Source of the DNA: Haliotis cracherodii
Taxonomy: Eukaryota
Direction: 5' to 3'
Length of the DNA stretch: 64,000 bases
Assembly (NCBI RefSeq): GCF_022045235.1
Contig: NW_027266341.1
Span: forward strand, 57,288,001 to 57,352,000
Shown: positions 1 through 64,000 of the stretch, piece by piece
Layout of the letters: every line of letters begins with the position of its first letter
How positions within the stretch are numbered: the stretch's first letter is position 1
The notes under the pieces: model-generated
Told to the model about the DNA's origin: nothing
Database searches by the model: none
What the model saw: only the letters and a program-made list of their open reading frames with translations
Position numbers and translations under genes: made by a program

Positions 1-287
1 ATCTTTGTTCATCTGACGTTAAACAAACGGAAACTGCGATGTTGGATGCAGGACCAAGACATTTACCACTTTGGTGAACTCTACAAGAATGGGTATGGTG
101 CTGACAAACCAAGAATCTTGCGATTTGGGGATTCGAACCCATGGGTTTCTGGCTAAGGGACCCAATTCAACACAAGATGCCCCTCATTAGACGATTGAAC
201 CTCCCGTAAGAGCAAGGTTAAAGCATTCAGGAAGAGAACTACCACACACACATTTCTCCGGTGGGGCAATATGTTAAACAGCACATA

Positions 288-490
288 CACTGCCGGGCAA
301 AAGAAAGTATACACTTGAAAAATAATTTGACGTTTGTGATCAAACGTTACTAGGCTGAAATTAGTCGCCGCAATAATTCAAAGGTCCATCACACCTCTAT
401 CATACCCGTATCAAATCATCCATCGCATAACCATTTGTTGTTTGTTATATTTTAGTCACTTGAGTGTGTACTTTTCTTTGCACGGCAGTG
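288..490. mobile_element. Tc1/mariner-type MITE
   Basis: Imperfect TIRs CACTGCCGGGCAAAAGAAAGTATACACT / AGTGTGTACTTTTCTTTGCACGGCAGTG flanked by TA on both sides; a related end lies at ~53044-53075. Confidence 0.7.
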
Positions 491-790
491 TATTAGACAC
501 GGATCATATATACATACAACCCATTTCTCTGCATGTGAGGTAATATCAAGATACTTTTACGTTCATTGTTTTTCTGACATAACATTCCTTGGTAGTAGCA
601 GTCCTTGGGCATTGTCACCTAGGACTGAATGTCTAAGGTCACTGGATATACTTGTCCTTGGCCACTAATTCTAGAATATAATGTATTGCTGACATTGTGT
701 AGGACTGTCCTACGACATTGGATGGCGAGAAATAAAGTAAAACTACAGATGGCCTTATGCTGTTATTTTGAGTCTTCAAATAGAAATGCA

Positions 791-1719
791 CACGGAGGTG
801 GTTGAAAAGTTCTGAGCCAAACTACGATGGACTTCGTTGACGAAGTTGGTTGCTAATTATCTTCCCAAATGATCCCCCGCGAGGTCCACACACTTCTGCC
901 AATGATTCTGGAGTGCTTGGATCCTACTTTAGAAGGCGTCCTCCTGGTGTAAAAAGTCATCCACACAGAAATGATGTCATTTGCATAATACTTGCCCGAA
1001 GTTCTTTTTTCAAGTTTTAGAAGGTGAAATGTGATGGTGCCAAATCTGGTGAATACGGAGGATGTTCAAAGAGTTAAAAGCCACAGTCTTGTATTGCCAC
1101 AATAGCAAAAACAGACGTATGCACAGATGAATTGTCCTTGTGGAACACAGGCCTTAAGTGAGTCTTCAACGATGCTTAGCCTTGATATTCACGATGTGCC
1201 TACTGTATTGGCCATGCGACGTGTTTTGAGTCGTCGATCATCCGTAATAATATCATCATTTTCTTCATTGGTGGCAGTTGAATTCCTTATCATAGAACAG
1301 CTTCGAGGTTCCCCGTTTTGAACTCCGCTATCCTTTTCCTAGCAGTGGAAAGGAAGAAGCATCATCATCTAAAGTTGACACCATGTCTGCAATGCTGGCT
1401 GTTGGAGTTACCCTTTCAGTTGGAGATTCTTGATGACAGCTCTGTAGCTAATAATAGTGTAGCGCTATGAGCATCCACTGGGTGAATGGAATCTGGCGCA
1501 TTATAAATACACTTATTATTATTAGCCAGTGTTGTCAATTCTTATCAACAGAGAACACCTGTCCACTTTGATGCCTGCAGAAATATGTTGCCTGGTTGTG
1601 TATTTGGTTCAAATGCATCCCGCAAGCAGGGAAGTATTGTGCTTAATTCATGCAAACCGTTAAGGGTGTACTATACTTCCTTCGTATTTAGTCGCAGAAC
1701 TTTTCAGCCACCTTTCGAA
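791..1719 (-). mobile_element. Decayed, internally deleted mariner transposon
   Basis: TIRs GGAGGTGGTTGAAAAGTTCTGAGCC (~794-818) and GCAGAACTTTTCAGCCACCTTTCG (~1694-1717). The minus strand encodes broken transposase pieces, including HPPYSPDLAPS and IQALQNHWQKCVDLAGD, with stops and frameshifts. Confidence 0.85.
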
Positions 1720-1731
1720 TTATGAACGTAC

Positions 1732-1883
1732 CCGATACAGTTCTCAGGGTCATTAACACAGTCAATATTACACCGGAATCGCTCCCAGTCCAACCAGCCC
1801 ATGGGAGGGGTCAAGGCCAGGCCGTTGTCTAGACCTAAGGTCAAGGTCACGGCATTCAGGAAGAGGAGAACGAGCGCAAACAT
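1732..1883 (-). CDS. GH27 alpha-galactosidase/alpha-N-acetylgalactosaminidase-like paralogue 0, first coding exon only (gene continues off the left edge)
   Basis: ATG at 1883; [50 protein letters not shown] (signal peptide plus GH27 N-terminal motif); donor GG|GTACGT at 1731. An upstream acceptor at 1899-1900 and donor AG|GTAAGC at 2058 imply a 5'UTR exon. Confidence 0.9.
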
Positions 1884-2223
1884 TTCTGTGGTGAATCTCT
1901 GCAACAAACAGCATATATGAGGAAACTTTTTTTAATGAGGATATTTGAGGATATGATTATCTGGAGGGGTTTTAAACACTAAACAGGTGATACAAACTTG
2001 CGGTTTTAGCGTCCCGACTGTTGCAGATGCTCCCTTTGACCGACTTGCGCAAGCTTACCTTCGGATATCAGACGTGACCTTCCAATCTTGATAACACTCG
2101 CGATAGCGACATCGTTTACAGTCAGTGTGCAACACTGTCACTGTGACGTATTTGCTGCACCATTTGTAGGAACGCTTATGACACATTATTAATATTGATG
2201 ATGATGATGATGATGATGTCAAT

Positions 2224-2485
2224 CACATTACTGTCGAAAGAGACTGAAAATTCAATGATATAAATAATTTCATTGGATTTATCAAAAAAGGACAAGATCA
2301 GGTTGGTTGGCCTGGATAGTCTAAGGCTGTATACGGGCCTATTCCAAAGAATTTTGTATTGATCATTTTCCATGACGCCCACTACATATTCCGGGTCGTA
2401 CCATGGATGGACCTTTGTGTCAAAACCACAAGCATGGCGAAGACGGTAATAAAATGATCGAGCTTCTCCATCATGTCGCTTAAGA
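2224..2485 (-). mobile_element. Non-LTR retrotransposon fragment, restriction-like endonuclease region (R4/Dong-like)
   Basis: Frameshifted translation RHDGEARSFYYRL...PWYDPEYVVGVMENDQYKILWNRPV...ANQPDLVLFDK...IIEFSVSFDSN matches the RHD..PD..D/E..K RLE pattern; flanked by (ATG)n and (ATT)n microsatellites. Confidence 0.7.
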
Positions 2486-3633
2486 TACTGTTGTTGTTAT
2501 TATTATCATTATCATTATTATTATTATTAAGTTCATTATGACTAGACACACACGAACCACCTGTTAAGAAGCTGATCTATGGCATGAAGGCGTTGCCTGG
2601 TAACGTAAGATAATTATAGTATATTATTAGAAAGGATGCGAGTGAAAATAAAATATGACCCTATGCATGCCCATGGACTAAAAATAATAAAACAAACTAC
2701 TTTCACGACATTACTCTTTTCCGCACACAGTGTTTTGGGGTGCCAAGTGACCTTACAGCAGTTGCCTATGCGTATTGCCGTCCAGTGTCACCATGGTCAG
2801 TCTGAGACATTACTCTTCAACTCGCATGGCCGTGAGGTTTCGCTAAGTACAGGATCAATGGGTCCAATGACAGTTCATACCAACATGGACATTATAGTAC
2901 CGCCGCAAACGCATACAAGCATAAACACAAAGTGTGATACTCACATAAACTTTACTGAGCTTCAATCCATCTCTGAATACTCAACTCGGGTTCGACTCGA
3001 TCGACTGGTTGTAAAACCCGCACCACTCTCATTACGATGAAGCCATCTTTATCAATTGTTCGCGCTCTTTGTCACATCTCTCACATGTCCTGAGACATCA
3101 TTTTAATTTGTTAAAAACTTATCAGACTACGATCACGCGTTTGTCTCGTGATCGCAAATTACTGACAACTACACACTGGTGATTCGCCGTTTACTGATTC
3201 GCTTAATGATCTTATGTCTTCTGTTTATCTTGATTTATCCAAACCCAACTATAACATCGAAATTACCGCGAGATTAGCCACCATTTTGAATGTTTAATTT
3301 GTTTGAATTTTGTGATGCATTTTTACATGTATAAAGAGATTAAAGAGGTTTATATTCATAGTCCAATACACACATCTTCGAGGTCAATGTAAGCAAATGT
3401 GTTGTCTGAAAGTCAGTTGTTTTATCAGCAAATGGCCTTGGCTCAACCATCAGACAACGATCAAGTGGGAGAGTCATGCTAGATACTAACTGAACGTCCT
3501 TGACACTGTTTCCTGTCACTGTGCTATGGTAATTCGTATCAATGCGTATGATATCTGAGAAATAATTTATAAAACTCGGCTATCAGAAACTTCCCTTCAG
3601 TGTACATCTGGGTAGCGGTTAGGAGAATCAGTT

Positions 3634-6600
3634 ATGACGAAGGTGGGTTTCTTTGTGGCAGAATATGAACTCCAAAGTATTTGTTTATTTGTTAATTTGT
3701 ATGGACATAGATACTGCACGAATATATAGATAATTCTGTCCCAAGATTTTGTTTGTTTGTTTTTTGTTTAACGTCGCATTCAGCAATATTCCAGCTATAT
3801 GACGGCGGTCGGTAAATAATCGGGACAGGACCAGACACTCCAGTCATGTGGGATACGATGACATGCATCAATCACGTCAGCGAGCCTGACCACCCGGTCC
3901 CGTTAGTTGCCTTTTAAGGCAAGCATGGGTTGCTGAAGACGGATCTCCACGGGTCCTGTCCAGAGGTACATCTATCCAGATCGCATTCTTCTGCATCTTC
4001 TTCTTCTTCTTCTTCTTCCATAGTAGATAAGTGAGTTTATAAATCTATACCAGGTAAATACGTGGATAGTTGTCTCCCTTTGCGTTACTGCGGTTACCCT
4101 TACCGCAGCCCTAGACAACGGCTTGGCCTTGACGCCTCCTATGGGCTGGTTGGCATGGACACGGTTCCGATGTAATATAGACTGTGACAATGATCCAGAC
4201 AATTGTATAAGGTAAGAAATATAAGTAAAATAATAAACATTGTCGATAGGGATTTTGTATGGAGACTAGATATATTTTCAGCCTCGTTTGCAAAACCAGA
4301 TATTTCTTTTAAAAAACCAACCCTTGCAACAATGTAATTTTTTATGGCAGACAATTTCTTTTTTTTCAACAGTCTGAAGGATAATTTTTTCAAGCATTTT
4401 CTGGGACAATATATATTTTTTCGATAAATCCCTGGCCCCATTAAGTTTCTAAGAAAAGGACCCGTGACGATCCGGGTTAGAACTGATCTTTAGCAACCCA
4501 TGCTTGTCGTAAGAGGCGACTTACGGGATCGGGTGGTCAGACTCATTGACTTGTTTGATGCATGTCATCGTTTCCCGATTGCGTGGACCACATTGCATAA
4601 CGGCCGTATGTATTGACGGGTTTGTGTAAGTAAAGTAGTAAAGTCGTAAAGTATTGACGATGCATACCCTGGTCAAGAGCATGTTCTGTGATCCATCTTA
4701 AAGAACAATATCTTCTTTGATGAACAGTGTATTCTATAGCTAGATCAACGGTGTATTATGTAATGCATTCCTTGATGAACAGTATACTCTGTAATACATA
4801 CCTTGATGAACAGCATATTCTGTAATGTATACATTGATGAACAGTATATTCTGTTATAAATACCTTGATGAACAGTATATTCTGTTATGCATACCTTGAT
4901 GGACACTATATATTCTATAATGCATACCTTGATAACTAGTATGTTCTGTGATCTGTCTTGATGAACAGTATATTCTTTGATTCACCTAAAGCTGGATGAA
5001 CAGCATATTCTTGATTTACCTTGATGAATAGTGTGTTCTGAGAGTGAAACGTGTCTCAATAAACAATGTATTCTGTGTTGGCCACAGCGAGAGACTGTTC
5101 CGGACGATGACGGACCTGCTTGTGTCCGGGGGCTACAAAGACGCCGGGTATGAGTACCTGTGTGTTGATGACTGCTGGCTGGCTGAGGAGAGAACGGCGG
5201 ATGGATCTCTCCAAGGAGACCCCAAACGGTTCCCAAGTGGAATGAAAGCTCTTGGAGATTACGTTAGTATATCATTATATTCCTAATGGTAATCCAGGAT
5301 AAGTCAAACCAACTCACAAAAAGCGTATTTGGTTTGTTACAGGTGGAGAGGGTGTACGCATGTTATGCACGTGCAGGTCATGACTACATTCCCGTGGACA
5401 CATAGGTTTCTCATAAGACTATTAAGTGGTCGATACCACCGTTACTTAATTTCTAACAGTATTAATTAAGGAATATGTCATTGAGTCAAATATCACTCCG
5501 ATAATGTCTAAACCTTCGCAATCATTTGATGAATTATAAGACACTATTCATTATTGCTCTCTGGGGTAAAATAAGTATTCCATTTTTACAGTAAATGAAT
5601 TCCCTTCATTGAGACGATACTCCTCTTTTTAGTATGCAAATTTAAATTTTCTGTCATCGTTTTCACAGTCATCGGGTAGCTCACATCAGTGCGTACTATT
5701 ATGTGCTATTGAACTCGCCTCTAGAACTCGCTGTCGAGACAGGACACGCACCTATCCATCGCAATACTTGTCGCGGACCACCCGCTACCCCTTTCTTCAC
5801 AATGGTACGCGCCAGTGGGCGGACCTCATACATAGTCATAATTGGAAAATTTGTGCAAAAGACAACAATTGGTCGGCTCCTCCATTCGTAGACAAAGTGG
5901 CCAAAAGAACATTCTGTCTTCAATAAAAGTTCCTTGTAATATTCAGTACAACAACGTAAAGTGCTTTCTCTGATAGTGTAATGTGTGAATATTTATATTT
6001 GGGCTTTTATGTCTATCGAAAGAGATACAGTAACACATTGCCAGTCATCCTGATCAGATGAGCATGGAACTACCGTACAGTTAATGCACTGCATATGTCT
6101 CTTGTAATATCTATAGTGCCGGAACATCAGATGAGCAAATGTGTGGACGGGCTCCATTTGGGTTCATTCTAAGGAATTGAAACATATTCAAATATTTCGT
6201 ATTATGCCCAAATGTAATACATTGCTGACTGCCTCCGAGGTCTAGTGGTAGAGCGTCCGCCCGGAGAGCGGAAGGCAGGGGGATCGATCCCCGGCCGCGT
6301 CATACCAAAAGACGTTAAAAGATGGTACTTGTTGTTACCCTGTCTGGCGCTCGGCATTAAGGGGCTAAAACAAGGGTTGGTCGGCTCGGAGTCAGTATAC
6401 TGTGTCTGAGTGGGGTATTCATGTCAAACCTCGGCATGGTATTTTCAGTGAGATAGCACTATAAATCGGCATCAGTCCGGTCTAGTACAAGCAGCCACAC
6501 ACACACACGCGCATGCATGCACGTCGCTATATAAGTGCAATAATCTTGGACGCGACGTTAAACCCCATTTCACCTCACCTCACCGTAATACATTGCTAAT

Positions 6601-6656
6601 CATCTTGATTAGACCATCTTCATCGGATTAACAGGGAACAGTCAAACCTGTACACC

Positions 6657-6692
<36 letters not shown>

Positions 6693-9600
6693 CTGCTTGT
6701 ACTAGTCCTGACTGATGCCGATTTATAGTGCAAGCCCACTGAGATACCATGCCGCAGTTTAACAGGAACACACCACTCAGACACAGTGACTCCGAGCCGA
6801 CCAGTCCTTGTTTTAGCCCCTAATGCCGTGCGCCAGTGCCATCTTTATACGTCTTTTGGTATGACGCTCCTGGGGATAGAACCCCGGACCTTCCGCTCTA
6901 GAACTAGTTTGTTTGTTTGTTGTATAACGCCGCACTCAGCAATATTCCAGGTATATGACGTAGGTCTGTAAATAATCGAGTCTGGACTAGAAATTCCAGT
7001 GATTGACATCATGAGCATCGGTCCACGAAATTGGGATACGATGACATGAATCTACCATGGGTTGCGGAAGACCTATTCTACCCCGGATCTTCACGGGTCT
7101 CTCTACCACTAGACCACGGAGGCGGTCCCCTCGTGCAACGTACGACACAACGCAAAACGCTTTCTCAGATGTGTACCTTTTCTATATGGGTTTTAGGTTC
7201 ATTCTAAGGGATTGAAGTTCGGCATATACGCAGACTTTGGGAAAACCACGTGTGAAAAATATCCAGGGAGTGAGTTCTACTTGAAGCAGGATGCCCAGAC
7301 ATTTGCTGACTGGGGAGTTGACCTCCTCAAATTGGATGGTTGTTATGGCGACGTCCGGGACTACGACTATGGTAAAGTTGTATTGTAACTAGTTGAGCAC
7401 TGGGCGTTAACCCATGGATCACTCTCCTACCCAAGTTCCATTGGGTCAACCTAGTACCTCTGCCATGAATCTGATGTGGCGATTCGTCACAACTTACTCA
7501 ATCCTTTCAACAAATTACATATTGGTTTCATCTATTTCATGTGTTTTTTTACTTGTACCATATGTTCCCATGTTTTTAGGTGAACAATTGACTTGCCTTT
7601 GCATGTGTTTGTGATGCCACCGGTGGGGCAGGATACGCTCCCCTTTTCACCTGGTATCCGTACTATTTGATAGTGATTCATAAACACCTGCTCATGATAT
7701 AGTCCGAATTGTACAATCGACTCTGCTTTATGCAAAGATTTCTATTGGATATGGAAAGGGTTTTGTCGCTTTATTGAAAAGTCTACACATTTAGATAAAC
7801 ATGCCTCGTATAAAAGGTTTACTGTCATTGAGATAATATTTGAGTATTTATATTTTGACATTACAATGATTGTACCCTTCCACAACCAGTTTTAAGGAGG
7901 ACGTCAAGACCAAACTGGCCGTGGCGAAGTAGCGATGCGTTTTGTGCGCCTGAACTTCTAATTATATACTCGAGGAAAAAAGTAACTGTACTTCATATAA
8001 AGTTCAATAAAATACATTTCTTCTGAATGTAAATAAGGCATCTTTAAACAGGAATTCATGAACATATCTGGTCGACAAATATGGTCGTGATTCTCAGTTT
8101 GCACATGCATGTTCAGGCACGGCGGACAATTTGGATGTTTGAGTGTTTGTTGGAAGCATGATTCTCTTACACGTGTCTTTTCAATGTGAACAGCTATAGT
8201 TAGCAGGTGCTCAATAAAACACTTTTGTTTGACCGTAAATAACGCTTACGCATTGCCACGGCTTGGTGAAAATCAACGTCCATGCGCCGGTGGTATGCAG
8301 AAAACAGGAATGGCGCAAAACAAAGACATTTTAATGTTCATGGAAACACAATATCATCTCTTTGGAGACGTTATCTGCTGCAGGACAACGCTCATGTTGT
8401 TTAACGCCGCACTCAGCAATATTCCAGCGGTCTGTAAATATTCGAGTCGGGACCAGGCAATCCAGTGATTGACATCATGAGCAAACCTTTAATGAATCCT
8501 CTTGCTCTTGTTGTCATGTTGCAGGCTATCCAGCCATGACCAAGTTCCTCAACGAAACAGGACGACCCATCATGTTTCACTGTGACTGGCCCAAGTATCA
8601 AATACTAGCAGGCATTAAGGTAAAAATTATAAAATTTACATTTTACAATTAAGTGAGTGAGTATGGTTTCACGCCGCTTTTATTAATATTACAGCAACAT
8701 CATGGCGGGGAACGCCAGAAATGGGCTTCACACATTGTACCCATGAGGGGAAACGAACCCGGGTCTTCGGCGTGACGAGCGAACGCTTTAACCACTAGGC
8801 TACCCCATCGCCACTATAAATCTTCTTATAAGCATAAACTTAACAGGAATGCTGATATAATTTCGAATTCTTCAGAACAGTGATGATACAATATAACAAT
8901 GATGAAAGTTTTTCGGGTAGGTACCCAAGGGTGACAGATTCTTGGACTTCTATCTGACAGTGTATCACTGTATTTGCAGCCTAACTACACCGCAATCCAA
9001 CAATCGTGTAACCTGTGGCGTAACTATGATGATATTTGGGACAATTGGGATGGTCTGAGCGACATCATCAACTACTACGTCAAGGACGACGACGCCTTTA
9101 TGTCTTACTCGGGGCCGGGGAGCTGGGTAGACCCAGATGAGGTATGCTTTACATTTGTTTGGGTGTTGTCTTTCTCCGCGCTCTGCCTTATGTCGGCGCT
9201 TATCTCTGGTCGGCACAGGGCCATGCACGAATCACCACGTGTCACACTTATGTTTAACCGTTAGCAACAATACATTCATTCATTCACTGAATAGGTTGAA
9301 TACATGGTTCCAATTTCCTGCTATTTCTGATTTTCGCCTCAGCAAAACTATTGATATCAAGTTACATATTGTGTGAGTGAGTGAGTGAGTGAGTGAGTGA
9401 GTGAGTGAGTGCCACAGTCAGCTTTATTCCAACTATATCACGACGGCTTATAAATAACTGTGTCTGAATCAGACACAAAAATAGTTGATATTATAAATAA
9501 AGGCTGAAAAGTGTCATTATACTGAAAGTAGTTCCGGTATTAAGGTTGATTTAACTTGATTGACATCATTCGTAACCAACTCGTGTTATTCCGGGACAAG

Positions 9601-11870
9601 CCGAATAGCGACTCGTGTCCCTCTCATGGACATTTTTGCGACCGGGTTCCGTCTTAGCGCAAACGGGCGTACCTAAAATAATTGTCAACTCGTCGCGTTA
9701 TGGTTCACATCTATTTCCCCATATATTACATATATTTCAGATGCAATTTAAAACACATCTGGACATGCGGAATTATACAGTATGATTGAACACATTTAAC
9801 TGTGTCTTCGGTATATTTTTAGATGCATGACATATGTAAAAAATTATTTCTGAGGGATTCTTTGAAGAAGAACTTGAAATCATACACGCATTCTGATTGG
9901 TTTGTCGTGTTGTCGCACATAACATTCATCGATAGGGGGACGACTCTTCTTGCAGGTTACGGAAAGAGGCGATTGGTGACGAATGGATTGACATATCAAT
10001 CTCATTAAAATCAAATGAACTTTCTTATCAACCAATAAGCGTCGAGTCTTATGAACCGAGCATTCAGACAAGCATCTGATTTCTGTATCTCAAAATTGAA
10101 TATGATCGGTGTTTTCCGAATGCAAAACAATAAAACGGAGTTATTATAGTGTTGTGGATATTTGATACATCCTGTCGTTTCTGTTTATCGTGGTATCTAC
10201 AACCAAAAGGTTGTACTGTGGACGGTGTACTTGTGTTCTGCCGCGGTTTTCTTTCGATAAGATCGAAAGTTTTGAATCGAGGCGGTAAAGGCGAATCGTT
10301 TCAGAAAGCTGACATGTGATTGGCTAAAGAACCCACACGTCCTTCATTTAGATTGGGCGGTCAAAGTTTAGCGTAGAGTTCACCTGACGCGACTTTCTAT
10401 TGTGGTGTTCTCAGATCTTCAAACAGAGATATAAGACCTGATTTTAATGAGATCGGGGAGAAGTGGCTTTAATGTTTTCAGATGAAGGTACTTATCATCA
10501 CCAAATATATCCGTATTAAACTTACTTTTAGTCTAGTATACCTTTCCCACAGTTGATTATCGGCAACTTCGGGCTCAGTGATGTACAAGAACGTGTGCAG
10601 ATGGCGCTGTGGGCGATGCTCCCCGCCCCACTGATAATGTCCAATGACCTGAGGAGCATCCGCAACCAGTCAAAGCAACTGCTGCTTAACCCACGGGTCA
10701 TCGCCATTAACCAGCAACAACTCAGCACCAGTGCACGAAGAATAACCACGGTCAGAAAAGATAACTGCTTTTTGAATAATTAATGTTTGCATCAGTCCTT
10801 TTTTATTTTGATATATCCTGAAAGTTTACATTTACATATGTCATTGATCTTATTTAAATAAATGTCTGAGACACCAACGATATAAAGAATTGGTAATGTG
10901 ACACTGTATGTTATACTCGATGGACACAAATTCTCGTTCACATCATATTATATACAGAAGCAGAGGAAGAATTTTAATGGGTAGTCAAATAACTATTGGC
11001 ATGGAGCCCGTACATCATCGATAATCGATTTCAGTTTCTGTACCTCGCTCATAGTATGTCGACCCCTGAAGATCCGGGGTAGAATAGGTCTTCAGCAACC
11101 CATGCTTGCCGTAAAAAGGTGACTATGATTGTCGTAAAAGGCGACTAACGGGATCGGGTGGTCAGGGTCGCTGACTTGGTTGATGGATGTTGTCGTATCC
11201 CAATTGCGTGGGTCGATACTCATGAAATTAATCACTGGATTGTCTGGTCCAGACTCGATTATTTACAGACCGCCTCCATATAGCTGGAATATTGTTGAGT
11301 GCGGCGTTAAACAACATACAACAACCATCACAGTATGTCATATTGTGAACATTACAAAATGAGTTTCGTCGGAAAATAAATACGGCATTCTTTAAAATAT
11401 TTTGCTGTTTTATGTTTTATGTGGAAACATATATATATATATATATATGCAAAGTGATATAATTAGGTCAGCGCAACCGGGAGAAACACTCTGCATTTGC
11501 CGATTTGATTCGATATTCAAATCTCATTGCCTGACGTACCGGGACAATTATTTATTTATTTGTCCAGGTTGGTGCAGTTGACGTTTGGACTCGATCGATC
11601 CTGCCTACCGGAACTAAAGTAATTGCTTTAGTTCACATGAACATCACCAGAAACTACGCTGTCCAAGCCCGCTTCATCGCCCAGGCAAAGGACATCGGTC
11701 TCACCGACGCAAGCGGATATGATGTCATAGAGACATTTGACGGCACAAGTCTTGGTCACTTCAATCCCGGTGATACGATTGGTCCGATTGTTGTGGATCC
11801 GACGGGCGTGTACCTGATGACAGCCACGCCCACTAGTTCTCTCCCGGAACAGAAACTAAATTATGATTAA
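3634..11870 (+). CDS. GH27 alpha-galactosidase/alpha-N-acetylgalactosaminidase-like paralogue 1 (~424 aa)
   Basis: Exons 3634-3642 (MTK, inferred), 4054-4211, 5088-5262, 7197-7371, 8525-8619, 8980-9141, 10553-10750, 11568-11870; all GT-AG and in phase. Motifs [25 protein letters not shown] (nucleophile Asp), [10 protein letters not shown] (acid/base Asp), [14 protein letters not shown]. Confidence 0.93.
4667..5045. repeat. ~31-bp degenerate minisatellite (~11-12 copies)
   Basis: Unit CCTTGATGAACAGTATATTCTGTAATGCATA recurs at 4770, 4801, 4832, 4863, 4894 and onward. Confidence 0.85.
6227..6584 (+). mobile_element. tRNA-derived SINE (MetaSINE-like), full length
   Basis: A/B-box head (GGTCTAGTGGTAGAGCG...GATCGATCCCC), central CATACCAAAAGACGTTAAAAGATGGTACT domain, (TCACC)n tail; 13-bp TSD GTAATACATTGCT at 6214-6226 and 6585-6597. 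Confidence 0.85.
6659..7127 (-). mobile_element. Second MetaSINE-like copy, interrupted by a family-A SINE (~6908-7099)
   Basis: Reverse-complement similarity to 6227-6584; the nested insertion is flanked by an imperfect repeat CTCTAGAACTAG/CTCTACCACTAG. Confidence 0.75.
8652..8813 (-). mobile_element. tRNA-derived SINE family C (~165 bp)
   Basis: Reverse complement of GGGGTAGCCTAGTGGTTAAAGCGTTCGCTCGTCACGCCGAAGACCCGGGTTCG...GCGGCGTGAAACCATACTCACTC; further copies at ~29237-29352, 40308-40463, 50952-51115 and 61871-62037. Confidence 0.85.
9999..10453. mobile_element. Putative non-autonomous TIR element
   Basis: 15-bp inverted termini ATCTCATTAAAATCA / TGATTTTAATGAGAT; the right end is homologous to ~15098-15200. 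No clear TSD. Confidence 0.5.
11061..11327 (+). mobile_element. SINE-like family A, full length
   Basis: Starts GACCCCTGAAGATCCGGGGTAGAATAGG and ends GCGGCGTTAAACAAC..; imperfect TSD TCATAGTATGTC/TCACAGTATGTC. More than 25 full or partial copies occur in the window. Confidence 0.85.
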
Positions 11871-12641
11871 ATTTTTACTTTTTATCACATCTTTTCTTAT
11901 TATGTTCAGGCTTGGCCATGACTGCCTATGACGTGGTCGTCTGCTCGTACATTCAGTCACTGGTTTGTCTGGTCGATAACGGTATTTAAAGAGCGCCGTG
12001 ATAAAGCTGGAATATTGCAGAATGCAGCGTTCCCTCGCTCAGTCACACATTCAGTTATGAACACGTGATGTAAATACCCATGCGAAGTGAGTGAGTGAGT
12101 TGGGTTTAACGCTGCTTTTAACAATATTCCAGTTATATCACGGCGTGTAAGCTAAATGTGGGACGGGTATGGTGCTGACAAACCAAGAAACATAACCGGG
12201 GCGAACCGTGATTCAAACAAACCAGCCAATCAAGTGATGGACCTGAAAATCCAGTGACATAGCGCATTTACTGTTTTTTTCTTAAAACTGAAATCAATAC
12301 GTTAATCACAAACATCACGTTTGTATGAAACACATGCATCACTCGGTCTTTTAAAAGTAGCATCTGTGGAACAAATATCGAGAGCTTACTATATACCTGG
12401 TGATTAAATGGCGACCTCTCATTGGACGATAAGTTCCAGGCCTGTTTCTTAATATGTAATAATCACCGAAACATGTGTTCTCCGTGCACTTGATTCCCAT
12501 AGATAGTGTCCAGGCAGCTTGTAAGGCAGAACAGCTGATGGCCTCGAGCAGAGTAAAGGTGAGAGATGGCTGATCGAGAGATGACAATACTATTTGTAGC
12601 TCGAAACTGTCCCACATTCTTTTAGGTACATTGTTGTTCTG

Positions 12642-12918
12642 AGTGAGTCAGTTGGGTTTTACGCCGCTTTTAACAGTATTCCAGTTATATCGCGGCATGT
12701 CAGCTTAATGCTGAAGGAAAGCCCGAAGTGATGCAGGTCTCAGACGTTTACCACTTCGGTGAAACCCACGAGCACGGGTATGGTGCTGACAAACCTAGAA
12801 ACATAATCGGGGCGAACTAGGGTTCGAACCCACAATCATAGGTTTCTGGCGTGCCCAAGGGCCGCAACTCTGCATAGCGAATCGCGGCGCCTTAGACGAC
12901 TGGGCCACGCGTGCCCCC
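12642..12918 (-). mobile_element. tRNA-derived SINE family B
   Basis: A box GTGGCCCAGTCGTCTAAGGCG, B box GGTTCGAAC, (ACTC)n tail; 13-bp TSD CATTGTTGTTCTG. Other copies at ~26452-26678, 48977-49267, 53179-53402, 60416-60650 and 62059-62331. Confidence 0.85.
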
Positions 12919-13242
12919 CATTGTTGTTCTGGATAACATGTATACAATATACACGTCTGATAAGCATGTTTGTTTTTGTTTGTTTGTTTGTTGTTTAACG
13001 CCGCACTCAGCAATACTCAAGCTATATGACGGCGATATCTGTAAATAATCGAGCCTGGACCAGCCTGACCATCCGATCCCGTTAGTCGCCTCTTACAAGC
13101 ATAGTCCCTTTCACCGCAAGCATGGGTTGCTGAAGATCTATTCTACACCGGATCTTCACGGATCCCAATATGCATGCACATAGCATATGGATAATAGTTT
13201 AGTTCATTTAAGTAATGTGTTTTCTGTCAAATCACACAGAAC

Positions 13243-13348
13243 TACGGAAGCGTAGTGGGGCCACGGTGAATTTTTTGTTTGTCGAAGTCCTACGTAGGAG
13301 ATACTTCGACAAAAAAAAAATTCACCGTGGCCCTACTACGCTTCCGTA
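13243..13348. mobile_element. Palindromic MITE with TACGG...CCGTA ends and 6-bp TSD (IS3EU-like)
   Basis: 46-bp near-perfect inverted arms; TSD CAGAAC at 13237-13242 and 13349-13354. Confidence 0.7.
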
Positions 13349-13378
13349 CAGAACGGACAGGCTGAAATTTTATGTATA

Positions 13379-13501
13379 CTACTCAAAAGAAGTTAAGGAT
13401 CACCCGATTCTTCCATATTACAATAGTTAATCTCTCATGCCATGACAGATTAACATTACCAATATGAAAGAATCGGGTGATCCTTAACTTCTTTTGAGTA
13501 G
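13379..13501. mobile_element. Palindromic Tc1-like MITE
   Basis: Arms CTACTCAAAAGAAGTTAAGGATCACCCGATTCTT / AAGAATCGGGTGATCCTTAACTTCTTTTGAGTAG flanked by TA. Confidence 0.75.
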
Positions 13502-15201
13502 TATATTAAAAGAATTAAGCTTTTCGTTGAGAAAAAAATAAAATGCCTGCCACAAAAATGGGCCAGTATAAGCAGTCATGCTCACACACTGACGTGAATG
13601 TTTTGCACGTCACTATGTAAGTGATATAATCTTGAACGCGACGTAAAACCCCATTTCACCTCACCTGTCAAATCACGCAGAACGATAGTCAAGAACATGG
13701 GCGGTACGATGTCGCCAAAACGCAACGCTCCGGCTGCTCATTTACCCGGAAAAACACAAGGTTGACTCAGTGTCGTGTGACTGGAGAACGAGAGAGGTGT
13801 TCAACAGTTCAACATACTTTCTTCAGTACACGCACGTGAGATCTATCTTATATATTGTCATAACACACTTTTCCAACAAATCGGTAACATACTTACTTAA
13901 ACTCATTGCTCAGAACGAGCTATTTACTTTTGGTTTCACTTCCGGGTGTGTTGATGCTATGATTTCTGTGTCTGTTTGTATTTACACGTGGTTGTCGTCT
14001 GATTGTAGCTATGATATACCGTATTGTGTAAATTATGTTATAGTGTATAAAACACCAGTTTAGGGATTAAAATGTCCCTCTGACGGTGAGAATATATCGA
14101 TAACCTGCAACGATTGTCAAAGGACACGACTAATGTCATCGTCATCGTCATCGCGTCAGGGCGTGATCATAATATCAGTCACGGGTTTGTCAGGCCCAGA
14201 CTCGACTTGTGGCAGGTCCCCGTTGAATAGCTGGAATACTAAGTTTTGATTGATTGTTTATTTGTTGTTTAACGCCGCACTCAGCAATATTCCCGCTATA
14301 TAACGGTGGTCTGTAAATTAATCAAATCTGAAATGTCAAATATTTCGAAACTTTATCGACCCTTTTGCACATATTAATCGTGGACACAGAAGTGTTTATC
14401 CATTGCATAAGTCGCAGTTACGACACGTAATGTACGTGTTGTGTGAACATACAGGTGGCTCACATTAAATCCACGTGCATGGTTGTTACTATTTGTTTTT
14501 TGTTGTTGTTTATTTGTTGTTTAACGCTGCACTCAGCAGTATTCAAGCTATATGACGGCGGTCTGTCAATAATCGAATCTGGATTTGACAATCTAGTGAT
14601 CATCGTTCCATGAAGTTGGGATACGATGACATGCATCAACCAAGTCAGCGACCCTGACCACCCGATCCCGTTAGTCGCCTCTTACGACAAGAATGGTTTG
14701 CTGAAGACCTATTCTATCCCGGATCTTCACGGGTCACTTAGTTTTGAAAAGTTGCACGCCCGATGGTCGGAAGTTACTAAGATGATAATCCCCCACTTCA
14801 TTGTTATTTTCTGAGAACTATTTTGTTACTTGTGTTCGTTAGTCATGAAAACTTTGGACTGACAACATTTTATCTGGTCTGGTTTCTTTGCAAATTTGCC
14901 AGGCTGAATCCATACAATCTAGACCATATATTAGCCATTCTAGATCGTTCTTTTGTTCAGGTTTCAAATTTTTAAGCGAAAATTTGTCACAAAATGTTTC
15001 GTAACGTAGTCGCCAATTTGAAATTAGTGCCGTAAAGCACGAGAAAGCTGCCTTCTGATTGACTAATGACGACTTCTTGTCAGTAATTCCATTGGTCGGT
15101 CAGAGTTTGCGAAAGGTCGGTCTGACGTGACCCGTAATGGGATGCCCTCAGATCCTTGTTTAACGGCGGCGAGAACTAAGATCTGATTTTAATGAGATTT
15201 A

Positions 15202-15346
15202 GGGGCATGTAACGCAAATATAGCAGCTGCAAAACATATGGTCACACCCAGTGTCAATTTACTATATAAAGGATCCTTTTATATAGTATACTGACACTGG
15301 ATGTGACCATATATCTTGGAGCTGCTATTTTTGCGTTACAAGCTCC
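15202..15346. mobile_element. Palindromic MITE with 9-bp TSD (Mutator-like)
   Basis: Foldback centred on GGATCC at 15271-15276; TSD TGAGATTTA / TGAGGTTTA (1 mismatch). Confidence 0.65.
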
Positions 15347-15514
15347 TGAGGTTTAAGTAATAAGCTTTTTTCCCTTCCTTTCGAGTTATCTCCCTTCACA
15401 ATTTCTTTTCTTAGCTTTCCCTGATGGACGTTTTACAAGTGAGTGGTAAACTTTGTGTTGTTTTCTAGCGTGTATTACTGTTGTCTACGTAAAGGTGGCG
15501 AGACAAGTTCCAAG

Positions 15515-18500
15515 ATGATGAAACTGTTGACGTTCATTGCTGGAGTAAGTGTTGTCGCTGCCCTTGACAATGGCTTAGCTCGCACTCCACCAATGGGGTG
15601 GTTGTCATGGGAACGCTTTAGATGCAACCTTGACTGCAAAAATGACCCGGACAATTGTATCAGGTAAGTAGGCCATTACATATCTTTCTATCGTTTTATC
15701 GCGGTTTGATTACTGATTTTATTGTTGTGTGTTAAATATCTTTTGTAAAGTGTTGTACCGCGGGTGCATCGATATTCTCCGCCCGCCAGGCAGAAGCAAA
15801 TATTATCGCCATTTTCAGTGATTTTAATAGAAATGAGTGAGTTGTTTCTTTGAATAGTTATTGCACAGTGTGTAAGCTTAATGTATATGTGGAAGCATGG
15901 CTTCAAGTTGTATAAGTCTGAGACTTAACCACGGGTATGATCCTGACTCAACTAGAATCATAATCAGGGCTATTCATAGGATCCTGACACGCCTAAGGGA
16001 CGTAACTCTGCACAATGAACAATATGTATTTACTCACTCGAACACCACCTATTGACTCACTCTACACCATTTCTGAGATGTTTAGCTGAAAGATCAAAGG
16101 CGCCAACTGTACTTTATCCCTGGGGTTAAGTACACTTGTTGTGCAACGTCATAATAGGCTGACGTCATGAGGCTGTTCAATTGACCTTGCCCGTGATCTG
16201 ACATATTATTTGAAAGAATGAATGAACTGGCGTAGAATTATTGAGATTTTGGTCTATTTCAGTGAGAACCTGTACATGAGAATGGCGGACATCATAGCGG
16301 CGGAGGGATACAAAGACGCGGGTTACCAGTATGTGTGTGTAGACGACTGTTGGCTGGCGAAGTCACGTGACAGTAATGGTCGCCTGCAGCCCGACCCAGA
16401 TAGATTCCCGCATGGCATGAAAGCATTGGCTGACTATGTAGGTGGTCGCATTATCTGACAATAAAATTCAAAAAGGGATTGAGCATATCGAACGATGTCA
16501 AAATAAATATAACATTTTATTCCCCTCATTCATTTTGGAAAAGATGATTGCTTCAAGTTCAGTGATTCACTGTCCACGTTATTAGCTTCATTGAAACAGA
16601 GACCATATTTACAGATATATGGTCTCTGATTGAAATCATGTAAAAATGTATCCCCATTTATGCATTAAATTAATCATTCATTTTTCAAACCAGGATATTT
16701 CCTCTTGTCCATCAATCCTAAATATTGAATGCTACAGGTCCACTCTAAAGGCCTAAAGTTCGGAATTTATGAGGACGTCGGATCGGAAACTTGCGCTAGG
16801 TACCCTGGGAGTAGAGGTCATTATCAGACTGATGCGCAGACATTCGCTGAGTGGGGGATAGACCTGTTGAAGTTTGATGGATGTAATATTAAACCAGAGG
16901 ACTTTGCTGAAGGTGTGTATTAGGGATGAAACGGTACACCAAGGCCACTATACGATACGTATCACGAAACGCATATTAATGTGAAAGCGCATTCTTAAAT
17001 ATTTCATGAGCAGGTTCAAGAGGAAAAGCTAGCTGCAGACACATGTTCGTAGCTGCTATTTTTGTAATCATCCACCATCTCCCACTGGATCAGACGACCC
17101 GTGAAGATCCGGGGTAGAATAGGTCTTCAGCAACCCATGCTAGCCGTAAAAGGCGACTATGATTGTCGTAAGAGGCGACTAACGGGATCGGGTGGTCAGA
17201 CTCGCTGACTTTGTTGATGCATGTCATCGTATTCCAACTGCGTGGATCGATATTCATGATGTCACTCACAGGATTGTCTGGTCCAGACTCGATTATTTAC
17301 AGACTGCCGTCATATAGCTGGAATATTGCTGAGTGCGGCGTTAAACAACAAACAAACAAAACAAACAAACACTGGATCAGACTCGATTATATATATTTGT
17401 TTTGCTTTATCACGCATATTTATCATTTTTCAATATCATTGACAAGACTTCAGTTGATAGCGCATCTACCCGACATAAATGACCAGAGCCGGCTGACCTA
17501 TAAACTCGTTCTTGTTGTCAAGGTTACAGTGAAATGGGATTTTACCTGAACAAGACGGGTCGGCCAATCCTGTACTCGTGTGAGTGGGCGATAGGCGACA
17601 TCATGCACGGCCGGGAGGTAAGCCTCTTCATCGACTGTCTCCTACACATCTCATCACTACTGTACCTTGCTCAGACACTATATCGACCACCAGTAGGACC
17701 ACGTACACCTCAACTGTTTATTATAACCGTTATAAATATTTTCACCTGTAATCAGCTTAATAACTGGATTGTCTCGTCCAGACTCGATTACTCACAGACT
17801 ACCGTCATGTAGCCTGAATACTAGTATTACTTCTACTTCTACTTGCTACTAATACTACTATCGCTTCTACTACTACTACTGCTACAATTATTGCTACTAC
17901 TACTACTTAACTGACTTTAAAAGCCCAGTTTCCACCCTTGACGAACTAGGCTGGAATTCCTGGGCTCTATCGTAGCGCCACCAGTGGCTGTTACGAGTTA
18001 TGTCCCTTTTATGCCTCTCCTATGGACCTATCAGATTCCACCTCTCGTGTCACTTGCATTGGCTTCAAACAAAATGGCGGCGACCAGTCAAGACGATCTG
18101 ATCGATAATCAAGATTTATATTGTGATAAAACTGGTCTTACATCGCGAAGTGTATCAAATCAGTAAATTTGGACTCGTGATTGATTAGTTTTGATTTGCA
18201 GGTGAAGGGTGAACATGCACTGGTCCCAGTGAACCTTTCCCGAGTTTAAACCTCTGATCTTTTTCACGCAATCGCTCTCTTTAGGCCAACTATACTGCAG
18301 TGATGGAGGTGTGTAATACGTGTAGGAATGCCATAGACCTCAACGATCAGTGGGAAAGTATAGTCAGGATCTTCAACGTCTACGCCAAAAACGTCGGCAA
18401 CTTCAGCAAAATAGCCGGGCCCGGGGGCTGGAATGACCCGGATGAGGTAAGAATAACTATTCAACATTTTTTGGGAAAAGAAAATGTGTTCAAGTTATCA

Positions 18501-20695
18501 ATAACTAAATATGTTGTAATCGTAAATATAATAATGATGATATGGCTTTTGAAACCTATATCAGTAGGAATTACGGAATAGAGTAGGCAGCTAACAGTCC
18601 GTGCTCATGGTAAGAGTCTGATGTTTGATTTTCTGGGGGATCCTGGGAGTTTTTATTGTGATTTCTTTTCTTGCTTCGGAAAAACACATTGCAGCAATGC
18701 AATTCAGTTGCAGAATTGTTCTTTTCCCCCCAATAATATGAAGCATAATTGTCATTTTCAAGAATCCCAGCACCGCTGATACCCGTGATTTAATTATCCT
18801 GAAGGTAATTTATGCGGTTAACCTCTAAACTGCCGTACAAATGAAATTATACACTAATTAATTGGATTTGACTAAAATATTACAAACGTTATCGAAACGT
18901 TACAAGGCTGCAAACTTAGGGTTTAAAAACACAACCATGATACTCGTATCAAATACATCACCGTCGAATAACCATTTTTAGCCGGCATCAAACATGGATG
19001 TATACTTTCTTTTAGTTTAGTATGGACGTCGCGCGTTATCCTTCACAACGCCGGTAACCAATGAATTAAATTTGAATCCCGGTACGATCCGATTACATTT
19101 CTTGGTTTGTCAGCACCATACCCGTGCTCGTGTTGTTTTTTTGTTTGTTGTTTAACGCCGCAATATTCAAGCCATATGACGGCGGTCCGTAAATAATCGA
19201 GTCTGGACCAGACAATCCAGTGATTGACATCATGAGCATCGATCCACGCAATTAGGATACGATGACATGCATCAACAAAGTCAGCGAGCCTAACCACCCC
19301 ATCCCGTTAGTCGCCTCTTACGACAAGCACAGTCGCCTTTTAGGGCAAGGATGGTTTGCTGAAGATCTATTCTACCCCGGATCTTCACGTGTGTCACGGA
19401 ATCGAAAAAACCCGTCTAAGACTTGCATCGCTTCGGGTTTTCCTCCCACATTTAGCTGACACAGTACAGCATACAAAACACTCCTACCATGCAGAAGTTT
19501 CACGCCTTTCTTATGTGTTTCCAGCTAGTGATAGGCGACTTCTCACTCAGTCCTGACCAGGAACGAACACAGATGGCGCTGTGGTCGATGTGGGCAGCGC
19601 CACTGCTCATGTCTGTAGACCTACGTAACATCCGGCCGGAGTCCAAGAATCTCCTTCTCAACAAAGGACTGATTGCTGTCAACCAGGACCCGCTAGGAGT
19701 CCCCGGATCTGTTAGAATGACGGTATGTCTTGATTTGATTTTTGTGTGACTTGATGAGATTCTACTGTACTCGCATTTTGTACTTGAAAATACATATATG
19801 AATGATAAGGGTCCCCATGGGTGTCTTTTAAGTTTTGGGAAACTTTAAAATATTAATATGAAAATTGTCCAAATGTTCAGATACGTAGGTAAGGCGAAAA
19901 TGAGCATGAGTCAAAGATTTGATCATGTTCAGATAAACTAAACTACGGTTATAACGAACAGGCTTATAACGAACTGATGGATATAACGAACTTACTTTTT
20001 AGTCCCGACTATTTGCTGTAGTTATGCTGTAGTTATGCTGTATATATGCTTATAACAAACTACGGTTATAACGAACTAAAATTAGTAGTCCCTTTGAGTT
20101 TGTTATAACCGTAGTTTACTGTATTGTAAACATACATCCTGAAAACCACCATTTTGACACACTGTATCTTTGCCTATGAATTAAGTGTTGTCAGAAGTCC
20201 CAAACATTCAATTGTTGAAATGCACAAGACTGTCATTCAAATGATCAAACTTTTATAACAATTTCTATTGTTTTCCTTCAATTGTTAAACCTTCTGATCA
20301 AAAACGGTCCTTCTCCTACATCGCCATAACACAGTGGATGCCAGAGGATGGTGTTAATACTTCAAGTCGCCTTTCAGCTTGTGCCTGTGACGTGACGTCC
20401 AACGCTCTCAATGTTCTTTTCTTTCTATCTGTTTCAGATTGACCAGTTTTCCATTTGGACTCGACCTGTCGTCCCCAAAGGAAGCGTTGCCACAGTTTTC
20501 TTTAACCAGCAGACAGGCGGTACTCCGCGGAATATCTCAGTGCCAATGTACCTCCTCGTAGATGGCACGGCATCTCACTACCTCATCACTGATACATTCA
20601 CGGGGTCTAAACTAGCAAGGCTAACGTATTTGCAGTCCTTGACAGTGCGTGTTAATCCGACTGGTGTTGCCATGGTAAAGATGACCCCAGCGTGA
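15515..20695 (+). CDS. GH27 alpha-galactosidase-like paralogue 2 (~403 aa)
   Basis: Exons 15515-15663, 16263-16437, 16738-16912, 17523-17617, 18285-18446, 19525-19722, 20438-20695; GT-AG and in phase. Signal peptide, [47 protein letters not shown]. Confidence 0.95.
17096..17369 (+). mobile_element. SINE-like family A, full length
   Basis: GACCCGTGAAGATCC...TTAAACAACAAACAAAC; perfect 13-bp TSD CACTGGATCAGAC. Confidence 0.9.
19939..20121. mobile_element. pogo/Tigger-like MITE family D
   Basis: TIR (CAG)TAAACTACGGTTATAACGAAC with internal TTATAACGAAC repeats; same family as 27165-27339, 28360-28523 and 45494-45668. Confidence 0.8.
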
Positions 20696-20907
20696 TGATT
20701 TTGGGAGAAGGATTAGACCACGATTGTATGTCCCAGATTGATCAGCAATAGAAATGTCATCAAGACTGTCCCACTGAGACTTGACTCAACAGTTTTCATA
20801 AGCATTTCACCTGGCTGTATATATATATATATATTCTGAAGGATGCTGATGTCATCACTTGAAACACTGACTGTTGCTTCATGCCAATTTATGCTCAAAT
20901 AGGCGAG

Positions 20908-21330
20908 GGCTATAGCAGTGGTTATTGCTGTGGCTGTAGTTGTGGCTGTGACTGTAGCTGTGGCAATAGCTGTGGTTGTGGCTGTGGTTATTGCTGTGGC
21001 TGTGGCTATGGTTATTGCTGTGGGTGTGGTTATGGCTGTGGCTGTGGCTGTGGTTATTGCTGTGGCTATGGTTATTGCTGTGGCTGTGGCTATGGTTATT
21101 GCTGTGGGTGTGGTTATGGCTGTGACTGTGGCTGTGGTTATTGCTGTGGCTGTGACTGTGGTTATTGCTGTGGCTATGGTTATTGCTGTGGGTGTGGTTA
21201 TGGCTGTGACTGTGGCTATGGTTATTGCTGTGGCTGTGGTTATTGCTGTGGCTGTGGCTGTAGCTATGGTTATTGCTGTGGCTGTGACTGTGGCTGTGGT
21301 TATTGCTGTGGCTGTGTCTGTGACTACTAC
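20908..21330. repeat. Compound hexamer repeat (GCTGTG/GTTATT/GCTATG/ACTGTG)
   Basis: Directly visible; begins ~210 nt after the paralogue 2 stop codon. Confidence 0.95.
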
Positions 21331-22235
21331 ATGTTCCGCGGAGTGCAAACTTTTTATTGCTTTTCTCCTTAACGATGTTTGTTTCTTGCTTAACGCCGCG
21401 CTGTAATATGTGAATTACTTTCTAAATAGTTGGATGGTTTGTTGTTTTACGCCGCTCTCGGCAATATTCCAGCTATATGAAGGCGTTCTGTTAATAATCG
21501 ATTCTGGACCAGACAATCTAGTGATTGACATCATGCGCATCGATCTACACACTTGGGTGCGATGACATGCATCAACCAAGTCAGAGAGCCTTACGACGAA
21601 GACCAATTCTAACCCAGATCTTCACGGATCCATAACAATATATGACCATTTTCAAGACAAGCGTCAGTCCTGACACCGTTTATACGGAGGGAAACCTCAC
21701 CGTCCGAATGGTTACCCTTGGGATTACTCACATGTATATAAAGTAAAAGTATAGGGCTCCAGGAACCTGAACGGCGGCGGTCCCATTGATTTGTTTGTTT
21801 GTTTTGTTTGTTTGTCAACAATATTCCAGCTAAATGAGGGCGGTCTGTAAATAATCCAGCCTGGACCAGATTGACATTTTGAACTACCCCCCACGCCGTC
21901 AGGCCACTATCAACCAAGTCACCGATCCTGACAATCCATTTGGCCGCCTTTTAGGGGGAGTACGGTTTGATGGGGATCACTACTTCTAACCCAGAAACCC
22001 CCCATGTTGTTAAAATGACGTCATTGCAGTGACAACGAACTGTTCCGAGTGTACTGAGCTTACTTGTAACGTGTTTCTAAACAATGCCTACAAATTATAT
22101 ATCATTTTTCGGCATTCACTGGAAATGGGAGCTGCTAGGGTATTGATGCAGCGATGTATAGTGTAGTTGTAAAGGAGAGTGTTTTTTACATTAAATACAT
22201 TCTCTATGAAAATGTAATCTTGAAGTTCATGGTTA

Positions 22236-22545
22236 TTATACCCCGCCACGAAGTGGAAGAGGGATAAAGGAATGGGTACTGCCCTGTCGTCCTTCCGTCC
22301 GCCCGTCCGACAGGTTTCGTTTCCGGGGCAGAACCCCCAAACCATGGGAGACTTGACATGAGACCAGACTTGGCACATAGATAGTTTCGGAAAAAATATT
22401 TTTCGAGTTTCCATGACAACGACTTTGACTAAAAAGAGCGGGAGTTCTCTTTTCCGGAGCAGATCTTGAAAACAGCACAATATTTCTTGCCTTACACACA
22501 ACCGGACATATCATATAGGCGGGGGATAGTATTTCATGCTTGTTT
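22236..22545 (+). mobile_element. Helentron-associated (HINE/DINE-1-like) non-autonomous element
   Basis: 5' TTATACCCCGCC subterminal IR, short hairpin CCACGAAGTGG, (GTCC)n-like tract, 3' GGCGGGGGATA IR followed by a short palindrome and T-rich end. Confidence 0.6.
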
Positions 22546-25180
22546 GTATTGGTGATATGCCATGTGAACTATTATTTTAAACAGACGGGCTATGAATGCG
22601 AACCTATGCGTGTGAGTGAAGTACTGAACCAAGTATATCGCCCAGCGCTGGTACATGTGCGCATGGTTTATATGAACTGACGTATAGAAATTAACGGTTC
22701 ACATTGATAATTATTGACCATACAGTGGCGATGTCGTTTGCTCGGTAAAATGTTCTTGTGCAACGTCATGACATAAACGAGTATTTCAAGACTAAGAAGG
22801 TACTTGTTTGTCATATGGGTCAATATGATTTGCCCCCCCCCCCCCCCCCCCCCTTTTTTTTTGAAAACCAAATGTAGTATGTTATAGAAATTTTCTGAGA
22901 TAGGATTTTGATATTTTGGACCTCTCCCTTTTAAAATTGCTGGATCCGCCCTTGAAATGTAAATCATTGACTATAAGGGCTACTTATATCACAAACTCCG
23001 TAAATGTCAGTATCGTATAAAATCCCAAAATATTTCCCTCAATGAAAACTGTATCTCATATGCCCATACTATGAACGCGACCTTTTTGTACGTTTAAACG
23101 TCCATGAATAAACAAGTCACAAGGTACACGTTTACAATGAGAAATCGTAACCACACACCTAATCAACGTACACTCCAATTCCCTAGTAAATCCACAAAGT
23201 AGAGGCAATGAATACTTCTTTGTGGCTAATAGGAAACGTACGTGAAATGTATCCAGTTAGATTGTAACGAAATACTAAAAAACAATAATTGGAAACAGAA
23301 ACGAATCGCCAAAACGCATCCCGGGAATCACTGACGCGCTTCGCAACCCGGCTCCTTACAACGTAGCGCGTCGAGTGGACGGCGAGATATCCGAACCTGC
23401 GTTTCTCACAACAGGTATATTATAGACAAAACCACAACACATCCATATGTCTGACATGTAGATCTATTAACACACATGCCATTTTGTTCTTCACATCATG
23501 TGACGCGAAGCGACAATGACTCAGCCGGACCGATTAACTCCGGGTGGAGCCGAGAATATAACCTGGATTGTGTGTCAATCAGTGCGTGTTATATAATCTT
23601 AGTTTCAATAACATCACTTGGATTATATCTTGAGGTGAATATGTCCAAGTGTTGCTGGAATGGTAGGGACTACATACACGTACACACCCTCAGGAATGCT
23701 TTTCATTGATTTATTTTGTATAGTGAAGCGATTTAATTTTTATGCCCCGGAAGTTGAGAACAGTTTGTTGTTCGTTCGCTGTCGTCTGTCTTCGCTCATA
23801 GCTATATATATTCCGTTCATATATTGATTGAGTGTACACAAACGGAAGAGTGTATTAACATTATATCTTTTCAAGATGTGTCACGTTCAGGAATGAATTG
23901 TATGGATATATTTTGTCTATATTGCATGGTGTAGCCATGTCTTATTCATTCAACACTATGTCTACATACGAGACAGTAAGTTCATTCTCGTCTGCGTGAG
24001 TCCCTGTGAATTGGCTTCATATATGCTTTGTACTAGATCTCAGTGGTTGCGTTCGTACGTTTATGCTAGGTATATGTCTAAGGAATGTAATATAAGCATT
24101 TATTTTGTATGTTACAACGTGTATATTTCATGTTCAGAGAAGTAGATTGCAGTCTTTTCGTCTGTCGCCACTCCTACAGCCAAGTAGCCCTCGTTCATAT
24201 AGTGTTTCAATGCAAATAAGCGGATAGAGTCTATTGACCTACATCAGTTGACCGCATGACCCGATTGTGGTGAAAGGATAAAGAAACAGTCATGAACGTT
24301 TGTTAATATTGAGATGTGTTGGTATTGTCATGTATTTGTAGTTATTTCGGTGTGAGAGTTAGACATAACAGTTTCCACACAGACCCCATACCCCCAGAGA
24401 GCCCCACATCAGCCTTAGGGGTATGGTATGACGAGCAGACGACGCACGAAGGGGCGTAACTCCAATTTCTTACCACCCGGGCTGATATCGATCGCCCATT
24501 CAAAATGCATTGTCTTACCTCCATGTCAGAATGATGAGTTCTGAGTCAAGAAAGAAGGTCAACGAAACACACCTGACACTGCGCAAGTTTACCATTCGTC
24601 ACCACTCTCATGTTTCCTTAACCTACAACAAGGCTTGTCCCGGAATGGAATGAGTTGATCACGAATGCACGTTAACTTCAACTCAATCGAAACGCTTTTT
24701 TCTATCAGTTCAGTTTCAGTTTCAATTTGTTTTTTGTTTTTTAAAGTGGCAGATTGTAAAGTTTCGGCAATATAAATTTGTTGTAGCAGCATCCGGCTAA
24801 GTTGGGGTGTGGGTGGGGTGGGGTGGGGTGGGATGGGGTGTGCGATTGTCTACAGCATACTTCAAAATGGTGTGTGTCACACAGTGTCTGTCGATGCTCA
24901 TGACATCAATCACTTGCTTGTATGGTTCAGAGGTTATTGAAATATGGGTTACAAAGTATATGACATGCAAATACCTGTCGATAATAGGTTTAATTATTTT
25001 AATATTTTGTAATTTTCGTGATCTAACCTGACATTCTCGTCTTTCCGCTGAGAAACAGAAACTGGCTGCACATGAGAGACGGGATTGCAACGGACAACTT
25101 CCTTTTGAAGCAGAGCCCTACAGTATCTGTACTCCTTGTATTTCTGTTCAAGACTTTAGGGTGACAAGCCAAATACCGAC

Positions 25181-28100
25181 ATGGAGTCGTCGACGTTGCT
25201 GATGCTTATTGCTGTCGGTACTGTTGCTGTCGTTGCCCTTGACAATGGTCTAGCGCGCACGCCGCCGATGGGTTGGTTGTCATGGGAACGTTTTAGATGC
25301 AACCTAGACTGTCTAAATGACCCAGATAACTGTATCAGGTATGTCTTAAACTACTTTTGTTCATTTTAGAAAATAGGGGTAGAATAGGTCTTCAGCAACC
25401 AATGCTTGCCGTAAAAGGCGACCATGCTTGTAGTAAGAGGCGACTAACGGGATCGGGTGGTCAGGCTCGCTGACTTGGTTGAAGCATGTCATCGATCCCA
25501 ATTGTGTGGATCAAAGCTCATGATATCAATCCCCGGATTGTCTGGTCCAGACTCGATTATTTACAGACCGCCCTCATACAGCTGGAATATTGCTGAGAGC
25601 GGCGTAAAACAACAAACCAACCAACTATTTAGAAAATAAATATATACATATATTTATGTATTATGCGAAATATCGGTGCGTAATCTTTGAAGAACTTTGT
25701 ATCGAAATGTTATGCACCGGAACGTAACCCTGAAACAAATGATACTGCGGCATTGTATTTCCGCAATGTTCGTTGCATGAAACTTAATGGACGTGTCTGC
25801 TTGGTGCACGATGATTGCTCATTTCCTTCCCTGGAAGAACGATCGTTTTCATTATTATCAGATAAGCAAAAATGTGCAAACTGTTGTTATTTATTTCTAC
25901 ATTGATTTGACAGTTAATCACGGGACGATTAAATGTGCTGCGCGCCTTTAGTTTGAAGTATTGACTTTATTATGCGACAACTGATAAGCTATTTCCATCC
26001 TGAATTGTTATCATATCGGGAATTTTTTATTTAGAAATAATCCAAAATAATATGGGCGTATTGATTAAAGAAAACGGAAATCCCAACATGGCCCTCGGTT
26101 TAACTTGATTCCTCCAAGCAGATCGCGACAAACACCTATCTCTACACAGCAGTTAGCCGAACTATTTCCGCAGTAGGCGTAGTTATAACACGGCAGCCGG
26201 TAAACAATCGATTGATTGGTTCATAACATGAGAAACCATGCGCACAATCGGAGTACGAGTAAACCGTATAAAAATTGTCACACATTTTTATCTCCCAATC
26301 CTCACTAGCCGGTTATTGCCCCAATAATAATAATAATATCACTTGATATGTCTCGAACCCCCGGCGGTTTACACGTGATATGGGGTACTAAACGCAAATC
26401 CTTCACTGAACCAGTTTGGGCCTACAATGTAAACCGTTCACATTCATAATTTCGCTGTGCAGAGTTGCGTCACTTAGGCATGCCGGAAACCTCTGATAGT
26501 GAGTTCGAATCCCGGTTCTCCCTGATTATGTTTCTAGGTCTGTCAGCACCATACCTGTGCTCGTGGGTTTCACCGTCTGAGACCTGCATCACTTTGGGTT
26601 TTCCCCCCACATTAAGCTGACATAACTGGAATACAGTTAAAGGCGGCGTTAAACTCAACATGCTCACTCAGTCACTCACATTCATAATGGTCTTGGTTTT
26701 GGCCGATATGTCGTTGTAGGGAGTTTGGGGAATAAGATGCGTACACACAACAGTGACACAACAGTGACTTCACGTGTAGATGTTATTCATCAATCTCTAT
26801 CGGCTATTTCCGTCAATCCTGGAAAAAAGGCTTTGAATATATTTGGAATAGGGGTAAGGCTTGCAGGCTTTCAACTGGTGAAAACATCCAGCAAGTCATC
26901 TGATCGATACCTAAAATTAATAGTTCTCTGTGAAAATTACTCAGACCTCTGCTGCACTATTTCAGTGAGAACCTGTACATGAGGATGGCGGACATCATAG
27001 CGGCGGAGGGATACAAAGACGCGGGTTACCAGTATGTGTGTATTGATGACTGCTGGTTGTCCAAGTCACGTGACAGTAATGGCCGCCTTCAGCCCGACCC
27101 GGATAGATTCCCGCATGGCATGAAGGCATTGGCTGACTATGTAGGTTGTCTCAGTTTCTGTTTACAGTAAACTACGGTTATAACGAACACGCATATAACT
27201 AACTGACTGATATAACGAACTTAATTTTCAGACCCGACCATTTGTTGTATAAATGTCGTATGTATGCTTATAACGAACTACGGTTATTACGAACTAAAAT
27301 TAGTGGTCCCTTCGAGTTCGTTATAACCGTGGTTTGCTGTATTTGTTTGTTGTTTAACGCCGCACTCAGCAATATTCGAGCTGTATGACGACGGTCTGTA
27401 AATAATCGTGTCTGGACCAGACAATCCAGTGATTGGCATCATGACTATCGGTCCACTCAATTACGATATGAATCAACCAAGTCGGCGAGCCTGACCACTC
27501 GATCCTGTTCGTAGCCTCTTACAACAAGCATATTGTGTGGAATCACCCGATCCCGTTCGTAGCCTCTTACGACAAGCATATTGTGTGGAATGACGTGATT
27601 CAGTTCCAAGGGAAAACCAAACTAATGTTATAGATACACTTTGACGGGGCATGGTTACTTGGATTATGATCCTTGGTTTACCCACACTCTACCTGTGTTC
27701 GCTGAAGTGGTAAACGTCTTCGACCTGTGCCACATTGCATAATATCTGGTGAAACCCTCCCACTCCCCTACCCATAAACATCATTAAGCCATCACCACAT
27801 TATATTCTTGCTCACTTGGTTGCTGCATTGCATCGTATTCCACCCAACTGCGTAGACTGACGCTCATGTTGCCATTCACTTGATTGTCTGGTCCAGACTC
27901 GATTATTTACCGACCTCCGTCTTATAGCTGGAATATTGCTGAGTGCGGTGTTAAACGCCCGACCAACCAACCAACCAAACCCACTGCTATGTGAACTTGG
28001 GTAATTTCGTGTTACGTGTGGCCCAAAATACAACAGATCTCCTAAGCTGGGATTCTGTGGCAGCACAACTCCTATGTATATCAAGTTTATAAAGTTTATC

Positions 28101-31100
28101 GTGAAGGACGACTAAACAGTTCTGGGTGGTCAAGGCTCGATGACCTGGTTGATTGTGTGTAATCGAACCCGGTCGACTTTTGACTGTGCTCATTATATCT
28201 ATCACTGGTCTGTCTGGCCCAGTCCTAATTACCCGCCGCTCTGATAAAGCTGAAGCATTGCTTATTGTGACCTAAGACAGTCAAACTAACCCATGAAACT
28301 AAATAACAGAGTCATGCAAATGAGACCATGATCTGTTTCTTTCTTTGTTTTTTCATGTACAGTAAACTACGTTTATAACGAACACGCTTATAACGAACTG
28401 GCGGATATAACTAACTGAGTTTTAAGTCCCTGCCATATGCTGTCTATATGCTTATAACGAACTACGGTTATAACGAACTAAAATGTGTGGTCCCTTTCAG
28501 TTCGCTATAACCGTAGTTTACTGTATGTGATTGTTGGTCCTTGTTTCAGATCCACTCCAAAGGTCTAAAGATTGGCATTTATGAAGATGTGGGGTCAATG
28601 ACATGCGCAAAGTACCCAGGAAGTGAAGGTCACTATGAGATCGACGCGCAGACATTTGCAGAGTGGGGGATTGACCTGCTGAAGTTCGATGGATGTAACA
28701 TTAACCCGGATGATTTTAACAAAGGTTCGCATTATAATATTGGTATCCATGACCTGTAACATGACTGTAGATCTGGCTTAGAGCTGGTCTTCAGAAACAC
28801 ATGCTTGTCCTAAGAGGCGACTAACGGCTTAGGATGGTCAGGCTCGCTGACGTGATGCATTTCATGGAAACCAATGTATCGACACCGTGAAGCGCCGGGT
28901 CCTCACCAACCCATGCTTGTTGTAAGAGGCGACTGTGCTTGTCAAAGATGCGACTAATGTGATCGTGTGGTCATTCTCATATTGTCAATTACAGGATTGT
29001 CTGGTCCAGACTTGATTATTTACAGACCGCCATCATATAGCTGAAATATTGCCGAGTGGCGTTAAACAACAAACAGAACACAGTGTATCGATACTGTACA
29101 GGCCGCCGCCATATAAATACTATTGAGTGCGGCCTTTAACAGCAAACAAACATAACAAGGAACGATAGTTTAATACGTCTATAGAACATTCATGTCGGTA
29201 CTAAAGAAGAAACTATATCAAGTTACACCTTGTATTTGAGTCCGTATGGTTTTACGCCGCTTTTCCTGCCATATCACGGGGCGGGGGGATACCAAAATGG
29301 GCTTCACACATTGTACCCATGTCGGTAGTCGAGCCGGGTCTTCGGCGTGACGACTTGTATAAGAAGCCGGGGTTCAGTGTTGAAGGTGTTTAGCACTTCT
29401 TTATTAACGATGTATACAACAGGTTCACAGTGTCATGTTTATTTTGTTTGATTACTCATAGCCTATACTCTCTAATAGTACCTTAATGTGTTGTCTAGGT
29501 TACCGTGCAATGGGGTTTTACCTGAACCAGACCGGTCGGCCCATCGTGTACTCTTGTGAGTGGGCTCTTGGGGATGTGCTGCATCGTCGTCCGGTGAGAC
29601 ATCACAGCTTTCACGACTACTGCTACCACTACCATCCACCAATACTACCACATTGACTGTGCAGAGTTGCTTACCTTAAGCGTGCCAGAAACCTGGTTCG
29701 AATCCCGCTTACCCCTATTACGACTCTAGGTTTGTAAGCACCATAGTGATATAACTGGAATACTGTTAAAAGCTGCGTTAAACCCAACCCACTCATTTAT
29801 TTTTAAGCGGCGCCGGGGAGTGTATATTGTACATAATACATAATGTGTTCATTATTCATTCAAACCTTTTTTCAGCATTCAACATTTTAAGACATTGATG
29901 TGAAGCTGATCTCAAATTAATGAGATCATTATTTCGATCCGATACTACTCTTGCAAGCAGGATGCCATCGGCAAGATTTGAAATCGCGCTTTGACAAAGC
30001 ATCTATAAACAACTATTAATGCAAATTCTGTCAGCTACCTTACTTATATAATATATCATTGCAACTTCGACAATGTTAATTACCATCTTAGCGTCATCTA
30101 CATGGTAATATGCTTCAGGCCGACTACAAAGCAGTCCTTGATGTCTGCAATACCTGTAGGAACTACAACGACATCAACGACCAGTGGCAAAGTATCGCCA
30201 ATGTCATCAACTACTACGCCAAAGACGTCGGCAACTTCAGCAAGATAGCCGGGCCTGGAGGCTGGAATGACCCAGATGAGGTATGAACAACCCTTGATGA
30301 TTCAACGTTAGCATAGATCCCTAGGAAACCTTCCGTACCTTGACTCAGATCTTACCGCTGGCTAAATGGATAGGGTGGTCAGGCTCGGTGACCTGGAAAG
30401 CGTGACCATGGGACACACCGTGATTGACAACATGAGCATCGATCAACGCAATCGAGCCACGCAATTGAGATACGATGACATGCATCAACCAAGTCAACGA
30501 GCCTGACCACCCGATCCAGTTAGTTGCCTCTTACGTCAAGCATAGTCGTCTTTTACGGCAAGCATGGGTTGCTGAAGACCTATTCTACCCCGGATCTTCA
30601 CGGGTCTTAGGTTTTATGTCACAACAGGTTAACAACATGTCATGAAATACTAGCTGTGAGTTAATGAATTTCATATCATAATCCGATAATGTTGAAATTG
30701 GAAATTGGACCAAAAATGAAAAATATGATTGTCCCCCCCACAATAATTGTTTCTGTGTGTAGATAGTTATTGGGGACTTCTCACTCAGTCCTGACCAGGA
30801 ACGAACACAGATGGCGCTGTGGTCGATGTGGGCAGCGCCACTGCTCATGTCTGTAGACCTACGTAACATCCGGCCGGAGTCCAAGAATCTCCTTCTCAAC
30901 AAAGGACTGATTGCTGTCAACCAGGACCCGCTAGGAGTCCCGGGATCTCTTCGCATGATGGTTAGTTTTTGTAAATAAATTTCATTATCTGTGCATAGAA
31001 ACATAAAAGACACAAAATGTTAAAAAAAGAAAGTGCTGATTCAGTTTCTATCTTTGAATGAAAAGCGTTTGGATTCTCTTCTTATATTATCACAAAAATA

Positions 31101-31757
31101 TAGAATTGTTTAAAATATTTTTACTTTACTTGACATTTATGTAATTCTACATTGATTGTCCCCCGAAAAACAATTAAGTAGATCGACGAGCCTTTTAGCA
31201 TTTGAAATTGAAAAAAAAGGAAGAAATGAAAATGGCAGTTTGTTCCAAAAGTCAGGTGTCGATTTGACACAATGTATAGCCATTGTTAGCCATTTCAAAC
31301 GCATCAACCTGTGTTCTTTTTGAAATTTGAAACTTTCCTGTTAGGTTGGTTAACACGTGAAAGTGAAAAAATATTTGAATATAATTACGTGGGATTTTTG
31401 TAATAATGGTTAAGAATTAATTTTGCAGATTGAACTTAGGTTAGCCATTTAGCAAAAGTATTGAGCTGAGATTTGAAAATTTATTTTTTTCGGCATCAGG
31501 TTGGTCAGATTTCGGTTTGGACACGACCCATTTTGCCCAAGGGCAGTTTCGCCGCCGTGATGTTCAACACAGGCCAAGGGGGCGCTCCCAGAAACGTGAC
31601 CGTTCCCATGTACCAGCTGGTCGACGGGTCACAGTTGTCCTACCTCGTGACAGATACCTTCACAGGGAATAAACTGGCAGTGCTGAGCCTCTTACAGGGC
31701 TTAACAGTCCGTGTAAATCCTACAGGTGTCGTGATGGTGACAATCACTCCAGCATGA
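25181..31757 (+). CDS. GH27 alpha-galactosidase-like paralogue 3 (~406 aa)
   Basis: Exons 25181-25338, 26966-27140, 28550-28724, 29499-29593, 30119-30280, 30763-30960, 31500-31757; exons after the first match paralogue 2 in size. Motifs DDCW, LLKFDGC, YSCEWAL, RNYNDI, WNDPDE. Confidence 0.95.
27165..27339. mobile_element. pogo/Tigger-like MITE family D
   Basis: TA|CAGTAAACTACGGTTATAACGAAC...GTTCGTTATAACCGTGGTTTGCTG|TA. Confidence 0.85.
28360..28523. mobile_element. pogo/Tigger-like MITE family D
   Basis: TA|CAGTAAACTAC...GTAGTTTACTG|TA. Confidence 0.85.
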
Positions 31758-32857
31758 TGACTGACGTACAAGAAAGTCTCGGCGTGTTTGCAAGGAATCT
31801 ATTAATGTTCATGAAATGAAACGACATCACTTGAGATCTGACCATATGACTGACCACTTCATGCGTTTTTTAATATTGCAATATATTTTGTGCAAACTTG
31901 AGAAAACGTTTGCAACGGTAAGTCAAACATGAATCTTTACGTGTAAATATTGAAATGATGGTGTAACTTGATGTACTATCTTTATACTGAACGAGAGAGT
32001 AAAACCGGGTTTGTTTACAGATAGCAATGGGTGAAACGTGAATGTATTTCAAGTTAAAGCAACAACAATGTACTATAATGTTGGTTATTTTGATGTATTG
32101 TATTGTTTGTTGTTTAACGCCAATGGTAGCCACCCCAACTGCCCATCCTTGTGGGTGCGTTGATACGAGCCGTATGAACACCTGTGTCTAGAGAAAATTT
32201 CATGTTTGATGACAGTTCATGCGTCTTTACTACTATTAATCTTGAATGAAAGTTCTACCAATTTGAAAGCCTGTCTTTGATTGAACGATTGTAAGTGAAA
32301 TCCGTACTATCCCAGGAAATCAATGATGGCAAATAGTTGGCAAACACCAAACTGGCATGTCATGTCGGGCTATTGTCACCGTGTTTAACATTAATCTTAC
32401 TGTAATCAGTTCGACTCATCAGAAAACACACATGTGAGGGATTTGCTGAGATCAGGTCGTCCACGGAAGACCAGTGCCAGAGAGGACAAGGTCCTTGTAT
32501 ACGCCAGGCAAAACGACTGCCAACTTCAACTCGCACTGTTCTTCTTCACTGGCATACCACATAGAGGTGTCCCTTAGCAACAACAGGCACCATATCGAGA
32601 ATGGTACCTTAAGTCTTTCACAGCTTGAGAACAGTGTTAATTCCTATTTATATGGATAAAATAGAATCTAGTTTCATTCCATTAAGTGTGATGTGCAATA
32701 CCAGGATAGTAATTGTTCATGTTTCTGTGATGTCCAGTGAATATAACAATAATGATAAGTGACCAGCAGTTTATTTTGTATAGAGAATGTATATTTTATA
32801 GTAAACTCACTAAACCATTGTCATTTGTCATTGTTCAATGCTGTTCGTTTAACGCCT

Positions 32858-32961
32858 GGTCTGGAGGCTGGAATGACCAATATGAGGCATGAAAACCCCC
32901 TTGATGATTCCTGTACGCCTGTCCAAGGCGACTAAATGGATAGGGTGTTCAGGCTCGGTGA
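32858..32961 (+). pseudogene. Duplicated fragment of the paralogue 3 exon/intron junction (PGGWNDPDE exon end)
   Basis: GGTCTGGAGGCTGGAATGACCAATATGAGGCATGAAAACCCCCTTGATGATTC aligns to 30252-30303; CTAAATGGATAGGGTG(T/G)TCAGGCTCGGTGA aligns to 30362-30391. The donor is mutated GT>GC. Confidence 0.75.
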
Positions 32962-34442
32962 TCGATTGTTGTTTAACGCCGCACTCCGTAATATTCCAGC
33001 TATATGAGGCGGTCTGTAAATAATCGAGTCTGGACCAGACAGTCCAGTGATTGACATGAGCATCTATCTACCCAACAGCGAGCCTGAAAAACCCAATCCC
33101 GTTAGTCGCATCTTACGGCAAGCATGGGTTGGTGAAAACCTATATTCTAACCCGGATCTTTACGGGTATAAGTTCATTGTTGAAACTAATGAGGCAATAA
33201 TCGATGATGAAGCTGAAATATGGATACTAGCCGGCCCCGTAAACTCTTACCAGTGGCATTTAATACTGGTATATAATCATCACTTCAACCGGAGTGCAAA
33301 TACTCGCAACATCCACGCTGGTAGAGGCACCATGACCACGTGAAAGCAAATTATAGCACCAGGTTGTGCAGCTTTCATTGGGGGGTGTCGAAGATAAAAC
33401 AAAACATATCTATCAGGCCATGTGATTTTATTACACTAAGTATATACATAAACATTTAATACAAAACGTATTACTCCGTATATCGCTTTTTAATACAACC
33501 AAACATTATTATGTAATACAAAATTAACATGTTACATACATTTGGGATGAATTCAAACTTCCTGGCCGAGGAAGAGTTTGGCAGACACATACATCTAATG
33601 ACTGTACATTATTTTCGCTCATTAATGCATTCGACAATGTTACACTTAGAAGCAACACTTCCACTTCTGTGGAAAATGGACAAATGGGAACATCGCCGCC
33701 CTCAGCATTATTCCAGCTATATGACGGCGGACTGTAAATAGTCGGGTCTGGACCAGACAATCCATTGATTAATATCATGAGCATTGATCCACACAATTGG
33801 TACCGATGACATGCATCAACCAAGTCAGCGAGCCTGACCACCCGATCCCGTTAGTCGCCTCTTACGACAAGCATAGTCGCTTGTTACGGCAAGCATGGGT
33901 TGCTGAAGACCTATTCTACCCCGGATCTTCACGGGTCTTAGGTTTATGACAAAGGTACCCAAAGGGCAACAATGCTACTGTTAAACTCACCATCCAGTTT
34001 ATCATGATGATGGAGGAACATAGTGTATGCAAACCCGTTATGTATTGGCGATGCTGTTCTATTGACAGTACCCAATACTGCAACCCGCCATAGAACCAGG
34101 TTAGAATAGGTCTTCACCAACCCAAGCTTGTCGTGAGAGGCGACTAACGGGATCGAGTGGTCAGGCTTGCTGAATTGGTTGATGCATGTCATCGTAGCCC
34201 AATTGAGTAGATAGATGCTCATGATGTCAATCACTGGATTGTCTGGTCCAGACTTTATTATTTACAGGCCGCCTTCATGTAGCTGGAATATTGCTGAGTG
34301 CGGCGTTAAAAAAAAGCCAAAAAAAGCAAGCTTCCAACATGTAATATATAACTGACCATCAGGAACTTTGAAGTACCATCTTCGCTCATGACAAAGATAC
34401 CAAGGAACAAAATATTGATGGCATGAAGTAATGTTTGATTGA

Positions 34443-37400
34443 TCAGACACTAGCAAAGTCTGGGGTGGCATCAAGACCCCGCTTCTTCCTAGTCTTAGCT
34501 TTCGTCCTTTTGTTGCTGCTCTTCTCTTTCACTGCCAGCTTCTGTTTCCGGCGGAACATCTTCCGTCTGTGATTCGTCTCAGCTTCCGTCAGATCCCTAT
34601 TATTTTATAAAAAAAATGACAATTGGGTAAAAGGGTATGACACAATATCAATTAGTGAACAAAACTAAAGCACACGTGTGTCTCAATTAGATAAGCTCAG
34701 AATAACTCGTGCATGGGGAGTCCGGGTCTGTTTGTTTGTTTGTTGTCTGATGCCACACTCAGCAATATTACAGCTATATGACGTGTAAATAATCGAGTCT
34801 GGACCAGACAATCAAGTGCTTGACATCATGGGCATCGACCTACGCAATTTGGATACGATGACATGCATCAACCAAGTCAGCGAGCCTGACCACCCGATCC
34901 CGTTAGTCGCCTTTTATGGCAAGCATGGGTTGCTGAAGACCTATTATACCCCGGATCTTCAGGGTTCGAGTCGGGTCTGAACAGGTCCCCAGAAAACAGC
35001 TTTTATAGCCGACCTACATGACGGGAATTCACAACGCGACCTGGCTGATTGTGTTCCATCATACACCGAAAGTGTTCCCTGTTGCTCATGCTATCACCCA
35101 CTTCGTGTGCCTGACTTGAGAGGTGTATTATATATCACTGGTGTGCGCTGTCCAGGCCGACATGATACGGAGATATTATTGATGAATGAAAACAACATTT
35201 ATTCATTGACTTGTAATGCTTTAGAAAGTACAAGGCGTCCGTCATTCTTGCCAGATAATCCTACCACTGTATCAGCGTGTAATCTTGTTATAACATGTAT
35301 AACATCGTCTACAAATACATTGTTCATCCATATCATTACATTCTAAAAAGAAAATTCAATATTATGAACACGTATAATATTCCCCATGGCTGAAAGTAGA
35401 GTAACCGCGTGGGGATTCCGGGTTAAACTTGGTTCTCCCCGTGAAGATCCGGGGTAGAATAGGTCTTCAGCGACCCATGTTTGCCGTAATAAGCGACTAT
35501 GCTTGTCGTAAGAGGCTAACGGGATCGGGTGGTCAGGCTCGCTGACTTGGTTGATACATGTCATCGATCCCAATTGCGTGGATCGATGCTCGTAAGAGGC
35601 TACTATGCTTGTTGTAAGAGGCGACTAACGGGATCGCGTGGTCAGGATGGTTGATGCATGTCATTGTATCCAACAATTGTGTAGAGCGATGCTCATGATG
35701 TCAATCACTGGATTGTCTGGTCCAGACTCGATTATTTAAAGCCCGCCTCATATAGCTGGAATATTACTGAGTGCGGCGTTAAACAACAAACAAACCAACA
35801 AACTTTAATTGGTCCCCACCAACATATGCTGGTCTCACTGGCGACCAAATGGATCGGGTGGCCAGGCTCGGCGACTTGGTTGATTGCGTGTCATTGTATC
35901 CTGACGGCGTGGGACGTTGCTCACAATATCAATCACTGGGTTGTCTGGTCCAGACTCTTTTATTTACAGGCCGTCATGTTTTGTTTGTTTGTTGTTTAAC
36001 ACCGCACTCGATATTCAAGCAATATTCAAGCTATATGACGACAATCTTCACGGGTTCAGGCCGTCATATAGCCGGAATAGTGCTGAGTGCGGCTGAATGT
36101 CTTTCCATACATAAAATGGCGAGCCGGCTAATGAACTTCAAGAAATACTGGATTTTCCGTTCCTTTTGTGGATCACGTGACAAAAGACACGCTTCAAATA
36201 GGTACTCGATACGTACTAGTACTCGTAGTCTGTCTTACAGACCTTGATACAAATATATATCAAATGCAGCCCATGCAAGTCTATAATGTTTGGCAAGTCT
36301 GAAAGGAAGAGGGCTCCCTTTTATATTTTTATTAAGATAACTGAACAACTGTTTTTTTCTGTACGATATGTTCATTTCAGAGACTGGATGTTAGTCCATA
36401 CTACTCGGAGTCTACAGCTCCCTTTTACCATCTGGTTTCTAACAGTCCTTTTGTGAGGATTGCGTGTCCTGTGTCACATGACCAGAAACAGTTAGAATAC
36501 GGGCTCTCGAGACAATACTATGCAATGAACTTTTGCTTAATTATTTATATAACCGTTTTTTTGTCATCTGAAACATTTTTCCGAGTTCACTCCTGAACTT
36601 GACCGGTAAGTCAACTTATATATGACCATGTGGTCAGTAAACGTATTGCATCCAACTTACCGAAGTCAGCTGATCCATTAGATGTTCTACATGGCTATAG
36701 AAATGTGAAGCAGAATAGGGTTAGTAGGTTAGAATGAACAGAGAGGAAAAAAAGTTTATAACATTTAAAAAACCCATCATGCAGTAAGTTGAAATGTAAA
36801 GTATCAAGTTGAAATTGGAAATAACACCCATTTGCAATTAATGAGCGTTAGGATGAGTGTTTCAAAAAAATAAAAATAATTCATTTCACCTTTTAAGCAA
36901 TCTAAACGAAAAAAACAACTGTGAGCAGTATCAATATGGTTGTACATATCACACACTTCATCGTTGTTAGGGTTAATTCTCAGTATCAAGGGAGATAACG
37001 CTTGTTGTCGTAGCTACTCAACCTGAGCTCGATCTTGCCGTCTTTGTCCGAGTCCAGCTGGCTGACCAGTTCCTCCAACTGACCAACGGTCAGAGGCAGG
37101 TGCACGTTCTGAGAGTAACAGCAAGTGACAGTGAGAGAGTGAACGCAATTATAGATGTATTTCTGTTACGCCATGGCGTGTCGAGACATATATATCATAT
37201 CATATCATATAATCATATTTAAATGTTTGATAAAGAATTTTGTGACCTTGAATATTTTTTTACTTATATGTTTATATTAAATCGCAAATACAAAGGGTGG
37301 TGAACCGCCCCTGTGTGTTAGGTGGGAAGAATGTACGTTTCAAGGTTGTAAATTTGTAATGAAATAATTACATTTTCCGGTAGACAGCCACATAAAATGT

Positions 37401-40400
37401 ATATAATAAATAAGATGTTCCACGTGTCTCCTGAAACACCATGTTTCTCTCATCTCCTTTTCCCCGTCACTCGATGAGAGAAACATGATATTTCACGAGA
37501 CACATGAAATATCCTCTATATATTTCACTATGCTTTGCGTGGAACTATCCTGTACTGCAAAAGCGAACATAGCTTATCCTCCACATACCAGTAGTCCTTT
37601 GGTGAAGTCCTGGGTGGAGATGGTGTGGCTGTTGTCGGTGTCGTATCGCTTGAACAGGTCGATGACACGATAACCCCGCTCGTTCATGAAGTCGAACATC
37701 GCCTGCATGGGGTTGTTGGTGAGAAAAGTCCCAGCGTCCTGAGTTAGAATTCCCTCCCCTTTGTTGATAATTGGCCCCGTCCTAGCCCGGAGGACACGCT
37801 TTTGTTGCATCGTCTTCAGCGACGTCACAAACTCCTCGTCTACCACAACGTCCTGGAACACGGACCACGGAGAATAATATTGCCAGATGTCACAGCTATA
37901 TGAAGGCGGTCTGTCAATAATCGAGTCAGTACTAGGTCTGACAATCCAGTGATTGTCATCGGTCAACACATGATCACGAACATCCATCAAAGCAATTGGT
38001 ATAGGAAAATATGCTTTAATTAAGTGTTCTGGAAACTCGACCATAAGTAATAAGTTTGGACTACCAAAAAGCACAGACATCGGTGACATTTTCTGTGAAC
38101 GCGGACTTCGTAAAATAGTTTTAGAGGCTTAGTCTCAGGTTTTGGTTTAACATGATGTTCCTTGTTTGTTTGTTGTTTAACGCCACACTCAGCAATGTTC
38201 CAGGTCTATGACGGCGGGCTGTAAAAATGAAGCCTATTCCAACCCGGATTTTCACGGTGTGCTTACATGATGTAATTTGAATTGCTTTTTCTCTGGTTGA
38301 AAGATGAACACAAGCTCCAGACTCACCGTCAGGTCGAGCTCCCTCAGGACGCTGTTAGGAGCTTTCTCTACTGTCTTCAGGATGAGTAGAGCTACATCTG
38401 GGGTGATGGGGTTTTGACCCAGCTGAAGAATGTAACATTGAATCAGGATCTCCATCACTACACTCATACAGAAATGTAAAGACACCTTGTGGTCCCGCTT
38501 GTCTAATGAGCCCTTTAATGCTACTACATAAATAAATATACACACGCCATTTGCACGTACGCTCGTACGCACAAATTGTATGGTTATAGGGTGAATGACA
38601 CGATGGCTTCTAGAGATACTCTAACAAAACATGTTGAATGACTAAAACAGATCAGGTCAACTTCTTAACGAACCTATGCCCGAAATAAAAGGTAATGGTT
38701 AATGGTCAAAGGACGTGATAATTCTGACAGTTGTTCCACCAACCAACATTTGATCCTGACTCGGTGACATGCATCTACAGACCTACGGAAGCCGTGTCCG
38801 TTTCTGATAACAAACGTGTCCTCTCGTTTCTCCAAGTGTGTGTGTGACTCTTTGTCCATGACCTCTTCCTAGCGCTGTATCGGTGTATCGGATCGTCAAG
38901 TCAAATATTGATACAAAATGATACCTACATTGTAAACCTATGAGGACATTTATACCTGACTCACATTAACTCACTATTGTTTGGTTTGGTATCATGACAT
39001 CCCTTTAAGGATGGACTAGGCTACGGCTCCTAAGGTGCTGAGATGCCATCACGATCCAACGCTTACATCGTTACAGCCTAAGCTCTCCATTACTCTGTCT
39101 ACGATAACAACAAAAAACAATCCAAACCAAGGGCGGATCCAGCAATTATAAAAGGGAGGGTCCAAAATATCAAACCCCACTCTCAGTGAATGTTACCGCC
39201 TCCAATATACTACATTCAGTTTTCAAAAGGGGTAGGGGTCAGGCCCTCCGCCTACCAAATGCAAACATATACAATCAAGTCTCGTTAATCCGACACTCGT
39301 TCATCCGACAATCGGCTTTATTCGACACTATTGATGGGAACCGATTAAATGAAAGCCTAGACGGGTTTTGGCTTCGGTCGTATAGGTAAAGTTGAAGATC
39401 ACCACCTCCGCATAATGGACTAGCCGTCCAGGCCAAAGACAAACCAGATGGGCAACGGTTACTCTGACTGAATCTCAGCATCTTGTTACCCTGAGTGTGA
39501 TGAGGGATTCGTTCCATCTGAGTCCCTCCAGCAGGCTGCCCACAGCTATGGCGTCCACCCGGTTGCACGTGATGTCCAGGTGCTCGAGGGTGTAGTTCTC
39601 CGCCAGGGAGAGGCCGAGCGTGCGACACCCAGCCCGGGACAACCCGTTCCACGACAGGTCCAACATCAGCAAGCCGCCATTATCCTAGGGGAGACAACTC
39701 TCAGCTTTATCCGTGACATCAAAAAAGTTTGTTTGTTTGTTGTTTAACGCCGCTCTGAGCAATATTGCAGCTATATGACGGCGGTCTGTAAACAGTCGAA
39801 TATGGACCAGACAGTCCAGGGATAGATATCATGAGCATCGACCCACGCGTAATTGCGTTATCAACCATGGAACATGCTTTTTCACAGCGACCTGTATTCG
39901 AGCCTGGACAAACCGATGGTCGATAGCATGAGCAACGACACACAACCAGTCACATCACATTAAATCCTTCGTATCGTCGGCTCTTGCGATATGTCTGGGG
40001 TGCCTAATTGAATTTAAAGAAAAACGTCAAACTGAGATAGTTGCCTGACCATGGCTTCGGATACATTTATTGAACAATTGTCATTTTCAACTCAGTAGGC
40101 GCTCAACTCAGTTATACAGGTACCCTACGCGTCATGTGAACCGACCAAAATGTGGATTGGATGGTTACAATGTGCCATACTGGTTGACTGTCTTCGTCCT
40201 CTGAGGACCGCAGATGACCCATGCGATTAGCCACTTGTTTCTCAGGAGAAGTTATAATACCCTGGATGTTTTTTGGTTGGTGTATGTCATTGATTTAGAG
40301 ATCGGTTAGAGTAAGTGGTACGGTTTTACGCCGCTTTTAGCAATATTCCAGCAATATCACGGCGGGGGACACCAGAAATGGGCTTCACACATTGTACCCA

Positions 40401-43400
40401 TGTCAGGAATCGAACCCGGGTCTTCGGCGTGACGAGCGAACGCTTGAACCACTAGGCTACCAACAACACAGAGATGGGTTACAGGCAATGCGTTATGACA
40501 ATTTATTACCTCTAACCCCGCAGCAACAGCTTGTGCTCCCTGTCTCCGTAGATGGTTCCAGCTGAGGTCCAGTAGCTCAAGAGTGTCATTGTTAGCTGTT
40601 GGTAGGACACTAGTATCAGTAAGACGATACAACACAGGGAAGACGAATTAACTTAAAACTCAATATACAACTTGAACTTGTACAATGTAAATGGAAACCA
40701 AGTCAATAATACACGATACCTTACACATGGGCTAATTACAGTGTGATAAGTTTGTTTGTTTAACTCAGTTGTCGCACCCAGCAATATTACACCTATATAA
40801 CGGCGGTCTGAAATAATCGAGTCTGGGCCAGACAATCCAGTGATTGATCGATCAAAGCAATTGGGAGACGATGACATGCATCAACCTAGACAGTGAGCCT
40901 GACCACCCGATCCCGTTAGTCGCCTCTTGCGACAAGCATGGGTTGCTAAGACCTATTCTACGCTGATCTTCACGGGTCGTGATAAGTACATGCATTTATG
41001 GACTAATCTACGAAAATAGTGTTGTTTGTTTCAATATGATTAGTTTGCAGATGTGAAATGTTTTATTATTGGTAGCAGGCGGCTAAAAATTAAGTATTGA
41101 CAACAAAACTTCTCCATTTTGATTGGGTTTCAAATATAAGTAATATATGTAAATTTAATTACATCCATTAAAGTAAACAATAACGAAATATCATGAGTCG
41201 GAAATGCACGCTAACACGTTTCCAGGCGTGTCCCCTAAAAATAGAAACTGTTAATTCAGAACCAGATAAGTGAACGAGTGAGTTGGGTTTTACGTAGCTT
41301 CCAGCAATATTCCAGAAATATCACGATGGGGACACAAGAAACCGTCCTGAACTCACCTATAGCGGGCCCCAGGTAGAGACCACCAACCTCTCCAAACTTG
41401 TTATGACTTGCCCGGAGTTCCCGCAGCCACACGTTATTCTGCAACACACACAAAAGTTAATGTTCTCTTTTACATGCAAACAAATCAAAGACAAAAGGGC
41501 ACAAGGAAAAAGCGGATCAAAATCCTTCCTCAAATGCATCGGTAATATTATATATAACTGGACCTCTGCCGTATAATGTTATAAGATACAGCGTCGTGTT
41601 AACACAATGCGACAAATGGGCATTCACTTGTGGTATTTGGAGTGTTAATGTCAAGCTCCTCACAGCGATAGTCCGTTCGCGGAGCTCTCTATACTATCGC
41701 GATGTTCCCGAGAGTGTAACGAAGGTGTCATGCGCTTGGAAGGAGCTTGCGTTAATGTAAACAAAGGGACACAACTCGTAGTCCAGTTGATATTACATGT
41801 GAGTTATCCCCCTTATCTATGAGCGACAAAAAATATAACAAACGTCAACACTCAATCATTTATATTTCCATAATTTGTCAATGAAAACATTCGTAGACTT
41901 AATCCCTCCCTTTGACGTTTTCTCCTGATAATAAATACAATATTTTAAATCCATATTGTCTGGCTTGTTATTTAAAGGGCAGTCATTTTGAAAATTTTAC
42001 ATTTATTAAATTTAATTATTTCTTATCATAAATGCCTAGGATGTACTGTTTATCATTCCTCATCGTCAGTACTTCACGTGATTTTATCTATTGTTTCTCA
42101 TGCATATTTGCATAACAGTAATTATTGCAAACATAGGCGCGTTGATTATCAAACCAGTGATTAAATTAAAAGTTCTTCTTTTGTTTATTTGTTCTCTTCG
42201 CTTCATCATTCAAGATCAACAATTAAGCTTGGCTCTGTCTCTTAATATCACAACAGAACTTGTGCAAGTTAGAAAAATAAGCGGGAACGAGTTCAGGGCC
42301 CACTTACACAAAGCGATCTTAGCGCTAAGATGATTGTAACTCCCATACTTTAACATAGGCTTACAATAGTCGTAGCGCTAAGATCGCTTTGTGCAAGCGG
42401 TTCCAGATTAACGATTCCGATTCACACATTACAACTGGAATTTACACGATTAAATATTGGATATTTATTGTGATCGTAATACATGCATATGTTATCAGAA
42501 CCTCAGATTTCGCCTCTTTTGATCGCCATTTGATGAACGTTTCTGGTGAGGTCATTATGGACACTGGACACTGCGGGGCCGAACAAAAAAGACTGGTTAT
42601 ATCTACATTGCGCGTACCAACCGTGGAACTAGTTACATGCCAAAAGGACTACTGTCTATGACGTCATAACGAAGATGACGTCATGATCGGTAATCTTCGT
42701 CAATATGATTCCTCTATCGTAATATTGCGGGATCAAAAAAGGTTGTTTATTTATAATCATGTTTGTTTTCTTAACATTAGTATATTGGAGCAGAAGGTAA
42801 ATTTATTTTATCATGTAGAAATAAAAGGTTACGAAACCATTACTTTTAGTTAGCTCTGTAGTATGTCGTTATGACATTGACTGCATTGTGACGTCATAGA
42901 CAATCGTCATTTCTCAGCACACGAAGTCGATCTATTGCCACGCTCTACAAAATCTCCATTTTTCTGCGTGATTGGATTGATTGAAAGAATATAGCCTACT
43001 TTATCGTTTTGGCTGACTGACTGACCAACTTTACAATGGATTCTAAAAGAAATACAGGTAAGACATAGTAAGAATCTATTTTTATGATATCATTTTGTAT
43101 AATCTCCTTTCATCTGTAAACTCGAAAAATGATGTCCTACAGTTACTTGTAGTTAGTCTAGACATACTTGTAGTTAATACAATTTGTTCAATGTTTGTTC
43201 ACATTGTATTAAAGTAGTAGACATACTAGACAATATAAGAAATATCCACGGATGGGGTACAAGCGGAATATTTTGCGACATGAGATTATTAACAGTAGTC
43301 ATCTCAATGTGTGGACAGAGCGTCACAATCATATATTAACAAGTGGATAGAGTCTTGCAGCGGCTAATGACAGATTTTTTAAATATTTGACCTCTGGCAC

Positions 43401-46400
43401 TCAAAGAGTTCTCTAAAAAAGGTGAATTCGTATTACCGATCACGGTTGTGTTGTATTTCGCCACACAAACATACGCGCTTCAATCTTAAAACATGTTTTC
43501 AATACACAATATCATAATCGCAGATTCTTTTTGTGAACAGAGTTTTCGCTATAGTCAATAATAATTGGTATTGTCAGTTCACGAATCAAAGTTAATGCTT
43601 TTCAGTAGTTTCAGTTTTAAGTGTTTTTCATATATGTTCACTAGATATGGAATTGATCTGTATGAAATAAGAATATTAATCAAGAATAAAATTGTATTCA
43701 TATTTTACTAAATCAAAAGTATCATTAGTCGCAAATGGAATATAGCTTTTGTACACTGCGGAAATAAATGCAAACCCATTCCGTGAATGAACTTTAATCA
43801 GCAAAGGCATTTTTGCTTAATTTATATTTGATGTTTCAGTTCACGATTCATTCTGATTTCTGTTTAAAAAAAATATGCTTACTGCATCTTTATAAATTAA
43901 GAATAAAGGAATTACATTGTTATGAAGAGTAATGTAAATGATTCATATCAAGTTATGAGACCAAGTTTGAGATCTGGTGATGAATTATTTATTTCCAGGA
44001 GGCAACTGTTTCCTGTACCCGGAGTCAGCCTGGCCCCGAGTATACAACATGGCCGGCACAGACATGCTCCTGTTTGCTGGAAGGATGGCATTCCGTTCAG
44101 ACCTTCAGCTCGCGTCCATTCATTCCGATCTCAGCGTTCCTGAAACCTGCGCTAGTCCCGTGGATGCCGCCATAATCTGGACGGAAAGACAGCTTGACTA
44201 TGTCCGAAACGGTACGACCTAAAACCATCAGGCCCCGCCACAATCAGATATCACTGCGAGAATTCATTACATAAATAAATAATATTGATCACTTTAACGA
44301 TAGTAACGTTTGTGAGCAAAAACAATACAAATATTCCAAAGAAACTGGTAGGACATTTCGTAACTTGAATAAACGTTTCCTTCCAGACTTGAAAACCATA
44401 AAGAAGACCAGTATGAGGTTATCCACCCGTCAGGTACCGCCCACCCTGCCTACCCGCATGAGGGGGCGTGTCGGGGTCATCGAGTACGAACTGCAGGAAG
44501 CAGAAAGACTGAGGCAGATCCGAGAGAGAAAGCAGAGACGTGAGAGAGAAGCTTTGACTCAGGAGAGAGAAGTGATGAAGGAGGAGAGAGACATGAGAAA
44601 CACTATGTCGGCTGCGGGATGCAGAAAGAGGAAACTGGAGGAAGTGACGTCATCAAACAATATGGCGGAAACAAGATCAAAGCGATCTCGGAAACCAAAC
44701 TCCAAATACGGTAGGTACTGTTTTTAGTCTTTGAGTCTTTGAGTCGTTCAAGAAAGTAGTAGGTTGATAATTAATTTTGTGAAACCGGTTCAGTAAATTA
44801 TAATCTAATTTTCGGACTTTTGTACTCTCTCTATCTCTCTCTCTCTCATACTCTCTCTCTCTCTCTCTCTCATACAAAACTCCAAAGATGAGCTATATAA
44901 TCATATTATATATGTGTGTTATGTCTTTAAGTACACTCAATGTAGTGGTCTATGGGAGATAACTCCAGACGGCTTAATGTGTTCATGTATGGTCTAGGGG
45001 AGATAACTCCGGACAGCTTATGTTATAAAATGTACTCTTCAGTTATGGAGTAAGAAAAGGGGGAGTTCCAATATGTCTGCCTGCATGTATGCCATGTGCT
45101 CTGTGTGAATTAAAACCCTTATTCTACATTTCCTGAATCCATTATACAACAATGTGTAAGGTCGTGTGTTGTTAGACACACTCGTATTGTATGCATGTTT
45201 ATTTATTCATTCAGCATTTATTATGTTAAGACACTGAGTTAAAACTAATCTCATTAAAACCAAACCAGAATCTCGTCAAACAACCATTGAATCAAATGCC
45301 GATTTACCAACTTTCAAACACCGAACAACTATTTTGTTTTAATGGACATTTCTTTCTCTTGCAGACAGTGGCACCTTCCTCGTCCACAACGGATCCGGCG
45401 ACTCCCGCGCCTCCTCCAACATCGTCAACAGATTGAGGAGGAGAACTATAAAACGCGGCCACTAGGTTAGTACAGGGACATGATATATACATACAGTAAA
45501 CTACGGTTATAACGAACACGCTTATAACGAACTGACCGATATAACGAACTTATTTTTTAGTCCCGGCCATTTGTTGTATATATGCTGTATATATGCTTAT
45601 AACGAACTACGGTTATAACGAACTAAAATTAGTGGTCCCTTTGAGTTCGTTATAACCGTAGTTTACTGTATTGTTCTAACGGACTAAACGACGAGAGTCG
45701 GTTTAAAACAGGTAATTTAATCATCTTGTTGATGCCATTGTAGCTCGTAGCGAATTAGCCATGCAAAACTAACCCTCTGGAATACAACCAATCAATTATA
45801 CAGTGTCCTGACTGACATTGCGGTACATAGGGAGGTGGCAGCCCTTCCTGTACGTTAGTTATTTTTTACTTTTGAAGTTTTGTTATTACTGCTGTTGAGA
45901 TACTTCATTTTTTATTTTCATTTATTGGATATTACTTACGAACACGCTTAAACACTATATTAAAATTAAATATTTCTTTTATTTTGTTTTCAGAATGTGG
46001 CTATAGCAGGCAGTTTTCGTGGTCATGTCTGCATGGACAGCTGGCGATATAGTACATACATACTACGTCACATTGTCATTGAACTGTAATTGTTTCGAAA
46101 CGCTTATACATATTCCTGATTTTTGTAAATAATTTGTTAAATTTATTATTTAATAACAGTTTTACAATGCAATTATATCACATTTACAATAAACTGTTGT
46201 TACATATTCATATAGTTCTGTTATAACCGTCAGCGCCCGATATAACGCACAGCTTATCTACAGTCAACGAATAAAATGGGAGTAAGAATTAATTGTGGTG
46301 GGAGGTGAAATGGAATTGAACGTCGGGTTGAATGAGTAGTACAGACAACCATATCGGTAATAGCTGCAGGGTCGCACTGGTTTTAAAGCGTTCGTTAATC

Positions 46401-48811
46401 ACGCCGAAGGCCTGGCTTCGATTGGAAACGCAATAAACAACGGAAAACAAACAACACATAACAAAAGACACATGTTCAGTACTTGCAAAAGTGTCGACAA
46501 CGTTTCACAATAAGTATTGAACACCTTATGAGACTGAACCCAACCTCTAATTCCCCACCAGTCCGACTTGCTGCCATGGAAACACATAAGTATCGACCAC
46601 CTTATGAGTAATGCTCCGGAAATGAACCCAACCTCTAATTCCACACCAGTCCGACTTGCTGCCATGGAAACATACATATTACACACCTTATGAGTAATGC
46701 TCCGGAATTTAACCCAACCTCTAATTCCACACCAGTCCGACTTGCTGCCATGGAAACATACATATTACACACCTTATGAGTAATGCTCCGGAAATGAACC
46801 CAACCTCTAATTCCACACCAGTCCGACTTGCTGCCATGGAAACATACATATTACACACCTTATGAGTAATGCTCCGGAATTTAACCCAACCTCTAATTCC
46901 ACACCAGTCCGACTTGCTGCCATGGAAACATACATATTACACACCTTATGAGTAATGCTCCGGAATTTAACCCAACCTCTAATTCCACACCAGTCCGACT
47001 TGCTGCCATGGAAATATACATATTACACACCTTATGAGTAATGCTCCGGAAATGAACCCAACCTCTAATTCCACACCAGTCCGACTTGCTGCCATGGAAA
47101 CATACATATTACACACCTTATGAGTAATGCTCCGGAATTTAACCCAACCTCTAATTCCACACCAGTCCGACTTGCTGCCATGGAAACATACATATTACAC
47201 AACTTATGAGTAATGCTCCGGAATTTAACCCAACCTCTAATTCCACACCAGTCCGACTTGCTGCCATGGAAACATACATATTACACACCTTATGAGTAAT
47301 GCTCCGGAAATGAACCCAACCTCTAATTCCACACCAGTCCGACTTGCTGCCATGGAAACATACATATTACACACCTTATGAGTAATGCTCCGGAATTTAA
47401 CCCAACCTCTAATTCCACACCAGTCCGACTTGCTGCCATGGAAACATACATATTACACACCTTATGAGTAATGCTCCGGAATTTAACCCAACCTCTAATT
47501 CCACACCAGTCCGACTTGCTGCCATGGAAATATACATATTACACACCTTATGAGTAATGCTCCGGAAATGAACCCAACCTCTAATTCCACACCAGTCCGA
47601 CTTGCTGCCATGGAAACATACATATTACACACCTTATGAGTAATGCTCCGGAAATGAACCCAACCTCTAATTCCACACCAGTCCGACTTGCTGCCATGGA
47701 AATATACATATTACACACCTTATGAGTAATGCTCCGGAATTTAACCCAACCTCTAATTCCACACCAGTCCGACTTGCTGCCATGGAAACATACATATTAC
47801 ACACCTTATGAGTAATGCTCCGGAATTTAACCCAACCTCTAATTCCACACCAGTCCGACTTGCTGCCATGGAAACATACATATTACACACCTTATGAGTA
47901 ATGCTCCGGAAATGAACCCAACCTCTAATTCCACACCAGTCCGACTTGCTGCCATGGAAACATACATATTACACACCTTATGAGTAATGCTCCGGAATTT
48001 AACCCAACCTCTAATTCCACACCAGTCCGACTTGCTGCCATGGAAACATACATATTACACACCTTATGAGTAATGCTCCGGAAATGAACCCAACCTCTAA
48101 TTCCACACCAGTCCGACTTGCTGCCATGGAAACATACATATTACACACCTTATGAGTAATTTTCCGGTACTGAACCCAACCTCTAATTCCACACTAGTCC
48201 GACTTGCTGTCATGGAAACACATAAGTATCGAACACATTATGGGTAATGCTCCGGAACTGAACCCAACCTCTAATTCCCCACCAGTCCGACTTGCTGTCA
48301 TGGAAACACATAAGTATTAAACACCTTATGACTAATGCCCCGGAACTGAACCTAACCTCAAATTCCACACCAATCCGTCTTGTTGCCATGCAAACACATA
48401 AGTCCTAATCCACACTTGTGTGTATATACAAGGTTTCACTTGATGCTCTGGAAGCGAAGCCTGTCTATTTTTTAACCTACAGTAAATCCGACCATGGAGG
48501 AGAGACATTTAAAACAATATTGGGGAAAACTAAATCTTCATACAAAACAACGCCTGCGTCGACAAAACGTCGGATCAAAGGACTTTCCGAGATAAAAACA
48601 AGGACGACGTATATTTGAGGATAGATGGCGAGTCCCGTGTGCTGACCTGCCATGCAATGAAGCATCAACACTGCGCCAGAAGGCTGTGTGTGACATCATC
48701 CCAGAATTAGGTAAGATAGAGAGAAAATCATATTTAGAAGTGTCACACATTACATGCAACAGTACATAGTATATTCACACTGTTAACAGTAGTGTCCAGG
48801 CTGCACGGTAA

Positions 48812-48848
<37 letters not shown>

Positions 48849-51800
48849 ATCTTAATGACATATCAGGATAGTTCACTTGGCCCCTTATTTCCTCAATATT
48901 CATTAAAGCATACGTACAATATCTTCAGGAATATTTTCCGAAAACGTGACCGTGGGAGACTTCGCTTCAGGCGAATTGAGTGAGTGAGTGAGTGAGTGAG
49001 TTGGGTTTAACGCCGCTTTTAACAGTATTCAAGTTATTTCATGGCGTGTCAGCTTAATGTGGGAGGAAAGCCCGAAGTGATGCAGGTCTTAGGCGTTTAT
49101 CACTTCGGTGAAACCCACGAGCACGAGCACGGTGCCGACAAACCTAGAAATATAATCGGGGTGAACCGGGATTCGAACCCACAATCATAGGTTTCTGGCG
49201 TGCCCAAAGGACGCAACTCTGCACAGCAAATCGCGGCGCCTTAGACGACTGGGCCAGCCGTGCCCCCTCAGGCGAATCAACATCACACACACGTATCATC
49301 GTTATAGAAAAACAACCGGTCGTAACAAATATAACACGGGCGAGTGCCACATTGTGGGAGGGGATAGGGATGCATTCGGGTCCTTTTGGCTTTACCCGTA
49401 AGCTACCTCGAGCACCAACGGAGCATAGATATTGCATAGTTTCACTCGAAAACGCGTACAGACTGATCCCTCTGCACATAGTTCATAAAGCACATTTATT
49501 CATGTAAGAGGGGATTCTTATTGAATAATGGGTGCAAATTAGGTGGAACTGTATCCAAACGATTATACAAATATACACAAGGTCCAAGCTGGAGCCTTTC
49601 GTGGATTCCTGATGATAAGGTTAGTGTAGGTTATACTGTACCTCAATTATTTCCGCCAAATACTTAGCATCGTGATCGTGAAGTTCACTCCCTGAAATCA
49701 AATGCAATGGAAACAATCAGCCTCGTTCAGTAATTTGTACTGGGCGAATCCCGGCGCCGTAGACGACTGGGCCACCCGCGCCCCCTGCAGCTTTGAATTC
49801 CAGTTTTAATATTCTTTGTATTATCAATGTTATATGCCTAATAGTATTTCTCTCATACAGGAAGCTGACAGTTAAAGTGTATCTGATTATTACTTAACCT
49901 TTTTTCAGCTAGTCACGATAGGCCACCGAGTAAAAAGTACTAACTGATTAGTAAAGTCTACTAACATGTTAGTGTCTGAGTGGACAGTGAAATTTACTAA
50001 GTTAGTAAACTTTACCAACTATTTTTGTCAGTGTTAATGACTTACAATATCGAGATTGTAATGTTTGTATCCATCCATTTTTCACAATGTGTACATCCGA
50101 CGTGAAGAGCGACTTTAGTACATGTCCACTGTCTCATAATTATGAAGGACTTGAATTTTGTACGTCGAGTTTGTGCTTCTAACGGCTCGACTTCAAAACA
50201 TTATCATTCACCTGGTGTTAACAAATACGCCACCTTGAAGGGTCGCTCCGGGGTGATGTTCTATACCTGTTTGTTTGTGTGTTTGTTGTTTAACGCCTCA
50301 CTCACCAATATTCCAGCTGTATTACGGCGGTCTGTAAATAATCGAGTCTGGACCAGACACTCCAGTGATTGATATCATGAGCATCGATCCACACAATTAG
50401 GATACGATGACATGCATCAACCAAGTCAGCGAGCCTGACAACCCGATCCAGTTAGTCGCCTCATGGGTTGCTGAAGACCTATTCTACCCTGAATCTTCAT
50501 GGGGCTTTTCTGTACCTGATATGTTGAGTTTCCGGACGGTCTGGTTATCTTGCATGACCTCGGCCAGTGCTCGGATCCCATCGCCTCCTATGCGGTTCTC
50601 GGATATATTCTAAAGAACAAGAACAAAAAAACAGCAATCAAATCGCTCAAGTTGCAAGGAGTTACGATGTCGTGGCTATTCGAGCGCCTACGATTTACGG
50701 ACAAGAAATATGATCCCCGTTCTGTAAAGCAACCCAACTGCTACGAGAGCCTCACAGCTACGAGAAAGATCAGGAGCTATATATTTACGACATTCGATTA
50801 GAAATGTTTGTGAAATGAGGCCCATGTCTCCTTTTAACTCTTAGTATTTTACTCTGACTTTTAGCCAGGCGAAAACGGTGTCAATAAATATTTGAAACAC
50901 CACGCTTCTTAGTAAATTTATGATCCAATTGTACGTGCTAATTCGAAAAAAGGGGTGGTGGGGTAGCCTAGTGGTTAAAGCGTTTGCTCGTCACGCCGAA
51001 GGCCCGGGTTCGTTTCCCCAAATGGGTACAATATGTGAAGACCATTTCTGGTGTCCCCCGCCGTGATATTGCTGGAATATTGCTAAATGCGGCGTAAAAC
51101 CATACTCACTCACTCATTCGAATAACATACATTGCTTGACTTACTATTTCTGTAATGAGATTATTTTGTGGAAGGAGTTCTGCGATCGCGCTGGCACCCT
51201 CCGCGCCCAGCCAGTTGTCTTCGAGGTCAAGGCCACAGATGCGTTGATTACCCTGGTGAGGAAATTCTGACTGTGAATGCACCAATAGCATCACTAATCT
51301 GACCTCGTTGCCTCTCATTTGAAAAAAATGATGTTTGTCAGAAGAAAGGATTCATTCACGAATCTGACGTCCACATGTGGTGTAGAAAACTAAACTATCT
51401 GTTTTCAGTACTTTATTTGAAAATTGTTTGATTATTATATTTTTGTTGAAATGGAATTTGAATTTGACGTGGGCAGATATATTTTACTAAATATCAGAAT
51501 TTGACAAGGCTGATAGCTATTTTAAAAACAACAACAATAGCAGAATTTGACATGGTCGGACAAGTATTTATGAATACAACAGAAGTTGACAATTTCTGGT
51601 TATTTATTAACAAACCACTATTTTAAATATAACTATTTTACTTATACAACAGAATTTGGTGTGAGCGGATAACTATTTGTTATAAAACATAATTTGGTGT
51701 GGGCGGATAACCATTTGTAATACAACAGAATTTGTTGTGGGCGAATAACTATTTGTAATACAACAGAATTTGGTGTGGGCGGATAATAATTTTACTAATA

Positions 51801-54645
51801 GAACAAAATTTGACGTGGCTGGATAACTATTAAAACAGAAATTGAAACTAACTGGTGGCTAACTAAGTTACTGATAAAACAGTATCTATCAAAATTATGT
51901 CAAAAATTCAATGTCTTTGTATCGCACACATACCACAAGAGCTATGAAGATAGCTCTAGCCGCCTTGGAGCCAACCGAGCGACTGCGCATGACTAGTTTC
52001 GGCGCCATGAGGCTGTTGACGATAAATGTCACAGGTGTGATTCCAAGAGACTTGCAGGCGTTGATGTAGACGTTCACGTAGCCGTGCCTCTCGATCTCTT
52101 CCGGGTCCGTGGGGAGAGGTACAGGGGGGTCTGGTGAATGGAGAACAAAAAAGTGTATTCTTAATCATAAAGTCTGTATTACACGTACACTGTTAAAATG
52201 TGCTTAAATCCTAAACACAAACTTAATGTTATCCCGTATGTTTGACATGTTTAGGTCTTAACATGTTTAGGGTTGTGTTTAACAGCTAAACGTGTTTAGG
52301 GTCTAAATGTGTATATTTAGGGTGGGTGGGTGATGGTAAGAGTCAAAAGTTAAGAGTCTATCAGACATACTTTCAATGTCAGCTTCCTGTATGAGAGAAA
52401 TAACAAATATTCATACAACATATTTATGAACACATAGATTTTTAAACCTCAGCGGAATATCTAAACATGTTTTCACGCGTTTAAATTCTGAACATGTTTA
52501 GGGGATTGTTGTGTTTAGGTGTGTTTAGGCTGTGAGAGGATAGCTCATTTCATGTGTTTAGACCTAAACGCGTTTAGAGAGAACACACCAAATTCGTATC
52601 CCGCTTAGGATTGAAACACATTCCTAAACATGTTTAGATCTAAACACGTGAAATGAGCTATCCTCTCACAGCCTAAACACACACAAACACAACATCCTAA
52701 ACCCACGTTTTATTGTTTAGAGTGAGTGAATATTGTTTTACGCCAAAGGCTTCAATATTCCAGCAATATCACATCGTCCTGTAAATAGTCGAATCTTGAC
52801 CTTACAAAGCAGTGTTTGATAGAATACATCACGAGTGATATAAACAACCAGTCAAAAGAAAGTAAACACAAATGTTAAAGTTTGATGGTGGCTAAAATAA
52901 AACAAACAAGAAATGGTATTCGATGGTGAAGTATTTGACACGGGTATCATAGTTGTGTTTTGGACCTTTGCAGTGTTTCGGCGAGTGTTTTAAGCCTAGT
53001 AACGTTTTGATAAGGGTAGTCATGTTTTGGTCAAATCCAATTTTCAAGTGTGTACTTTCTTTTGTCCGGCAGTTTATACCTTAAGTCAAGTCACATTCAG
53101 TAACTGACCAACCCCCTGTCCTCATTAGTCGCGATAATAGTGAGCATGGAGAACATATGTTACCCCTCAACATATATAATGAGTGAGTTTGGTTTAACGT
53201 CGCTTTGAACAGTATTACAGTTATATCAAGGGATTTCAGCTTAGTGTGGGAGGAAGGCCCGAAGTGATGCAGGTCTCACGTTTACAACCCATGAGCACGG
53301 GTATGGGGCCGACTACCTTGAAATGTATGGATGCCCATCGGGATTCGAACCCACAATCATAGATTTCTGGTGTGCTTTGACGACTGGGCTACCCGTGCCC
53401 CCTCAAGAGATATAGACAGCCAGGAGTCTAAGGTGATGGATGTAGCTGTGCAGAGTTATATACCCTAGGCTTGCCAGGATTCTGAGAAATATGGGTTCGT
53501 ATCCCACATTCGCCCTGATAATGATTCTTGCTTTCTGACAAGGGAAAACGAATACCGCGTCATTTGCATATCAAACACCAAATTTATGTGCATACACACA
53601 GTGACGAAACAGATACCATTTAGTTCCTGCACTCTGGTGCCCAGGTTTGTTTGTTTGTTGTTTAACGCCGCTCTCAGCAATATTCCAGCTGTATGACGTC
53701 GGTCTGTAAATAATCAAGTCTCGACCAGACAATCCAGTGATTGACACCATGAACATCGATCCACGCAGTTGGGAAATGATGACATGCATCAACCAAGTCA
53801 GCGAGCCTGACCACCCGATCCAGTTAGTCGCCTCTTACGACAAGCATAGTCGCCTCTTACGGCAAGCATGGGTTGCTAAAGTCCTAATCTAACCAGGTTC
53901 TTCACGGGTCTGGTTCTCCAGTACGCGTATCATATAAAATAAATTCCACAAAATTTTCCTGCTTGGTACGAGCATGTTTGACAAGCGCGGCCAACAAAGT
54001 GAGATTAATTTTTGAACCGGACTCGAGTAATGCTTGAGCGAATTATCACAGCTCAGGGTCCTAACGGGAAGCTGAAACAATCGTCGAACGCCTAACTCTT
54101 CCCCACTGCCAGCTACGACCTTGTATGAAAAGTTAACTGTTTTGACCAAATATAGAGGCACTCTGCTTAACACACTCACCACAGTCCTCCATGATGTCAT
54201 ATCCGGTGAAGGTAAATTCCCGCTTCAGGTCTCTCTTGAGTTTTGTTGGTTCTGAAAATCCATTGTCCTGAGACATAAACGTCGTCTGCCTGGACCTGGT
54301 GCCTGTCGTCTGCTGTGACGTGTCAGACGATGTCTTCTGCCGGATGATGCCGCGTGGCCTCTCCGGGGAGCTGGGCAGCTTGACTTTAGAATGGCTCTGA
54401 CTTAGATACAGGGTAGCCGTTTTAGAACCCATACCCTTGATATTGACTTGTGTGTCAGTTCTCGTCAATTCTCGCGAGATATTGCCATTTGTCTGTTTTG
54501 CAGAGTTTTGTTTCGAACTACAGGGTACATCTTTTTTGGACGCACAAGAGCTGGTACGTGAGTGACAAGACGTCCGTGACATACTTGAGGTTTGGCGGTT
54601 TAATGCACTCTTCCCTCTCTTTTGTTGTCCTAAATCGTCCGCCAT
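34443..54645 (-). CDS. LRRC74: Leucine-rich repeat-containing protein 74-like (RI-type LRRs plus two C-terminal EF-hands, ~625 aa)
   Basis: Exons 54180-54645, 51934-52130, 51145-51252, 50516-50609, 49642-49691, 41357-41438, 40510-40595, 39490-39684, 38327-38422, 37589-37852, 37023-37108, 34443-34596; all GT-AG and in phase (1878 nt). YINACKSLGITPV..., LDLEDNWLG, LDLSWN and NPITPDVALLIL match LRRC74A/B as recalled; EF loops DTDNSHTISTQD and DSDKDGKIELRD. Confidence 0.88.
42297..42403. mobile_element. PIF/Harbinger-like palindromic MITE
   Basis: Arms GGCCCACTTACACAAAGCGATCTTAGCGCTA / TAGCGCTAAGATCGCTTTGTGCAAGCGGTTC; 3-bp TSD CAG. Confidence 0.7.
42653..42902. promoter_or_regulatory. Inverted-repeat element with three perfect CRE sites (TGACGTCA) upstream of the nested gene
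   Basis: TGACGTCA at 42659, 42676 and 42889; termini TGTCTATGACGTCA / TGACGTCATAGACA are exact inverted repeats. Confidence 0.45.
43036..45465 (+). CDS. Nested antisense orphan gene, hypothetical basic/coiled-coil protein (219 aa)
   Basis: Exons 43036-43057 (ATG...ACAG|GTAAGA), 43999-44211, 44387-44710, 45365-45465 (TAG|GTTAGT); three phase-1 GT-AG introns join 660 nt without a stop. Non-coding last exon from 45994 (TTTTGTTTTCAG|) with AATAAA at 46188. Confidence 0.68.
45494..45668. mobile_element. pogo/Tigger-like MITE family D
   Basis: Perfect 24-bp TIRs CAGTAAACTACGGTTATAACGAAC and TA TSD; lies in the last predicted intron of the nested gene. Confidence 0.9.
46510..48410. repeat. 86/88-bp tandem satellite array, 22 units
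   Basis: AACCCAACCTCTAATTCCACACCAGTCCGACTTGCTGCCATGGAAAC... starts at 46537, 46625, then every 86 nt to 48173, then 48261 and 48349. Confidence 0.97.
48813..48852. repeat. (ATCT)n microsatellite
   Basis: Directly visible. Confidence 0.9.
48977..49267 (-). mobile_element. tRNA-derived SINE family B, full length
   Basis: 10-bp TSD TCAGGCGAAT; A and B boxes; (ACTC)n tail. Confidence 0.9.
50952..51115 (+). mobile_element. tRNA-derived SINE family C
   Basis: tRNA-like head, shared 3' tail and (ACTC)n; imperfect TSD ATTCGAA(A/T)AA. Confidence 0.85.
51455..51840. repeat. ~38-bp degenerate minisatellite (~10 copies)
   Basis: Unit AGAATTTGGTGTGGGCGGATAACTATTTGTAATACAAC, e.g. at 51727 and 51765. 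Confidence 0.8.
52187..52720. mobile_element. Foldback-like element rich in CTAAACA/TGTTTAG repeats
   Basis: ~70-bp inverted arms at 52507-52576 and 52624-52693, plus many TGTTTAG motifs. Confidence 0.55.
53645..53910 (-). mobile_element. SINE-like family A, full length
   Basis: Reverse complement of the family A consensus, ending at TCACGGGTC. Confidence 0.85.
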
Positions 54646-56598
54646 TTTTGTTCTGTCTCGGGCTCTCTCGTTTAGCTGCAAGCTGTAAGATTTACAAGAA
54701 GAAATGCGGTATGTTCAGTGTAGGCCTCTTCACTGTAAAACTGGGCGGTACTTTTCCAAATGAAATCGCCACGTTTCAGATCGGTTCAATATCATTTCTA
54801 GGACATAGACTGACCGTCATCCAGATTGTTTTGGACGTCCCACCTGGCAAAAAGAGAGAAGAATGCCCTAACAACCCATGCAAATCCTAATGCTATTTTC
54901 TTCAGCAAAAGCTCTGACAATATCGTCTGGTACGCGTGTCCTGCTCTACCGGTAGCACCCACACCTAATTTTAATAAAAATGTTGGTCTTTGTTGCCTAA
55001 CGCCGCACCCAGCAAAATTCCTGCCTTACGATGGCGCCATGTGAACAACCAAGACAATCCAGTGATTAATAGCACGAGCAATATATATATCGCTCAATAT
55101 AGATACAAGACGCCCCATATACATCCTCAACGGTCTCTATGATATGAGATCAGATCAGTCACCGTGTCGCCGTTAATGTTCTCGACAGAACACTACCAGC
55201 ATTATAATAAGAGACACGACATAAATAACCTACTTCACGATTTAACACAAACAATTCATGAATCAGTTTACAATGGAATCAATACGGGCGCCAGCCCAGA
55301 GTATCAAATTCGCAAAAATGACCTTTCCTACATTTTCAAACAAATTTAAAACACCAAAACTTACATGTTTTCCAGTGATAATACTATCTCCACTGCTCTG
55401 AACAACTCAACATCATGGCTGTGGTGGACACTATTCAACAGCGTCGCTGTTGGTGACGGCTTTATCGCCTTCCCACAACACCCCAACGACGCGATAGAGA
55501 AATCAACATGCGACTGTAATAGTTTATATTGATAAAGTGTGATGAATTACACCTCACAGTTAACAGCGATAAGAACAGAAATTAAGCATAATTAATTGAT
55601 TTTTACATTGAACTTGTTCTAAACAGGTAATGCTACATCGATATGTCGAAATACCCGCTGTTGTATTTTAAGTGAGTGTGAGGTATTGTGTCTGCTCACT
55701 AATCCTTGTAGTTTTGTGTGAATTGACCCAGAAAAGGTTGAACGCTTTTGTTGGTTTTGAGAAGTCATTTATGACATTAACCACATAAATACGGCAGGTC
55801 TAATCTTTCGGAACCGTTGGTTTTCAGGTAGTTATAAATAATCTCTGGGAAAAGTGGTTCATCTATTGCCGGTGGGTTGTCTTACGTCGCACTCAGTAAA
55901 AATCCAGCTACATGACGACAGACAATCCAGTGATTGATATCATGAGCATGGATTTACACAATTGGGATATGCACAATTGACATGCATCAGCCATGTCAGC
56001 GAGCCTGACCACCCGATCCCGCTAGTCATCTAAATACATGTTAATACGAACTAAAGTTAAAGGTCCATTAATGTTTTAACATATATTTGAAACTGAATTT
56101 TAAGTTCAAATTAATACACGGGGTAATGTGCTCCCAAACTTTAAATGTCTTCAAAACTATAACACCCCACTCAATGACGGTTATTGGGTTAACCTACGCA
56201 TATCACAACCGTACATTGTATTTTTAACAATGCTATTCTGCTGTCAGCTGACACATCCTGTTTTTTGGCGAAACTTTACTCTATTGTTGGGAATACAATA
56301 AATACACTTGGAATAGAACGCTGTGTGATATGAACCTTCCCAGAAGCAATATACGGGTGGAGCTGAGAGATACCCGATCTGCTCGTGTAGATACGGGTGT
56401 CTGATCAGGGTAGATTTGGATCATTAACTGCGAACTTTAAGGTCACACTTTTCTATACACACATGAATTAAATTCCCATTAGAATATCCTTGAGGGATCG
56501 AGCACCGCTTTCTATGCCTGGCACCCTCTGGACGTGGTTTACATTAGAAACTAGGTTACTATAAGTTTAGGTTTAGATTTAAATTTCTCCCTGATGAT

Positions 56599-56728
56599 NN
56601 NNNNNNNNNNNNNNNNNNNNNNNNNNNNNNNNNNNNNNNNNNNNNNNNNNNNNNNNNNNNNNNNNNNNNNNNNNNNNNNNNNNNNNNNNNNNNNNNNNNN
56701 NNNNNNNNNNNNNNNNNNNNNNNNNNNN
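56599..56728. other. Assembly gap (130 N)
   Basis: Run of N. Confidence 1.
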
Positions 56729-57436
56729 TAGTGATTCTGGGGGTGAGTGAGTGAGTGAGTGAGTTGCGGTGTATATGACGGCGTTTCAGCTGAGCGTGGG
56801 AGGAAAGCCCGAAGTGATGCAGGTTTTTGATGTTATCATTTTTGTTGGGAGGTGACAAACCTGACAAATCTAGAAACTCAATCTAGGCGAATGTAGTATT
56901 CGAACCTTTATATTTGAATATGTTAGAGTAAATGCCTATAATCAGTCATTATGTATAGTGACTGATTCACTCAGGCAATGTACATATTGACTGACATTTT
57001 CAGTCATTATACATATTGCCGGGGAAATGAGCCTGGGTTTAGACAGATTGACTGAACTGAATTTAATCCTTAATTTAATCTCCATATTTTAATTGGGATC
57101 TATTTTGATTTTACGAAGATCAAAGTAACTTCTGTAAGTAATTAAAAATGTTCACCGCAATGAACTGATTGGTTTTTCAAACATGAAAGAATACTGGAGT
57201 TTTTAATGTTACTTATCTATATTGATCTATTGTACGGTCTCTGATCAAACAGAGATGCAATATCATCATCAAAGTTGCATTATTGACAATAAAATATATA
57301 ATGTAGCTAGATTTCCCGGGTGCATACAGAATTCATATCTTGTTGATGTTCATTTTTTAAAATATGTTGGAGGATGCTAACCAGATTAACGGTTCGGTTG
57401 GGGTTCTGGGGTATGGGTAACTTTGGTCATCCTGAC

Positions 57437-57980
57437 TGTCTGTCTGTCTGTTCGTTGTTTAAAGCCGTACTCAGCAACATTCCAGCTATATGACGGTGGG
57501 ACCCGTGAAGATCCGGGGTAGAATAGGTCTTCAGCAACCCATGCTTGCCGTAAAAGGCGACTATGCTTGTCGTAAAAGGCGACTAACGGGATTGGGTGGT
57601 CAGGCTCGCTGACTTGGTTGGTGCATGTCGATCCCAATTGCGTGGATCGATGCTCATGATATCAATCACTGGATTGTCTGGTCCAGACTCGATTATTTAC
57701 AGACCGCCGTCATATAGCTGGAATATTGCTCAGTACGGCGTTAAACAACAAACAAACAAACAATATTTGACGGTTGTCTATAAATAATCGAGTCTGGACC
57801 AGACAATCCAGCGATTGACGTCATGAGCATCGATCCAAGCAATTGGGATACGATGACATGCCTCAATCAAGTCAGCGAGCCTGACCACCCGATCCCGTTA
57901 GTTGTCTCCTATTATTTACAGGCCGCCATCATATAGCTGGAATATAGCTGATTGCGGCGTTAAACAACAAACAAACAAAA
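57437..57980. mobile_element. Nested cluster of family A SINEs (plus copy 57500-57760 inserted in a minus copy)
   Basis: A full plus copy interrupts a minus copy that resumes at ~57765; a further 3' fragment follows. Confidence 0.8.
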
Positions 57981-58357
57981 CAATTTTCTAACCGTGTATT
58001 AATTCCCAGGGACAATTTCAGCCAAATATCTGAAACCCCTATCAACATGAACTATTCCAACTCCGAGTGATTCGTTCACCACGTGCATCAAGGTTTGTAC
58101 CCACGACATCTCGAACAGCACGTGTTACCGCCTGCTTAATTTGGACACGGTTGTAGGTGGCTCTGTTTGCGCCTTGATGTCTCGTTGCCTCATCCTTTTT
58201 GAATAACAGTTTGAACAAGGAACGTAGTTAACTTTTTTTTAGACAGGGGTGGGGGGGGCAAATATTTGTACAAGTATCAGTTGTCCCCAACTTGAATTTT
58301 CATGATTCAAATGAAACTGTTTTCTATAAAAAAAATCCAGGGGGCAAATCCCCCCCC

Positions 58358-58388
<31 letters not shown>

Positions 58389-59586
58389 ACGGCTGGCTAC
58401 GGCACTGTTGTAGGAAAAACCTGAAAGACGTGTATTCGTAAGAATAATAACTTCAGGATATCCTGAAATATCCGATTTTACCGCCGCTTCTGTATATTAA
58501 TATTTTTCAGTGTCCAAACGTGTAGCACCTTGTCAAAAACATTCATATGTCTACTACAATGCCGTCATTTATCAGATAGAATGTATGAAATACAACCTCG
58601 TTTTTATAAAGGAGTTACAATAAAGTACGTTACAAATATCATTACAACAGGGCGTTTGGGCTAAACACTCTGACACGAGTTAGCTCCCTTACTTCACGTA
58701 CTGCAAATGGTTGGGTGATGAAGTGAGAGGTAGTGTTTCACGCTGTTGTCCGCAAAGTAATGCTGTTATCACTTCGACCTTTGGTAATCCCTAGATGTGT
58801 GGGTGACGTCACCTTACTTTGCGACATAATCGTATCACAACGGTTCATGAGTTTGATTGAACATTCGCCCCCAGTCCATTATCCTAGATTACGAATAATT
58901 CCACTGCGTATACTCTATTCTGATTGATAAACCAGAGGTTTCAAATCTCAATTAAAACTCTTGATTAAAACAATCGCCTCGTCGTATAAATTTTCGCACA
59001 GCTTTCCAATTTCAGAGGAGCAGAATGGATAATTCTCTAAATTTCTTTCAGCTCCCAAACTTTGTATAAAACATATTATTTGAAACTCTGGTTGAACAAA
59101 TAGAATTAAATAGCTTTGAAGATACACAAACTATTCCGACAATTGTGTCTCTTTTGTTTTAGTCAGTAGCTCCATCCCTTCTGTCGTGTGTTATAAACCC
59201 AGATTTGGTGATGGAGAAATCATGAAAATTTGTTGATTCCGTGAGTTGATCCTATTTCCAGAAACAACAGCGCCGAGTTATTTTTCTGACTTAATTCATG
59301 TTATGGTTGCAACACACTTTCTCTATAACTTTACACAATGACCTACAGTTATGTCAGTTTTACTTGTTAAAATGTCTTCATAATGGTGTCATAACGGGGT
59401 TTTGTATAGAGAATAGATACTTTTTCAGCCACAGCTACAAAGCCGGATATTTTGTAATTTAAAACTAAGAGCCTGAATTTTGATTTAAGAAAAAACGCCT
59501 TGCAACAATGTAATTTTTGTGGCAGGCAGTTCCCACCCCTGAACATCAAATGGTCGGTCCATCAGCCAGATAACAACGCAAGATGA

Positions 59587-59848
59587 TTTGTTTGTTTGTT
59601 GTTTAACGCCACACTCGGCCACACTCGGCAGTATTCCAGCGGTCTGGAAATAATCGAATCTGGACGAGATAATCCAGTGATTGACATCATAAGCTTCGAT
59701 CTACGCAATTTGGATTAATGACATGCATCAACCAAGTCAGCGAGCCTGACCACCCGCTCCCATTAGTCGCCTCTTACAACAAGCATGGTCACCTTTTACG
59801 GCAAGCATGGGTTGCTGAAGACCTATTCTACCCTGGATCTTCACGGGT
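59587..59848 (-). mobile_element. SINE-like family A
   Basis: Reverse complement of the family A consensus. Confidence 0.85.
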
Positions 59849-62058
59849 CGCATCCTTAAAGTAATGCATCTTCTCGTTACCATGGATAAGTTTACATGAG
59901 TATAATATGTGATAGTGTTATGCAATACATACAGATCTGAAGTGATAGTGTCGAAAGGTGTTAGGGGTAATTACTTAAACCACTCCGCTGGACATGTGTG
60001 AAATGTGGTTCCAAACCTTAACTGTCGGAAACGGGCGAATCGCACTGTACAGACAGACCCAGATCAATGCCAGACACGATACTCGTACAGATACGTCATT
60101 TATCACCGTGTGTGATGTCGTAAACCGATCGATTTAGTTCGGTAGATCGAAATAGACCCCTCTTCCACAGGTTGGCAGTCAATACAGATATATGCATGGA
60201 ATCCTCTTCAATTTATTCATGAAAGAACGGTTGAAGGATGTCTATGTGTAACGGGTCTTTACGGCCCTGTCATGATCCTCGTTCATCAGACGCTGATACA
60301 GAGGGGGTTGTCGACGCTGAAGCTGATACATCACTCCGTGCTTTTATGTGAATCGGGGTCGCTTTATTTGTCCATAAAGTTTTGGGGTATTGGAGTATGT
60401 CAGTTTGGAAACATTTGAGTGAGTGAGTATGGTTTAACGCCGTCCTGAACAGTATTTCAGTTATATCACGGCGTGTCAGTTTTGAAGTGGGAGAAAAACC
60501 CGAAGTGATGCAGGTCTAACGTTTAATTACCACTTTGTTAAAACCCGCTAGCACAAGTTTGGTACCTATAAACTAAGAAACATCAGGGGGAACGGGTATT
60601 CGAACCCGCGAGCATAGGATTCAGACAGTCCAAGGGAGGCAACTCTGAACAACCGTGTTCCCAGTTCTTCTGTACAGTAAACTTTGGAATTGATTTATAT
60701 AGTTTGTTTGTTTTTTGTTTAACGCCCCAATCAGCAATATTCCAGCTATATGACGGCGGTTTGTAAATAACCTAGACTGGACCGGTCAATCCACTGCTTA
60801 ATATCATGAGCATCGATCCACGCAATTGGGATACGATGACATGCATCAACCAAGTCAGCGAGCCTGACCACCCGATCCCGTGAGTCACCTCTTACGACAA
60901 GCATAGTCGCCTTTTACGACAAGTATGGGTCACTGAAAACATATTCTACCTCGGATCTTCACAGGTCGAAATAGGATTATAAGAGGGACATGTCTCAAAC
61001 ATTTATCCTGTTTTTTAAGTCGTACATTTATACGAGCGCATTCCTTCCTCTCAAACAGTTTTCTCAAATAGAGTCTCAAACTATTTATGAGCAGGATCAC
61101 CAATTCGTTCCTGACAGACAAACGAGTCTGACCAACGATCGGAGACACTGAAGAGTATTTTGGGCAACCTGGTGTAAACTTACCTCATAAATAAACACGA
61201 CCAGAGAATAAATAACAGGTTTAGGGCGAGTTAGGCCTCGTCGTGACAGTGGAATAAACTGTCTGTGTGGAATAATGGGACGGATAGATTTCTATAAATA
61301 ACATGGAATGCTTTTCAGGGGCTCCGTGATTTGAATTTCCAACACCCCTTTCTGAAAGCGGGCCCCGATCGAGGGTTACTGCGAAGGAAATCAGTGCGTT
61401 GTCTGAGGAAGCCTTTATGAGAAAGTCGAAATCAATACAATTCTTATAATATTGATCTAAAGTGTTTTTTTCAAATGAGAGTTGCTTGTTTTGAAATACG
61501 AGTGTTGATTAAGCCGTATAAATCAGCTATCTTCTTGTGATATAAAACTGCCATCGGTTTCTTAGATGAAGGTCTCACTGCACACGGGATCAATGTTAGG
61601 AATTCTACCAAACTTGCGAGAATAGAATGGAATATTTGCCCTAAAACATCTACGAATACACGGGGGCCATATCAAAATCTCTGTCGTCCTTTTCCTGTTA
61701 GCGGTTGAGGGAGTGTGGGTGTGTACCCCGTCCCCTTTTTGAAGCATACCAAAAACGTTGAAAGATAACTGAACAATAAACAACTGTTTGAATATCATTT
61801 GGGCTTACAAACGCAATTTGTTTAAAGAAGGAAGTATTTGCATTCATCAAGCATTCTCCCTTAAAAACCCCGGGTAGCGGTGGGGTAGCTAAGTGGTTAA
61901 AGCGTTTGCTCCTCACGTTGAAAGCTAGGGTTCGAATCCGCTCATGGGTACAATATATGAAACCCATTTCTTGTGTCCCCAATTGTAATGTTGCAGGAAT
62001 ATTGCTAAAAGCGGCGTAAAACCATACTCACTCACTCAAAAAGAGACACTATCCTTTA

Positions 62059-62331
62059 AGTGAGTGAGTGAGTGAGTTGGGTTTAACGCCGCTTTTAACA
62101 GTATTCCAGTTATATCACGGCGTGTCAGCTTAATGTGGGAGGAAAGCCAGAAGTGATGCAGGTGTCAAACGTTTACCACTTCGGTTAAACCCACGAGCAC
62201 GGGTATGGTGCTGACAAACCTAGAAACATAATTGGGGCGAACCCACAATCATAGGTTTCTGGCGTGCCCAAAGGACGCAACTCTGCACAGCGAATCGCGG
62301 CGCCTTAGACGACTGGGCCACCCGTGCCCCC
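62059..62331 (-). mobile_element. tRNA-derived SINE family B
   Basis: Near identical to 12642-12918 and 48977-49267; tail-to-tail with a family C copy at 61871-62037. Confidence 0.85.
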
Positions 62332-64000
62332 GTATTTTATACTGGCATGCACAGCAACCAGGACGCCATATAGTTTGATGTTGCACACCTCATGTTACAT
62401 GATACACCCTGCTCATGACATGTTTCTATGTTTACATTGTATGTAAGTAATATAAATAAATTATTCTTTTCTTGCCCGTACACGTGATTTAATCTATGAA
62501 TAGAACACAGGTTCTTCAGTTTATTTCTGATAACTAAAGATAACAGTACAACACAGCCTTATGAAATCTGGAATTGAGAAATCAGCCATTTTTATCAACT
62601 ACCGCGTTTCTGAATAATGTTTGGTACACTTCCGGTAATAATTCCACTTCGTTACACCACGAATCAATAAGAAGTTGACAAGCTGTTATCAACGCGCACA
62701 TACAACAAGGCGCCAAACTGCATTTGAATCATGATGGAATCAATTCATCAATAAACATCCATGAATTGACCCCCCTCAATCTTCAAGTTGGGATTGATCA
62801 CATTTATCACCTGTAATTAGCTGTAATGAGGGAAAAAGTTACTATGGGCTTGATCCTACTATGAGAAGGAGGATCATTATTTCTTGAGTTATAGCACTGG
62901 CGGTATTTGTTACGGAATCAAAGTCGAGGGAACAACAGCTCTTGATGAGGACAAACTTCCATTCTGTGTCAGCGCCAATACTTCAGACAGTTTAGTGTTG
63001 ACGTAGTTTCATTCAGATGTTCTCCAATCAATGTTCATTCATACATCTGTGGAGGCAGCTGATGCCCTTTCACGCTTGCTGGTATTGATGGCAACGAAAG
63101 TCATCTCCACTTCAATAACGGTTAACGCTGAACGTTGCAGAATAATCATCATCTGGGCCACATGACTCCTTGTCATTTTTTGTTTATTATGACAGATACA
63201 AATATGAACCTCTATTGCCTTGTGTTTTGTTCAGTGATTGTCGACTTCAAAGAATATCAAAGAAACTTGAAAATGAGAATATGAATACAATTGATTTAGT
63301 AATCTTTTCGCATACCCACCCTGGGGCTTTTGTTTTTCTCAGTGACAACGTTGTCTGGTTGATGTCTGTGTTTGAAACCACTTAATCAGTAAATTGCGTG
63401 ATGCCCATACCTATTTTATTCATTCTCCAGCATCGATGGGACTTCAAAGTTCCGAGTCATGCCTCTCCACTTATATCCTTAGCTATTCCTCTCCATTTCT
63501 TATAAAGTCCCTTTTTCCCAAAGGTTGGGTTCCTGTTGAAGCAGTTTGAAAAGGATCGGACTGAATCTTAGAATCGTATTGAGTTGGCGCTACACAGCAC
63601 TTGTGAACATACAATGGCTAAGATTAAAGATAATTTTTCCACTTAGAGAACAATGTTGTTATTTCCGCCATACTCCGATAGCTACATGGATGTATTATGA
63701 CATAACTGCCCACAACACGGGTCTTCATGATTTACTGTGGCAGTTGATTATTGCTCTTATATAGCTCTTTTGCTCTTTGCTCGTCTGTCTGTCTGTCTGT
63801 CTGTCTGTGCCTACAGACATTGTGTTAACATTGATATCACACATAGCATACACTATGTACACATTTCAGATTGAGTCATCCCGAAAGCCATCATTCAGAT
63901 ATTAGCTCATGTTTCACCTAAGTGGTTATGGGGCCTTTACACTGGATGGCAACCTTTGTGCCTCCCGTGTGCGACCATAGAATTTGCCAGGTCGTCGTTG

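What the first reader, a model, noticed from the sequence alone, without database searches (positions are those of the whole stretch)
43036..46200. Hidden antisense nested gene encoding an orphan basic nuclear-type protein
Seen: four exons with canonical splice sites, all joined in phase 1, form a stop-free 219-aa ORF (MDSKRNTGGNCFLYPESAWPRVYNMAG...AAIIWTERQLDYVRNDLKTIKK...LQEAERLRQIRERKQRREREALTQEREVMKEERDMR...RKRKLEE...RSKRSRKPNSKYDSG...RLRRRTIKRGH*). The stop abuts a donor, followed by a UTR exon and AATAAA; a MITE and a (CT)n tract fall only in predicted introns. The protein has a small hydrophobic N-domain, a charged helix, NLS-like RKRK, and an R-S-x-R-x-R-x-P-x-x-Y motif reminiscent of arginine-anchor chromatin-tethering peptides of retroelements and viruses (inference). 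I recognise no family. Together with the CRE element and X-box array it may form an undescribed germline/ciliary regulatory or selfish module inside a probable ciliary/testis gene.
Basis: partly seen in the sequence, partly recalled or inferred. Interest (0 to 1): 0.85.

Follow-up and report, generated by a model that had tools for sequence, protein, structure and literature searches.

The report
Real abalone-only gene, already annotated

Summary
Plus-strand exons 43036-43057, 43999-44211, 44387-44710 and 45365-45465, plus a 3'UTR exon at 45994-~46206, give a 219-codon frame. cDNA-type contigs from four public runs show all four junctions. RefSeq already holds the same model: Haliotis rufescens LOC124139620, 219 aa, 96-97% identical.

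The window's genome has a second intact copy on contig C12. It keeps every splice site and the stop, its indels are multiples of three, and dN/dS is 0.35 (p = 1.4e-4). A decayed third copy on C34 carries stops.

A profile search of 5.8 billion proteins and an exhaustive search of 1.84 billion representatives found only four proteins in two Haliotis species. There was no Pfam, PDB, Atlas or viral relative.

The product has an acidic N-terminal part, one confident long charged helix and a very basic tail (pI about 10). Its RKRK and KRSRK..NSKYD motifs are invariant. The best guess is a nuclear protein that binds nucleic acid or chromatin, which is inferred only.

The promoter carries three full CRE palindromes in blocks perfectly kept between the paralogues. 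The exonic CRE, the satellite ("X-box array") and the LRR host gene were not duplicated with the gene, so the "module" idea fails. The bZIP-like stretch is not conserved. Interest is low.

The parts
42656..42685 (+). Promoter block with two full CRE palindromes (TGACGTCA at 42659 and 42676)
   Evidence: 30 nt identical in the C12 paralogue, against about 77% identity around it. The motif is enriched in the window: 8 found against 1.28 expected.
42885..42910 (+). Promoter block with a third CRE palindrome (42889-42896), 147 nt before the ATG
   Evidence: Identical in the paralogue.
42995..43057 (+). Exon 1: 5'UTR (reaches at least about 42995) and the first 22 coding bases from the ATG at 43036
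   Evidence: The ATG and the donor G|GTAAGA are kept in the paralogue. Contigs of X3 and X4 carry 58 letters before the joint.
43999..44211 (+). Exon 2: conserved N-terminal part (70 full codons)
   Evidence: It is 90% identical to the paralogue in DNA and protein, and 96% to P0001. The joint 44211/44387 is seen in X1, X3 and X4.
44387..44710 (+). Exon 3: basic linker, long charged helix, RKRK, and KRSRK..NSKY
   Evidence: The paralogue's indels of 3 and 6 bases keep the frame. The joint 44710/45365 is seen in X1 and X3.
44645..44652 (+). CRE palindrome inside exon 3 (codes ..VTS..)
   Evidence: It is deleted in the paralogue, so it is not a conserved element.
44825..44875 (.). (CT)n tract in intron 3
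44917..45155 (+). Dispersed repeat in intron 3, with a GT donor after 45155 that one contig joins to exon 4
   Evidence: At least 30 copies at 85-95% identity in the genome. Joint 45155/45365 with GT..AG ends in X3.
45365..45465 (+). Exon 4: basic C-terminal tail and the stop TAG at 45463-45465, which abuts the next donor
   Evidence: The stop and the donor are kept in the paralogue.
45491..45671 (.). 181-bp MITE in the 3'UTR intron
   Evidence: Perfect 27-nt inverted ends. Over 3000 candidate copies at 96-99% identity. Very high depth in all runs.
45994..46206 (+). 3'UTR exon with AATAAA at 46188-46193
   Evidence: The joint 45465/45994 with GT..AG ends is seen in all four runs, and a contig ends at 46206. 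The acceptor and AATAAA are kept in the paralogue.

Best explanation
This is a real, transcribed, spliced protein-coding gene under selection. It lies on the plus strand between minus-strand exons of an LRR/EF-hand (LRRC74-like) gene in an abalone (Haliotis) genome. It is the counterpart of RefSeq LOC124139620 of H. rufescens and belongs to a small family seen so far only in Haliotis: two intact paralogues per genome, plus decayed copies. That much is shown.

The rest is inferred. Its own compact promoter, with three conserved full cAMP-response elements, probably puts it under CREB/ATF-type control. The 219-aa product is an acidic N-terminal part, a basic linker, one long charged helix and a very basic tail. 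It probably enters the nucleus through the invariant RKRK and KRSRK clusters, which have a bipartite-NLS-like spacing of 12-15 residues. There it probably binds nucleic acid or chromatin through the invariant KRSRK-x-NSKYD-xx-TFL-x-HNG stretch, while the conserved N-terminal part recruits a partner.

My odds: real coding gene 0.95; nuclear 0.6; chromatin or nucleic-acid binder 0.35.
For: - The exons, frames and signals are read directly.
- All four joints appear in contigs of four runs. Both paralogue types are seen spliced.
- No intronless copy exists in the genome that could mimic this.
- RefSeq holds a 219-aa protein that is 96-97% identical.
- The C12 paralogue keeps the ATG, all splice sites, the stop and AATAAA. 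Its indels are 3, 6 and 3 bases. dS is 0.22, dN is 0.078 and dN/dS is 0.35 (Fisher p = 1.4e-4).
- Introns are mostly unalignable, while exons are 83-90% identical.
- The C34 copy, with the same exon layout, has stops. This shows what an unselected copy looks like.
- The four Haliotis proteins share 121 invariant columns, including RKRK and KRSRK..NSKYD..TFL.HNG.
- pI is 9.9-10.4; the tail has pI about 12 and the N-terminal part about 5.
- Helix 106-170 is the only confident part of the model.
- The CRE blocks are perfectly conserved.
Against: - There is no functional evidence at all: no family, fold, localisation or tissue information.
- The runs are only guessed to be RNA, and contigs give neither strand nor level. 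The GT..AG ends do give the strand.
- For the window's own type, only junctions 3 and 4 are seen in near-identical contigs. Junctions 1 and 2 come from paralogue-like contigs.
- dN/dS of 0.35 is only moderate constraint.
- CRE palindromes are common in many promoters and do not prove cAMP control.
- The structure model is poor (pLDDT 54).
Confidence: 0.85

Rival explanations
1. It is a spliced non-coding or antisense regulatory transcript of the LRR host gene, and its 219-codon frame is incidental.
For: It lies antisense inside the host gene. No protein family or confident fold was found.
Against: The frame, start, stop and phase are kept in an unlinked paralogue that has no such host gene. 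Indels are multiples of three, and dN/dS is 0.35 with p = 1.4e-4. H. asinina has proteins of 219-220 aa with 121 invariant columns. The decayed C34 copy shows that stops do accumulate without selection.
Confidence: 0.04
2. It is a domesticated or selfish gene of transposon, retroelement or viral origin that travels with the CRE and the satellite as a module.
For: There are several copies in the genome. A satellite lies directly downstream. The basic motif loosely recalls viral chromatin tethers, which rests on memory only. Exon 2 has weak 46% matches at four loci.
Against: Only two intact copies exist, plus one pseudogene and one fragment, and all of them have introns. The duplicated unit is 42656-46232 with no terminal repeats, and the satellite and host are not part of it. 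The four weak matches lie antisense to a LINE ORF and have E = 0.03. No relative was found in IMG/VR, and there was no transposase or RT domain.
Confidence: 0.04
3. It is a very divergent bZIP-type transcription factor: a Jun-like basic region that binds the CRE sites of its own promoter.
For: There is a weak bZIP_1 hit at residues 59-86 of exon 3 (E = 7e-4, 20 bits). JunD and c-Jun bZIP chains are among the top PDB profile matches (E = 0.28-1.7). The window's product has ..RN....A..CRKRKLE.., as in Jun (the comparison with Jun is from memory). CRE sites lie in the promoter.
Against: The score is below Pfam's cut-off of 27.6, and none of the four homologues gives the hit. The key Asn is Asp in three of the four homologues and in the paralogue, and the Cys is Trp or Ala in some. 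No leucine heptads follow RKRKLEE, where the sequence turns into a Ser/Asn-rich basic tail. The self-pairing test of 100-176 gave no answer.
Confidence: 0.05

Closest known systems
Haliotis rufescens uncharacterized protein LOC124139620 (RefSeq; P0001), its paralogue LOC124152277 (P0002), and two H. asinina proteins (P0003, P0004)
   Same: They have the same length (217-220 aa). Identity is 96-97% to P0001 over exons 2 and 3, and about 79% to the paralogue type over exon 3. The domain order and motifs are the same.
   Different: Nothing essential differs. The window's product has about seven residue differences from P0001, so the window comes from a close relative of H. rufescens or a divergent allele. 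None of these proteins has a name, a domain or a paper.
Nested intronic genes on the opposite strand of a host gene (a common arrangement in animals)
   Same: It is a small complete transcription unit with its own promoter and poly(A) signal. It lies between minus-strand LRR_6-coding ORFs at or below 41453 and at or above 51106.
   Different: No transcript shows that the host exons on both sides belong to one gene. The paralogue sits in an unrelated neighbourhood, so nesting is not a property of the family.
bZIP basic region (Pfam PF00170; Jun/AP-1)
   Same: There is a short local resemblance around CRKRKLE, preceded by a charged helix.
   Different: The match is below threshold, the signature residues are not conserved, and there is no leucine zipper.
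Arginine-anchor nucleosome binders (CENP-C motif, LANA N-terminus, shugoshin C-terminal basic motif). Recalled from memory, not tested.
   Same: There is a short invariant Arg/Lys-rich stretch followed by an aromatic residue (KRSRK-x-NSKY).
   Different: No Pfam model of these families matches at E up to 10. The spacing and the hydrophobic partner residues differ. No binding data exist.

Membership tests
Haliotis LOC124139620 / LOC124152277 family (uncharacterised) | Significant full-length sequence similarity and the same length | tested here: met
   Exon 3 gives E = 1e-53 at 97% identity, and exon 2 gives E = 4e-38 at 96%, both to the 219-aa P0001.
Haliotis LOC124139620 / LOC124152277 family (uncharacterised) | Same exon-intron layout in other copies | tested here: met
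   The C12 paralogue and the C34 pseudogene have the same exon order and phases.
bZIP transcription factors (PF00170) | Score at or above Pfam's gathering cut-off | tested here: not met
   20 bits against a cut-off of 27.6 for the window's exon 3. The four homologues give no hit.
bZIP transcription factors (PF00170) | Conserved Asn and Cys/Ser-Arg of the basic region, followed by leucine heptads | tested here: not met
   Asn is replaced by Asp in the paralogue and in three of the four homologues, and Cys is variable. No heptad leucines follow.
Transposable-element or virus-derived gene | High copy number, terminal repeats, TE or viral protein domains, or relatives in viral contigs | tested here: not met
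   There are 2 intact copies, 1 pseudogene and 1 fragment. No domains were found, and IMG/VR gave nothing.
Nucleosome acidic-patch binders (CENP-C motif, LANA-like) | Arginine anchor shown to contact the H2A-H2B acidic patch | not testable with these tools
   This is only a motif resemblance recalled from memory. No Pfam match was found.
Nested intronic gene | The whole transcription unit lies within one intron of a host gene on the other strand | tested here: inconclusive
   LRR_6 ORFs lie on the minus strand on both sides (39475-39672, 40357-40635 and 51106-51318). No transcript evidence shows that they form one gene.

The most novel reading that the evidence does not exclude
The two paralogues are a Haliotis-born pair of cAMP/CREB-induced nuclear proteins. 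On this reading, their invariant KRSRK-x-NSKYD stretch acts as an arginine anchor on the nucleosome acidic patch (like CENP-C or LANA), and the conserved acidic N-terminal part brings a partner to chromatin. That would be a lineage-restricted chromatin tether of cellular, not viral, origin.
Probability: 0.07. Interest if true: 0.5.

Novelty: already known. Interest (0 to 1): 0.2.

Why it matters
The finding shows that reading raw sequence recovered a correct four-exon gene, including a 22-base first coding exon and a stop codon that abuts a donor. It also settles that this is an annotated but unstudied abalone-restricted gene rather than a new kind of element. The family is a tidy example of a taxonomically restricted gene: two selected copies, a decayed one as an internal control, and a promoter with three perfectly kept CRE sites. 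That makes it an easy case for reporter and localisation tests in abalone. It does not open a wider question.

Tried and rejected
- **Joined product.** Exons were searched by reference, and the returned orthologue P0001 served as the full-length proxy.
- **Pfam.** Scans of the exons and of P0001-P0004 gave nothing above threshold.
- **Exhaustive search with exon 2.** The only non-Haliotis hit, P0005, is a 1309-aa bacterial repeat protein that matches through seven copies of a short blade-like repeat. I judged it chance.
- **Weak exon-2 matches.** Matches at C4, C18 and C23 (E = 0.03) lie antisense to a LINE ORF and were rejected.
- **Other sequence libraries.** ESM Atlas gave nothing, tried twice. 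The PDB profile search gave nothing significant. IMG/VR gave nothing. Papers naming the two LOC ids: none.
- **Structure.** AlphaFold on the four-sequence alignment gave pLDDT 54. No fold search was run on it because the matches would be meaningless.
- **Self-pairing of helix 100-176.** No support and no verdict. This is not evidence either way.
- **Bacterial-type promoter scan**: irrelevant for an animal gene.
The DNA of the H. rufescens and H. asinina genes, their neighbours and multi-species dN/dS could therefore not be obtained.
- **Order of duplication and speciation.** Five quartet sites and one shared insertion favour duplication before the asinina/rufescens split. However, the rufescens paralogues are the most alike pair (82%), so gene conversion or parallel duplication cannot be excluded.
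Full report
**What is in the sequence**

- An ATG at 43036 opens a 22-base coding exon that ends G|GTAAGA.
- Exon 2 is 43999-44211, exon 3 is 44387-44710 and exon 4 is 45365-45465.
- The stop TAG is followed at once by GTTAGT.
- A further exon begins at 45994, after a ..TTTTCAG acceptor, and carries AATAAA at 46188-46193.
- The in-frame pieces translate without stops. With the three split codons they make 219 residues.

Each exon was used by reference, and the returned orthologue served for full-length work.

**Is it transcribed and spliced?**

One run search gave 23 runs that hold small shares of the stretch, as expected if only exons are present. Contigs of four runs from three coded organisms were laid on 42600-46400. 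They cover the exons and skip the introns.
- 45465/45994 (GT..AG) appears in all four runs.
- 44710/45365 appears in X1 and X3.
- 44211/44387 appears in X1, X3 and X4.
- 43057/43999 appears in X3 and X4. There a few unlike letters lie at the ends, because those contigs are of the paralogue type.

X1 holds near-identical contigs (5 to 7 differences in 160-250 bases). It also holds paralogue-like contigs that carry the 9-base gap at 44643-44653, so both family members are expressed.

The runs are only guessed to be RNA. However, the genome has no intronless copy, so spliced contigs must come from RNA. The GT..AG ends fix the plus strand.

**Is it already known?**

Yes. The stop-free frame around exon 3, scored on the exon alone, finds four proteins:
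- H. rufescens LOC124139620 (219 aa, 97% identity);
- H. rufescens LOC124152277 (217 aa);
- two H. asinina proteins (220 and 219 aa).

Exon 2 finds the first of these at 96% identity. The window therefore comes from an abalone close to H. rufescens (inference), and the gene is an annotated 'uncharacterized protein', not a hidden one. No paper names either LOC id.

**Is it under selection?**

The window's genome (1.18 Gb) holds a second copy on contig C12.
- Homology runs only from 42656 to 46232, which is the promoter through the poly(A) site. Introns are largely unalignable, while exons are 83-90% identical.
- The ATG, every donor and acceptor, the stop with its abutting donor, and AATAAA are all kept. 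The indels are 3, 6 and 3 bases.
- Summed exon by exon, Nei-Gojobori counts give dS 0.22, dN 0.078 and dN/dS 0.35. Fisher p is 1.4e-4.

A third copy on C34 has the same exon order but carries stops and a frame break. A short exon-3 fragment lies near the C12 gene. These show how an unselected copy decays.

Whether the duplication precedes the asinina/rufescens split is unsettled.

**What family is it?**

None that is known.
- Pfam gives nothing above threshold.
- A profile of the four proteins finds only themselves among 5.8 billion clusters.
- An exhaustive phmmer search of 1.84 billion representatives with exon 2 finds P0001 and one bacterial repeat protein, which I judged chance.
- The ESM Atlas, a PDB profile search and IMG/VR give nothing.
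- Four weak exon-2 matches lie antisense to a LINE ORF.

The weak bZIP_1 hit and the weak Jun matches rest on ..RN....A..CRKRKLE... The Asn and Cys are not conserved and no leucine zipper follows, so it is not a bZIP.

**The protein**

Across the four homologues 121 columns are invariant. Among the conserved parts are:
- much of residues 14-73;
- PTLPT.MRG..GVIEYE;
- RKRK;
- KRSRK.NSKYD..TFL.HNG.

The N-terminal 80 residues are acidic (pI about 5). The linker and tail are very basic (pI 11-12), and the whole protein has pI 9.9-10.4.

AlphaFold with only four sequences is poor (pLDDT 54). Only a long helix at 106-170 is confident. A self-pairing test of that helix gave no verdict.

The working model is a nuclear protein that binds nucleic acid or chromatin through its basic tail, with the N-terminal part as the partner-binding end. 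This is inference from composition and conservation alone.

**Regulation and surroundings**

The promoter holds three full CRE palindromes (42659, 42676, 42889). They lie in 30- and 26-base blocks that are identical in the paralogue, against about 77% identity around them. The motif occurs 8 times in the window against 1.28 expected. The fourth nearby CRE, inside exon 3, is deleted in the paralogue.

The 86-bp satellite at 46535-48396 is not part of the duplicated unit. Nor are the LRR_6/EF-hand ORFs on the minus strand. The C12 copy lies in a different neighbourhood. The proposed gene, CRE and X-box 'module' is therefore not supported.

The MITE, the (CT)n tract and a second dispersed repeat all lie in introns. 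The second repeat offers a donor at 45155 that one contig joins to exon 4.

**Verdict**

Noticed in passing
window 42656-42685 and 42885-42910: Three full CRE palindromes (TGACGTCA) lie in promoter blocks that are 100% identical between the two paralogues, while the flanks are about 77% identical. They are the best-conserved non-coding letters of the locus.
   Followed up: partly
window 45491-45671: A very young and abundant 181-bp MITE with perfect 27-nt inverted ends. The genome holds over 3000 candidate copies at 96-99% identity. It is present at huge depth inside many unrelated transcripts of all four runs.
   Followed up: partly
window 44917-45155: A dispersed repeat of about 236 bp (at least 30 copies, 85-95% identical) in intron 3 supplies a GTAAGG donor after 45155. 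One contig (X3) joins it to exon 4, so this may be an exonised repeat or a minor isoform.
   Followed up: no
window 46535-48396: An 86-bp satellite with 21.6 copies at 95% identity begins about 330 bp after the gene's poly(A) site. It is absent from the paralogous locus.
   Followed up: partly
L015 (G000:C34:54255000-54264999), about 5070-6602: A decayed third family member with the same exon order. It has stops in the exon-3 and exon-4 homologues and a frame break in the exon-2 homologue.
   Followed up: partly
L012 (G000:C12:8686873-8689953), 1492-1578: An isolated fragment of exon 3 (residues 1-36, 69% identity, with a 7-residue gap). It lies about 3 kb from the intact C12 paralogue on the other strand.
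   Followed up: no
L016 (G000:C4:27094000-27103999), 5007-8768: An intact 1253-aa ORF of a non-LTR retrotransposon (by eye: endonuclease, reverse transcriptase and RNase H type). At least four loci gave identical scores in the exon-2 search.
   Followed up: no
G000:C12:8659000-8676000 (L017, L018): Several minus-strand ORFs near the paralogue share a repeated motif (..DIVIA..DS..T..), which suggests a cluster of related genes. They are unrelated to the window's LRR host.
   Followed up: no
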